NCBI GenBank assembly: GCA_977017645.1
Contig: OZ360238.1
Coordinates: forward strand, 85,312,001 to 85,376,000
DNA from: Torpedo marmorata
Taxonomy: Eukaryota
DNA length: 64,000 nt
Direction of reading: 5' to 3'
The translations under genes and the position numbers were made by a program. The notes under the pieces are model-generated. The model worked only from the letters and a program-made list of their open reading frames with translations, had not been told where the DNA came from and made no database searches. Positions 1 to 64,000 of this stretch are shown here, one piece after another (position 1 is the stretch's first letter; the number at the start of each line of letters is the position of its first letter).

Positions 1-1144
1 TCTGTAGTGTCCTTCTTGTGGGTAAGAACACAGAAACACACAGGATGGGAGCAGTAGAGCTTCTGGCCCTTTGATACTCCTCTACCATTCGGTATGCCAT
101 CTTCTCCTTGCCGCCAGGGAGTTTCATGCAAGTTGCAGTTGCTGCTGTTGTTACTGACTGATCTTGTCACCTGAGAGCTGACAGGTCGAAGACGCACCTT
201 GGGTAGTAGCTGTCCTTCACTGTGCAAAGGGACATTTAACCACCTTCTGTCTCAAAGCTTGAGTATAATGAACATTTATGGAAGCCTCAGGGCTTGACGC
301 ATGGTTTAATTGCACGGGTGACTGTGCAAGCCACTCTGCACACAGTCTTCCTGCCCTTGTCAGATGGAGAAGGTAGTACAAAACGTTCCAATGAAGTTAG
401 CCTACTTCGAAGTGTGCAGGTCTGGACTGCCTGGAGTTCCATTCCCTGGACAATAGAGGACTGAGAGGTCACCTCTTCGCAAGAAAATTATCAAAGAGTT
501 TTGTGAGATTGATCTTGGAGAAAATCTTTGTCAAGTTCAAGGTCAAAACTAGAGGTTATCAGCATGAGACTGTCACCAAAAAATCCGGAGAGGAGGTAAT
601 TCATTCCCGAGACAGTGGTGAATGTGCAGAACTTGCTCTCATGAAGAGGGGTTGAGAAAAATAACAGATATACATTTCAGGGGAAGGTGCATAAATAGAA
701 GGACTCATGCAATAGAAAAATGTCCTGAAAGGGGTGCATGGAGGAGACTTGTGGAATTCTAATATGGGCAGGAATTGTGCGATGAATGGCCTGAGTCTGT
801 GTTTCTATTCCGTGCAGCCCTCTGTGATGTTCTGAGCTGTTTGTTTGCTGTATAAATAAGCTCTGCTGAATTGCAGTTTGTAATCTTTGCTCTGGAAATC
901 GTGGGGCTGAAGTTAAGCCAGGAAAAACACAGTGTGTTTGGGTTTAAAAAGAATGCGTGAGCCACCAAAAAGTGAAAGCACGGCATATTTACATCTCAGT
1001 GTTGGGATGAAGGGCATGTGTGGCCCCCTTTCCAGAGACTCCACATCTACGCAATTGATGTGAAGGTTATTAATCACCTACTCCCCCTATTAGCACTCCC
1101 CCTCCCCCTCCAAAATAAACCCATGAATGATGACAATTTAAACC

Positions 1145-1600
1145 TCTGGCCTCCCATCCATTGAAGACATCTATGTGATCCCTGCCTCAAGAAGGCAGTT
1201 AACATCACATAGGACCCCCATCACCCTGGTCACAACATCTTCTCCCTACTACCTCTGGGCAGAGGGTATAGAAGTCTGAAGTCCAGCACCTCTAGGTTCA
1301 AGAACAGTTTCTTTCCAACAGCTATCAGACTCCAGAACTTCTCATTACACTAATCATAAATGCCGACACTACAGAAAGACATGTCTGCACTATTGTAACA
1401 ACACTTTTTTTTGTTCCACTACGGTAATTGTGAATATATATTATCTATCCATCTTTTGTATTTATTATCTCTTTTTAATTCAACTTAATGTGATTTTTTG
1501 ATACAAAGTACCTGTTTGGCTGCAGCAGGTAAGGCTTTTGGTGCCTATGTACATTGTACAATGTATATGACAATAAACACGATCATTAAAATCATTATCA
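1145..1600 (+). mobile_element. Rex1/Babar-type LINE, old 3' fragment
   Basis: Degenerate match to the C-terminal DPHHPGH..LPSG..R..SFFP region of the copy at 63035-63807; ends in ATGACAATAAA plus short repeats. Confidence 0.75.
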
Positions 1601-1715
1601 TTAATATGAACAGTCTTCTGCTGTAGAAAACAAGAGTATCAGACCTTCCGTGGTGAACAAGAGACTGTATAGATGTACATTGTGTGAATTACTTTCTGAG
1701 TATCAAAAGACTCAG

Positions 1716-1968
1716 CGGCACAGTTAGCGTGGTGGTTAGCACAATGCTATTACTATGCCAGCGACCCGGGTTCAAATTCAGTGCTGGCTGTAAGGAGTTA
1801 GTACGCGCTCCCTGTGTCTACTAGGTTTTCCTCCAGGTGCTCCGGTTTTCTCGCGCCCTTCAAAGCGTACGGGGGTTGTAGGTTAATTGGGGTATTTGGG
1901 TGGCACGAGCTTGTGGACCAGAAGGGTCTGTTACCGTGCTGTATGTCTAAATTAAATTAAAATTAAAA
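1716..1968 (+). mobile_element. tRNA-derived SINE (V-SINE/HE1-like)
   Basis: A-box-like GTGGTGGTTAG, B-box GGTTCAAATTC, central GGTTTTCCTCCAGGTGCTCCGGTTT domain, A/T tail; several paralogous copies in the window. Confidence 0.85.
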
Positions 1969-2098
1969 ACAAGAGCGCATAGTTTTAAGGTGAGAGGTAA
2001 TAGTTTTAAAGAGGATCTTAGGGCTTAATATAACTGAGACTGGTTGATATTGGACTGTGCTCCAGAGGAAATGGTGGAATCAGAGGCAAGGTTCAGGT

Positions 2099-2227
2099 AA
2101 ACAAGAAGTCTGCAGATGCTGGGGTCTTGTGCAGTGCACAGAAGAGCTGGAGAAATTCAGCAGGTCACGCAGCATCCATGAAAAGCAATAGGCAGTCAGC
2201 GTTTTGGGCCTGAGCCCTTCTTCAGGA
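2099..2227 (-). mobile_element. Penelope-like element terminal repeat fragment with hammerhead-like core
   Basis: CTGCAGATGCTGG..GCTGGAGAAATTCAGCAGG..CAGCATC motif on +; the minus strand reads CTGAAGA-A-GGGCTCAGGCCC-AAAACGC. Confidence 0.65.
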
Positions 2228-3100
2228 GTGCCGAAAATCAGGCAGACACCCAGGTTAAGTATGGCCAAGGACAAAGGCGATCAGACAGTGAGTTACAGTG
2301 GACCAGTCGTTGCAAATGTAATTGAACCCCTATTTAGATTCTACACTGTTCTTTTCTTGTGTTTTCTCAGTGTTACCAATTCCTCCATCCACTTTATATT
2401 GAAAGAAATGTATGTAGACTTGTCACATTGCAACTACACTTGCTGGCTAGGAGTAGCAGTGCTACATCAGCCATAGGCACTTCCTGATGGGCTTTTTGTT
2501 TGGAGATCCCATTGTAGTTGCATGCACAGGAAGCTTCAATGCAAAGCGATGACTGCGAACATGGAGAACAATGAGTCAGATTTGACAAAATTATAAAGGG
2601 TGCATCTCCTCGTTTAAATTTTGGAAGCAATGTGGCTTTTTTGAAGCTGAGCTCAATGGAAAGAAATGAGTGAGGCAGTTCCGATTATTACAAGGTAATA
2701 AAAAGGCTTATATCTGGTATGGTCTACCTTCTGAATGCCCCATTATTTTTACAAACCACTAAATTACATTTAAGAGTGGTCACTGCTTCAATGCAAGGAA
2801 GCAAAGTTTCAATTTACGCGCAACAAGATCCCCACAAATATCATAAACAGGCCATTCAGCCCAAATACTAGATGCTGACTGGGTTTTCTAACTGGACCTA
2901 CTCCACATTTGTTTCTGCTTGGCCCATATCCTTCTAAACTCTTACGTGTCCACGTACCGGTATAACTGCCTTTTATACATCACAATTGTCCCCGCCTCTA
3001 CCACTTTATCTGGCAGCTCATTCCACACACACACCACCCACTGTGAGGAAAACATTTCCCCTCTCACCTTAAACCAACGCCCTCTAGTTCTGAACAACTC

Positions 3101-3949
3101 AGTTAGAAGAGTGGGCGGAAACATGGCAGATGGAGTTTAATACTGATAAATGTGAGGTGCTACATTTTGGTAGGATTAATCAGCAAAGGTCATACATGTT
3201 AAATGGAAGACAATTGAGAAGTGCAGTAGAACAGAGGGATTTAGGAATTCTGGTACATAATTCCCTGAATGTTGAGTCACACGTAGATAGGGTGGTGAAG
3301 AAAGCATTTGGTATGTTGGCCTTCATAAATCAGAGTATTGAATATAGGAGTTGGGATGTCATGTTGAAGTTGTATAAGGCATTGGTGAGGCCAAATTTGG
3401 AATATTGTACACAGTTTTGGTCGCCGAATTACAGGAAGGATATAAACAGAATAGAGAGAGTGCAGAGGAGATTTACAAGAATGTTGCCTGGGTTTCTGGG
3501 TTTGAGTTATAGGGAAAGGTTGAACAGGCTGGGACTTTATTCCCTGGAGCATAGAAGGTTGAGGGGTGATTTGATAGAGGTATTTAAAATTATGAAGGGG
3601 AAAGATAGAGTCAATGTGGACAGGCTTTTTCCATTGAGAGTGGGGAAGATTCAAACAAGAGGGCATGGATTGAGATTGAAGGGAGAAAAGTTTAGTGGAA
3701 ACATGAGTGGGAATTTCTTCACTCAGAGGGTGGTAGGAGGGTGGAACGAGCTGCCGGCCGAAGTGATAGATGCAGGTTCAATTTTAATGTTTAAGGAAAA
3801 GTTGGATAGGTATATGGACGAGAGAGGTGTGGAGGGTTATGGGCCGGGTGCGGGTCAGTGGGACTAGGTGGGAGAATGTGTTCGGCATGGACAAGAAGGG
3901 CCGAACTGGCCTGTTTCTGTGCTGTAAATGTTATATGGTTATATGGTTA
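3101..3949 (+). mobile_element. CR1 LINE, young 5'-truncated copy with open ORF2 C-terminus (3130-3867), inserted into an older minus-strand CR1 (~2845-3985)
   Basis: FNTDKCEVLHFG, RPNLEYC.QFWSP, RRLRGDLIEVFK and FFTQRVV..WN.LP motifs; (TATATGGT)n tail; the host sequence resumes after the tail. Confidence 0.95.
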
Positions 3950-4109
3950 CCCTGGGGGTAAAGACTGTGACCACCCACCTTGTCTGTTAATGTGACCAGA
4001 TGATTCAATGGCGTTTCCTTTCATGATGGTGTTGTTGAGGAGTAAGTATTTTTTCATCCCCCCGAGCTCCCAGATAAAACCTTCATCTGAAAAGCGGCCC
4101 CTAAGATAA

Positions 4110-4456
4110 AACATAGAACATTCCAGCTCAGTACAGGACTTCAGCCCACAATGCTGTGCAGACCTCTACGTAAACCTACTCCACATCAATTTGACCCTTT
4201 CCAACCTCACAGATAATAACCCTCTATTTTTCTTACATCCATGTGCCTGAAAGACTTTTGAATGTCCCTAATGTACCAGACTCCACCAGCAGTCCTGGCA
4301 TCCACCGCTCTCTGTGTAAAAACAAAACTTACCTCTGACGTCTCCCATAAACCTTACTCCACTCACCTTAAGCAGTTGTCCTCTGGTATTGACCATTGCC
4401 ATCTTGGGGAAATGGTGCTGGCTGTACACCCGATCTATGCCCCTCATCTTATAGAT
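4110..4456 (-). mobile_element. CR1 3' fragment
   Basis: Reverse complement of the CR1 3' end seen elsewhere in the window (e.g. 24750-24985). Confidence 0.75.
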
Positions 4457-4701
4457 CAGCCATTCTCAACCTTTTTGTAGCTATGGCCCCCTTAGGACTC
4501 TGATCAAAGTTTATGGGCTCCCTTCCCTGTGAAGTAATCAAGTTTTGGTTTCTTCCATACTTCTCTTCCACTGACTACATAAAAATCATTAAAATATTCA
4601 TGTTACGTGAGGTGAAAAGAAAATAAGGCTTTTACTTAAATGTACTGTGGTCCCGGGGGGGGGGGGGGTGGTGTGTGTAGGGCCCCCATTGAGAATGGCT
4701 G
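4457..4701. mobile_element. Non-autonomous hAT (Charlie-like) MITE, 245 bp
   Basis: 13-bp perfect TIRs CAGCCATTCTCAA/TTGAGAATGGCTG; 8-bp TSD TTATAGAT (4449-4456) / ATATAGAT (4702-4709). Confidence 0.9.
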
Positions 4702-5646
4702 ATATAGATTACACCTTCTTGGTACTGCACTTGAAAGTAGTGGCCTAGATATTTCTTCAAATTCCTGGAGTGGAGTTTGAACACAGGGTCCCCTGGAACA
4801 GGAGGGAGTGACGTGACAACAATCCTCAGAGAAATGAACAACTTAAAAAGAAGACAGGAGAGAATAAATAGTGGCTAGACACCGAACTGTCGTGTGCTAC
4901 TGTTCTTCAGCATTACACTGCAGGAGCTTTCATATCCAACGAAGAGAGCAGACTTGGATTGAGTGTCACTAATTTCCAGCACAAGTACAATGCTCCCTCA
5001 CTACTACTTTGCAGTGATAGTCTTGATATTGCCTGAAATGAGAAATGAATCCAGAGAATACTGTCTCAGATGACAAGGGGAATGTTAAATTTTAAGCAAA
5101 TTTCAAAAGAGCGAACCATCCTCTGAAATGCTGTAGTCAGCTTTTGTTAACTCTGTTTGTGATAAATTACATTGTGAAACAATGTGGGTGATGATTTAGA
5201 TTCTGTAAGTTTGTTTTATTTGTCACAAACTACCTAGTACGGTGAGAAGAGTTATTTTGTGAGCAGACTAATAGGTTATCTCTAACACAGCATAAAGAGA
5301 ACAATTTAAAGAGTACGGGATTACAATGAAAAGAAGACCAATTCGCACCAAGCAAGGGCAACAGGAGAGCACCTTGAGGAAGGACTCCGGCCGAAACATC
5401 AGTAATATATCTTTACCTCCTGTGGGCGCTGCGAGACTGGCTGAGTTCCTCCAGCCCTCTTGCCCTGGACTCTGCTACCAGGGGAAACAACCTTTCTACA
5501 TCTACTCTGTCCGTGCCTTTCAACATTTGAAATATTTCTCTGATCCTCTCCTCATTCTCCTAAATTCCAAAATGTACAGGCCAAGAATCATCAAATGTTC
5601 CTCATATGATAATGCTTTCATTCCCAGAATCATCCTTGTGAACATC

Positions 5647-6318
5647 TGTTGTGTTTAGAAGAGTATCAGGTTCGGTGGGTTCACAGAGAGATGAGTCTGG
5701 ACACGAGTGTTACAATCACAGGTAACTTTAATGAACACACAGGAGACAAACAGGGGAGAACGTTAAATGATACTCCATTACTAAGCAACTATTTGACATT
5801 CACATCGGACCCAGGTTGGACTCTGATACCAGTGGCCGCCTATACTCTACATGCTCACACACGTGTACACACTCTACAGACAGGGAATTTCACACACACT
5901 CCCAGTTCCCTGTACCAATGGGGGTGCGGCTCTCTGCAAGCACTGATCTATCGCAGTACTACGGCTCAGCTTAAGTGTAGTGCACACCTTACCCGTGACA
6001 CTTCCAGCGATGTCCACAGTAGCGACCTGGCGTGGAGCGATGTCCGGGGCTTGGACCACGAGGTAGAGAGAAAGAAATGTGCTATGCATCGATGTTATAT
6101 ACAATTCTGATCTGGGCGCCTAGGCAATAATGACCCTAGGTAATTTAAACGAGCCAACGGCAAGGTGTGCACTAATGGGTGGCCGGAGTCCAACCCTGAT
6201 TGACAGGCGATGAGACTTCTGAATAAGTTTCAGACAGGGAGGACACGTGACCACCGCAATTCACAATATTCCAGACAGGCAGGGAAGGCCACGTGTTTTC
6301 CATAATCCACATATAACA
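5647..6318 (-). mobile_element. Solo LTR, 672 bp
   Basis: TGTTGT...ATAACA termini; 5-bp TSD ACATC/ATATC (1 mismatch); ATTAAA poly(A) signal on the minus strand near 5730. Confidence 0.8.
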
Positions 6319-6368
6319 ATATCCTCCGCACCCTCTCTAACATTAGGACATCCTTTCTTAAAAGAGGA

Positions 6369-7285
6369 TCTTAATGTTACAATTGATGAAAAAAGGTGGT
6401 CGGATTTATGTTTAGATAGTATGACTAATACTGTTAATGTAAGATATAGATTGGTACAATATAACTTTTTACATCAATTATATCTTACACCACAAAAATT
6501 GAATAAGATAAATTCTACGATATCAAATAGATGTTTTAGATGTGGTGAAGAAGAGGGAACTTTTTTACACTCAACGTGGTCATGTCCAAAAGTTAAAGGT
6601 TTTTGGATAGAGCTAGGAAATCGGTTAAAACAAATTACAGGTGTTACATTTCCACAGAATCCTGACTTATTTTTATTGGGAAATGTGGAAGGAACTAGAC
6701 CAAAATTGAAGTTATCTACGTGGCAATTGAAATTTGTAAAAATTGCATTAGCAGTAGCAAGGAAATGTATAGCAGTAACTTGGAAATCGGATACAAATTT
6801 AAATATGGATAGATGGAACTCAGAGATGCGGAGTTGTATTCCATTGGAAAGAATAACATATAATATGAGGAATAAATATGGGGTATTTTTGCAAATTTGG
6901 CGTCCATTTATCCAATTATTAGGAATGAATATTTAAATGTGTTGCTCTACATCCTAGACCCTGCTGACTCTCTTAAATTTAAACTTAAAGAATGAATACT
7001 GTTGAATGTCTCGCACCGAGCCGTGGACCTGTATGGATGTTTTTTTTTGATAAATGTCAATGTCTTCTCCTCTTTCTTCTTTTTTCTTTATTTTTAGTTA
7101 GGGGAGGGAGTAAGGGATGGGAAGGGTGGAGGGTGGGTTGTTTTAGTGAGGGTGGGTTGAGATGGGGTTAGAATCACGGTAATACAAATTTTGTTTGTAT
7201 TGAACTCATTAATGTCTATCATATATTTTGTACTATTTTGTATTATTGTGAAAAATTTGAAAACTTAAAATAAAATATATTAAAA
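6369..7285 (+). mobile_element. L1-clade LINE, 5'-truncated (ORF2 CCHC C-terminus plus 3' UTR)
   Basis: CFRC..EEGTFLHSTWSCPKV zinc knuckle; G-rich 3' UTR; AATAAA and poly(A); TSD AAAAGAGGA at 6360-6368 and 7286-7294 at a TT/AAAA site. Confidence 0.95.
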
Positions 7286-7849
7286 AAAAGAGGAGCCCAA
7301 AACTGCTCATAATAGTCCGAAGTGCCTTATAAAGCCTTAGGTTGAGATGAAGTCAGTCGTTCTTTCAAAGTGTATTCCCAGTAAAATGCTCAGAATCCCA
7401 AGCTGTACATGTGCAGTTTAATGTTTGGTACAGCTTTGAACCCTAAGGGGTTGGGGATTATCAATGAATTTTGGAACAGAAAGGAGATAATAGAATCAAT
7501 CATTTTATAATGATCGGCTGTGATCTGATTTGGTTTACCTTGCATGAGGGTTAGTGATAACTTTTAAAAAAGGAATTAGATCAATACTCAATGGTGTAAA
7601 AAATTCATCCAAGAACAGGGCCTTTGTTCAAATTTCTTTCAAGGCACTATCTATCGTTGGGTTATTCAGAGACTGGTGTATGCACGGAGCTAGTTAGAGT
7701 GAAAGGGAGATGAATTTGAGAGAGAACAGGATGGATTATTGATGGAGGAAGCTATAGAGGAGCCTACAAGAAGGAGATCAGTGTATAAAATATTATTTTC
7801 CCAGATACATGGAATCTAATCTTGCACTCTCCTGTATTATGATGTAAAA

Positions 7850-8110
7850 TGGTCAGCTGTGGCTCAGTTGAAAGCGATCTTATCTCTGAATCAGAAGATT
7901 ATGTGCTCGAGTCCCACATCAGAGCATTGAGCACGATTCGCCTCCAGTGCTGTGCCAAGGGATAAGATGTCCATTCTCTCTGGTGGACGTAGAGGATTCC
8001 ATGGCCATATTTCAAAGAGCAGGAATATTCTCTATCCTCTCCAGTGCTGGGGAGGGGGGGGGGGTCAATTTTTAAACTATAACTAATCATGAAACCATTG
8101 TCTGGACAGT
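7850..8110 (+). mobile_element. Old Deu-domain-type SINE remnant (SacSINE1/AmnSINE-like)
   Basis: tRNA-like head GTGGCTCAGTTG..GAGTCCCAC followed by GGTGGACGTAGAGGATTCCATGGC..TATTTCAAAGAGCAGG, matching my recollection of the Deu domain. Confidence 0.6.
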
Positions 8111-8929
8111 CACATAATGATTGAGCACCAAGAAAAGCCCTACAACCTAACTCTAACCAAGATCGTGCCATTTGCCTGCGTTCAGCCCATATCCCTCGAA
8201 ACCTTTCCAATCGATGATCTTTCTCAATGTCCTTTGAACATTTTAGTTGGATTTGGACATGGTGATCAGCACAGACACATGTGCTGAAGGGGCCTGTTCC
8301 TGCGATGTTCTGTTCTATGTATATTTATTTTAGCAAAAAACCCTTGCCTCCTTTACTCTTCACTGGAGTAGGAGAATGCCTCCCTTATCAGTGGCACACC
8401 TTGAGTGGCTCTGAGAGGGTGGTGGAGGCAGATGATTTCACAGCATTAAGGAATGAGCTCTTGAAATGCCAAAGCATGAATGCCTACAGATCAAGTACAG
8501 GTAAATGGGGTTAGTGGAGATGGGTGCTTGATGGTCAGCGCGGACATGATGAGCTGAAGGAGCCTTTTCTGTGTAGTAAGATTCCATCCCTCTATATGTT
8601 TTATGGTTCTATCTCCTTTGTACCCATTCCAAGACCTTGGCACTCTCTCCAATACATGTAGAATTGAACACTCTAAGATCTCACCACTAATTTGGAAAGG
8701 TTGACCAGAATTTGCAATGCTGTGCACTTTAAGACCCTCTCCCTGATGCTGCCCAACCTTTGTAAGGCTCCCTATAATTGCACTCGATATGGTTTAAATT
8801 AGTAATGGTAGGTATAGCAGGATTATGAGTGGTGAGTGTGGAAATAAAGTCTAATGCTGTTCGTTTTTCACAGTCTAATGAATAACATTAACCTTGTGTG
8901 TGTAGTGCCTTTCGCAACTGAATGGTGAA

Positions 8930-9545
8930 ACTCCCCGAGAGGGTGCAGGAAAAGTTTACAAGAATAGTTCCAGGGATAAGGAATTTTGGCTGTAAAACTA
9001 GACCAAAACAGCTGGAGCTGTTTTCTTTGGAGCAAGAAGGCTGAGAGGGGATTTAATGAAGTGTGAATAGATTCTTGATAAAAGGGTCCTGGCCTGAAAT
9101 GTTGACGGACCAGCTCTCTCCGCGGACGCTGCCTGACCTGCTGAGTCCCTCCAGCTTCTCTGTGTTTGCTCAAGATTCCAGCACCTGCAGTTTTGTTTCT
9201 CTGTAATAGATCATGACGGGTCAAGGTGAGAAGAGGTTTGCTGTTCGTATTAGCAGATGGTTCAAGGAGGAGGGACACATTGAAAAGATTGGGCAAAAGT
9301 TAAAAGGGGAGATAGGAGGATTTTGTTTTCACAGAAAGATTAGTTGTGAACTGGAACTTCTGGCTGTAAAGCTCTTAGTAAATGGTCAGTCAGGGCATTC
9401 AGGAATTGGTTGGGCTTGAGAAAGTACACTTTACTAAGCTGTGGGAAAGTTTGGCGGGGAAGAGATTAACAGGATTGTTCCACTGGAAGGTAGAATAGAT
9501 TCAGTAGGCCAAATGGCCTCCTTTTCTTCCAAGTCTATGAATCTT
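8930..9545 (+). mobile_element. Degenerate CR1 3' region containing a Penelope terminal fragment (~9070-9200)
   Basis: CR1-like GAGAGGGTGCAG..TTTACAAGAAT and GGCTGAGAGGGGATTTAAT; inserted CTGACCTGCTGAGT..TCCAGC motif. Confidence 0.65.
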
Positions 9546-10684
9546 AACACTGAATATCCTAAAATATTTCACAACCAAAGTACATTATCTGCTGTCAACG
9601 TTATAGAAAAGGAAATAATTGACTTGTACATAGCAAACTCCTGCAAATCACCCTGAGGGAAAACTAGCTGGATTATGTTCTTTCGAGGAGCTGGTTGGGA
9701 ACGGCCCCTTTCGTCTTGGTAACTTTTCATGGGAATGTTTACATCATTCATTCTCCTGCATTTAACATCTTGTCTGACCTAGTTTTTTATTGAATTGTCA
9801 GTTGACGTCAATCAAAAGCTTTCTGACTCATGGACATGAGCACATGACGAAACCATAGTGGACATACGTGCCGGAACCTTCCAGATCATTTTCAGACTTC
9901 ACATTTTTGGATGGGAACCTACTTCCCGACTCTCAGACTGTGGTGTATCACAGTCTGAAAATCACTCTGGTTGTGAAAGCTCCTCAGGCACAGTGAAGTA
10001 ACTCAGGATAGGACAGTGTGTGTGTGTGTGGGGGGTGGGGGGGGGGGGTGGGGGGGAGGGGAGGTGGTGGTCTCATTCAATCCCACCATTACTTGTCAGG
10101 AAATGTCTTCCACTCATCAAGATATCTAAACTGCAGATTAACCAGTTCCACCACCAAATTCTGAATTGATCTGATGAATGCAAAGCAGATTCATAACCAA
10201 ATAAAATTAAATTTTACCGAAGGCATTTAGATTTATTTATGTGCCTGGCTGCAGGTCAGTTGTGCAAATGATTTGACTCTATTTAGTTTCAGTGTGTTAG
10301 AAACTATAAAAGCGATGAAATTATTTGGGATTGGATTAAAATTTTTAGATTTCGCTTGATATGATCTTCTTAAAAACAGTATGCAGTGAAAATAAATGAT
10401 AAATTATTGAACATTTTGTACCATTGATGTAGTTGAGAAGGAATTGTGGTCTTTGCAATTCCACACACTGGGAATGGTGTGTTGATGTTTAATCCATGCT
10501 GAGTTCCCCACAATCATACTCTGGGAGGTCACTAGAAGCTCAAATAGACCGGTCGCATAAATACCATGTATGTGTATGTGCCATGAATTATGTGTGTGCA
10601 CCGTGGTCCGGAGAAACGCTGTTTTGTCTGGTTACATAAGTACAGTCAGATGATAAACTTGAACGAGAACCGTTGTCACAAGAT

Positions 10685-11150
10685 TAAACAAGAAGTCTGC
10701 AGATGTTGGATAACAGGAACAACATACAGTAGTGCTTGTGGAACTCAGCAGGTCATGCAGCTTCCATGGAAAGCAACAGGCAGTCAATGCTTCAGGCCTG
10801 AGCCCTTTGGGACTTTTTTGTGTTTGCCACCATGGCTACAAGAGCAGGCCAGAGACTGAGGATCCTGCAGTGAGTGACTCACCTTCGGACATCTCAAGTC
10901 CTTTCCATCAGGCATAAGTCCTACGTATGATGGAATCTTGCAATCCAGAAATGTGCTGGAGAAACTCAGCAGGTCACACAGCATCCACAGGAGGTAAAGG
11001 GTAACCAGCGTTTCGAGCCTAGGCATGATACCTTGACGAAGGGCTCAGGCCTGAAATGTTGGTTACCCTTTACCTCCTATGGATGCTGGTGACCTGCTGA
11101 ATTTCTCCAGCACGTTTATGTGTTACAACAGCATCTGCTGACTTTCTTGT
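10685..11150. mobile_element. Cluster of three Penelope terminal-repeat fragments (two in one orientation, one inverted)
   Basis: GCTGGAGAAACTCAGCAGGTCAC..AGCATCC (10955-10987) is inverted relative to GGATGCT..GTGACCTGCTGAATTTCTCCAGC (11081-11111). Confidence 0.7.
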
Positions 11151-11512
11151 TTAATTCTTTGATGGAATCCTGTTCACATCGCTGGGTAAGTACAGCCCCA
11201 ACTCTCAAGAAGCACAATGCCATGCAGGACAAAGCGACATACTCCATTGGCACTCCATCCATCACTCTGAGCATTATTCCCTTCACCAGTGGTGCAGAGT
11301 GACTGCAGCATGTAGCATCTACAAAATGGTGCCATTGCACACCTGGCTACTCACAGCACCTTCCGAACAGGCCACTTCTGCCATCAAAGTCATGTGAACA
11401 TCACAGGAGCCATTCCTCCCAAGATCAGAAGAAGGTGCAAAATGTGGAGATCACAGTTCAGAACATTACACAAACCACCCTCACCTCCGTGGACTCCATC
11501 CACACCTCAGGG

Positions 11513-12778
11513 CCTGGGTCAACCAAAGTGGTCCCTGGGTAACCAACCTGGGGCTCATGGTTGACCAACTGGGCCACGAGGTTAACCAACCTGGGGCACG
11601 AGGTTAACCAACTGGGGCACGAGGTTAACCAATCTGGGGCACGAGGTTAACCAACCTGGGGCTCACGGTTAACCAATCTGGGGCACGAGGTTAACCAACC
11701 TGGGGCTCACGGTTAACCAATCTGGGGCACGATGTTAACCAACCTGGGGCACGATGTTAACCAACCTGGGGCTCACGGTTAACCAACTGGGGCACGAGGT
11801 TAACCAACCTGGGGCTCACGGTTAACCAACTGGGGCACGAGGTTAACCAACCTGGGGCACGATGTTAACCAACCTGGGGCACGAGGTTAACCAACCTGGG
11901 GCACGATGTTAACCAACCTGGGGCACGAGGTTAACCAACCTGGGGCACGAGGTTAACCAACCTGGGGCACGAGGTTAACCAACCTGGGGCACGAGGTTAA
12001 CCAACCTGGGGCACGAGGTTAACCAACCTGGGGCTCATGGTTAACCAACCTGGGGCACGATGTTAACCAACCTGGGGCTCATGGTTAACCAACCTGGGGC
12101 ACGATGTTAACCAACCTGGGGCACGAGGTTAACCAACCTGGGGCACGAGGTTAACCAACCTGGGGCATGATGTTAACCAACCTGGGGCACGAGGTTAACC
12201 AACCTGGGGCACGATGTTAACCAACCTGGGGCACGAGGTTAACCAACCTGGGGCACGAGGTTAACCAACCTGGGGCACGAGGTTAACCAACCTGGGGCAC
12301 GATGTTAACCAACCTGGGGCACGAGGTTAACCAACCTGGGGCACGAGGTTAACCAACCTGGGGCACGATGTTAACCAACCTGGGGCACGAGGTTAACCAA
12401 CCTGGGGCACGATGTTAACCAACCTGGGGCACGATGTTAACCAACCTGGGGCTTGATGTTAACCAACCTGCGGCACGAGGTTAACCAACCTGGGGCACGA
12501 GGTTAACCAACCTGGGGCACGAGGTTAACCAACCTGGTGCACGAGGTTAACCAACCTGGGGCACGATGTTAACCAACCTGCGGCACGAGGTTAACCAACC
12601 TGGGGCTTGATGTTAACCAACCTGCGGCACGAGGTTAACCAACCTGGGGCACGAGGTTAACCAACCTGGGGCACGAGGTTAACCAACCTGGGGCACGAGG
12701 TTAACCAACCTGGTGCACGAGGTTAACCAACCTGGGGCACGATGTTAACCAACCTGCGGCACGAGGTTAACCAACCTG
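11513..12778. repeat. 22-bp minisatellite, about 57 units, consensus GGTTAACCAACCTGGGGCACGA
   Basis: Directly visible head-to-tail array with no spacers. Confidence 0.98.
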
Positions 12779-12939
12779 AGGCTTTATTTCAAGTCCCACG
12801 CTGGCAGCTGTGGTTTTTAAATTCAGCTAAAAATAACCTGGCAATTCTTAAAAGCCCAGCACTCTCAGGACTGGTGACTTTGAAACTATTTACTTTTTGT
12901 ATTTATTATCCGTTTTTAATTTAATTAAATATTCTATTG

Positions 12940-15900
12940 AAAGGAACGGATTTCTGTAATTATATAAGAAGAGAAATTCAAGAATTTTTACAGATTAATT
13001 CTAATTCGATTAATAATAAATTTATTATTTGGGAAGCTTTAAAGGCTTATTTAAGAGGTCAAATTATAAATTATTCAGCAAAGGTTAAGAAGGAATATAT
13101 TCAGGAATTGGATAATCTGGAGAGGGAGACTGAGATTTTGGAGAAAGATTTGCAAAGAAAAGAAACAGAAGAAAAGAGGAAAAATTTAATTGAAAGAAAT
13201 TGCATTATAATACATTACAAACATATAAAATGGAAAAAAAATAATTGAAAGAGCTAAGCAAAGATACTACGAACTGGGAGAAAGAGCTCATAAAGTGTTA
13301 GCGTGGCAATTAAAGAAAGAACAAATTTCTAGAACTATAAGTGCTATAAAAAAGAATTCAAAGAAAATAACATATAAACCTCGAGAAATAAATGATTCCT
13401 TTAGGGAATTTTATTTAAATTTATATAAATCTCAAAATGATAAAGATGAATCTAAAATTAATGAATTTTTATCTAAAGTTAAGTTACCTAGATTAAATAT
13501 TCAAAGTAAAGAACTTTTAGATGCACCATTTACGATGAGAGAAGTTAATGAGGTTCTTAGTTCCTTGACAAGTGGAAAGTCTCCGGGGGAGGATGGTTTC
13601 CCATCAGAATTTTATCAGGAATTTAAGGATTTATTGATACCTCCATATATGGAGGTGTTAAAACAAATAACGGAATCTCATTCTCTACCGGAAACGTTTT
13701 CAAATGCAATAATAATGGTTATACCTAAAAAAGATAGAGATTTGTTGAAAACGGAGTCATAGAGACCAATTTCATTGTTAAATGTGGATTATAAGATAAT
13801 GGCAAAAATTTTAGCAAATAGAGTGGCGATATATTTACCTGATTTAATTCATGCTGATCAAGCGGGTTTTATTAAGAATAGATACTCGAAGGATAATATT
13901 GCTAGATTGATTAGTTTAATAAATGTGGCACAAAAGAAAGAAGAATTAGCATTAGTATTAACATTAGATGCCGAAAAGGCTTTTGATAGATTAGAGTGGA
14001 ACAATTTATTTAAAATGTTAGAAAAATTTGGTTTTGGAACTACATTTATTAATTGGATTAAAACTATATATAAAGAACCTTCTGCAAGAGAGGTGACAAA
14101 TGGACAAATTTCTTCAAAATTTTTGTTGACTAGGTCAACTAGACAAGGATGCGCTTTGTCGCCAGCATTGTTTATTTAGCAATAGAACCTTTAGCAGAAT
14201 TAATTAGACAAGATATTAAAATTGTAGGTATTAAAGTTGGAAAAGAAGAACATAAAATTAGTTTATTTGCAGATGATGTATTGATTTACATGACAAAACC
14301 TATTGATTCTTTAATGCAACTGACTGTTTTATTGAGAGAATATGGGGAAATATCTGGTTATAAGATTAATTCTGATAAAAGTGAAATTATGGCATTGACA
14401 CAAGGAGATTATAATAAATGAAAAGAAATTACTCGATTTAAATGGTCAAATAATGGAATTAAATATTTGGGAATAAAAATAGATACAAAATTAGGTAATT
14501 TATATAAATTAAATTATTTACCATTATTTACTAATATTAAAAAAGATTTAGAGAGTTGGAAAGATTTACCTATAACTTTAATAGGAAGGGTAAATTGTAT
14601 TAAAATGAATGTCTTTCCAAGAATTCAATATCTTTTTCAATCAATTCCTTATGAAATTCCTTAAAAACATTTTAAGGATTTAAATTTAATTATTAGGAAA
14701 TTTTTGTGGAAGGGAAAGTTGGCTAGAGTCGGTATGGAGAAATTAACTTGTAATTATGAAATGGGAGGTTTATAACTTCCCAATTTGCAAAATTATTATA
14801 AGGCAGCTCAATTAAAATTTATTAATGAAATATGTTTGATTTAGGAAAATCTTCTGCTTGGACCAGAATAGAATTAAATAATATAGGAGAGGATTTGAAA
14901 GAAGAAGTTATTTGTAAATGGAATTCTACATTACTATTAAGAGGAGGTAAAAACGCTCCTATTTTAAAGCACTATGCTTTAAAAATATGGAATAAAGTGG
15001 ATAGGGAGATAGGAGGGAAAGGGTTAATTTCTTGTAAAATGCCTATATCAAAATAAACTTATCCCATTTACTATGGATAATCGATTGTTCAAAATTTGGT
15101 TTCAAAAAGGGATTAAAAAAGCAAATGAATGTTTTGAAGCTGGTAAATTTATCACTTTTCAAAGAATGAAAGAGAAGTTTAATGTATTAAATAATACATT
15201 CTTTGCTTATTATCAAATAAGAGCATTTTTAGTTGAAAAGTTAGGGCATAGTTTAATCTTACCAAGACAAAGTGAATTGGAGCTACTAGTTACTAATGGG
15301 GGTATAAATAAATTTATTTCTCAAATGTATAGATTGTTACAGAAAAAAATGCCTAAACCAGGAATTCATAAATCAAGATTAAAATAGGAATCAGATCTGA
15401 ATGTAACAATAGATGAGGAACATTGGAAAGAAATATGTAAACAAAGTATGACTAAAATTATTAATGTTAGATATAGGTTGGTGCAATATAATTTTTTGCA
15501 TCAGTTATATTTAACGCCTAAGAAACTAAAGAAATTTAATTCGAGATTATCAGATTTATGTTTTAGATGTAATAGAGAAGGTTCTTTTGTACATTCTACG
15601 TGGTTTTGTCCAAAGATACATGCTTTTTGGTTGAAAGTTAAAACGTTTTTAGATAAAGTATTAAGAATTACTGTCCCAATGAACCCTATGATATTTTTGT
15701 TTGGAGATATTAAAAGAATTAGTATTAAAATGAGATTAAATATGTACCAAATAGAATTTTTGTGAATTTCTTTAGCTGTTTCAAGGAAATGCATTGCTAT
15801 TACATGGAAATCTGATGTAGATTTAGGGTGAGATAGATGGCATGCAGAACTTCGTTCATGTATATCACTTGAAAAAAATTACTTATAATTTACGTAATAA

Positions 15901-16229
15901 GTATCATTTCTTTTTGAAGGGTTGGAGCCCATATATAAAAACTGTCGGTTTAAAGATTTGAAGATCTCTTGATATCAGATCTGACCGGCGAACCTGTGTT
16001 CCACAATAAAATCAATGTATAGTTGTTTTTTTTTACATTGACATTCTCCACATTCTATTCTTTTTTTTTCCTCTCTCTTTTTCTTTATTTTATTAGAATA
16101 GTAGGGGTGGGTGGGTTAGGGAGGGGGAGGGAGGACAGGGTGAAAATATATCACATGTATTTTGATAATTTTAAAGTTTGTAAACATGTACTATCGTGTG
16201 ATTAAAAATTTTAAATAAAATATTTAAAA
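12940..16229 (+). mobile_element. L1-clade LINE, 3.3 kb, 5'-truncated, ORF2 disrupted
   Basis: KSPGEDGF, LDAEKAFDR, TRQGC.LSP, LFADD and CCHC motifs with many stops and frameshifts; poly(A); 13-bp TSD AAATATTCTATTG at 12927-12939 and 16230-16242; inserted in a Rex-type 3' UTR remnant. Confidence 0.97.
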
Positions 16230-16387
16230 AAATATTCTATTGTAGTTGCTTTATTGGTTTTGCAGTTTTTTTAAAACAAAGCACCTGTTTCAGCGGCAGA
16301 AAGTAAGAATTTCGGTGCATATGTACATTGTACAATGACAATAAACATTATTTCAGTATCAGAAGTAAAACATGAAAGTCTGCATTA

Positions 16388-16637
16388 GGGCGGTATGGCT
16401 AGTGAGGTGGTTAGCTCAAAGCTCTTCCAGCGACTCTGGTTCCAATCTGCCGCTGTCTGCGAGGAGTTTGTATATTCTCTCCGTGACCCCATGGGGTTCC
16501 TCTGGTTTCTTCTGTTTCCTCCCACGTTCCAAAGATTTATGGGGTTGGCAGGTTGTTTGGTCGCATGGGTGTATTTGGGCAGCATAGGTTCGTGGGGAAG
16601 AAGGGCCTGTTACCTTGCTGTATCTCTAAATTAAAAT
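16388..16637 (+). mobile_element. tRNA-derived V-type SINE
   Basis: Same head, core and tail as 1716-1968. Confidence 0.85.
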
Positions 16638-17644
16638 TCAATTATCGGATTGTCGTGAAGGTACAGCAGGCGGACAAAATCCGCTGCAGACCCGCCCCGC
16701 CGATGCCTCATTCCAGAGATGTGCAAGTTGTTGGTTCTTCTGTGGTCTCGTAAGCCGCTCATTTGTTTCCGCAGCGTTTTGTGAAGTTGCTCAGCAAAAC
16801 CTTCTCAAGGGACAATACACGCCAGCGATGCTTATACTGCAAAAGTCAAGGATATCCACACGATAAGATCTATGCACGGTGATACAATTAAAAACCTGCT
16901 GGGCTCACTGGGACTCTTCGGATGATAACAGACAGGAAAGTGGTTTGTCCTATTAAGATTCTCCAGTGGAGTAGATAGTAACAATTTGGATTTCAGCATT
17001 GAACAGACAAATTATTTTTCTTGTTCAACTGACTGTGTAATGAATAGGAGCACACCGCTCTGTGCTGAAAATTACACTTTAGAAAGAATTATTTTACAGA
17101 CGGATTATTTTTGGAAGGCTTTGATCTTTCTGATTCTGCGAATCTTTGGAATTTTCTATGCCATTGGACTGCCAATGTTTAGTTGTTGAGTGTACTCAAG
17201 GGTGAGCCTGCTATATTCGAGGAATATGTGATTCAGACAGAAAGCTGGCATTGAACAAAGTATTGGCCATGACTTCATTGGATGGTGAAGCAGGCTGGTT
17301 GGAGGGTATGGTCGGCTCTTGCTTAGTGAATTCAGTTGTTGTCATGGTTGTACTGAGACTATGCCTCTAGATTCGCCTATCAGTATTGAAATGTCACTTT
17401 TCACCAATGAAACATCACTTTTTTTCTTACACTAACTACAACTGTGAATAGTTATTTATCTATCTTTTAACATTTATTGCCATGTTTTTTTTCTGTCTGG
17501 GCACATAGTGGTGATTTAAACTATTGTTGGTGTATCTTGTACTATTGTTGTTTGTATTTTTTTATCCACCTGTGGGGCTGCGGCAAGTAAGAATTTTGGT
17601 GCAAGAGGTTCAAGCATCATATCAGACATCTGCAGTCTATAATC

Positions 17645-20040
17645 CATAGAACCATAGAACACTACAGCACTGAAACATGTCCTTCGGCCCTTCTAATCTG
17701 TGCTGAACTATTTTTCTGCCTAGTCGCCCTGACCTGCACACGGACCATATCCCTCCATACCCTTCCTGTCCATGTACTTGTCCAAATTTTTCTTAAATGT
17801 CAGAATTGAGCCTGCATTTACCAATTCAGCTGGCAGCTTGTTCCACACTCCCACCAATCTCTGCATTGAAGAAGTTCTCCCTAATGTTCTCTTTAAACTT
17901 TTCTCCTTTCACTGTTAACCCACGTCCTTGAGTTTTTATCTCACCTAACCTCAGTGGAAAAAGCCTGCTTGCATTTACTCTACCTATACCCATCATAATA
18001 TTGTATAAATCTCCCATCATTGTTCTGCACTCTAGGAAATAAAATCCTAACCTGTTTAGCCTTTCCCTGTAACTCAGTTCTTCAAGTCCTGGCAACATCC
18101 TTATAAATCTCCTCTGTACTCTTTCAATCTTATTGATATCCTTCCTGTAGTTAGGTGACCAAAACTGCACACAATACTCCAAATTTGGTCTCGCCAATGT
18201 CTTATACAACTTCACCATAACATCCCAACTCCTTACTCAATGCTTTGATTTATGAAGGCCAATATGTTAAAAAGCTCGCTTTACGATCCTATCTACCTGT
18301 GATGCCACTTTCAGGGAATTATGTATCTGTATTCCCAGATCCTTCTGCTCCACCGCATTTCGCAGTTCCCTACCGTTAGCAGTGTATGTTCTACCTTGGT
18401 TTGTCCAACACCTCACACTTGTCTGCATTAAATTCCATCTGCAATTTTGCAGCCCAGTTTTCCAGCTGGTCCAGATTCCTCTGCAAGCTTTGAAAACCTT
18501 CTTCGCTGTCCACTACACCTCCAATTTTTGTGTCATCTGCAAACTTGTTGATCCAATTTACCACTTTATCATCCACATCATTGATTTAGATGACAAACAA
18601 CAGTGGACCCAGAACCGATCCTTGACACACACCACTAGTTACTGGCCTCCAGTCAGAGAGGCAATCATTCACTACCACTCTCTAGCTTCTCCCCTAAAAC
18701 CAATGTCTAATCCAATTTACTACCTCACCATGAATACGGAGTGACTGAACCTTCCTGACTAACTTCCCATGTGGGACTTACTAAAGTCCTCGTAGGCAAC
18801 ATCCACAGCCTTTCCTTCATCAACCTTTCTGGTAACCACCTCGAAAATCTCTATAAGTTTGGTTAAACATGACCTACCATGTACAAAGCCATGTTAACTA
18901 TCCCTAATCAGCCTCTGTTTATCCAAATACTTATATATCCAATCACTTCGAACACCGTCCAATAACTTACCCATTACTGACATCAGGCTCACCGGCCTAT
19001 AATTTCCTGGACTATTTTTAGAGACCTTTTTAAACAATGGGGCAATATGAGCTACCCTTCAATCATCTGGCCCATCACCTGTGGCTAAGGATGCGTTAAA
19101 TATATCTGACAGGGCCCCTTCCATTTCTACTCCAGCCTCACACAAGGTCCGAGAGAATATCTTGTCAGGTCTTGGGGATTTAACCACCTTTATTTGCTTT
19201 AAGACAGCAAGCTCCTCCTCATCTCTAATCTCTATAGGTTTCATGACCTCACTGCTTGTTTGTCTCACTTCCAAAGGCTCCGTGCCAGTTTCCTGAGTAA
19301 ATACAGACGCAAAATTCCATTTGACCTTCTCATCTCTTTTGGCTCCATACATAGCTGACCACACTGATCTTCAAGAGGACCAATTTTGTCCCTTACTATA
19401 TTTTTCATCCTAATATATTGAGGGGGACGGCCACAGGAGTACCCTGCCCTGTCTGCCTGTTCCCTTTCCCTCTCCTGACTATCACCCAGCTACCTTCCTC
19501 CTGCCCCCTAGGTGTGATTGCATCTCTGTAACTCCTGTCTTATCACCCCTTCAGCCTCCCGAATGATACGGAATTCATCCAACTCCTGCTCCAATTCCCA
19601 AACATGGTTTGTAAGGAGCTGTAGCTGGATGTACTTCTTATAGATGAAGTTGCCATTCAAGGGGAGCATATCCCTGCCCTGGTTGCCATTTCCACTGTTT
19701 ATGAAATACAAAAAGAAAAATAAGACAACCTGCCCTTACCTATGCCTTCTTGCCAAATCCTTTTGTTCCCCCATGGGGCTGTCTTAACTCAACTCCTGCA
19801 TAACCTCAGCCTCTTCTTGCCGAAGCCTCTTGAGCCAAAGCCTCAACTCCCTTCTCTAACTCTGGCCCACTCACACGATAGCCACTCCCATGATGGCCGT
19901 TCTGCGTATACCTCTCACCTACGTAAGCTGTCCCACTCTCCCATACTCTCGCTCCAACTCTCGTTCGCTGGAAAAGAAACTTACCAGCACAGGACTCACC
20001 TACTTCAGCTGTCCCATTCTCAAGGTGGACACAGAAGTCC
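17645..20040 (-). mobile_element. CR1 LINE, decayed, retaining 5' region and ORF1 remnants with large internal deletions
   Basis: KFADDTKIGG, RPNLEYCVQFWSP and FASVFT.E ORF2 motifs; ORF1-like LQLL..V.ELE.ELDE.RIIREAEG at 19508-19711; (CTATGGTT) tail at 17645. Confidence 0.9.
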
Positions 20041-20149
20041 TAGATGGTGCAAGGTTTAGGTAACTGGGCAAATGGAGCTGACTGTGGGGAGGGGAGGGTG
20101 GAGAAAGAATTAATGAATTTTAGATTTATTATTAGATTTATTATTTTCA

Positions 20150-20667
20150 CAAAGATATAAAAAGGTATCAATATGATTGAAAGAGTGCAGAGAAGATTTA
20201 CAAGGATGTTGCAGATTCTTGAGGAACTGAGTTACAGGTAAAGGTTAAATAAGTTGGGACTTTATTCCCTGGAGTGTAGAAGATTGAGGGGTGACTTGAT
20301 AGATGTATACAAAATTATGAGGTGTATAGATAAAGTAAATGCAAGTATGCTTTTTCCACAGAGGTTGGGTGAGACAAGAACTAGAGGATATGAGTTAAGG
20401 GTGAAAGGGGAAATGTTTCAAGGGAACATTCAGAGGAACTTCTTCACACAGAGAATGGTGAGAGTGTGGAACGAGCTGCCAGCTGAAGGTGTGGATGTGG
20501 GCTTGATTTGACATTTGAGAAACATTTGGATACATACATGAATGTGGGAGATATGGCGGGCTATGGTTCAGGTACAGGTCAATGGGACTGGGCGAAATAA
20601 TAGTTTGGCTCAGACTAGATGGGCTGAATGGCCTGTTTCTGTGCTGTAGTATTCTATGGTTCTATAG
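20150..20667 (+). mobile_element. CR1 3' fragment
   Basis: RRLRGDLIDVYKIM and FFTQRMVRVWNELP motifs; TTCTATGGTTCTA tail. Confidence 0.9.
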
Positions 20668-21235
20668 TAAAATGTTTTCTTATGCATGCCATTCGAAGGC
20701 TAGCAATGATTGCTGGCTCTGACTCCAATTTATTGTCGCATACATATACGTAAGAACAATGTTCAGATGCAATGAAGGCCTTACTTGCTGCAGGCTCCCA
20801 GGTGCACTGACAACAATTTAAATATAATTAACACATAAGAAGAGAAAAAAAAAGATTATAAATAAGTAAGAAGCAAGGGCTGGTATGTGATAGGTGGGAT
20901 CAGGTGAGGTGGGGATGATGGATTGTTGGAGCCAGGTTTGGGGGGAAGAAGGGGAAGGAAGGGCTGGAAGCCTTCCCTTATCTGGCCCTGTCCCTGCCTT
21001 TCCATTGCCCACTCTCCACCTGGCTCCATCTACCCATCATCCCCCACCTCGCCTGATGCCACCTATCACAACTGCCCCTGCCTCACCCCTCTCACCTCTT
21101 TACTGGTTATCATCCCTCAACTGTTTCAGTCCTGATGCAGAATGTCACCCCAAACCTTGACCATCCCTTGACTCCCATAGTTGCTGCTTGATCCGCCACG
21201 TTCCTCCAACACATTTTTTTAATGTATCAACTTTG

Positions 21236-21490
21236 GGAGGCATGGTTAGCATAACAGTTATCACAACGCTATTACAGCACCAGCGACCCGGGTTTGAATC
21301 CGCCATTGGATGAAAGGAGTTTGTACATTCTCCCCGTATATGCATGGGTTTCCTCCGGGTGCTGAGGTTTTTTTCCCACCCTTCAAAAACATATGTGGGT
21401 TGTAGGTTAATTGGGGTATTTGGGCGGCACGGGCTTGTGGGCCGGAAGGGCCTATTACCATGCCGTATGTCTAAATTTAATTTAAATTAA
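21236..21490 (+). mobile_element. tRNA-derived V-type SINE, directly after a Penelope terminal remnant (~20980-21220)
   Basis: B-box GGTTTGAATCC, conserved core, TAAAT tail. Confidence 0.85.
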
Positions 21491-21771
21491 CTTCTGAGGG
21501 AGTTTGATGGGGTGAACATTTCCCCTGCTGGGGAGATGTGGCACTGGTGGTACAGGATAAGTGTGAGAGTTGGAGGAGTTTCTTTTCCAGTGGGCTGTGA
21601 AGGCTAAGACTGACAGATTGTTGGACGATGGAGGAGTGAAGGATTTACGGGAGCAGGATGTAGCTGGACTAAAACCAAGATCAGATGGCTTGGCCTGGAT
21701 GATGCCTCTGGAGCTGTTTGGAAAATTCCTGATCCAATTTCTTGTACTCAATGGTGAGATGAGATGATAAA

Positions 21772-22604
21772 AAAATGGCGGAGTTGACAGAGCTGCCGCA
21801 ATGGCAGCGCTGCCGCTGATGCAGACCCGCGGAGAACGGAAACACACCGCTCCTCCGCAGGATCCTACTGCCCAGTCCAACTACCGATGTCTCTGTACAG
21901 GCTTTAAACGGTCTGTTAAAGGAGCCAATGGTGGTTCCTTTTAAAATCCTGCGACCGTGGGGACCGTATGCAAGATGGCAGCACCTACCATATATTTGGC
22001 AGTGGCCTCGAGGGTGGTTACATACTCTGTGGAAGCAGAGGTCACCAGAAAACCTGAACACCCCCTGTTTAAGAAGGAGAAGCAGAGGAGACGACCCTAA
22101 GGGACGGTGACCACAGCAGCAATGAGGAACTCTGTGGCTGAAGAGCACACAGGCGGCGGGCTGTTCGTTACTCGAGATAAGGAACCCACGCAGGCTACGG
22201 GCTGCTGGAGACTGCGGTCAAAGGACTCACGCCAGGCTGCAGACTGCTGGAGACTGGCTCGAGACTGGCTGAAGGGGTACCAGGTTTCGAAACCAGGATG
22301 CAAGAGGGTGCTGAGGGCGCTGAAGGTTTCCTGACCATGTCGGAGGTTATGATCTGGAGCTCGCGTTGCCGATGGTTTGGATTGAAGTCTGTGCGGCTGC
22401 AGAGGCTGCGGCAATGCTGGAGGTGCATCCACAGCCACTCAGTGACTCTGAAGGGACCTCTTTTGCTTCTCTTTCTCTGGCTGTAAGGGGCGCTGGGCAA
22501 TTTCTGCTGATGGCGAATCTTTGTCTGCCTTACGGCAGACTATGGGCAATTTTGTGTAATATTACACCTGTTTTATTACATGACAATAAAAGTATCTTGA
22601 ATCT
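21772..22604 (+). mobile_element. GC-rich non-autonomous retroposon, copy 1
   Basis: Colinear with 37621-38484; begins AAAATGGCGG and ends TGACAATAAA..TCTTGAATCT. Confidence 0.8.
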
Positions 22605-23079
22605 ATTCTCATGAACATTAGTACAATGTACAGATGCAATGAAATTGCTGCAGCTCCACAGGCACGTTAAACACACTAATAAAAATTAAATATAAATTAA
22701 CACAATGTGCCACAAGAGAAAAATAATAAATATTCACAGTTGCAGTAGTGAAAAAAGTAATGTGCTGTTTCAATAGTGTAGTCAAACCTGGAGCAGTTTA
22801 TGCATGGGGTAGTAGCTTCAAGAGCCTGAAGTTAACTTCAGAATTGACTTTGGACAGGAAGTCATGAGTGTTTTTCCATTTGATGTACAAGTTAGAAGGG
22901 GCCAAAACATTTATCTTCTCCAAACAACCTCTTTGTTTAACATGAGTGGGTTCATATTTGTGACCAATGAGCAAAGGGACAATTCCGTCACTCAGCGAGC
23001 TGTGGCTAGAGGTTCAAGTTCAAACTCCACCACAACATTTAACTTCGAGCAGCAGAATGGATCAATGACCTCAGTGAGA

Positions 23080-23270
23080 GACACACGAGGGAGTGCAAAT
23101 GCTGGAATATGGGACCAAACACAATTTGCTGGGGGAACTCAGCGGGTCGAGCAGCATCGCTGAAGAAGAGTTCCAGCCCAAAATATCGAACATTCTTTCT
23201 CTCCCCATGGATGCTGCTTGACCCGCTGAGTTCCTCCAGAGATTGCGTTTTTTTTGTAGCAACGAGTTCC
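23080..23270. mobile_element. Inverted pair of Penelope terminal fragments
   Basis: GGAACTCAGCGGGTCGAGCAGCATC and GATGCTGCTTGACCCGCTGAGTTCC form an inverted repeat. Confidence 0.7.
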
Positions 23271-23999
23271 TTCAGCAGGTTGCGTTTTTGGTTCATAAAA
23301 ACACAATTGGTTCACTTGTGTTCTCCAGGGAAGGGAATCTGCCATCTTTTCTGGGTCTGTCCCACAAGTGACACTCCAGCACAGCAAGGTGATTGACTCT
23401 CAACTGTTTACTAAACATAAGGTGCAGAGTCATCTCCAATCACTGCTCCCTCCAGCTCTGTCTCATAGCCCAGTGACCTCTGCATCACAGCAGCAAGTAT
23501 GTAAATAGTTTTTTGAGTGAGTTACAATGCAGATAGGAGTGTTCTGGTTGAGTTTAAGATTATGAATTGGGACAGGCAGGCTGATTCTATAATCTGCAGT
23601 CAAAGAACAAGGACTTGCCTGAGATAACTTCCTAGTCCATGGAGGATTGGAGCTACAAATGGATAAAGTGTAAGAAGCTTTCTTGGTCTTTACTGAAGGA
23701 TCACTGTGCACACAGTCGGACTCAATAATTTGCTACGTGCAGTAGTCCCAGTTTTATAAAGCCTACCATTGCTTTCAGTATAGGAATTATATTTACCATG
23801 TGTATTTATATCTAAAATCTGCAATCATATTGAATCATTTCTACTTAAAACCAACCCTTATAGAAAACATTAAGATGTTTGCTTTAATGTGTGTCTTGCG
23901 AGATTTCGAAGTCTTAAGATTATGGGTTCATGTCCTCTACACTGAAACTCCAGTGCATTGCTGAGGCAGTGGTACGAGGAGGAGTTTGTTTAAGATGGT

Positions 24000-24560
24000 T
24001 CTTGAACTAGAGGGCATATGTTTAAAGTGAAAGGGGAGAGATTGAAGAGGGACCAGAGGGATAACTTTTTCACTCAGATGGTGGTCCGTATCTGGAACGA
24101 GCTGCTGGAGGAAGCTGTAGAAGTGGGTACAATTTTTACCTTCAAAAAACATTTGGATAAATATATGGATAAGAAGGGCTTAGAAGAATTGGGGCAGCAC
24201 AGTGAATGTAACGGTTAGTGCAACGCTATTACAGATCAGCAACCCAGGTTCAAATCTGCTGCTGTCATTAAGGAGTTTGTACCTTCTTCCCCTGTTTGCG
24301 TGGGTTTCCTCTGGGTAGCTCCAGTTTCCTCCCACGTTTCAAAGACATACGGGAGTTAGTAGGTTAATTGGTCACATGGGTGTATTAGGGCGGCACGGGC
24401 TCCTGGGCCTGTAACCATGCTGCATCTCTAATAAAAAATCATAATAAATAAAAGAATATGGACCAAATATGGGTAATTGGGACTGGTCTTGAATATCAAC
24501 TTGGTCAGCAGGGAAGATTTGGGCCGAAGGGCCTGCTCCAAGCTAAATGACTCTATAAAG
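24000..24560 (+). mobile_element. CR1 3' fragment interrupted by a V-type SINE (~24191-24450)
   Basis: FFTQMVVRIWNEL motif; the SINE head starts at 24191 and the CR1 resumes at GAATATGGACCAAAT. Confidence 0.8.
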
Positions 24561-24749
24561 CCCTGTATGCTTTCTCACATGAATGTGGGATATTCTAGAC
24601 TTTGTAGGGGAAGAGCAAGAATGTTCTCCCTGGTGTCCTGGCTGATATTTATCCCTTGGAACAGATTATCTTGACCACCAGCACCTGTGGTGAAGGAGTC
24701 CCAGGATATCCAATCTCTCCTTATAATTCATGCCCCCATCCCAGCAACA

Positions 24750-24985
24750 TCATAGAACATAGAACATTACAGCGCAGTACAGGCCCTTCAGCCCATGATG
24801 TGACGACCGATGTAAACCTACTCAACAACATATTTAACCCTTGCCGCCCCCACACCCATAACCCTTTATTTTTTTCACATCCATGTGCCTGTCTAAGAGT
24901 TTTTTGAATGTCCCTATTGTACCAGCCTCCACCACCACCCCTGGCAATGCATTCCAGGCACCCACCCACTCTCTGTGTAAAAAAC
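24750..24985 (-). mobile_element. CR1 3' fragment
   Basis: (CATAGAA)n tail complement; WNALPGVVVEAGT motif. Confidence 0.85.
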
Positions 24986-25045
24986 ACCTCTTTTTGAAGA
25001 AACACAAAAGCTGCAGATGCTGGAATCCTACCTCCAACTGAATCA

Positions 25046-25179
25046 NNNNNNNNNNNNNNNNNNNNNNNNNNNNNNNNNNNNNNNNNNNNNNNNNNNNNNN
25101 NNNNNNNNNNNNNNNNNNNNNNNNNNNNNNNNNNNNNNNNNNNNNNNNNNNNNNNNNNNNNNNNNNNNNNNNNNNNNNN
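25046..25179. other. Assembly gap (134 N)
   Basis: Run of N flanked by Penelope-like repeats. Confidence 1.
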
Positions 25180-25299
25180 CCTTCCAAATGGTTTCTCTCT
25201 CTCCCTGTCTCTCCACCTCTCACACCTTCTGTCCTATCACCCTTGCCTCCTCCTCTAGCTTCTTTTCCCCTTTAGATATGTAATTTCACCTCATCTACC

Positions 25300-25620
25300 T
25301 TGGTCTTGATAAAGAATTCAAACCCAAAACATTGACCGTCCATTTCTTCCCACAGACGCTGTCTGACCTGCTGAGAACATACTTGTGCATCTGGAAAGAC
25401 ACAGGAGACTGCAAAAGCTGGAATCTGGACCAACACACAATCTGCTGGAGGAACTCAGCAGGTCGAGCAGCATCAGTGGGCAGAGAAAGAATGGTCGACG
25501 TTTTTGAGCCAGAACACTTTGACTTGATGATGGCTTCCAGCATGAACCGTCAACCATTCTTTTTCTCCCACTGATGCTGCTCGACCCCCTGAGTTCCTCC
25601 AGCAGATTGCGTGTGCTCCT
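25300..25620. mobile_element. Three Penelope terminal fragments in alternating orientation
   Basis: TCTGCTGGAGGAACTCAG..GGTCGAGCAGCATCAGTGGG and its reverse complement at ~25568-25608. Confidence 0.7.
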
Positions 25621-26021
25621 TGTGACTTTTTTTCTGCACCCTCTCTAGTTTAATTGTGTCTTTTCTCTCCCACATCCTTCTGGCTGTAGACTGCGAGGTT
25701 ATATGCACACCAACAAAGGCATGTTCTGTTAGTGTCATAATTTCTCTGTCGAATATGCTTCCTCTCCATGCAGTTGACCTGTGCAAAAGTTGTTTCTAAA
25801 ATTCATGGGACAGATGGTGACTCTTGGCTCAACCCAATTGGGGGGAATCTTGTCTCTTGCCTTGAGAAGCAGGTTGGCTGAATTTTGCTCCAGGAACTGA
25901 GCACATAATTCGGACTGACAGTCGCAGTTAATGTCACCATGGCTCCTGGCTTGCCACTGGATGAGATGGCAATCACACCCCATCCCAGTCAACACATGGT
26001 GCACTTACTTGGTGCCAATGA

Positions 26022-29000
26022 TATCAGAATCAGAATTTATTGTCATGAACAAGTCATGAAATTCGGTGTTTTGCGGCAGCATCATAGTGCAAACATTCAT
26101 ATTATAACTATCTTACGACATTACTATAAAAAATATAAATAATAGTGCACGAAAAGTAAGGCAGTGTCTTTGGTTCATTGATTATTCAGGAATCTGATGG
26201 CAGCAGGGAAGAAGCTGTCCTTGTGCCATTGAGTGTTCGTCTTTAGGCTCCTGTACCTTTTTCTCGATGGTAGCAGAGTGAAGAGGGCATTTGCCTACCC
26301 TGGAGGGCATGGCCTGGGTGGTGGGGGTCTTTGAGGATAGAGGCTGCTTTTTTAAGACACCTCCTCATGTAGATGTCCTCGATGGAGTGAAGTCTGGTGC
26401 CTGTGATGTCACAGGCCGAGTTAACAACCCTCTGGAGTTTATTCTTGTCCTGAGAGTTGGCGCCTCCATACCAGGCAGTGATGCAACAAGCCAGAATGCT
26501 CTCCACGGTACACCTGTAGAAGTTTACGAGAGTCTTCGGTGACATACCGAATCTCCTCAGACACCTCACAAAGTATAGCCGCTGGCGAGCCTTCTTTGCG
26601 ATTGCATCAACATGGAGGCTCCAGGACAGATCCTCGGAGATGTTGACACCCAGGAATTTGAAGTTCTTGACCCTCTCCACTACTGAGCCCTCGATGAGGA
26701 CTGGGTCGTGTTCCCCTGACTTCCTCCTGAAGTCCACAATCATCTCCTTGGTTTTTCTGACGTTGAGTGCAAGGTTGTTGTTGTTACACCATTCAATGAG
26801 CTGATCTACCTCCCTCCTGTACGCTTCCTCATTGCCGTTTGTGATTCTGCTGACAACTGTGGTGTCATCGGCAAACTTGTAGATGGCATTGGAATTGTGC
26901 CTGGCCACACAGTCATGGGTGTATAACGAGTAGAGCAGTGTGCTAAGCACGCATCCTTGGGGTGCGCCTGTGTTGATAATCAGTGAGGAGGAGACGTTGT
27001 TTCCAATTCGTACTGACTGTGGTCTTCCGATGAGAAAGTCAAGGATCCAGTTGCAGAGTGGGGTACAGAGGCCTAGAGTTTGCAGCTTCTTGACCAGCAC
27101 TAAGAGAATAATGGTATTAAAGCTGTAGTCGATGAAGAGCAGCCGTATGTATGAATTGCTGTTTTCGAGGTGATCCAGAGCTGAGTGGAGAGCCAGCGAT
27201 ATTGCATCTGCTGTGGAGCGATTGTGACGATAGGCGAATTGCAGTGGGTCCAGATCTTTGCTTAGGTACGTGTTAATTCTGGCCATGACCAGCCTCTCAA
27301 AGCATTTCATCACAGTAGAAGTGCGTGCTACTGGGCGGTAGTCATTGAGGCAGCTCACACTACTCTTCTTGGGTACTGGGATGATTGATGCCCTTTTGAA
27401 GCAGGTGGGAACCTTTGTCTTCCGCAATGAGAGGTTGAAAATGTCCGTGAATCAAGATTCTTTTATGCACTTATCAGAAGCAAATGATAATATTTTAATC
27501 GGTGGGGATTTTAATTGTTGTTTTGATCCAATAATAGATAAAACATCGAAATCAACTATTAGAACTAAAACTGCGAAAATAATTTTTTTTTGATGAAAGA
27601 TTTGAATTTAATAGATATTTGGAGGAAGTTGAATCCAAGAGAAAAAGATTATTCCTTTTATTCTTTTAGACATGATTCTTATTCTAGAATAGACATGTTT
27701 TTATTGTCATCACAATTAGAAGATAGAGTGACTCAAGCACAATATAAAGCAAGAATAATTTCTGATCACTCGCCTCTAATAATGTCATGTATAATTCCAG
27801 AAAAAGAAAAATATATATATACTGTAGATGGAGATTAAATTCTTCTTTATTGAAAAGAACGGATTTTTGTAATTATATAAGAAGAAAAATTCAAGAATTT
27901 TTACAGATTAACTCTAATTCGATTGACAATAAATTTATTATTTGAGAAGCTCTAAAGGCTTATTTAAGAGGTCAAATAATAAGTTATTCAGCAAAAGTTA
28001 AGAAGGAATATGTTCAGGAATTAGATAATTTGGAGAAGGAGATTGAGTTTCTGGAGAAAGATTTGCAAAAGAAGAGATCAGAAGAAAAGAGGAGGAATTT
28101 AATCGAAAAAAAATGGTATTATAATACGTTACAAACATATAAAATGGGAAAATTAATTGAAAGAACTAAGCAAAGATATTATGAATTGGGAGAAAGAGCG
28201 CATAAAGTGTTGGCGTGGCAATTAAAGAAAGAACAAACTTCTAGAACTATAAATGCCATAAAAAAGAATTCAAAGAAAATAACATATAAACCTCGAGAAA
28301 TAAATGATTCCTTTAGGGAATTTTATTTAAATTTATATAAATCCCAAACTGATAAAGATAATTCTAAAATTAATGCATTTTTATCTAAAATTAAGTTACC
28401 TAGATTGAATATTCAAAATAAAGAACTTTTAGATTCATCATTTACGATGAGAGAAGTTAATGATGTTCTCAGTTCTTTAACAAGTGGAAAATCTCCGGGG
28501 GAGGATGGTTTCCCACCAGAATTTTATAAGGAATTTAAGGATTTATTGATACCTCCATATATGGAGATGTTAAAACAAATAACGGAAACTCATTCTCTAC
28601 CGGAAACATTTTCAAATGCAATAATAACAGTTATACCTAAAAAAGATAGAAATTTGTTGAAAATAGAATCATATAGACCAATTTCATTGTTAAATGTGGA
28701 TTATAAGACAATGGCGAAAATTTTAGCAAATAGAGTGGCTAAATATTTATCAGATTTAATTCATGTAGATCAAGCAGGTTTTATTAAGAATAGATATTCA
28801 AAAGATAATATAGCCAGGTTAATCAGTTTAATAAATGTGGCACAAAAGAAAGAGGAATTAACATTATTATTAACATTAGATGCTGAAAAGGCTTTTGATA
28901 GATTAGAGTGGAATTATTTATTTAAAGTATTGGAAAAATTTGGTTTTGGAACTACATTTATTAATTGGATTAAAACTATATATAAAGAACCTTCTGCCAG

Positions 29001-31443
29001 AGTGGTGACAAATGGACACATTTCTTCAAAATTTTTGTTGACTAGGTCGACTAGACAAGGATGTCCTTTGTTACCAGCATTGTTTATTTTAGCAATAGAA
29101 CCTTTGGCAGAATTAATTAGACAAGATATTAAGATTGTAGGTATTAAGGTTGGAAGAGAAGAGTATAAAATTAGTTTATTTTCAGATGATGTATTGATTT
29201 ATATGACAAAACCCATTACTTCTTTAATACAATTGAATGTTTTATTGAAAGAATACGGGGAGATATCTGGTTATGATTAATTCTGATAAAAGTGAAATTA
29301 TGGCATTGACACAAGGGGATTATAGTAAATGTAAAGAAATTACACAATTTAAATGGTCAAAGGAAGGAATTAAATATTTGGGAATAAAGACTGATACAAA
29401 ATTAGCTAATTTATATAAATTAAATTATTTACCATTATTTATGAAAATTAAAAAAGATTTAGAAAGTTGGAAGGATTTACCTATAACTTTAATAGGAAGG
29501 GTAAATTGTATTAAAATGAATGTCTTTCCAAGAATTCAATATCTTTTTCAATCAATTCCTTATGAAATTCCTCAGAAATTCTTCAAAGATTTAAATTTAA
29601 TTATTAGGAAGTTTTTGTGGAAAGGAAAGTTAGCTAGAGTAGGTATGGAGAAATTAACTTGGAATTATGAAATGGGTGGTTTACAACTTCCTAATTTTCA
29701 AAATTATTATAAAGCAGCTCAATTAAAATTTATTAATGAAATGTTTGATTTTGGAAAATCTTTTGCTTGGATTAGAATATAATTAAATAATATAGGAGAA
29801 GATTTGAAAGAAGAAGTTATTTATAAATGGAATTCTAAATTAGTATTAATAAGAGGGAAAAATTCTCCTATTTTTAAACATTTGTTAGAAATATGGAATA
29901 GAGTGGATAGAGAGATAGGAGGGAAAGGGTTAATTTCTCTAAAAATGCCTTTATATCAAAATAATCAATTATTTAAAATTTGGTTCCAAAAGGGAATTAA
30001 GTAAATAAATGATTGTTTTGAATCTAGTAAATTTATTACTTTTCAAAGAATGAAAGAAAAGTTTAATGTATAAAATAATACACTTTTTGCTTATAACCAA
30101 ATCAAAGCATTTTTAGTTGGAAAGTTGGGTTATAGTTTGACTTTACCAAGACAAAGTGAACTGGAATTATTAGTTTCTAATGGAGGTGTAAATAAATTTA
30201 TTTCTCAAATGTATAGATTGTTACACAGAAAAATGCCTAAAGTAGGAATTCACAAGTCAAGATTAAAATGGGAATCAGATCTGAATGTAACAATAGATGA
30301 AGAACATTGGAAAGAATTATGTAAACTAAGTATGACAAAGATTATTAACGTTAGTGCAATATAATTTTTTTCATCAATTATATTTAACACCGAAAAAAAT
30401 TAAAGAAATTTAATCCGACATTATCTGGTTTATGTTTTAGATGTAATAGAGAGGAAGGTTCTTTTGTACACTCTACTTGGTTTTGTCCAAAGATATATGA
30501 TTTTTGGTTGAAAGTCAAAAAGTTTTTAGACAAAGTATTAAGAATTACACTCCCAATGGACCCTATGATATTTTTGTTTGGAGATATTAAAAGAATTAGT
30601 ATTAAGATGAAATTAAATATGTATCAAATAGAAATTTTGCGAATTGCTTTAGCTGTTTCTAAGAAATGCATTGCTATTACATGGAAATCTGATGTAGATT
30701 TAGGGTTAGATAGATGGCATGCAGAACTTCGTTCAGCTATACCACTTGAAAAAATTACTTATAATTTACGTAATAAATATCTTTTTTTTAAAAATATGGA
30801 GCCCATATATAAAAACGGTTGGTTTAAGGATTTGAAGATCTCTGGATATCAGATCTGACTGGTGAACCTATCCTCCACAATAAAATCATCTTATAGTTGT
30901 TCTTTTTTTAGATTGACATTCTCCTTATTCTATCTTTTTCTTTCTTTTTTATTTTTATTTTAGTAGATTAGTAGGGATGGGAGGGTTAGGGAGGGGAGGG
31001 AGGGCGGGGGTTGAAAATGTATCACAAGTATTTTGATAATTTCATATTTTACCTTATGTATTTTGTGATTTTATATTTAAAAAAAATTTAAAAAAAGAAA
31101 ATGTCCGTGAACACTCCGGCTAGTTGGTTGGCGCAGATTTTCAGTACCCTGCCAGGTACGCCGTCAGGGCCTGACGCCTTGTGAGGGTTCACCCTCTTGA
31201 ATGATGTTCTGACGTCGCCCTCAGAGACATGATATCACAGGGTCCTCAGCCTTTTCAGGGATTCTAGTAGGCACTGTTTGGTTCTTCTTCTCAAAGCGGG
31301 CATAGAAGGTGTTCAGCTCATCGGGTAGTGAAGCATCACAGCCACCTATAGTGTTCGCCCTTGCTTTGTAGGCTGTGACGGCCTGCACTCCCTGCCATAG
31401 CTGGTGTGTATCTGTCTCTGTCTCTAGCTTCCTCCGGAATTGT
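26022..31443 (-). mobile_element. Rex1/Babar-type LINE (young, RT largely open at 26243-27427), split by an L1 insertion
   Basis: [27 protein letters not shown] and KFADDTTVV motifs; (TCTGAT)n tail; continues at 31112-31443 beyond the TSD; 3' part nearly identical to 63035-63807. Confidence 0.93.
27452..31096 (+). mobile_element. L1-clade LINE, 3.6 kb, 5'-truncated within the endonuclease domain
   Basis: GGDFN, SRID and SDHSP endonuclease motifs, RT and CCHC; 15-bp TSD GAAAATGTCCGTGAA at 27437-27451 and 31097-31111; same family as 12940-16229. Confidence 0.97.
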
Positions 31444-32305
31444 CAGGTCGTGCCTGCGGAAGGCCATCTCTGCCCCAAGGTACTTGGATACTGTGATGTC
31501 AAGCCGCATAAAGGAGATTTGCAGACAAAGCGGTAGATTTTAAGGAAAATTTTTCAAAAGGCATTTGGAGAGTTCTCACACAAATTGGCTGCTTCATGAA
31601 AGAACAGGTCCCAGGGTTGATGCAGATACATTAGCATAGATGGAGATTGGTTAAAAAACAGACAGTAAAGAATAAGAGGAAACAGCTCTCTTTTAAGTTG
31701 ACAGCTTGCTGCTTTTAGGATGCCAGAAGGTCCTCAGCAACTTCCAGGGCATATTAATTACTTGGAGCAGTGATTCTGGGTCTGAGCCAAGGTGAACTTG
31801 TTTTGTGTTTGGAGAGTGTTTGTCTCCTTGACACAATTGCCTGCCACTGTACTCGGTGACGGGGTGGATGGTCCCTCTCCGTATCTGCCCCCGCTCCCTG
31901 GGTACTGGAGGAGGAGAGGGGGTTCATGCTTTTACTCCAGAGGTCAGCTGGACGTCCCATGTTTTCAAGGTTGGAGGAGAGGAGCAAAATTTGAGGGGAG
32001 CGGGTGGTTGCCGCTGAGATGGTGAAGGGGAAGGGAAGTCAGCAGTCAGAGAGGGGTCTCATTTTGGGGAAAAGCGAGAGGCCCATGACGAGAGGGAAGG
32101 CAAACCGGAAGGAGGGTTGTGGGAGGGACGTGGATAGGGCTAGTGGGAAATAGGAAGGGGTAGTGGGTAAGGGAATGAGAGCAAGGGGAAGGGGACTGAG
32201 GGAGGAGGTTAGGGGAGGAGGAGAGGGCATCAGTGCAGCTGAGGAAAAAGGATGAGAGCGTATCCATGTGTGGCTATTTCCAAAGGTTGTACAGCAGGAA
32301 GAATT

Positions 32306-32720
32306 CCATAGAACCATAGAAAACGACAGCACAGAAAACAGGCCATTCGGCCCTTCTAGTCTGTGCCGAAACATTATTCCGCTAGTTCCACTGACCTGCA
32401 CTCATTCCATAACCCTCCAGACCTCTCCCATCCATGTATCTATCTAATTTATTCTTAAAACTTAAGAGTGAGCCCGCATTTACCGCATCAGATGGCAGCT
32501 CGTTCCAAACTCCCACCACTCTCTGAATGAAAAAGTTCCCCCTAATGTTCCCCCTAAACCTTTCCCCTTTCACCCTAAAGCCATGTCCTCTCGTATTTAT
32601 CTCTCCCAATCTAAGTGGAAAGAGCCTACTCGCATTTACTCTGTCTATACCCCTCATAATTTTATAAGCCTCTATCAAATCTCTCCTCATTCTTCTACGT
32701 TCCAAGGAATAAAGTCCTTC
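32306..32720 (-). mobile_element. CR1, young 3' fragment
   Basis: Open ORF2 C-terminus 32382-32705; CTATGGTT tail. Confidence 0.92.
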
Positions 32721-33064
32721 ACTGAGATGGCAGCAAGATCAAGGCAGGAAACAAGGGTAGGTTTGAAATTGAATCATTGCCTCATCAATGGGGCCAAATT
32801 AATTCAGTTAACGTTGCAGATGATGGGAGACATAAACAGAAAATGCTGGAAACACTCAGGCAACATCCGTGGAAAGAGAAACAGTAAAAGTACTGGGTCT
32901 GCAGCCCTGGTTGGAACTGGGAAAGAGAGAGAGAGGCAAGGTAGTTTTCATAGGAGAAGGTGGGGGAAGGATATGTAGAACAAAGGGAATGGTTGTGATA
33001 GGACAAGGTGAGATGGCTTCATGGTGGCAAATAACCAGTCCGTGAATTTTCTTGCTCTGTGCAA

Positions 33065-33880
33065 TGTTATTAATAAGAGGGAAGAATTCTCCTATTTTTA
33101 AATATTTGTTAGAAATATGGAATAGAGTGGATAGTGAGATAGGAGGGAAAGGCTCGATTTCCTGAAAAATGCCTTTATATCAAAATAAACTTATTCCATT
33201 TACTGTTGATAATCAATTATTTAAAATTTGGTTCCAAAAGGGAATTAAGAAAATAAATTATTAAGAAAATAAATGATTATTAAAAGAATTAGTATTAAGA
33301 TGAGATTAAATATGTATCAAATAGAATTTTTGTGAATTGCTTTAGCTGTTTCTAAGAAATGCATTGCTATTACATGGAAATCTGATGTAGATTTAGGGTT
33401 AGAAAGATGGCATGCAGAACTTCGTTCAGCTATACCACTTGAAAGAATTACTTATAATTTACGTAATAAATACCATTTCTTTTTGAAAATATGGAGCCCA
33501 TATATAAAAGCTGTTGGTTTAAGGATTTGAAGATCTCTAGACATCGGATCTGTCTGGCGAACCTATCCTCCACAATAAAATCCGTTTATAGATGTACTTT
33601 TTAGATTGACATTCTCCTTACTCCATCTTTTTCTTTCTTTTTTAAAATTATTTTAGTAGATTAGTATGGGCTCCCCGTGCTTTCGGCGTGGTTGTCGGCT
33701 GGGCCGTTCAGTGTACTGTGCGACTCGACTGCACCTCATCGGTGAGCCGGTGTGAGTCAGGGGGGTGGGAGGGGAGGGAGGGAGGGGGGGGGTGAAAATG
33801 TATCACATGTATTTTGATAATTTTATATTTTATTTTATGTACTTCGTGATTTAAAATTTTAAATAAAATATTTTTTTAAA
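33065..33880 (+). mobile_element. L1 3' fragment with an internal deletion and a 93-bp foreign insert
   Basis: Aligns to 29845-30012, then jumps to 30585-31090 of the neighbouring copy. Confidence 0.9.
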
Positions 33881-35344
33881 GTTATACAGCAGGGAAACAG
33901 GCCCTTTGGCCCATCTCATCCAAGCCAGCCAGATTGCTCGTCTGAGCTCGTTCCATTTTCCTGCGCATCCCTCCAACAATGTCGTTTCCTGTCCAGGCTT
34001 TTCTTTCATGTTATATTTGTCCTCACCGCTGCCACTTCCTTTGACTGCTTGTTAAATGTACCTAGCTGCTCTTTTATAAAGAAGGTGTCCCCTCAGGTCC
34101 CTTTTAAATCTTCCCTCCTCGCTCGCGTTAAACCTGTACCCTCTAGTTTTAGACTTTCCTACCCTGGGGAAAAGATCACTATTCACCTTATCTATGCTCG
34201 ATAGACTAGGGGAAGATAGACATGAGCTACAAGGTTTTGAAAGAAGTCAATTATAGAAAAGCTGCAAGGTGTTTTTTTTTAAGATTCCGGAGTTCCGTAA
34301 TAATCCAGGCCCGGTTCCCCATTCAATAAACACATCACTGTGGTGCATTAATTGACCACTGTTCATTTTGTTGAATCTGGAATTATGGCACGCACAAAAT
34401 GGCTGCAAGATATTCATCGGTAACAGCTAATGCAAAAGTACTTCTTTGAATGTGAACTGGTTTGAAATGTTTCCTGAGACGTAGGATAAAGTGTTAGTTA
34501 TCTCCATGAGATAAAAAAGTACCACTATGCATGCCTGACAGCACTCACTCAGCTTGAACTGAAGTCAAAAGAGATTCCACGATAGATGGTATCAAATTAT
34601 TTACAATTGTTGCAGAGCTTCTTAAGTCTGCAGAGAAGTGTCAGTAAACATTCCTTCTGGGCTTAAGTCTATCTTAGGGAAAGAATGCTGTTCCATTTCA
34701 GGACTGCAGTTTAAATCTGATGCACAGTGCTTCTGTTAAGTTGTTTTGTTATTAAGGCAGCACTGGAATGAGCCCTGGCTCTCATTGGAAGATTCTCTCA
34801 AGATTCACTTGCATCTCGTGAGTGACACAAAATCAGGACCCACTCCCCAGTCCAGCACTGGGAAGGGTGCTGCACTGTCAACAACACCAGCTCCATCTTT
34901 CATGAATTCCTCAAGCACTTTACCAACACTGTTTTAATACACAAAAGTGCTGGAGAAACTCTGCAGGTCACGTGGCGTTCTTGGGAAGCAAAGATATATA
35001 GCCAATGTTTCGAGTATAGTGTCCTTCCATTACCGGGCATAGAGGGGCTGAGACCGAGGGGGAGCCCCTCAAACAACAGAGTGGGGAGAAGCGACAAGAT
35101 GCCACAGTGGTGGTAATGGTGTAAGTAGAAATGAATGTAACTATGTACAGTGGTGGAAATGCATAGATACGAAACTAAAGGTGGGAAAAGACCGAACGGT
35201 TTTCCTTTAGTAAATAATTTATTGTGAATAAAATATATTTTTTGTAAAAGAAAATGTACTCTTGAACCCTCAACACGACCCCAACATCCGCAGATATACT
35301 TGTTTAAAAATTTTGGCGCATCTGTACATTGTATTGACGTTATT

Positions 35345-35586
35345 TTAAATTTTGAGATACAGCGCAGTAACAGGCCCTTCTGGCCCATGAGTCCATGCTG
35401 CCCAAATACACCCATGTGACCTAATTAACCTTCTAACCCCATACGTCTTTGGAACATGGGAGGAAACCGGAGCACCTGGGGAAAATGGGGAGAACGTACA
35501 AACTTCTTACAGACAGCGCTGGATTCGAACCCAGGTTGCTGGTGCTGTATTAGTGTTGCGTTAACCGCCACGCTAACCGTGCTGCC
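35345..35586 (-). mobile_element. tRNA-derived V-type SINE
   Basis: GGATTCGAACC (B-box complement) and conserved core. Confidence 0.85.
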
Positions 35587-35884
35587 GTCACTGACCACTA
35601 CACTAATGATGCTGCCCTTATTGTACGTTCATATATATGACAATGAACTCTTGTTATTACAATCTCCACATTCCTTGATTCTCAATCCACAGAAATCTTT
35701 ATCAATCTCTGTTTTGAATGAACCCAACTGTGACAATCTGCCTAGCCCTCGATTCCTCAGCCAGAGGAAACATACTCCCTGCATCCAAACGGCTAACACC
35801 TTGAAAAATCATGCAGGTTTCAATGAGATCAGTTAGGAAACTCCAGGTTAGTATTTCTCAATCTGTGCTCTGGACCATTGGTGG

Positions 35885-37412
35885 CCCAACAATGTTATTA
35901 CCGAAACCTAGTGATATTGGAATTTTGATTCGGAATAGACACATAAAGAAATTTGCTTCAGCCATGTATACTTTACTACAAAAAGGAACTTCAAAAAAAG
36001 GGATTCATAGGTCTTGACAAAGATGGGAGATGGATTTGAGTATTAATATTGACGAACAAAATTGGTCAGAGTTATGTCGAGATAGTATGACAAATACAAT
36101 AAATGTCAGGTATAGATTGGTTCAATATAATTTTTTACACCAACCATATATTACACCACAGAAATTGAAAAGGTTAATATCAGACTTATCAGATCAATGT
36201 TTTACACGTAATCAGGAAATAGGTACTTTTCTACATTCAACTTGGTCTTACCCTAAAGTAAGACCTTTTCGGATAGACTTAAAAACCTTTTTTAAGGATG
36301 ACTTATCTGAGCTTGGAGAAAATTAGATATAATATTAAAGATAGAAAGTTTCAATTTCTAAAGATATGGGGCCCATTTATAGAATACTATCATGATTGGA
36401 AGAATTAGTAGACGAGAATGTTCTGAGGATTCTCTGTCCGAGGTCTGGAGATCGCTATCTGATCCATTTTCTCTTTTCTCTTTGTTATAAAGGTAACCTT
36501 TTATAGAGGGAGGGGTTAGATTAGAATTAGCTTTTAGAATTGTTTATTTTTTGGGAATTTAAAAAAAATATTTTACATTTTAGTCAATAATTTGGAATAT
36601 GAGTTTTAACATGAATTTATAACATATTCATAACTTGTTCTATATTTAAACTTGGGAACTGGTTAATGTAGTTTCATTTGCTTGTTTTTCCTTTGAATTT
36701 GTATGATTATATGTTTTCATTTTTTTCTTGTATATTTGTTTATATGTTAAACTCAATAAAATTATTTTAAAAAGAAAGAAAAACCTTTTTAGAGCAGATT
36801 ATGGGAATTAAATTTCCACAAGATCCAACGTTGTTTTTATTAGGTAATATTGAGGGGATAAGGTCTAAATTGAAATTAAATATGTATCAAAAAGAATTTA
36901 TAAAAATCACATTAGCAGTAGCAAAAAAATGTATAGTAGTAACTTGGAAATCAGACTCCCATTTGGGTATGGAATGGTGGAATACAGAAATGCGTAGTTG
37001 TATCCCACTTGAGAAGATTACTTACAATTTAAGAAACAAATATGATGTATTTTTGAAAATTTGGCGCCCATATTTACAAACTGTAGGAATAAATTTATAG
37101 ATTTCTCCACCCCGAGTACCTCGTTAACGTCCTTGAGAGAATTAGGGAAAAAAAAGTAACTAATTAGAACCGTGTGGTAGGTAGCGACTTCTTACCATCC
37201 AGGTTACTTTGTCTTTCTTCATACTTTTCTTTTTTATTTCTTTTCTTTCTTCCTTTCTGGGGTTTTAGTTTGCGGGGAGGGGGGAGGGGGTTCAGGATTT
37301 ATACCATCATGTATAAATAAAGTAATAATAATAACTTAATATTTTATTATGTATTTTACAAATTATACATGTATGGATGAAAATTTCTTAAATAAAATAT
37401 TCAAAAAAAAAA
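35885..37412 (+). mobile_element. L1 3' fragment (second subfamily) containing a nested shorter L1
   Basis: TINVRYRLVQYNFLH..IPLEKITYNLRNK; poly(A); 14-bp TSD TGGACCATTGGTGG at 35871-35884 and 37413-37426. Confidence 0.92.
36293..36778 (+). mobile_element. Short 5'-truncated L1 (third subfamily) nested in an L1
   Basis: LEK.RYN..F.KIW.PF coding end, T-rich 3' UTR, AATAAA; TSD AAAAACCTTTTT at 36281-36292 and 36779-36790. Confidence 0.9.
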
Positions 37413-37620
37413 TGGACCATTGGTGGTCTGTGGGCTTGTTACAGAGTCATAGAGTCATAATTGGAGTCATGGGAGTCATGTAGTCATGGGAGTCATTAGA
37501 GTCTGCGTTTGTTTTAGGTGGTCCACAGTGAGTAAAGGAACAGTTAACATGGACTGTAGGGAGGGGTCGGCCAGGGGAATGGTTGAGATCTTCTGCTCCA
37601 CAAAATATAGTCTCAGTCCG

Positions 37621-38484
37621 GAAGATGGCCGCGCTGCCGGAGCCGCTGTAGCAGCAGCGCTGCCGCTGGTGCGGACCCGCGAGGAGCGTGGGAGCGGAGA
37701 TACAGCGCTCCCGCGGGGTCCAGCCGCCCAGTCGACTGCCGTCGGTTCCGCACGGGCTTTGAACAGCCCGTTAAAGGAGCCGACGGTGGTTTTATTTAAG
37801 ATCCCGCGACCGCGGGGTCTGCGCCCAAGATGGCAGCGCCTATTAACCGGCAGCAGCCACGAGGGGCTGCAGACTCCGGGGAAGCGGGGGACTGGAGCAG
37901 GGCGCCAGTGGACGGGAAGATCACCCCCGTCTGAGAAGGAGAAGCGGAGGAGACGACCCATGGGACGGTGACCACGGCGGCGGACCAGTGAGGGGCTCTG
38001 AGGCTGAAGGACCAGTGCATGCGGCGGGCTGCTGGCGACTCGAGGCGAGGAACCCGCGGAGGCTGTGGGCTGCTGGAGACTGCTGTCGGGGGATTCACGA
38101 CGGGCTGCGGACTGCTGGAGGTTGGCTCGAACTGGCTGGAGGAGAACCAGGTATCGGAACCGGGATGGGAAGGGGTGCCGAGGGCGACCTGACCGTGTTG
38201 GAGGTTCGGATCTGGAGCTCGGGATGCCGATCGTTTGGAGTGGACTCTGTGTGGCTGCGGAAGCGCTGGAGGCGAATCTATGGATACTCGGTGACTCTGG
38301 GGGGACTCTCTTTTGCTTCTCTTTCTCTGACTGTAAGGAATGTTGGAGGCGCCTAGGCAATTTCTGCCGATGGCGAATCTGTCTGCCTTGGAGCAGGCAA
38401 AAAGAAATTTCTTGGTATATGACACTGTCGTATTGCTGTGACAATAAATTGAATCTTGAATCTTGAATCTTGAATCTTGAATCT
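37621..38484 (+). mobile_element. GC-rich non-autonomous retroposon, copy 2 (CpG-rich, probably younger)
   Basis: Begins GAAGATGGCCGC; ends TGACAATAAA plus (TTGAATC)n. Confidence 0.85.
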
Positions 38485-38499
38485 ATCCTGGTGTGAGAA

Positions 38500-40425
38500 A
38501 ACTCCATCAAGACTGGAAGATAACAAATAGAAGTAATTTTTTAAAAAAGGGAGAGAGACTGAATGCAGGAATCCAGCAGAAAGCCAGTTGGCTTCACCTA
38601 GTCAAAAGGAAAATGTTAGGTTATAGTTAAAATACATATAACAGTGCGCTTGGAAACATTCAAGGTAATTGGGCAAAAGTCAGCAGGTTTTTGTGAAAGG
38701 GAAATCATGTTTGACCAATTTATTGGTGTTGTTTGAAGAAGTGACATGTGGATAAAGTTCATGTACTATATTTAGATTACCAGAGGATTTTTGATAAGGC
38801 GCCTCATCGAAGGTTTTACATTTTATTGTAGGGGGGGAGGTCGTTGTGAGGGAGGAAACATATATTTTCCTCGTTGGCAAGATGTGACAAGCTGTGTGCT
38901 CCAAGTATTGTTTCTGGGGCTTTAGCTTTTGTCAAGTTGTATGAAAGACTTGGATAAAGGTAGCAAAGATCTGGTTGCTACATTTATTGATGACTCAAAG
39001 AAAGGCTGCAAAATAAACTGTGAAGTGGGCAGGTGCAATGGAGGCGGTAAAGAGATATAAATAGGTTAACGTGGTACAGGCCCTTTGGCCCATGTGTCTG
39101 CACAGAGCATGATGCCCAAGTTAAACTAAAACTCTGCAGCTTACAGTTGATGTTGTATATCAAGATCAAGTTGGAGTTTATTATCATCTGACTGTACATA
39201 TACATGAAACACAGTGCACACATACACACACTATACACAGCATATAATAATCACATCTACACATCAAGATATAATATAATTATATATATCATACATATAT
39301 ACTGTGTATATATTTTTTTGAATAATTCTCTTAGTTATGGGATACTGTTCATCAATCTCTCAGCCTGTGGGAAGAAACTATTTCCCAGCCTGGCAATCCT
39401 GAGTTTAATGCTCCTGTTCCTCCTTCCTGATGGTATTTGGTCAAAGAAGCTGTGTGCTGGATGGAAAAGGTCCTCAATAATTCTTTGAGCCCTATTTAAG
39501 CAACGCTCCCTGTGAATGTCGTCAACATAAGAAAGGGAGACCCCAGTGAACATCTCGGCCATTTTGATGATCCTCTGTATTGACTTCCAGTCTGATGCTT
39601 TGCAGGTACCATACTACACAATGATGCAGCCAGACAGGACACTCTCAATTGTGCCCCTGTAAAATGCTGTCAAGAGACCGGCCCCCATGGACAACATTTA
39701 TTTCCTGCACATTCATGCATCTATCTTGAAGCCTCTTAATGCCACAATCGTATCTGCTTCTACCACAACTCCTGGCAACCCGATCCAGTCACCCACCACT
39801 CTCTGTGTAAAAAAAAAACTCTCTGCATATCTCCTTCAATCTCCCCACTCCACACCCCCCCCCCCCACCCTCGCATTAAATGCATTTCTCTAGTATTTGA
39901 TATTTTTATTCTGGGTGAAAAGGTTCTCACTCTCATAATTTTATAAACTTCTATCGAATCATCACTCAGCCTCCCACATTCTGGAGAAAAGAATCCAAGT
40001 TTATTCAACCTCTCCCAATAGTTCATGTGAGTGGACAAAAATTTGACAAATAAGAGCATAGAGTCACAGAGTTATACAGCAGCGAAACAGGTCCTTCGGC
40101 CCAACTCTTCCATTCTGGCCAAGGTTGCCTTCCTGAGCTGGTCCCATGAGCTTGTGTTTGGCCTGTATCCCTCCAAACATTTCCTAACCATGTTCCTGTC
40201 CAAATGCCTTTTACGTGTGGGAAGTGTCCCTGCTTCTACCACTTCCCCTGGCAGCTCGTTCCACACGCCTACCACCCTCTATGTGACGAAGGTGCTCCCC
40301 AGGTCCCCTTTAATTTTTTCCCTCATCACCTTAAACCTGTGTCCTCTAGTTTTGGACTCTCCTACTCTCAGAAATAGACTGTGACCACTCACTTATCTAT
40401 GCCTCTCATGATTTTATATACCTGA
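38500..40425. mobile_element. Patchwork of old CR1 RT (+, ~38500-39070), Rex 3' end (-, ~39160-39680) and two CR1 3' ends (-, ~39700-40020 and ~40060-40425)
   Basis: KGKSCLTNL-like sequence; HPAH.FF..PSGRR.RSI..SFFPQA; WNELPGEVVEAGT. Confidence 0.75.
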
Positions 40426-40749
40426 TTTTATATTTTGGCAGGAAAATTAAAAATCAGACTGGTGGGATACTTCAGTGCTCTGGGACATAGAGGGACCTGG
40501 GTGTTTAGGTGCACAGCTCATAAAAGGCTGAGTGAAGAATATCTAGAGGTTGACAGTTGAAGCGTTAGATTGATGTGGACTAGGTTTAAATGGGTTGGCA
40601 CAACATTGTGGACCGAAGGGTCTGTACTGTGCTGTTCTGTTCCAAGTTCTAATACCATGAGGGAAATAGATGAGATGAATGGTCATGTCTTTTCCCCAGG
40701 GTAGGAGAGTCTGAAACTGGAGGGGAAAGGTTTAAGGTGAGAGGGGACG

Positions 40750-41017
40750 CGGCCTGTGACCTCACAGGCACCAGACTTCACTCTAAAGGCGAGCACTCAA
40801 CGGCACAAGGACAGCTTCTTCCCCGCTGCCATCAGATTCCTGAATAATCAATGAACCAAAGACACTGCCTTACTTTTCGTGCACTATTATTGATATATAT
40901 ATATTTTTATAGTAATGCCGTAAGATGGTTATAATATGAATGTTTGCACTATGATGCTGCCGCAAAACAACGAATTTTATGACTTGTTCATGACAATAAA
41001 TTCTGATTCTGATTCTG
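40750..41017 (+). mobile_element. Short Rex1/Babar 3' end with internal deletion, inserted in a CR1
   Basis: Near-identical to 63425-63460 joined to 63577-63807; (TCTGAT)n tail. Confidence 0.9.
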
Positions 41018-41244
41018 AAAGATTTAAAAGCAATTGAGGGGCAACATTTTTCACAGAGGATGTTGGGGACGTGGAATGTGCTGCCTGAGGATGTGAGAGA
41101 TGCGGATACACTTAGAATGTTCAAAAGACTTTGAGCCAGGTACATAGACAAGAGGGATATGGGCTGAATGCAGGTAAAATGGATCACGCTGGCATTGGGC
41201 AACATGGAAAGCCAGCTTGAGGGACCTGTTTCCATGCTGTATCG

Positions 41245-42176
41245 TGTTACAAATTCAAACCAGCAATGACAGAAGACGCAATGCAAAAGGGGTAAAATTG
41301 AAATTTATATTTATTAAATACAATTAAACATATAATTTCACAACAATTAACCCCACTATAAACGTCTATAAACACTATTCTTATCTAAAAGGTGTGTGTG
41401 TGTAAAGCCCAGACCATTACAGTCTGTGCCCAACCCTCATGTAAAAATGGAAAAACTTTCCCCAAAAACCCCAGGTCAGTCATAAAAACAAGTCAGTCAA
41501 AAAAATATAATACAGTCCACAAAAATTCACTCTCTAAGTTCAGGTTCCAAATTCAGCTCTGTGTGCTGGTAGAAGGACTTCTTAATGAACGTTGGAGAGA
41601 GACAATGACTGTTTATGCCTACGAATACTTCGCTTGCTTTTCTTCTCTGATGACGTTCCCTTCTTGTGTTTTCATAAGGATTGCGAATTCAGATCCGATT
41701 TGGATTAAGGCGTATACTTGGATTTCACAGCCGGTTCCTCACAAAAGCTGTTCTCACAACTCAGGATTCTGCCGAATCATCAGGCCTTGTTTTTCTCCCA
41801 GCCTTTTTCTGGGATGCACAAGCCTGGACTTTTCTGATTCAAGAGACTCTGTGCTATTCTCCCCACTTCTTCTCTGGGATGCACAAGCCTGGATCCTACT
41901 GAGTTCTCCCGCCTTTTCAACTCCAAAACTGCCACACTTTTAGTTTTCACTTTAGGCCTTACAAGAGAGAGAGTTTCTCTCCAGCCTGTTTCTTCCAAAG
42001 TTTCTCTCCAAGTGTCGTTTTCACAGTTTGTCTCCCCCTGATGTCTCTCTCTGGTAAATACAAGAAGACCTGAGCAAGTTAACTCTTTCAGTACCAGGTC
42101 CCAGTGTATACTCCAAAAGACTTCATCCTTCCTGCTTACCGTCCGCAGTCCAAACTGTCAGTCATGGTCCATAACA
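41245..42176 (-). mobile_element. Solo LTR, 932 bp (Gypsy- or ERV-type)
   Basis: TGTTAC...ATAACA termini; perfect 4-bp TSD ATCG (41241-41244, 42177-42180); AATAAA on the minus strand near 41310; interrupts a CR1 tail. Confidence 0.85.
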
Positions 42177-43344
42177 ATCGCCCTTTGACTCAATGACTTT
42201 GACTACGTGGGTGTGCAGAGGATGTTTCCTCTCATGGGATACTCCAGAACAGGACGTCATTTGATAAAAGTAAGGGGTTTCCCATTTCCGGGAGAGATGA
42301 GGTACAATTCTTTATCTCTCTCATGAGATCGTCTTTGCAATCCTCTTTCACAAAAGGCTGTGAACATCAGGAATCGAAAGAAAGGTTACTGTGTGTAGAC
42401 AATAATGCGGTTGTAAATGTTGCATTCAGAAGAACCATCTACGTGTTAACCAGTGGAACAAGTACAAGGAGTGAAGAGCCTACTGCCACTCCTAATTCGT
42501 ATATTTCTTTTTACTCTTTATATATTGGGGTAAGATGGAAGGAGTAAAGTGGATTGTGGACATGATTGGGTTGAAAGGGCCTCTTTGTTTGTTATCCTAT
42601 CCCGTGGAAGGCATCTGATGATGAGTGGGAATTGAGCACATCACATTGGGAGATCAATCGGCTTTAGAACAGTAAAGATTTGGAGAAGTATGAGTGTTTG
42701 GGAATAGATGCTAGAGCAAGCTTGAGTGGTTGATTGCCCTATTGACACAATGTACGTGTTTTCGTTTTCGTTCTCTCTGAAAAATAGCTTCAAAGCTTTC
42801 TAGCAAAGAGCATCTGTGCCGGAAAGCTTTGTCCTTTGTGGCTTGTTGGTGCTCTCCACTAAATCAATGTGCTCTGCGGAGTCTTTATCCAAGCAAGCTC
42901 TGCCCATCTTTCGGGGGAGAGGTGAGTGCAGGCAGGCAGATATGAGTTAATGTGTCATCGTGAAATGGCAGAACATCCTGAAGGTACGGGTGACCTTCCT
43001 GGCTCCCTGTTCCGTATGCCACATCCTTCCAAAATGGAAAGTGGTCTTCAAAATGATAATGGACATGGAAGGTGGACAGTGGGAAACTTTTTCCACAGAC
43101 AGAGGTCTCTTAACATCATAGGATATGGGGTCAAGGTGAGCGATTAGAGGGGACCAGAGGAAAAATTATTTGAGGTTGAGTTTATTGTCATATACATAAG
43201 GACAATGTACATATGCGTGAAATTCTTACTTGCTACCGACAAACAGGTACGCAAGATACACCAACTATGACAATAATTTACCATCGTACAGAAAGAGATC
43301 ATAAATATAAAGAATAGATTAAAAAAAATTATAGTTACAGTTGG

Positions 43345-43550
43345 CATTCTCCTTACTCTATCTTTTTCTTTCTTTTTTCTTCTTCTTTTTCTATTTTTAT
43401 TTTATATTTTTATTTTTATTAGATTAGTGGGGTTGGGAGGGTTGGGGAGGGGAGGGTGGGTGAAAATGTATCACAAATATTTTGATAATTTCATATTTTA
43501 TTTTATGTATTTTGTGATTTAAAAATTTTAAATAAAATATTTAAAAAAAG
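43345..43550 (+). mobile_element. L1 3' UTR-only fragment
   Basis: Matches 30917-31096. Confidence 0.85.
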
Positions 43551-43834
43551 ACATAAAAGGCTACAAACCAACTGCGAATAAATAGGATGAGTAGAGAAGC
43601 GTACTTCTGGCCAGGAGCGGGTTGGAATTGTGCAGTCCAGAGGACTCTTTGACTTACTACTGTATCTTTGATCCACTACCATCAAGAAGGAGGTACAGGC
43701 GCATCAAAATCAGGACTGCCAGGCTGGGAAATAGCTTCTTCCCGCAGGATGTGAGATTAACCGAGTAAATTGCCCCAAAATATTTATATATATTTATATA
43801 TATTTATTTAAAATGATATCTTTCTACATAACTT

Positions 43835-44130
43835 AGGCACAACTTCAAGATTGAAGGGCACCCATTTAAAACAGAGATGTGGAGGAATTTCTTTCACCTG
43901 AGAGTGGTGAATCTCGAACTTGCTGCCAAAGGTGGCTGTGGAGGCCAAGTCGTTGGGTGTATTTGAGGCAGAGATTGATAGGTATCTGAATAGTCAGGGT
44001 ATCAAGGGTTATGAGGAGGAGGCAGGGGAGTAGGGCTGAGTAGGAGAATGGATCATCTAATGATGGAATGGCGGAGCAGATTCGATGGGCTGAATGGCCT
44101 ACTTTTGCTCCTATATCTTATGGTCTTATA
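43835..44130 (+). mobile_element. CR1 3' fragment (different subfamily)
   Basis: GGAATTTCTTTCACC.GAGAGTGGTGAATCT; CTTATGGTCTTAT tail. Confidence 0.85.
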
Positions 44131-44725
44131 GTATATATGTGATTATTATGTGCTGTGTATTATGCTGTGCTTATGTGTGCGCTGTTGTCTGGAGAAACGC
44201 TGTTTCGTCTGGTTTTATATGTGCAGTGAGATGAAAATGAACTTGAACTTGAGACGAAGTCTTGGATGAAGGTTGTAGCTGTTGTCTAGTTAAGGCAGGA
44301 TTGGAGTTGGGCGAAGTTTATTATCTCACAGCTGAAGAATGCTGAGCAAGGACCAGGGTGGTGACCTGAGTTTGATGAAGACTTTGCTACGTTGGGAGGG
44401 CGGGGGGGTGGTGGGGGGGTGGTGGGTGGCGGTAAGAGAATGCCGAGGGAGTAGCAGAGTGGTTCATGGCCAAAACTTCATCAAAAGATGGGATCTTGCA
44501 ATATGGCCCCCTAGCCAATTTCCCTCACCCTTCAGGTTTAAAATAAATTAATATGTTGTTTGGAGCTTAAAAAATAACGTGATTGCAAAAGGAATCACCA
44601 GCTGGAAATAGAAATAACAATGATGGGAACTAAAAAGAATTTTCATCATAACTATCTCGATGAGCACTTGAATTGTTAATGGACCGAATGGTGGTTAATG
44701 GGATTAGTATAAATGAGTACTGGTT

Positions 44726-44885
44726 GGTCAGCATGGACATGATGGGCTGAAGGGCCTGTTCCTGTGCTATGTGACTGTGACGGTCAGCATGGACATGATG
44801 GGCTGAAGTGTTTGTTCCTGTGCTCTGTGGCTCTGTGATGATGGTCAGCATGGCTGATGGGCTGAAGGGCCTATGTCTGTGCTGT
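44726..44885 (+). repeat. Tandem triplication (~56 bp unit) of a CR1 3'-terminal segment
   Basis: GGTCAGCATGG(ACA)TGATGGGCTGAAG.. occurs three times. Confidence 0.85.
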
Positions 44886-45419
44886 CTGCCCCACGTCTCT
44901 CTGACTGAGTGCTGGGAGAAGCATTGTGCTGGGCTGTCTCATCCCATGTACAAGCTGTCGGTTGGCAGATGGGAGGAAAGAGTAAATCCAATCCATATAA
45001 ATAATGGAACGCAGTGTAGAGCACAAAGCAAAGGGATTGGTTGGTTCAAATCTAAATCTAGGCTGCTGCTGATGACATGCCGGGGAGGTGGGAAGTGGGG
45101 GAGGGAAAGCAACAGCAACATTGGCACTTGGCCACTGCACTGTTAGAATAAGCGAAGTAAGCCAGCGGCAAACCGTCAGACAATCCCTGCATTGTTACCC
45201 ACATTCGCAAGCAGATTAATTGCTCCTGTAAAACCAAGATAGTATTTACTGTGGCAAGAAGCCAGCACAAATCATTGGGATACAGAGAAGGGTTTCACTG
45301 ATAAAGATCGTGCGAAGTAGCAAAGAAATCTTTGCTACCTGGGATGGAAATTGTTGGACAGGACTGGACCATGGAACAATTTTTAAGTCGGTTTTCAGAC
45401 TCCACGATTGCTTGTCCAT

Positions 45420-45665
45420 TCTGCGGCCTGGGGAAGACAGTGTACCATGTCTATACAGAAGGTGGAGCCTCTATTTGAGTATCTGAAGTTGCTGCTCCTA
45501 AAGTTCTGGCTGCATTTCAGTCCCCACGGTCCTGATCTTCAGTCACCTGATGAGGAGAGGGGGTGGGTCACTCTGAGGATCTCTTGGCCAGTTCGCTCCT
45601 GGACCTGGCCAAGGTGGCCATCCATTGGTCCAGGCAGCGGGCAGTTGAGGGTTCAGCCGGGGTGA
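45420..45665 (+). mobile_element. Tx1-clade LINE ORF2 C-terminal remnant
   Basis: PLFEYLK.LLLKFWLHFSP and LL.LAKVAIH.SRQRAVEG motifs. Confidence 0.7.
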
Positions 45666-47830
45666 ACGTACGTCCAGACTGTGCAACAGTTTTTTCCCCC
45701 AAGCCATCAGGCTCCTCAATTCCTAGATATATATGTGTATTAGCATGTTATAGTTTTTTCTATTGTATTATGATATTTATATACATCTGCCCATGGTCCT
45801 GGAGAAACACTATCTTGTCTTACTGTATATATGGTAATGAACGACAAATAAAGGTGACTTGACTTGACTGCCTGCTCCTCTTTCACGGTTACATCTGTTA
45901 TTGTGAATCCCTGGAGAAGGAGCACGCGGTTTCCACGGGTACCATGGGGAATTTCTGGGACCGGTGGGCACCACAGGGGCTCGAGTGTGTTCTGGAAGGT
46001 GATGACCATGTTATAATTTGAACGGGTAAATAGTGTCCAACTGAAGTACTGTAATACTTCATTAACGTAATCAATGAATAAACCTCCTTTGTTAAAGGGA
46101 AAAAATAAATCACCACTGAGTGTTTCACGGAGATTTCCTGACTTGTCTGCAATGGGATGTTACGAATAGTGTCCATGATTTACTCCAAGGACCATCTTTT
46201 CCTCCAACTCATATCCTGCCATTAACCAGGAAAATTATTCACAGATGTCTGTAATTGATGCCAACTGTGAGCCTTCAGATGTGATTGCATTATTGTGCTG
46301 TCTGTGACGTTCAAAACATGTAGGCAAACAGAACATCAAACAAGCATTGTTGTATACATAGCACAGTGCACCAAAATTCTTACTTGTTGTAACCACACAG
46401 GTACGTTAGATAAACCAACTGCAATAGTCTAAATTAAATTAGCACAATGTGCCAAAGCAGAAAAAGAGATAATAAATAGAAAAGGATAAATAAATATTCA
46501 CAGTTGCAGTTTGTGCAAAAAAAAAGTGATGTAGATCACAGACGGTACAACACAGGAACGTGTCTGTGCCGAACATGATGCCCAAATTAAACTAAATCTC
46601 TGCTGCTTGCACAGGATCTACATCCCTCTCTCTCCTGCATTTTCATATGTGTCTCCAGAAGCCTCTGAAACACAATTTAAATCTAACTCCAATAAGCCTC
46701 TTTTTCTAATTAGTGACTTCTCCAACCTGCACTCTCTCGTATCATTGATCCAAACCATGCAGTGATCAAAATCCCCCAACTTCCTGTAATCAATAACCCC
46801 CTTAACTCCATCCATTCCATTCACACACCTGTATGTTCTTCTTTGTCCAATCAATGAGCAACTCCTCCTGTCACAAGCATCGCAAACCTTCACCCTTCAG
46901 CCAGCATTACACAATTAACTGGTCTCTATCTCCTTGTCATTATTTGGGACCTTGCAGCGATAAAACACCAATGAAATAATCTGTTAAACTTTTCCCATCT
47001 GAATTATTAATCTCGATCAAATGTAAGAATCTCCAAATGGTCTGCTTTAAACACACAAGATGGGATGAGGAGTGGGTTATCAGATCCATTAGCTTGCTCC
47101 ACCACTTAACGTGCTCATGGCTAAATTTACATCTTGCTGTCAATATACTTGGTATTAATCTAATAATTCCAGAGTATTAAATATGATCAGGAAAGGGGAA
47201 TTGGAATATTGTGGCATGATCTTAAATGAGAGAGAGGCTGATTGAAAGTAATCCAACATAATGAAAAATCACATCACACCCTGGTCACACTCCCTTCTCC
47301 CTCTCCCATTGGGCAGAGGATATGCTTTTGAAAACGTTCACCAATGGTTTCTCTCTTGCTGTTTTCAGTCTCTTGAATGAACCCCTATTAGTATAAATAA
47401 TGCCTTGCACTGTAACCGTAAATTTCTCTTTAACACCATACCCTGCACTCTTATTGTAACACTGTTTTCCTTCTTGCACTGCCTACTGAGCTATGTAGAA
47501 GTTATCTCACCGGATAGCATGCAAAACAAATCTTTTCAATGTATCTTGGTCCACATGACAATAAAAAATTCAATTCAATTTAATAATCAAGATATCAGTG
47601 CACACATCACCTTCAATGGTCAGGGTCTACTGCTTTTCTTGTTCTGAGTTCTCACGCTGCAGGATAATGTTTCCTGGCATCCTCTATAGAATGTGTAAAC
47701 CCTAAACAGACTCTAGTTTAGTTCAAACATTCTGTCACATGTACCAAGGTTGCAGTGAGAGTTATTTTGTGAGCAGTCCACCTAGACATCCCATGCATTG
47801 TACAGCAAGTAAGACACAGTGTAGAAGTGC

Positions 47831-47903
47831 AGAGTTACAGAGAGAGATCAGTTAGTAGAGAGCAAAGAGAGTTACAGAGAGAGATCAGTTAGTAGAGAGC
47901 AAA
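47831..47903. repeat. Tandem duplication of about 36 bp
   Basis: AGAGTTACAGAGAGAGATCAGTTAGTAGAGAGCAAAG occurs twice. Confidence 0.9.
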
Positions 47904-48904
47904 GGCAACATAATTTTATGAGTGTGTGGTTCATTCAGGGGTCCAATAACGGCAGGAAATAAACTGACCCTGAATCTGGTGGTGCATGACCTTACACTCG
48001 CGAGGAGAGTGTGGCCAGGGTGGGGATGAGTCTTTTAATATGTTGGCTACTTTTTGCAAGGCAGCGGGAGTTATTGATGGAGGGGAGGAGGGTGTGCGAT
48101 GGCTTGAGCTGTGTCCACAGTTCTCTGCAGTTTCTTGTGGTCAGGACTGAACTCTGCTCACTGGAGATTTGAGGCACAGCACGACTAGCTGCATCACTGT
48201 TTCACCCTAAAATCTTTTTCCTCTTGGACAATCTTCTCAGATTAGGTAATACTTCCCTTTTTAGTGCTTTTTCCTTCTCTGTTTTCATTGGTCAGCCGTA
48301 AACCAGCTCTAATTTCTTTAGGGATTTCAGGACATTCCAAGAGCTTTGGCTGCCACTCAAAAATAGATTTGAGAAAACCACTCGTTTGTGTTCTGTTCAA
48401 CACAGTCAACTGCCGAGCCGAGATAAATTGCTCAAACAATGCATTGCCTGAGGGCAGGTCACCAGGAGCAGATAGAAAAATAGTCTGGGAGCTAGTTAGC
48501 TGGTTGAACATTTACTTAAGTGGAGTCAACTGCGGGAACCGTACTAATTAAATTGTTACTCCCCTCTGTAGAACCTTTAATTGAGAGTTGGAGTGAAACA
48601 ATGCTTTTAAGGATCATTTCATAGGAGTGAGGATTGATTAGTAATAACACACTTCATTAACTCTGCACTTTCTCAATCGCAATAATTGGAATCCTATCCT
48701 CATTGTCAAGTGCAATGTGTCTGGGTAATGAATAAAATATGCTGAAATTAGCATAAGATACCTTTCGTTCAGCTGGTGTTCTCTCACGTAGAGAGTGGTG
48801 GCAATTCAATCAAAGAGTTTCATGCGTAAGGCAGGCATAACCAGCTGGGACTGACGTGGACTTGCCTCCTCTTGGAAGCTTGTTGCCTGTCAGATTTCAC
48901 TGAG

Positions 48905-49168
48905 CTTTTTAAATTTAGACAACATATAGCCTGGTAACAGGCCATTTCGGCCCTCGAGTCCGTGCTGCCCAATTTACACCCCATTAACCTACACCCCCGG
49001 TACGTTTTGAACTGTGGGAGGAAACCAGAGCCCCCGGAGAAAACCCACGCAGACACGGGGAGAACATACAAACTCCTTACAGACAGCACGGGACTCGAAC
49101 CCTGGTCCGGACCCGATCGCTGGCGCTTTAAAGGCGTTGCGCTAACCACTACGCCAACCGTGCCGCCC
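48905..49168 (-). mobile_element. Young V-type SINE (subfamily with an extra GGACC segment in the head)
   Basis: Closely matches the reverse complement of 58266-58530; CpGs intact. Confidence 0.9.
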
Positions 49169-49639
49169 TGTTGCATTGCTGTAGCAAAGTTCAGGAATCA
49201 GCATGAGCACACCACCCTAACAGGCCATTTGATCTCTCAGGTCCATCCTAGCCCTTTGTGGTCCTGATGAACCTCCCCTACCTTCCCTCAGCTCAGCCCT
49301 CAGACATATCCATATTTACTATATCCCTAGGATATGAGATGATGATGAGAGTTTATTGTCATACACAGGAGTACAATGTACAGATGCACCGAAATTCTTA
49401 CTTGCTGCAGCCACACAGGTATGTAAGATACACCAACTGCAATGGTATACATTAAATTACCACAATATGCCAAGACAGAAAAAGAGATAATAAATAGAAA
49501 AGGATAGATGAATAAATATTCTCAGTTAATGAATATTTGCAGTTAGAGCAAATGTGGTTCATTGTCCATTCAGAAATATGATGGCAGAGGGGAAGAAGCT
49601 GTCCTTGTGCAGCTGGCTGTTCGAATTCAGGCTCCTGTA

Positions 49640-49935
49640 CCTCTCTCCCTTTTCCCTGTCTCCTTTCGCACAGACATAATCAATTCTCACCTCTCCCCTT
49701 ATCATATCCAATTAACACCTTTTGTTGGTCTGGATTCCTCCCCCAGCCAGCATTGTCTGTATTCTGAGATTTCCTGCTTTTTGCTCATTCTGTTTATTCC
49801 TTGAAGAAGGGCTCAGGCATGAAACGTCGGCAATATATCTTTGTTTCCTATGGATGCTGAAAGACCGGCTGAGTTCCTCCAGCGTTTCGCTGTGTTTTTA
49901 CTACAATCACAGTGTCTGCAGACTTTTGTGTTTCA
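49640..49935 (+). mobile_element. Penelope 3'/terminal repeat with the best-preserved hammerhead-like motif
   Basis: TATTCC-TTGAAGA-A-GGGCTCAGGCAT-GAAACGTC-GGCAATA followed by GGATGCTG..GCTGAGTTCCTCCAGC. Confidence 0.7.
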
Positions 49936-50953
49936 CGGAGCGAAGACTAATGCCCATGATGGCGCTGGCCATCATTTGGCCCAATGTCCATGCTTGGTCA
50001 TGAAGCAATTCCCTTTTCCCGTATAATTTTCTCTGTAAGTCCACATTCCCATCAAATTCTGCCACCTAGTTACACCCAGGGATATTTACAGCAGCCAATT
50101 CACCAACTTTCGAATATTTGGGATGTGGGTGGAAACTGGAGCACAGGGGGAAAGTGCAAACTTCACACAGACACCAGAGGAGAGGACTGAACTCAGGTCA
50201 CCAGACCTTTGAGATGGGGTTGAACCATACAGTGCAGATACCAATAAATGGCAGGCAGGAGAAGCAGACGAGTGAGAAGGAACCAAAGGACATCCATGGA
50301 GTATGGAAACCGGCCCATTGGTCCAACTCATCCACTTCCTCCAAGGCGCTTATCTACGCGTCCCATTTACCTGTGCTTGGCCCATATCCCTCTAAAACCT
50401 TCCTTTCCACTTACCTGTCCCTATTGTCTTTGAAATGTTGTAAGTGTGCCCGCCTCTACTGCATTGTTCTTTCCCATTACCCTCTGTGTGGAAAGACATG
50501 TCCCTCAGATCTGCTTTAAACTTACATTAATCACGGACTGCTCTGACTACTAAAGCACTATCTGTACATCACACTTCTCTTGCGCTATGATGACTGTGAA
50601 TATTTATTCACCATCTATCTTTTGAGATTATATTTATATTATATTTGAGATTTATATCATTATCTATTTTACATTTAATTGAAGGTATTCTATTGTAGTT
50701 TTATTAATGAAATACCTGTTCAGCTGCAGCAAGTAAGAATTTTGGTTATGTATGTACATTCTACAATGTGTATGACAATAAACATTATCATTATAATCTC
50801 TCCCCACTTATCCTAAACCTATATCCTCTAGTTTGAGCCTCCCCTACTCTGGGAAATAGACCGTGACAATCTTCCTGATCTATGTCCCCCATGATTTTGT
50901 AAATCTTTTAAAAAAAATCTTTTATTTAAATTTTTTAATCACACGATAGTTCA

Positions 50954-51526
50954 TGTAAGAGCCATAGGCTTGATTACTTACCTTGGTCGCGGCGCTGCGA
51001 TGTTCTCGGCAGGTCACAGAGGAGTCGCGGTGTTTGTAGGCCGTGCTAGGCCTATTTAGTACTCTGCGCATGCGCTAGAGTACTGACGGGCACATGCGCA
51101 GTTGGGAATGACGGCAGTGTGCGCGGTGGAGTATGCGCAGTGGAATAGGCGCATTGAGCATGTGCGAATCGGGAAAAAGCTTGGGGAAAAGATGGAGGCT
51201 TAGAGGAGGGTGAGTGAGATCGCCATATCTTTTATTGACCGTTTCATGGAACATTTAACCATGTTTCATTGAACATTTAAACTCGTTTCATTATGGTTTA
51301 AAGTCATTTAATTGAACATCTAAATACAGTCAAAGGAATCGTTTAAAGGAACTCATTAAACATCGTTATCAAGAACTGTTTATATTTAAGTCATTGAAGA
51401 TTGCTGCAAGTCACGTGTGTAAATAAAGTTTTTTGAACATATCGGACTTTGTTAGTAAATTAATTGAAACGCGTCAAAAACAAGTATCTCACCTAGCCTC
51501 CAAGTTGTTGGATCGAAGTCACTATA
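50954..51526 (+). repeat. 5' LTR (573 bp)
   Basis: TGTAAGAGCC...CACTATA; AATAAA near 51422; NRF1-like TGCGCATGCGC near 51065. Confidence 0.95.
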
Positions 51527-51986
51527 TTATTAGTCAATAAAAGAGGTTGTTTGGAACAGAAAATTGAAGGAAAGAAGATAGGATAATCTCTCTGCGCTTT
51601 GGACTGATATTTAAAATAAAATGGTGGCCATCTTGGAGATGCCTTGAGTTGGAGGCAGTTTGTAATCCACATCCATCTGCCATGAGTAACAGCCAGAGAG
51701 GGATTTAAAGCTTCAAATCTTATAGTAAAGTGTACTATAAATACGTTGGAGAAACCATTTTTGGAAAATCAGCGATATTATTGATGGATGTTGTGGTTGA
51801 AACTCGTTTGTGAATAGCAGCACATTACAGTCATTTGAAGTGGTAGGCATATAAGTCTGTGGACTCCTTCTGTGTATCTTTGGCAAGTAAGAACACAGAT
51901 TGGAATTGCTGCCGCTGGTCCATTGGGGACTGCTGATTTGGCTAGTGTTGTGTATGCTTGAAGGACAGTGGAACAAGACGAGTAAA

Positions 51987-54675
51987 ATGGCCGCAGCAGC
52001 CTCTGATGCAGCAGCCACTGATGTATCAGTAGCTGACGCAGCAACCGCTGATGTTGCTGTTAAGGACCAACGTATGGAAGACATGAAGTTTGCGGATATT
52101 AAAGAAGAATTGAAGCGATTGAAAAAGGACATAAGTGGAAATGAAAAGGTTCTCATCGCAAGATTGAAGCTGGCAAAGGAAGAAGAGGCAGCTTCATGAG
52201 ATGAACAAGAAGATAACGTGGAAATGGCTGAAATTGTGTCACCAAATGAAGAGGATGAAGAAAATGATGAAGAAAATGAAGAGGTTGAAGATTCAAAGGA
52301 TGTACAATTCGAATTGGAGAAAGAGGTAAGTATGAAGACAACATATGACCTGCAGGACGAAATACAAGCAAGTGACAGTGTCTCAAATGCTGAAAGCAGG
52401 AGAAGCAAACGAAGTTCTGGTTTGAGGTCCAGAGTTTCTCGTACTTCAAGTTTTGCATCGTCACGTACAAAGATTGATGTTAACTTGGCCGCTCTTCTTG
52501 CACAACAAAAAATGCTTAAGGATAAACATATTTTAGAACAAAAGGAGGAGCAGCTGAGACAAAAGGAGGAGCAGCTAAGACAAAAGGAGGAGCAGCTAAA
52601 GGAGCAGATAAGGCAAGAGAAGGAGCAGCTAAGGCAGAGAAAAGAACAGCAGGAGCTGGAAGCAAACATTACTATTGCCAAGGCAAAAAAGAAAGCAATA
52701 GAAGGCTCAATGTTATCTGGTGCTAGAAGTAAATTATCTAAAGTGTCTGATAATAAAAGGTCATATTTAAAAAAAGAGTCACAGGAAAAGAAACCAACCA
52801 AAAGGGTAGATATTTTAGGACCAAGGATACAAGACTTGCATATACAAGGACAAATCTTTCAAGAGCATATTGGTATCAAGTCACATGTACCAGTGGTAAC
52901 ATCTGAAGACAAAGCTGCGGCTTGGGTTCGGTCGAACGATGCAGCTTCCTTGTTATTTGAGTCAAGCATCAGAAATATGGAAGAAACTACTCCAGTGAGG
53001 TTTCCAGATACATTAGCTGCAACAAGAGATGGTGAACAGAACAATGTATTGTCATCCAAGGAAAGACAAAATGAAATCGCTGCATCATTGATTCAGTCTT
53101 CTTTACCCAAGAAAGAGATACAATTTTTGATGGAGATCCACTTCAGTATCAATCATTTATCAGATCTTTCAAATGCAATATTGAAAATAAATGCCAAGAT
53201 CGTGATGAATGTCTTTATTATTTGGAAATGTTCACAAAGGGACATCCAAAAGAACTGGTAAAGAGTTGTCAACATATGTCCTCAGAAAGAGGATTAGACA
53301 GAGCTAAGGCTTTACTGGAACAACATTTTGGCAACAAGCATCGAATTGCTTTAGCTTATATGGATAAAGCTCTTAAATGGACATCAATAAAACAAAATGA
53401 TGTAAAGGCTCTACAAGAATATACTCTATTTTTTAGAGGATGTTGTAATGCCATGGAAGATATCAATAATATTCGTGAGCTTGAAGTGCCTGGTAATATG
53501 TGAATCATCTTAGAAAAATTACCTTACAAGTTATGGGATAGATGGAGAAATTTGGCTTGTGATTTTAAGGAAATTACGGTCGAAGAGCTACCTTAAAGGA
53601 TTTGGTAAATTTTCTTGAACGGCAGGTGTACATTGAAACAGATCCAATATATGGAAATACCAGAGACAATTCAATGGGCAAAGATGTAAGGAGGTCTAAC
53701 TCACAGCCTAGTCTGAAATTGAAAAGGAGTACTTTTGCTACTAATGTGTCAGTTATAAATAAAGAAAAGGACAAAGTAAATAAGAAAAAGGTAAGTTTGC
53801 CTGATGAAAAGAGTTGTTTGTTCTGTAAAGGTGGATATTCTTTGGAAATGTGTTTACGATTGGAAAAGAAGGAACATAAGGAGAAGATCGCTTTCTTAAA
53901 GGAAAATGGAATATGTTTTAGCTGTCTGTGTAAAGGGCACATCAGTAAAAACTGTGAGAAGTGAATTAATTGTAACATATGCAATTTGAAACATCCTAGA
54001 ATTTTGCATATCCATCACAGAAACAAGGAATTGGAAAAGGAGCAAACAGAAAACAATGTTATAACCTCGGTTCAGACAAGTGGTCTTACCGGGGCCGGTG
54101 TGGATAACTGCAAACTTTCGATCATGCCTGTACAAGTCAAGACCAAGAAAGGGGATGCAACAGTACAAACATATGCATTTCTAGACCCAGGCAGCACTGC
54201 ATCGTTTTGCACGGAAGGACTAATGAATAAACTTAATATTCAAGGAAGAAGATCAAGAATTATGTTAAAAACCATGGGACAAGAAAAGGTCGTTGAAACC
54301 AGCATTGTTTCAGGCTTAGAGGTTGCTGGATTGGATGACAAAAATTTTGTGATCTTCCAAGTTTATATACTCAGAAGACTATGCCTGTGCATGAAAGAAA
54401 TATTCCTCATCAAAAGGATATCCATCATTTAGCTTATCTGTGGAAGGTTTATTTATCTGAAATTAATTCTGAGATAGAAATACTGATTGGTTTTGATGTG
54501 CCAAAGGTTTTGGAACCACTAGAAGTAATACAGAGTAGAAGGAATGGACTTTACGCTATTAGAACCGAGCTTGGTTGGACAATCAATGGACCATTGTAAA
54601 GAAATAATGATATTGCTCAGGAACAGTTAGCGATAAATATTAATAGAATTTCGGTTGTGAAAGTTGATGAGTTAA
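51987..54675 (+). pseudogene. BEL/Pao gag-protease, disrupted by stops and frameshifts
   Basis: ATG at 51987 in AAAATGG context; SAP-like motif; coiled coil; LPKKEI..FDGDPLQY (DUF1759-like, across a frameshift); CLFC..C, CFSC..H..C and CNIC..H..LH knuckles; TYAFLDPGSTASF; LGWTINGPL. Confidence 0.92.
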
Positions 54676-55104
54676 GCGAAGAGCAAAAAACTGTGATTAA
54701 GAAAATCACTTTTGAAGAAAAGAAAACAGATCAATGTGAAAATAAATCAAGGGTATTTAAAACAACATTGAAGGAATTATTTTCATCAGAAATAGATGAA
54801 AGTGAAGTATTAGAAGATGTTGCAAATAATACTATTGATTATTCATGTGTAATTGAATCAGATACAGAAATAAAACAAGTGACTGAAAACAAATCTGAAT
54901 GTAGATTTTGTAGTTCAGAGCTTACAACAGACAAAGCTAATGAAGAAATATTGCAATGTGATGTAAAACTGGAGAACACAGAAAATTGTGCTGATGGAAT
55001 AAAGAATAATGTGAATGATAATTTAATGCAATTGAATTCAGAGAACAAAATGTTGAAAGGGGAATTGGAAATATTAGATAATCATGAAAACAGTAAACAG
55101 AAAG

Positions 55105-55410
55105 ATTTAATTGTAAGTAAAACTCGCAAAGCCAGAAGCGGAAGAAAAGAATAACTGCTGAAGAAATGAATACAGTTATTGAGGAAAGAGATTCAGCATT
55201 ATCAAAATGTAAAAGGTTGGAGGAAGAGATTAATATTTTGAAAGAGAACAAGTTATTGGTTAATAACACAAAACAGTTGACTATAAAAACCAATCAAAAA
55301 TGTAAATTGAATGTTCAGCTATTAACAATGCAGAAAGAATGTGATATTGCATTGCAGAAATGTAACAAGCAAGATGAAGACATTAAAAAAATTCAAGTTT
55401 ACCGCAGCAG
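55105..55410 (+). pseudogene. MIPOL1: Captured intronless MIPOL1-like coding fragment
   Basis: Translates RITAEEMNTVIEERDSALSKCKRLEEEINILKE..NNTKQLT..NQ..L..QLLTMQ..CDIALQKC.K.DEDIKKIQVYRS; recalled human MIPOL1 reads RITAEEMSALIEERDAALSKCKRLEQELHHVKEQ..NNMRHLT..NQ..LKAKLLSMQQARETAVQQYKKLEEEIQTLRVYYS. Recognition is from memory. Confidence 0.8.
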
Positions 55411-55631
55411 GGTTGACAATAGAAATATCAATGTATCACATGATATCAAATTCTAGTTCTAAGAGTTTAAATTCTTCACATGAGAAGTGGAATGCTGAAG
55501 AAAGGAATAAAGTGAAACGACATGCTGAAGAAGTGCCTTGTGTTAAATTCAAAAGAAAAACTGTATCTATTTTGTCTGAGGAAGATTTGAGGTTTACTGG
55601 TCGACATTTTAACTCAAAGATTATGGAGATA

Positions 55632-55825
55632 AAAGAACTTTAAAGAGACATTGTAATTATTATGGATAATTCAACTCCAAGAAACTCCTGGTTACTTGAA
55701 AAAATTATTGAGCCTATTCAGGACAAAAGGGGACTTGGCGTCAAGTGTGAATTAAAACTAAGACTGGCTTTCTAAATAGACCTATTAACAAGGTCTGCCT
55801 TCTGTTGGAGACGAAGGAACTTTGA
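55632..55825 (+). pseudogene. BEL/Pao integrase C-terminal tail (DUF5641-like)
   Basis: DIVIIMDNSTPRNSWLL.KI....DKRGL and IKTKTGFLNRPINKVCLLLE followed by a stop. Confidence 0.85.
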
Positions 55826-56029
55826 TAAATACAAACTGATTTTATTTGTTGTTGTATACTTCACAGGTTACAGACTTTTTGTTAATTCAGAGTTATAGTA
55901 CTCTGGTCTTATGAAGAAAGAAGAAAGAAGATTTGTATATTGTTTGATTGTTATGGTTATTGTTATTTATCATTTATTGTGTAATTATTATTTAAGACAT
56001 TGTGTCTAATTATAATAATTAGGGGCCGG

Positions 56030-56651
56030 TGTAAGAGCCGTAGGCTTAATTACTTACCTTGGTCGCAGCGCTGCGATGTTCTCGGCGGGTCACGGAGGAG
56101 TCGCGGTGTTTGTAGGCTGTGCTAGGCTTATTTAGTACTCTGTACATGCACTAGAGTACCGACAGGCACATGCGCAGTTGGGAATGACGGCAGTGTGCGC
56201 GGTGGAGTGTGCGCGGTGGAGTGTGCGCGGTGGAGTGTGCGCGGTGGAGTATGCGCAGTGGAATAAGCGCATTGAGCATGCGCGAATCGGGAAAAAGCTT
56301 GGGGAAAAAGATGGAGGCTTAGAGGAGGGTGAGTGAGATCGCCATATCTTTTATTGACCGTTTCATGGAACATTTAACCACGTTTCATTGAACATTTAAA
56401 CTCGTTTCATTATGGTTTAAAGTCATTTAATTGAACATCTAAATACAGTCAAAGGAATCGTTTAAAGGAACTCATTAAACATCGTTATCAAGAACTGTTT
56501 ATATTTAAGTCATTGACGATTGCTGCAAGTCACGTGTGTAAATAAAGTTTTTTGAACATATCGGACTTTGTTAGTAAATTAATTGAAACGCGTCAAAAAC
56601 AAATATCTCACCTAGCCTCCAATTGACTATTGTTGCATCGAAGTCACTATA
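56030..56651 (+). repeat. 3' LTR (622 bp)
   Basis: Direct repeat of 50954-51526 with three extra 14-bp units and a 7-bp indel. Confidence 0.95.
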
Positions 56652-57489
56652 GTTCATGTTTACAAACTTCAAAATTATTCAAATACATGTGATATATTTT
56701 CACCCTGCCTCTCCCTCCCCTCCCTAACCCACCAACCTCTACTATTCTAATAAAATAAAGAGAAATGAAAAAAAAATAGAATGTGGTGAATGTCAATGTA
56801 AAAGAAAAAACAACTATACATTAATTTTATTGTGGAACACAGGTTTGCCAGTCAGATCTGATATCAAGAGATCTTCAAATCTTTAAACCTACAGTTTTTA
56901 TATATGGGCTCCATACCTTCATAAAGAAATGATATTTATTACGTAAATTATAAGTAATTTTTTCAAGTGGTATGCATGAACGAAGTTCTGCATGTCATCT
57001 TTCTAACCCTAAATCTACATCTAAATTAAAAGTTGATATAGCTTTTTTACAAGAGACACATTTGACAGAAATAGAACATCAGAAGTTGAAAAGAGAATGG
57101 GTTGGTCAAGTGGTTGCATCTTCATTTAATTCTAAAGCAAAAGGAGTGGCTGTACTAATTAATAAAAAGTTACCTTTTAAAATACAATCTGTGGTTATAG
57201 ATGTTGCAGGAAGATTTGTTTTTATAAATTCTCAAATATACTCGGAGATTTTGTAAATCTTGATAATGTCACAACACCCCACCACCCCCCACCCCCACCC
57301 ACTTTGCTCCCAACTTTTCCAATCTCTCCAAACTCGTGTCCCGACAGCATCCTTGTGAGTCTTTTCGGCACCTTCTATCACTGAACTGTGTCCTCGTTGT
57401 AGCATGGTGACCAATTGCTGATAGATTTAACTGAGGGAAAGTCAGTGGAGGCTTGAGTGGAGTTGGGGTGAATTAACTATCTCGATATC

Positions 57490-57900
57490 CTGGATTATTC
57501 TGACTGGAAGCCCGTGACCAGTGGTGTTCCGCAGGGATCAATGCTGGGACCCCTGTTGTTTGTGAGAAATATTAATGACTTGGATGACGAAGTTGGTGGG
57601 TGGGTTAGTCAGTTTGCAGATAACACAAAGATTAATGGATCAGGATCGGTGTGTGGAGTTTGCACGTTCTCTCTGTGGCCCCCTGGGGTTTTCCTCCCAC
57701 ATCCCAAAGTGTGGGTTAATGGACCTCCGTAAAGTGCCTCTTGTGCGTAGGTGAGTGGTAGGTTTTCGGGGGAGTTGATGGGAATGTGGGAAAAGCAAAA
57801 GAATAGGATAGTGTAGGATCAGTGTAAACATGAGTGCTCGGTGGACAGCAACAGAACAATGGGCCGAAGGATCTGTTTCCATCCGCTATCTCTTAATGAC
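57490..57900 (+). mobile_element. CR1 RT fragment joined to a V-SINE 3' portion
   Basis: TSGVPQGS.LGPLLF..INDLD..FAD.TKI, then GTGTGGAGTTTGCACGTTCTC. Confidence 0.8.
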
Positions 57901-58265
57901 AACTTTTACAGTGACGTAGCAAGCTTGCTTGTTCATTGACGATCACTCCTGTCACACAGATGGAGTGATAGTCATTCTGAGGTGCAAATCATTTCGATGA
58001 TAACTTAGGGGTTCTGCAGGACCTTACATTTTCCATCGGGACACACGGGAGATGGCAGGAGATGTCCAGTCACCTGTCCTTACTGGTTTGGGGCAAATGT
58101 GTGGATGTGTTTCTCACAGGGTTGACCCTGCCTATATTTGAGGCAAACAGGAGACTGCAGATGCTGGAATCTGGAGCAACAAAAAGAACAATCTGCTGGG
58201 AGGTTTGAGCAGCATCCGTGGGAGACGAAGAATAGTCGACGTTTCGGGTCGGACTCTTCCTTCAG

Positions 58266-58530
58266 GGGCGGCACGGTTGGCGTAGCGGTTAGCGCAACGC
58301 CTTTACAGCGCCAGCGATTTGGACCGGACCTGGGTTCGAATCCCACGCTGTCTGTAAGGAGTTTGTACGTTCTCCCCGTGTCTGCGTGGGATTTCTCCGG
58401 GGGCTCCGGTTTCCTCCCACCCTTCAAAAACGTACCGGGGTGTAGGTTAATGGGGTGTAAATTGGGCGGCACGCACTCGTAGGGCTGAATTGGCTTGATA
58501 CAGTGCTGTATGTCTAAATTTTTAAAAAAA
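58266..58530 (+). mobile_element. Young V-type SINE directly following a Penelope terminal fragment (58145-58265)
   Basis: A-box TGGCGTAGCGGTTAG, B-box GGTTCGAATCC. Confidence 0.9.
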
Positions 58531-59129
58531 TGGCTAAGAGTGTGGACTCACTGGGCCGAAAGGCCCTTTCTCCATTCTCTATCACTCTGAGTCAAAGACT
58601 CTGGGTCTGACTGGTCAGTCTGCTTACCAATTCAATTTCCCTGGGTGGGCTACACTCTTGTCAACTGAGTGGGAAGAAGAATGAATGTATCACAGTTCAA
58701 GCAGCTCACAACACTCATAGTTGTTGCTGTCACAATAGCTTCTTTCTGATGCCAGTCAGTTTGGAAATGACTATGATTAATGATAATATAATACGTACCG
58801 GTACATTGTAATCTAGCACAGAGAGTGTGTTACTTTTCCAATGAATCCTTTCACTCCCTGTCAGCTGCCTTTATTAAGAAACTTATCTTGAATCACAGTG
58901 CGAAGAAATAAAAACAGAACTCAGAGTGAACCAGCATAAAAAGAATGCAGATTCGCGAAGATATATTCTTGTTCATCTCCTATGTGTGAGACGGAGGGAT
59001 ACTCAGTCTGCACTTTTTTAATATGGGCACAGAAAGTAAAGTGTGCACGGCGTCCAAAACAGAGACACAATTAATGATGTCATGGTATTGTAGGAAGTGC
59101 ACAGCAACCTCTCAGACCCATCCATATAA

Positions 59130-59680
59130 AATTATGAGAGGTCCAGATCAGGTAGTCTCTTTCCCAGGGTGGGGATGTCAAAACCTGGAGGGCATAGATT
59201 GAAGGTGAGAGGGGCAAAGTATTAAAGGAAATGTGCAAGGCATGTTAATAATAATAATGAGATTATTGTCAGACATATTGTTCAAGGTATGCACCGAGAT
59301 AAAAGCTCTTTTGCTGGAGGAACACCTACATCTTAATAGATTTTGAGGGGCTTCGAGAGGGTGGACAGCTAACACCTTTTTCCTGAAGTGACTAAATACC
59401 AGAGTACATCTGTTTAAGGTGAGTGGAAGAGAGTTCAGGGGAGATGTCAGAGGTAACGTTTTTACACAGAGAGGGTGGGTGCCTGGAATGCATTGCCAGG
59501 GTGGTGGTGGAGGCTGGTACAATAGGGACAATCAAACGACTCTTAGACAGGCACATGATGTAAGAAAAATAGAGGGTTATGGGTGTGAGGTCGGCAAGGA
59601 TGAGATTGCTGTGGAGCACGTTTACATGGGTTGGCATAACATCAGGGGCTGAAGGGCCTGTATTGTGCTGGAATGTTTTT
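59130..59680 (+). mobile_element. CR1 3' fragments
   Basis: F.GDVRGNVFTQR and GGAATGCATTGCCAGG motifs. Confidence 0.8.
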
Positions 59681-60239
59681 GTTTTGTGTGTTGTTCAAGT
59701 TCTCCAGGTAGACTGTGATTACCAGAGTTGTAGAGAGGTGGGGTAGAGAGGGGATCCCTTCAGCCTACTTAAACCACGCCCCGTTTACACTGATCCTACA
59801 TTCGTCCTATCTTCCCTACATTCAATCAACTTTCAAGATTCTGCCATTCACCTACATACATGGCTCACCCAACTTTGGGACATGGGAGGACACTGTAGCG
59901 CCTGCAGGGCATACTCATGGTCACAGGGAGAATGTACAAACTCAACACAGATAGCACCTGAAGCCAGAATTGAACATGGGTCTGATGTTATGACAGAGCC
60001 TATTGGGAACACCATTGTGCTTCCCATAGGCTCAGTGGGAAGATATGACTCTCCAGACAGTCCAACAAGCCTGAAGTAAAAATGGATGTTCACAGTCTGT
60101 CAGTCAGCATGAATAAAAGTAAAAGACATTCTTATTGGGTCTCCTGGATCAACTTGCTTCTCACAATTACTGAAACAGAGGACAGTGCAAGGTCAAGAGT
60201 TCTTCCTTGGTTCCCTGTGTTAGACACATACCTTTAAAT

Positions 60240-60715
60240 TCATAGAGTTCTTCAGCATGGAAACAGGCCCTTCAGCCCAACTTATCCATGCTGATCCATT
60301 TGCCTACATTCAGCCCATATCCCTTTCAACATTTCCTTTCCATGTACCTGAATAAATGCCTTTTAGAAGTTACAGTTGTCCCATTCTTTACCATATACCC
60401 ACTGACCATTGTGTGAAGAAGATACTGCTCTGGTTCCTTTGAAATCTTTCCCTTCTCACCTTAAATCTCTGCCATCTGGTTTTAGACTCTCCCTACTCTG
60501 GTATAAGGACAATTTACCTTATGTCTGCCCCCCATGATTTTGTAAAGCTCTATAACGTCCCCCCCCTCAGCCTCCTACGCTCCAGGGAGAAAAGTACCAG
60601 CCTCTCCTGATAACTCAAACCTCCCAGTCCCTGTGACATTCTTGTGAATCTTTTCTACATCCTTTCCAGCTTAATGATAGCTTTCATATTGCTGGAAGAC
60701 CAGAACTATACAGTG
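60240..60715 (-). mobile_element. CR1 3' fragment
   Basis: Antisense CR1 tail and coding end. Confidence 0.8.
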
Positions 60716-61056
60716 GTATACACAGGCTGTCCTCCACATCTAAACATTGATTAACTTGAGTGCAGTGGAACTGAAGTTGTTACAATGAGAATATGTAGCT
60801 ATTTTGTGCATTCAGTGCATTGACCGTGATTGATTCTCAGTCACTAAGGAATATTGACAATGGTGACTTAATGTCTTTTAGTCGCAATTTGAAAGTTGTT
60901 TTTTTTCACATCTGATGAGACTTCTTTTAGTTACAAATTTGAAGGGCATTACACACTTTTGAAAGACATGAAGAATTATGCTTGAAAATAAGCAATCTGT
61001 AGATAGAAGGTCAGGACACCTTTTTGAGACGTTTGTTGGGATGTTAAATCAAGCTT

Positions 61057-61292
61057 CATGGTAGCGTCGTGGTTCGCGCAATGCTATTAACAGCGCCAGC
61101 GACCCGGGTTCGAATCTGCTGCTGTCTGTAAGGAGTTTGCACATTCTCTCCGTGACCTGCATGGGTTTCCCCTGCGTGCTGCAGTTTCCTCCCACCCCCC
61201 CAAAAAACCTATGGGATTGGTAGGTTAATTGGGTGTAATTGGGTGGCACGGGTTTCATGGGCCGGAAGGGCCTTCTGCTGTGCTGTATAAAA
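61057..61292 (+). mobile_element. V-type SINE
   Basis: B-box GGTTCGAATC and conserved core. Confidence 0.85.
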
Positions 61293-62159
61293 TAGGTCCC
61301 CTCTGAATCTTCCTCCCCTCCCCCAAACATATGTCCCCTAATTTTATCTTCTTCCATCATGTCCTCTCCTAACCTCCTCTGCTCCAGAGAGAACAGACCC
61401 AACCCATCTCCAATCTCCCCTCATAGCAGAAATGTTCCAAACCAGGCAACATTCTGGTGGATCCCCTCCACGCCCTTCATGGTACATGCTGGGAAACTGT
61501 CCAGGGATTCGTATAGATCTTCGGGGGAAGGGAGTGAAAATGTAGAAACAGCAATGATGCCCACCTCTCTGGGGGCAGGCCATCCTTTGAGGCTTTGCAC
61601 TTGAGCACACTCAGCTTTTTGTATTAACTCCAATTATTCACCTTCACTTCATCGTAGATGTGACAACATCTGACTGAATAAGTCAAATGCCACATTATCA
61701 AATCGATAATGTTGTACAGGGAGTAAAATACGAGATACTGGACTTAATTTTTTATAAATGACAGTGAGTGCCCTTTAAATTTTGTTTCAGCTCTCAGTTC
61801 TCTGCAAATCAAACAAAGCACATAAAACACTGAGGATTCATCTCAGCAGCCTGAGTGGACAGGACAAAATGAGAAGTGACAGGTTATGAAACAAAACGAA
61901 GCTTTTGCTTTTAACTGACAAACCAAGTCCTGTCTCTCTCCAGCTCAGGGACTGGAATTCATTCTAAAAAGGGAGATGTTTATTTTGAGCCTCTCTTGTT
62001 TCCTGGAGCGTCAGATGAGAGATGAGCCTGTGGCAAACAGCGCAAGGCAGCGGAAGGTTGAAAGGGCAGGGACCACACTGAGAAGATTTTGGAGAACCAT
62101 GTTCATACCGCTTTTAAAGCCTACGCCATTCACTGCACAATCCTGCCAATCACCTACAA

Positions 62160-62650
62160 ATCAGAATCATACAGCACAGAAGAGGCCCTTTAGCCCAACT
62201 CCTGCATTCTGACGAAGTTGGCATTCTGGGCTGGTTCCCACTTACCTGCATTTGGTCCAAATCTTTCTCAGCACTTTCTATTCATACATAAGTCCAATCA
62301 TCTTTTGAATGTCGTAATTATTCCCGCTTCTACAGTTTCCTCTGGCAGCTCATTCCATATATGGGCCACTCTCTGAGTGAATATTCTGATGCCATGGAAG
62401 ATACTCGCCCCATTATGTGGGTGGCACAATGGTGCTGCCTCCTAGCTCCAGAGACCTGGGTTCAATTCTGACCGCGGGATCCATCTGTGTGGAGTTTGCA
62501 CATTCTCCCTGTGACCGTGTAGGTTTCCCTTGAGTGCTCTGGTTTCTTCCCACATCGCAAAGACGTGCTGGTTGGTAGGTTGGGATTCATGTAAATCAGT
62601 TGCTAATAGTCGGCACGGACTCAGTGGCCTGTTTCTGTGCTGTATCTCCC
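62160..62650. mobile_element. CR1 3' end (-, 62160-62385) and HE1-like SINE (+, 62420-62650)
   Basis: Family motifs as above. Confidence 0.75.
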
Positions 62651-63034
62651 CGTGACAATGAATCAAATTCCTTCCCATCATTTCCTGGGGTCAATGGTCG
62701 ATCCTTTTACCCCCCTCTGCACGTGTCCTGGAACCTTGAGCTATATCAGAAGGCAGTTCAGAGAAATAACAAAAGTAAGAGCAGGTGCAAGTTACTGGGG
62801 CATTGTTCCAGCTTTCTCTCGATATTTGATGATCCCCTGCCCCTTTATAATCCAACCCCACAACTGGCATGTTTCATGGTTTGGAGTCATTTGGTGAAGA
62901 ACACAAATCTCCTTTCCCTAATCATTGGACAGGATTTTAAAGCTGCAGCTCAAAAATGACTGCAGCTTCTGGAAATATGAATTAAATAGATTAATATACG
63001 GAAAATAGATTAATATAGATAAATAGATTAATAT

Positions 63035-63807
63035 AGATCAGCTCGTTGAATGGTGTAACGACAACAACCTTGCGCTCAACGTCAGAAAAACCAAGGAAAT
63101 GATTGTGGACTTCAGGAGGAAGTCAGGGGAACACGACCCAGTCCTCATCGAGGACTCAGTAGTGGAGAGGGTCAAGAACTTCAAATTCCTGGGTGTCAAC
63201 ATCTCCGAGGATCTGTCCTGGAGCCTCCACGTTGATGCAATCACAAAGAAGGCTCGCCAGCGGCTATACTTTGTGAGGTGTCTGAGGAGATTTGGTATGT
63301 CACCGAAGACTCTCGTAAACTTCTACAGGTGTACCGTGGAGAGCATTCTGGCTTGTTGCATTACTGCCTGGTATGGAGGCGCCAACTCTCAGGACAAGAA
63401 TAAACTCCAGAGGGTTGTTAACTCGGCCTGTGACATCACAGGCACCAGACTTCACTCCATCGAGGACATCTACATGAGGGGATGTCTTAAAAAAGCAGCC
63501 TCTATCCTCAAAGACCCCCACCACCCAGGCCATGCCCTCTTCACTCTACTACCATCAGGAAAAAGGTACAGGAGCCTAAAGACGAGCACTCAAAGGCACA
63601 AGGACAGCTTCTTCCCTGCTGCCATCAGATTCCTGAATAATCAATGAACCAAAGACACTGCCTTACTTTTCGTGCACTATTATTTATAATTTTTTATAGT
63701 AATGTCGTAAGATGGTTATAATATGAATGTTTGCACTATGATGCTGCCGCCAAACACCGAATTTCATGACTTGTTCATGACAATAAATTCTGATTCTGAT
63801 TCTGATT
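63035..63807 (+). mobile_element. Rex1/Babar-type LINE, young 5'-truncated copy with open C-terminus (63099-63647)
   Basis: [25 protein letters not shown] and [20 protein letters not shown] motifs; (TCTGAT)n tail. Confidence 0.95.
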
Positions 63808-64000
63808 TTGAAATCAAAACGTATTTTAAAGCATATTGGTATTTTGACGGTCGCAACAACCTAGCTTTAAATATCAGATCTACTTTAATAATCAAATTTC
63901 AAGTCACCACATAATGTGATAGGATTAAAATTCATTGGTCTCGATCAACGATCTCGGAATTGCACGTATGGTGATTTAACAACAGAATAAGCGTTGCCTT

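Follow-up and report, generated by a model that had tools for sequence, protein, structure and literature searches.

A BEL/Pao retrotransposon family of Torpedo marmorata with spliced BRCA1, MIPOL1 and Elongin A sequence in place of its pol core, and a likely circular RNA template

How does a retrotransposon that has lost its polymerase come to carry host genes in the gap, and why does the gap stay open to translation? Both questions are raised by an LTR element within a stretch of 64,000 bases of the Torpedo marmorata genome (hereafter, the window). An initial annotation described it as a BEL/Pao element in which the pol core had given way to a captured fragment of MIPOL1. The element belongs to a family of more than 6,000 copies, whose pol core has been swapped for spliced pieces of BRCA1, MIPOL1, and Elongin A. 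That the MIPOL1 piece was templated by a circular RNA, that related BEL elements mobilize the family, and that the reading frame of the cargo is kept open for the protection of the RNA and not for the protein encoded are all considered likely.

The element and its cargo

The BEL/Pao classification of this 5,698-base element (5.7 kb; window 50954-56651; Table 1) is borne out by its LTRs, by a five-base target-site duplication, by a DUF1759 match in gag (E 6e-6), and by the protease. The LTRs differ at 19 of 573 aligned bases, i.e., 3.3%, close to the 3% of the initial annotation. A SAP domain at the N-terminus of gag falls below the Pfam cut-off (E 1e-3), the zinc knuckle motifs were read from the sequence, and positions compared with a sister copy reveal several stops and frameshifts private to the gag of the window copy. 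Up to 54686, the protease and linker are 86-88% identical to BEL copies that encode reverse transcriptase (RT). Pfam finds no RT, RNase H, or integrase core in the window copy. A single frame running through protease, RT, RNase H (PF05380), and integrase, absent from the window copy, is present in a relative, L137, whose gag-pro region is 83-88% identical to that of the window copy, which is thus a non-autonomous derivative. The integrase tail does resume after the gap, as had been claimed, though its DUF5641 match is below the cut-off in the window (E 0.045); in a relic described below (L140), the match reaches 4e-19.

Across the family, target duplications agree at four or five of five bases in six of 11 complete copies (33 tested), and LTRs end in CA in older copies and TA in young ones. 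A TGG-type primer-binding site directly 3' of the 5' LTR (window 51527-51560) was found in neither cargo nor helper copies. Two inverted copies of a short repeat headed by tRNA sequence flank the element (window 48939-49168 and 58266-58495), and what we take to be LINE-like endonuclease and RT fragments lie close by (56954-57256 and 27946-29277).

Table 1. Features of the element in the window copy
Feature	Position	Strand	Remarks
Target-site duplication GTTCA, left	50949..50953	+	Identical five bases follow the 3' LTR
5' LTR	50954..51526	+	Starts TG, ends TA; direct repeat of 56030-56651
gag region	51987..54020	+	SAP-like N-terminus, repeat coiled coil, DUF1759, zinc knuckles
Aspartic protease and INRISV linker	54110..54686	+	Asp_protease_2, E 9e-4 (below cut-off)
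BRCA1 cargo	54682..55110	+	Two host exons fused without their 8.7-kb intron; four exons in older copies
MIPOL1 exons D (part), E, F, spliced	55103..55407	+	81-87% DNA identity to three host exons, contig C40
Back-splice junction, exon F donor to upstream exon A acceptor	55407..55408	+	From comparison of host and older-copy sequences
MIPOL1 exon A (part)	55408..55446	+	Exon B piece lost here through a private deletion
Elongin A cargo	55446..55621	+	Remnants of two host exons; five in older copies
Stop codon closing the gag-pro-cargo frame in sister copies	55641..55643	+	386 bases ahead of the 3' LTR
Integrase C-terminal tail (DUF5641)	55645..55823	+	Now out of frame; from 55645 on, 86% identity with an RT-encoding BEL
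Short purine-rich tract before 3' LTR	56021..56029	+	Read from the sequence; motif common to sister copies
3' LTR	56030..56651	+	Direct repeat of the 5' LTR
Target-site duplication GTTCA, right	56652..56656	+	Equals left copy

What fills the gap is a set of intron-free exons from three host genes, located on separate contigs (BRCA1 on C61, MIPOL1 on C40, Elongin A on C41). The proposed MIPOL1 identity stands: the cargo of a sister copy matches ray MIPOL1 at 69% over 105 amino acids (E 4e-36), an assignment made by protein and DNA similarity and not by a Pfam family, and the cargo runs across exon borders of the host gene without introns, the three host exons matched by 55103-55407 being spaced 29 kb and 78 kb apart. 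It was, however, an incomplete account, missing BRCA1, Elongin A, and the disorder of the MIPOL1 exons. The BRCA1 piece of the window is 62% identical to ray BRCA1 over 142 amino acids and 71% and 80% identical in DNA to the two host exons; BRCA1 comparisons give an E-value of 4e-48 for an older copy and 84% identity to the nearest named proteins, those of an electric ray. For Elongin A, DNA identities to the host exons are 83% and 90% in the window, and an older copy matches the family PF06881 with an E-value of 1.4e-14. At C25:175318134-175337048, another match to the Elongin A family, likewise split by introns, is probably a paralogue.

The fullest picture comes from one older copy, which carries four BRCA1, five or six MIPOL1, and five Elongin A exons, 91-98% identical to the host; here 15 exons from three contigs are joined at GT/AG borders with no introns. 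The window copy keeps eroded parts of these same exons (71-90% identical to host). The cargo has neither a poly(A) tract nor a target duplication of its own. A fused BRCA1-MIPOL1 protein is absent from the best 120 of 226 protein matches, which is weak evidence.

The open reading frame at 54600-55154 is real, and so is the frameshift that ends it, though the latter lies near 55136 instead of 55150. The frameshift, like a deletion of 150-152 bases at 55446, is private to the window copy, being absent from the four of four sister copies compared. In sister copies, gag, protease, and cargo form a single frame of 648-721 residues, in line with the gag-pro-cargo fusion proposed at the outset.

The MIPOL1 junction, the relic, and the likely template

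The order of the MIPOL1 exons is not that of the gene. The cargo encodes residues 445-553 and then, immediately, 295-380. The host's exon F ends in TACTACAG/gtaag and its exon A, 206 kb upstream, begins tag/CAGGGCT (slashes mark exon borders); the corresponding junction reads TACTACAGCAGGGCT in older copies and TACCGCAGCAGGGTT in the window, agreeing to the base with the host donor and acceptor. Exons A and B each occur once in a 320-kb stretch of the host gene, upstream of F, with no second copy of A-B after exon F in that stretch, so the host gene has no exon duplication to match. Since the exons are out of order yet joined at exact splice sites, the template of the MIPOL1 piece is likely to have been a circular RNA made by back-splicing. 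The initial proposal, that template switching captured spliced host RNA, is supported, except that for MIPOL1 the RNA was most likely a circle and not an mRNA. Judging by exon borders, the predicted circle of exons A to F would measure 780 bases. A search with the part of MIPOL1 downstream of exon F returned only the host gene (one match among 51 candidates). Exon A has tandem acceptors (tag/CAG/G), of which the cargo uses the first. The predicted length is a multiple of three and all the exons are open in the frame of the gene, so the circle, if translated, would meet no stop.

A search with host exon C led to a single further place, the relic L140, in which BRCA1 is followed by MIPOL1 exons D (part), E, F, A, B, C, and C' (part) and then, in frame, by the integrase tail, with no Elongin A. 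Its MIPOL1 content amounts to 724 of the 780 circle bases (93%), falling 56 short of one round (47 bases of D and nine of C'), and includes no MIPOL1 exon from outside A-F. The genome holds its 3' joint nowhere else, and its 5' part is lost in the stretch examined; this single-copy relic may stand on a side branch.

The other five switch points differ from the F/A junction in that none (0/5) lies on an exon border, and they show microsimilarities of 2-11 bases: 10 of 11 bases between pol and BRCA1, AG within four of five bases between BRCA1 and MIPOL1, AAGAA between MIPOL1 and the integrase tail (in L140), and GACAGA between Elongin A and the integrase tail. At the remaining switch, in place of a microsimilarity, older copies have, after MIPOL1 exon C, 17 bases of LTR end and then Elongin A (e.g., L071:7680-7700). 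The insert matches the 5' end of the family's own LTR at 16 positions, and the whole joint has 108 exact matches in the genome. It may have been made by integrase or by an RT run-off jump from the end of a cDNA. The partner's frame is preserved at four of the five capture joints and lost at the last, about 40 codons ahead of the stop.

These features suggest how the chimera may have arisen. Within a BEL particle, RT would have jumped from the integrase tail to a MIPOL1 circle, copied 724 of its 780 bases through the back-splice junction, then passed to BRCA1 mRNA and finally back to pol. In a later event, Elongin A exons with 17 LTR-end bases in front would have replaced the last part of the circle's sequence. 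The chimera would then have spread as a non-autonomous element, with its own Gag and protease and with borrowed RT and integrase, gag-pro passing between it and its helpers.

Other origins for the junction must be weighed. The same capture might have drawn on a linear MIPOL1 RNA with repeated exons, arising from trans-splicing or from a tandem duplication since lost. Such an RNA would give an identical junction, indistinguishable in DNA, and yet the host stretch offers no A-B copy after exon F, no MIPOL1 protein among the 120 matches listed covers more than 76% of a junction-spanning cargo query, and the relic falls 56 bases short of a full round with exons from A-F only, as a circle predicts and a linear RNA need not; we regard this as improbable. 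Or perhaps RT switched templates within an ordinary linear MIPOL1 mRNA and happened to land on two exon borders. The element did make several other switches, and the exon ends at the 5' side of the junction both read AG, a two-base microhomology, so a lucky jump is not impossible. It would, however, have had to hit donor and acceptor both exactly, when none of the five other switch points falls on a border, and is accordingly very improbable. Least credible of all is that LINEs, abundant in the flanks, made ordinary retrocopies that landed in one copy of the element. The junction sequences refute this: the cargo pieces end inside exons with no poly(A) and no duplication of their own, pol has been replaced and not interrupted, and the switch points carry microsimilarity. 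Copying from a circular RNA remains the preferred account.

The fossil series gives the events an order. Two trees, one for the BRCA1 piece and one for the protease, each built on 27 rows with at most 8-9 randomly drawn members per group, agree on a progression from older through middle to young copies, with the host and the relic beside the older ones. Along the series, the BRCA1 piece moves away from the host (median identity 94, 90, 84, and 79%) and the protease gains identity to a helper (76, 85, and 90%); three RT-encoding copies nest among the young-clade proteases (support 100/98). LTR pairs in the family, measurable in nine of 33 copies, differ by 2.3-11.9% (median 4.0%). Because the cargo has diverged from the host more than LTRs have from each other, the capture is taken to predate the insertions, as had been surmised. 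Compared with the ray P0004, the cargo shares 0-1 of 12-14 ray-specific changes and 0-1 of three host-specific ones.

Copies, helpers, and the open frame

The junction serves as a tag for counting. It has 6,319 exact matches in the 6.2-Gb assembly, against none for a reversed control, and a search with cargo DNA gave 97-100% identity at 40 of 40 scored places. Of the copies inspected, the pattern turns up in 15 of the 19 top young ones, in 10 of the 17 older ones, and in three of the four encountered by chance in MIPOL1 introns, and from these detection rates an estimate of 8,000-11,000 copies suggests itself, which would amount to less than 1% of the genome even with every copy intact. A pattern for the RT site of related BELs (drawn from 13 related loci) has 2,059 matches. 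The cargo chimera would thus outnumber its RT-encoding helper by about 3:1, a rough figure because the two patterns differ in looseness.

A trans-mobilized family had been proposed, and the existence of RT-encoding relatives supports it; that they serve as helpers seems probable. Their frames extend over 1,361-2,134 amino acids, with a SAP domain at the N-terminus, and their LTRs are 98-100% identical (L136, L137, L139), indicating a helper family recently active. In the helper sample of four copies, gag-pro exchange may have gone in either direction. Nor is the cargo-bearing family confined to this assembly: among four sequencing runs filed under other organism labels, three cover 30 of 30 bins and one 25 of 30, full-coverage runs give 414-743 contig variants, and contigs in three runs bridge the junction.

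Four cargo-bearing copies (L037-L068) sit inside introns of the host MIPOL1 gene itself (C40:64323001-64643000), two of them flanking exons C'-D in opposite orientation. These introns hold three junction matches, where 0.3-0.7 would be expected by density, a post hoc comparison that may reflect local density. Elsewhere (L069/L070, C42:9563886-9564965), a junction-bearing unit of 405 bases is repeated in tandem within one older copy. Rolling-circle copying was considered for it and rejected, as the unit repeated is an already deleted one and the repeats are 100% identical; it is a local duplication or an effect of assembly.

Why, then, has so decayed a passenger remained open? For the test of selection, the host exon was taken as reference and the commonest codon per column as yardstick, over trimmed exon pieces; L107 and L121, of unclear class, were dropped, as were columns with fewer than five copies or no majority. 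In the young subfamily (35 copies, 340 codon columns), 120 amino-acid changes became fixed and no stop. Private changes predict 8.7 stops (p 1.2e-4), and a simulation with the observed spectrum, which is strongly AT-ward, gave a mean of 10.2, with 0 of 5,000 runs free of stops. Deletions fixed between subfamilies (282, 3, 120, 81, 195, 111, 87, and 24 bases) are all multiples of three, as against about a quarter of private gaps, some of which are alignment noise. All nine joints tested are in frame, each in 28-34 of 33-35 copies, and there is no fixed frameshift.

Continuity of the frame is thus upheld; constraint on the protein scarcely is. The dN/dS of the young cargo is 0.64, compared with 0.83 for private changes (p 0.26); for gag it is 0.31 (p 0.03). 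The ratio for cargo lies below 1 in all three subfamilies (0.61-0.64), with p 0.026 in the middle one, so a weak constraint at the protein level is possible, part of the signal lying on the host branch. The reading frame is selected, the protein sequence hardly. Fixed cargo changes lean strongly toward AT and differ between strands (G>A 42, C>T 42, C>A 26, but G>T 3), and the GC content of the BRCA1 piece has gone from 39% to 29%.

The frame ends some 200-390 bases before the 3' LTR in the helper, the relic, one older copy, and the window. Since BEL RNA has one long frame, a stop near the start of the cargo would put a long 3' UTR behind it; in retroviral RNA such a UTR acts as a decay signal (PMC5580461), work that concerns no BEL element. 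By the proposed mechanism, RNAs with early stops would have gone to nonsense-mediated decay, and lineages with open cargo would have left more copies.

One might instead suppose that the fused polypeptide itself is of use, for example if the MIPOL1 coiled coil took RT's place in dimerizing and so activating the protease, or if Elongin BC were bound by the Elongin A piece. Every cargo does lie in sense and in its own frame, MIPOL1 exons D-F outlast every deletion, and the cargo dN/dS of 0.61-0.64 leans the same way. Against this, MIPOL1 in the young subfamily has a dN/dS of 0.93, with 50 fixed changes in 144 codons, and most of Elongin A is deleted in the most numerous subfamily, including a stretch that we take to be the Elongin BC box, so that a useful polypeptide is unlikely. 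Less likely again is that the cargo is a shield, small-RNA silencing of which would also strike BRCA1, MIPOL1, and Elongin A and so be relaxed by the host. Older copies are indeed 90-98% identical to exons of important genes, and a model of epigenetic conflict has been put forward for maize, yet the abstract that describes it records no rise in copy number for capturing elements (bioRxiv 10.1101/777037). Moreover, the most numerous subfamily is the most diverged (its BRCA1 piece 79% identical to the host), and a shield would not need an open frame. Protection of the RNA from decay is the explanation we prefer.

Relation to known systems

We favor, with somewhat less assurance than the reading given at the outset though still as the probable case, a broader one: that a BEL RT, inside its particle, copied nearly a full round of a host circular RNA, and that the three-gene chimera born of this became a super-parasite outnumbering its helper, persisted across three or more subfamilies and in several species, and was held open by selection on translation alone.

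Neither ingredient is new, since both LTR-mediated capture (PMC5131818) and circRNA pseudogenes (PMC4897178) have been described. In mouse, pseudogenes derived from circRFWD2 (Dong et al. 2016, PMC4897178; 33 of high confidence, 42 in all) likewise carry a back-splice junction in genomic DNA, in many copies, adjoining sequence of an LTR element (MMERVK10C); their mechanism was called mysterious. The present family differs in scale (at least 6,319 copies against 33-42), in belonging to BEL/Pao instead of an ERV, in its visible switch points and near-full round of the circle, and in the in-frame fusion of its junction-bearing piece to gag-pro together with two more genes. Maize Bs1 and similar LTR-mediated retrocopies (Tan et al. 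2016, PMC5131818) also hold partial spliced host RNAs from several parents between LTRs, with microsimilarity at switch points and secondary transposition betrayed by shared switch points; that paper reports capture of several genes and one mosquito case flanked by BEL18, the sole BEL case in the portion of Table S8 covered. There, Bs1 has 1-5 copies, unlike a chimera at about 3:1 over its helper, and the term "circular RNA" is absent from the main text. In openly searchable literature (listings and the starts of abstracts), no account came to light of the family, of vertebrate BEL elements carrying cargo of this kind, or of circRNA junctions multiplied to thousands of copies; the scale, the fossil series, and the detail of the switch points were likewise not found there.

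The route by which circular RNAs enter genomes was left open by the mouse study (PMC4897178). The present family preserves both switch points along with 93% of the predicted circle, and they point to template switching by the RT of an LTR element; the junction would date an ancient back-splicing event from DNA alone. If true, this is a base-level record of circRNA entry that exceeds the known case about 200-fold and has scattered fragments of BRCA1 and Elongin A by the thousand through a vertebrate germline. With its thousands of copies as natural replicates, the family lends itself to two questions: what keeps junk in frame within a defective LTR element, and does small-RNA silencing spread to the host's own BRCA1 and Elongin A genes from the captured pieces? 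In practice, an estimated 8,000-11,000 copies will confuse annotation and read mapping of the three genes, and the calling of circRNAs, in these fishes.

As a BEL/Pao element (Belpaoviridae), the family is conventional in its LTRs, five-base target duplication, single frame, DUF1759 gag, protease, and DUF5641 tail, and departs from the type in having host cargo where RT, RNase H, and the integrase core have gone. A further parallel lies among the acutely transforming retroviruses (v-onc), which are replication-defective, fuse gag in frame to host sequence, and depend on helpers, as this chimera probably does. In contrast to them, it resides in the germline, has no env, and combines three genes, and its cargo, drifting almost neutrally, has been kept through several subfamilies.
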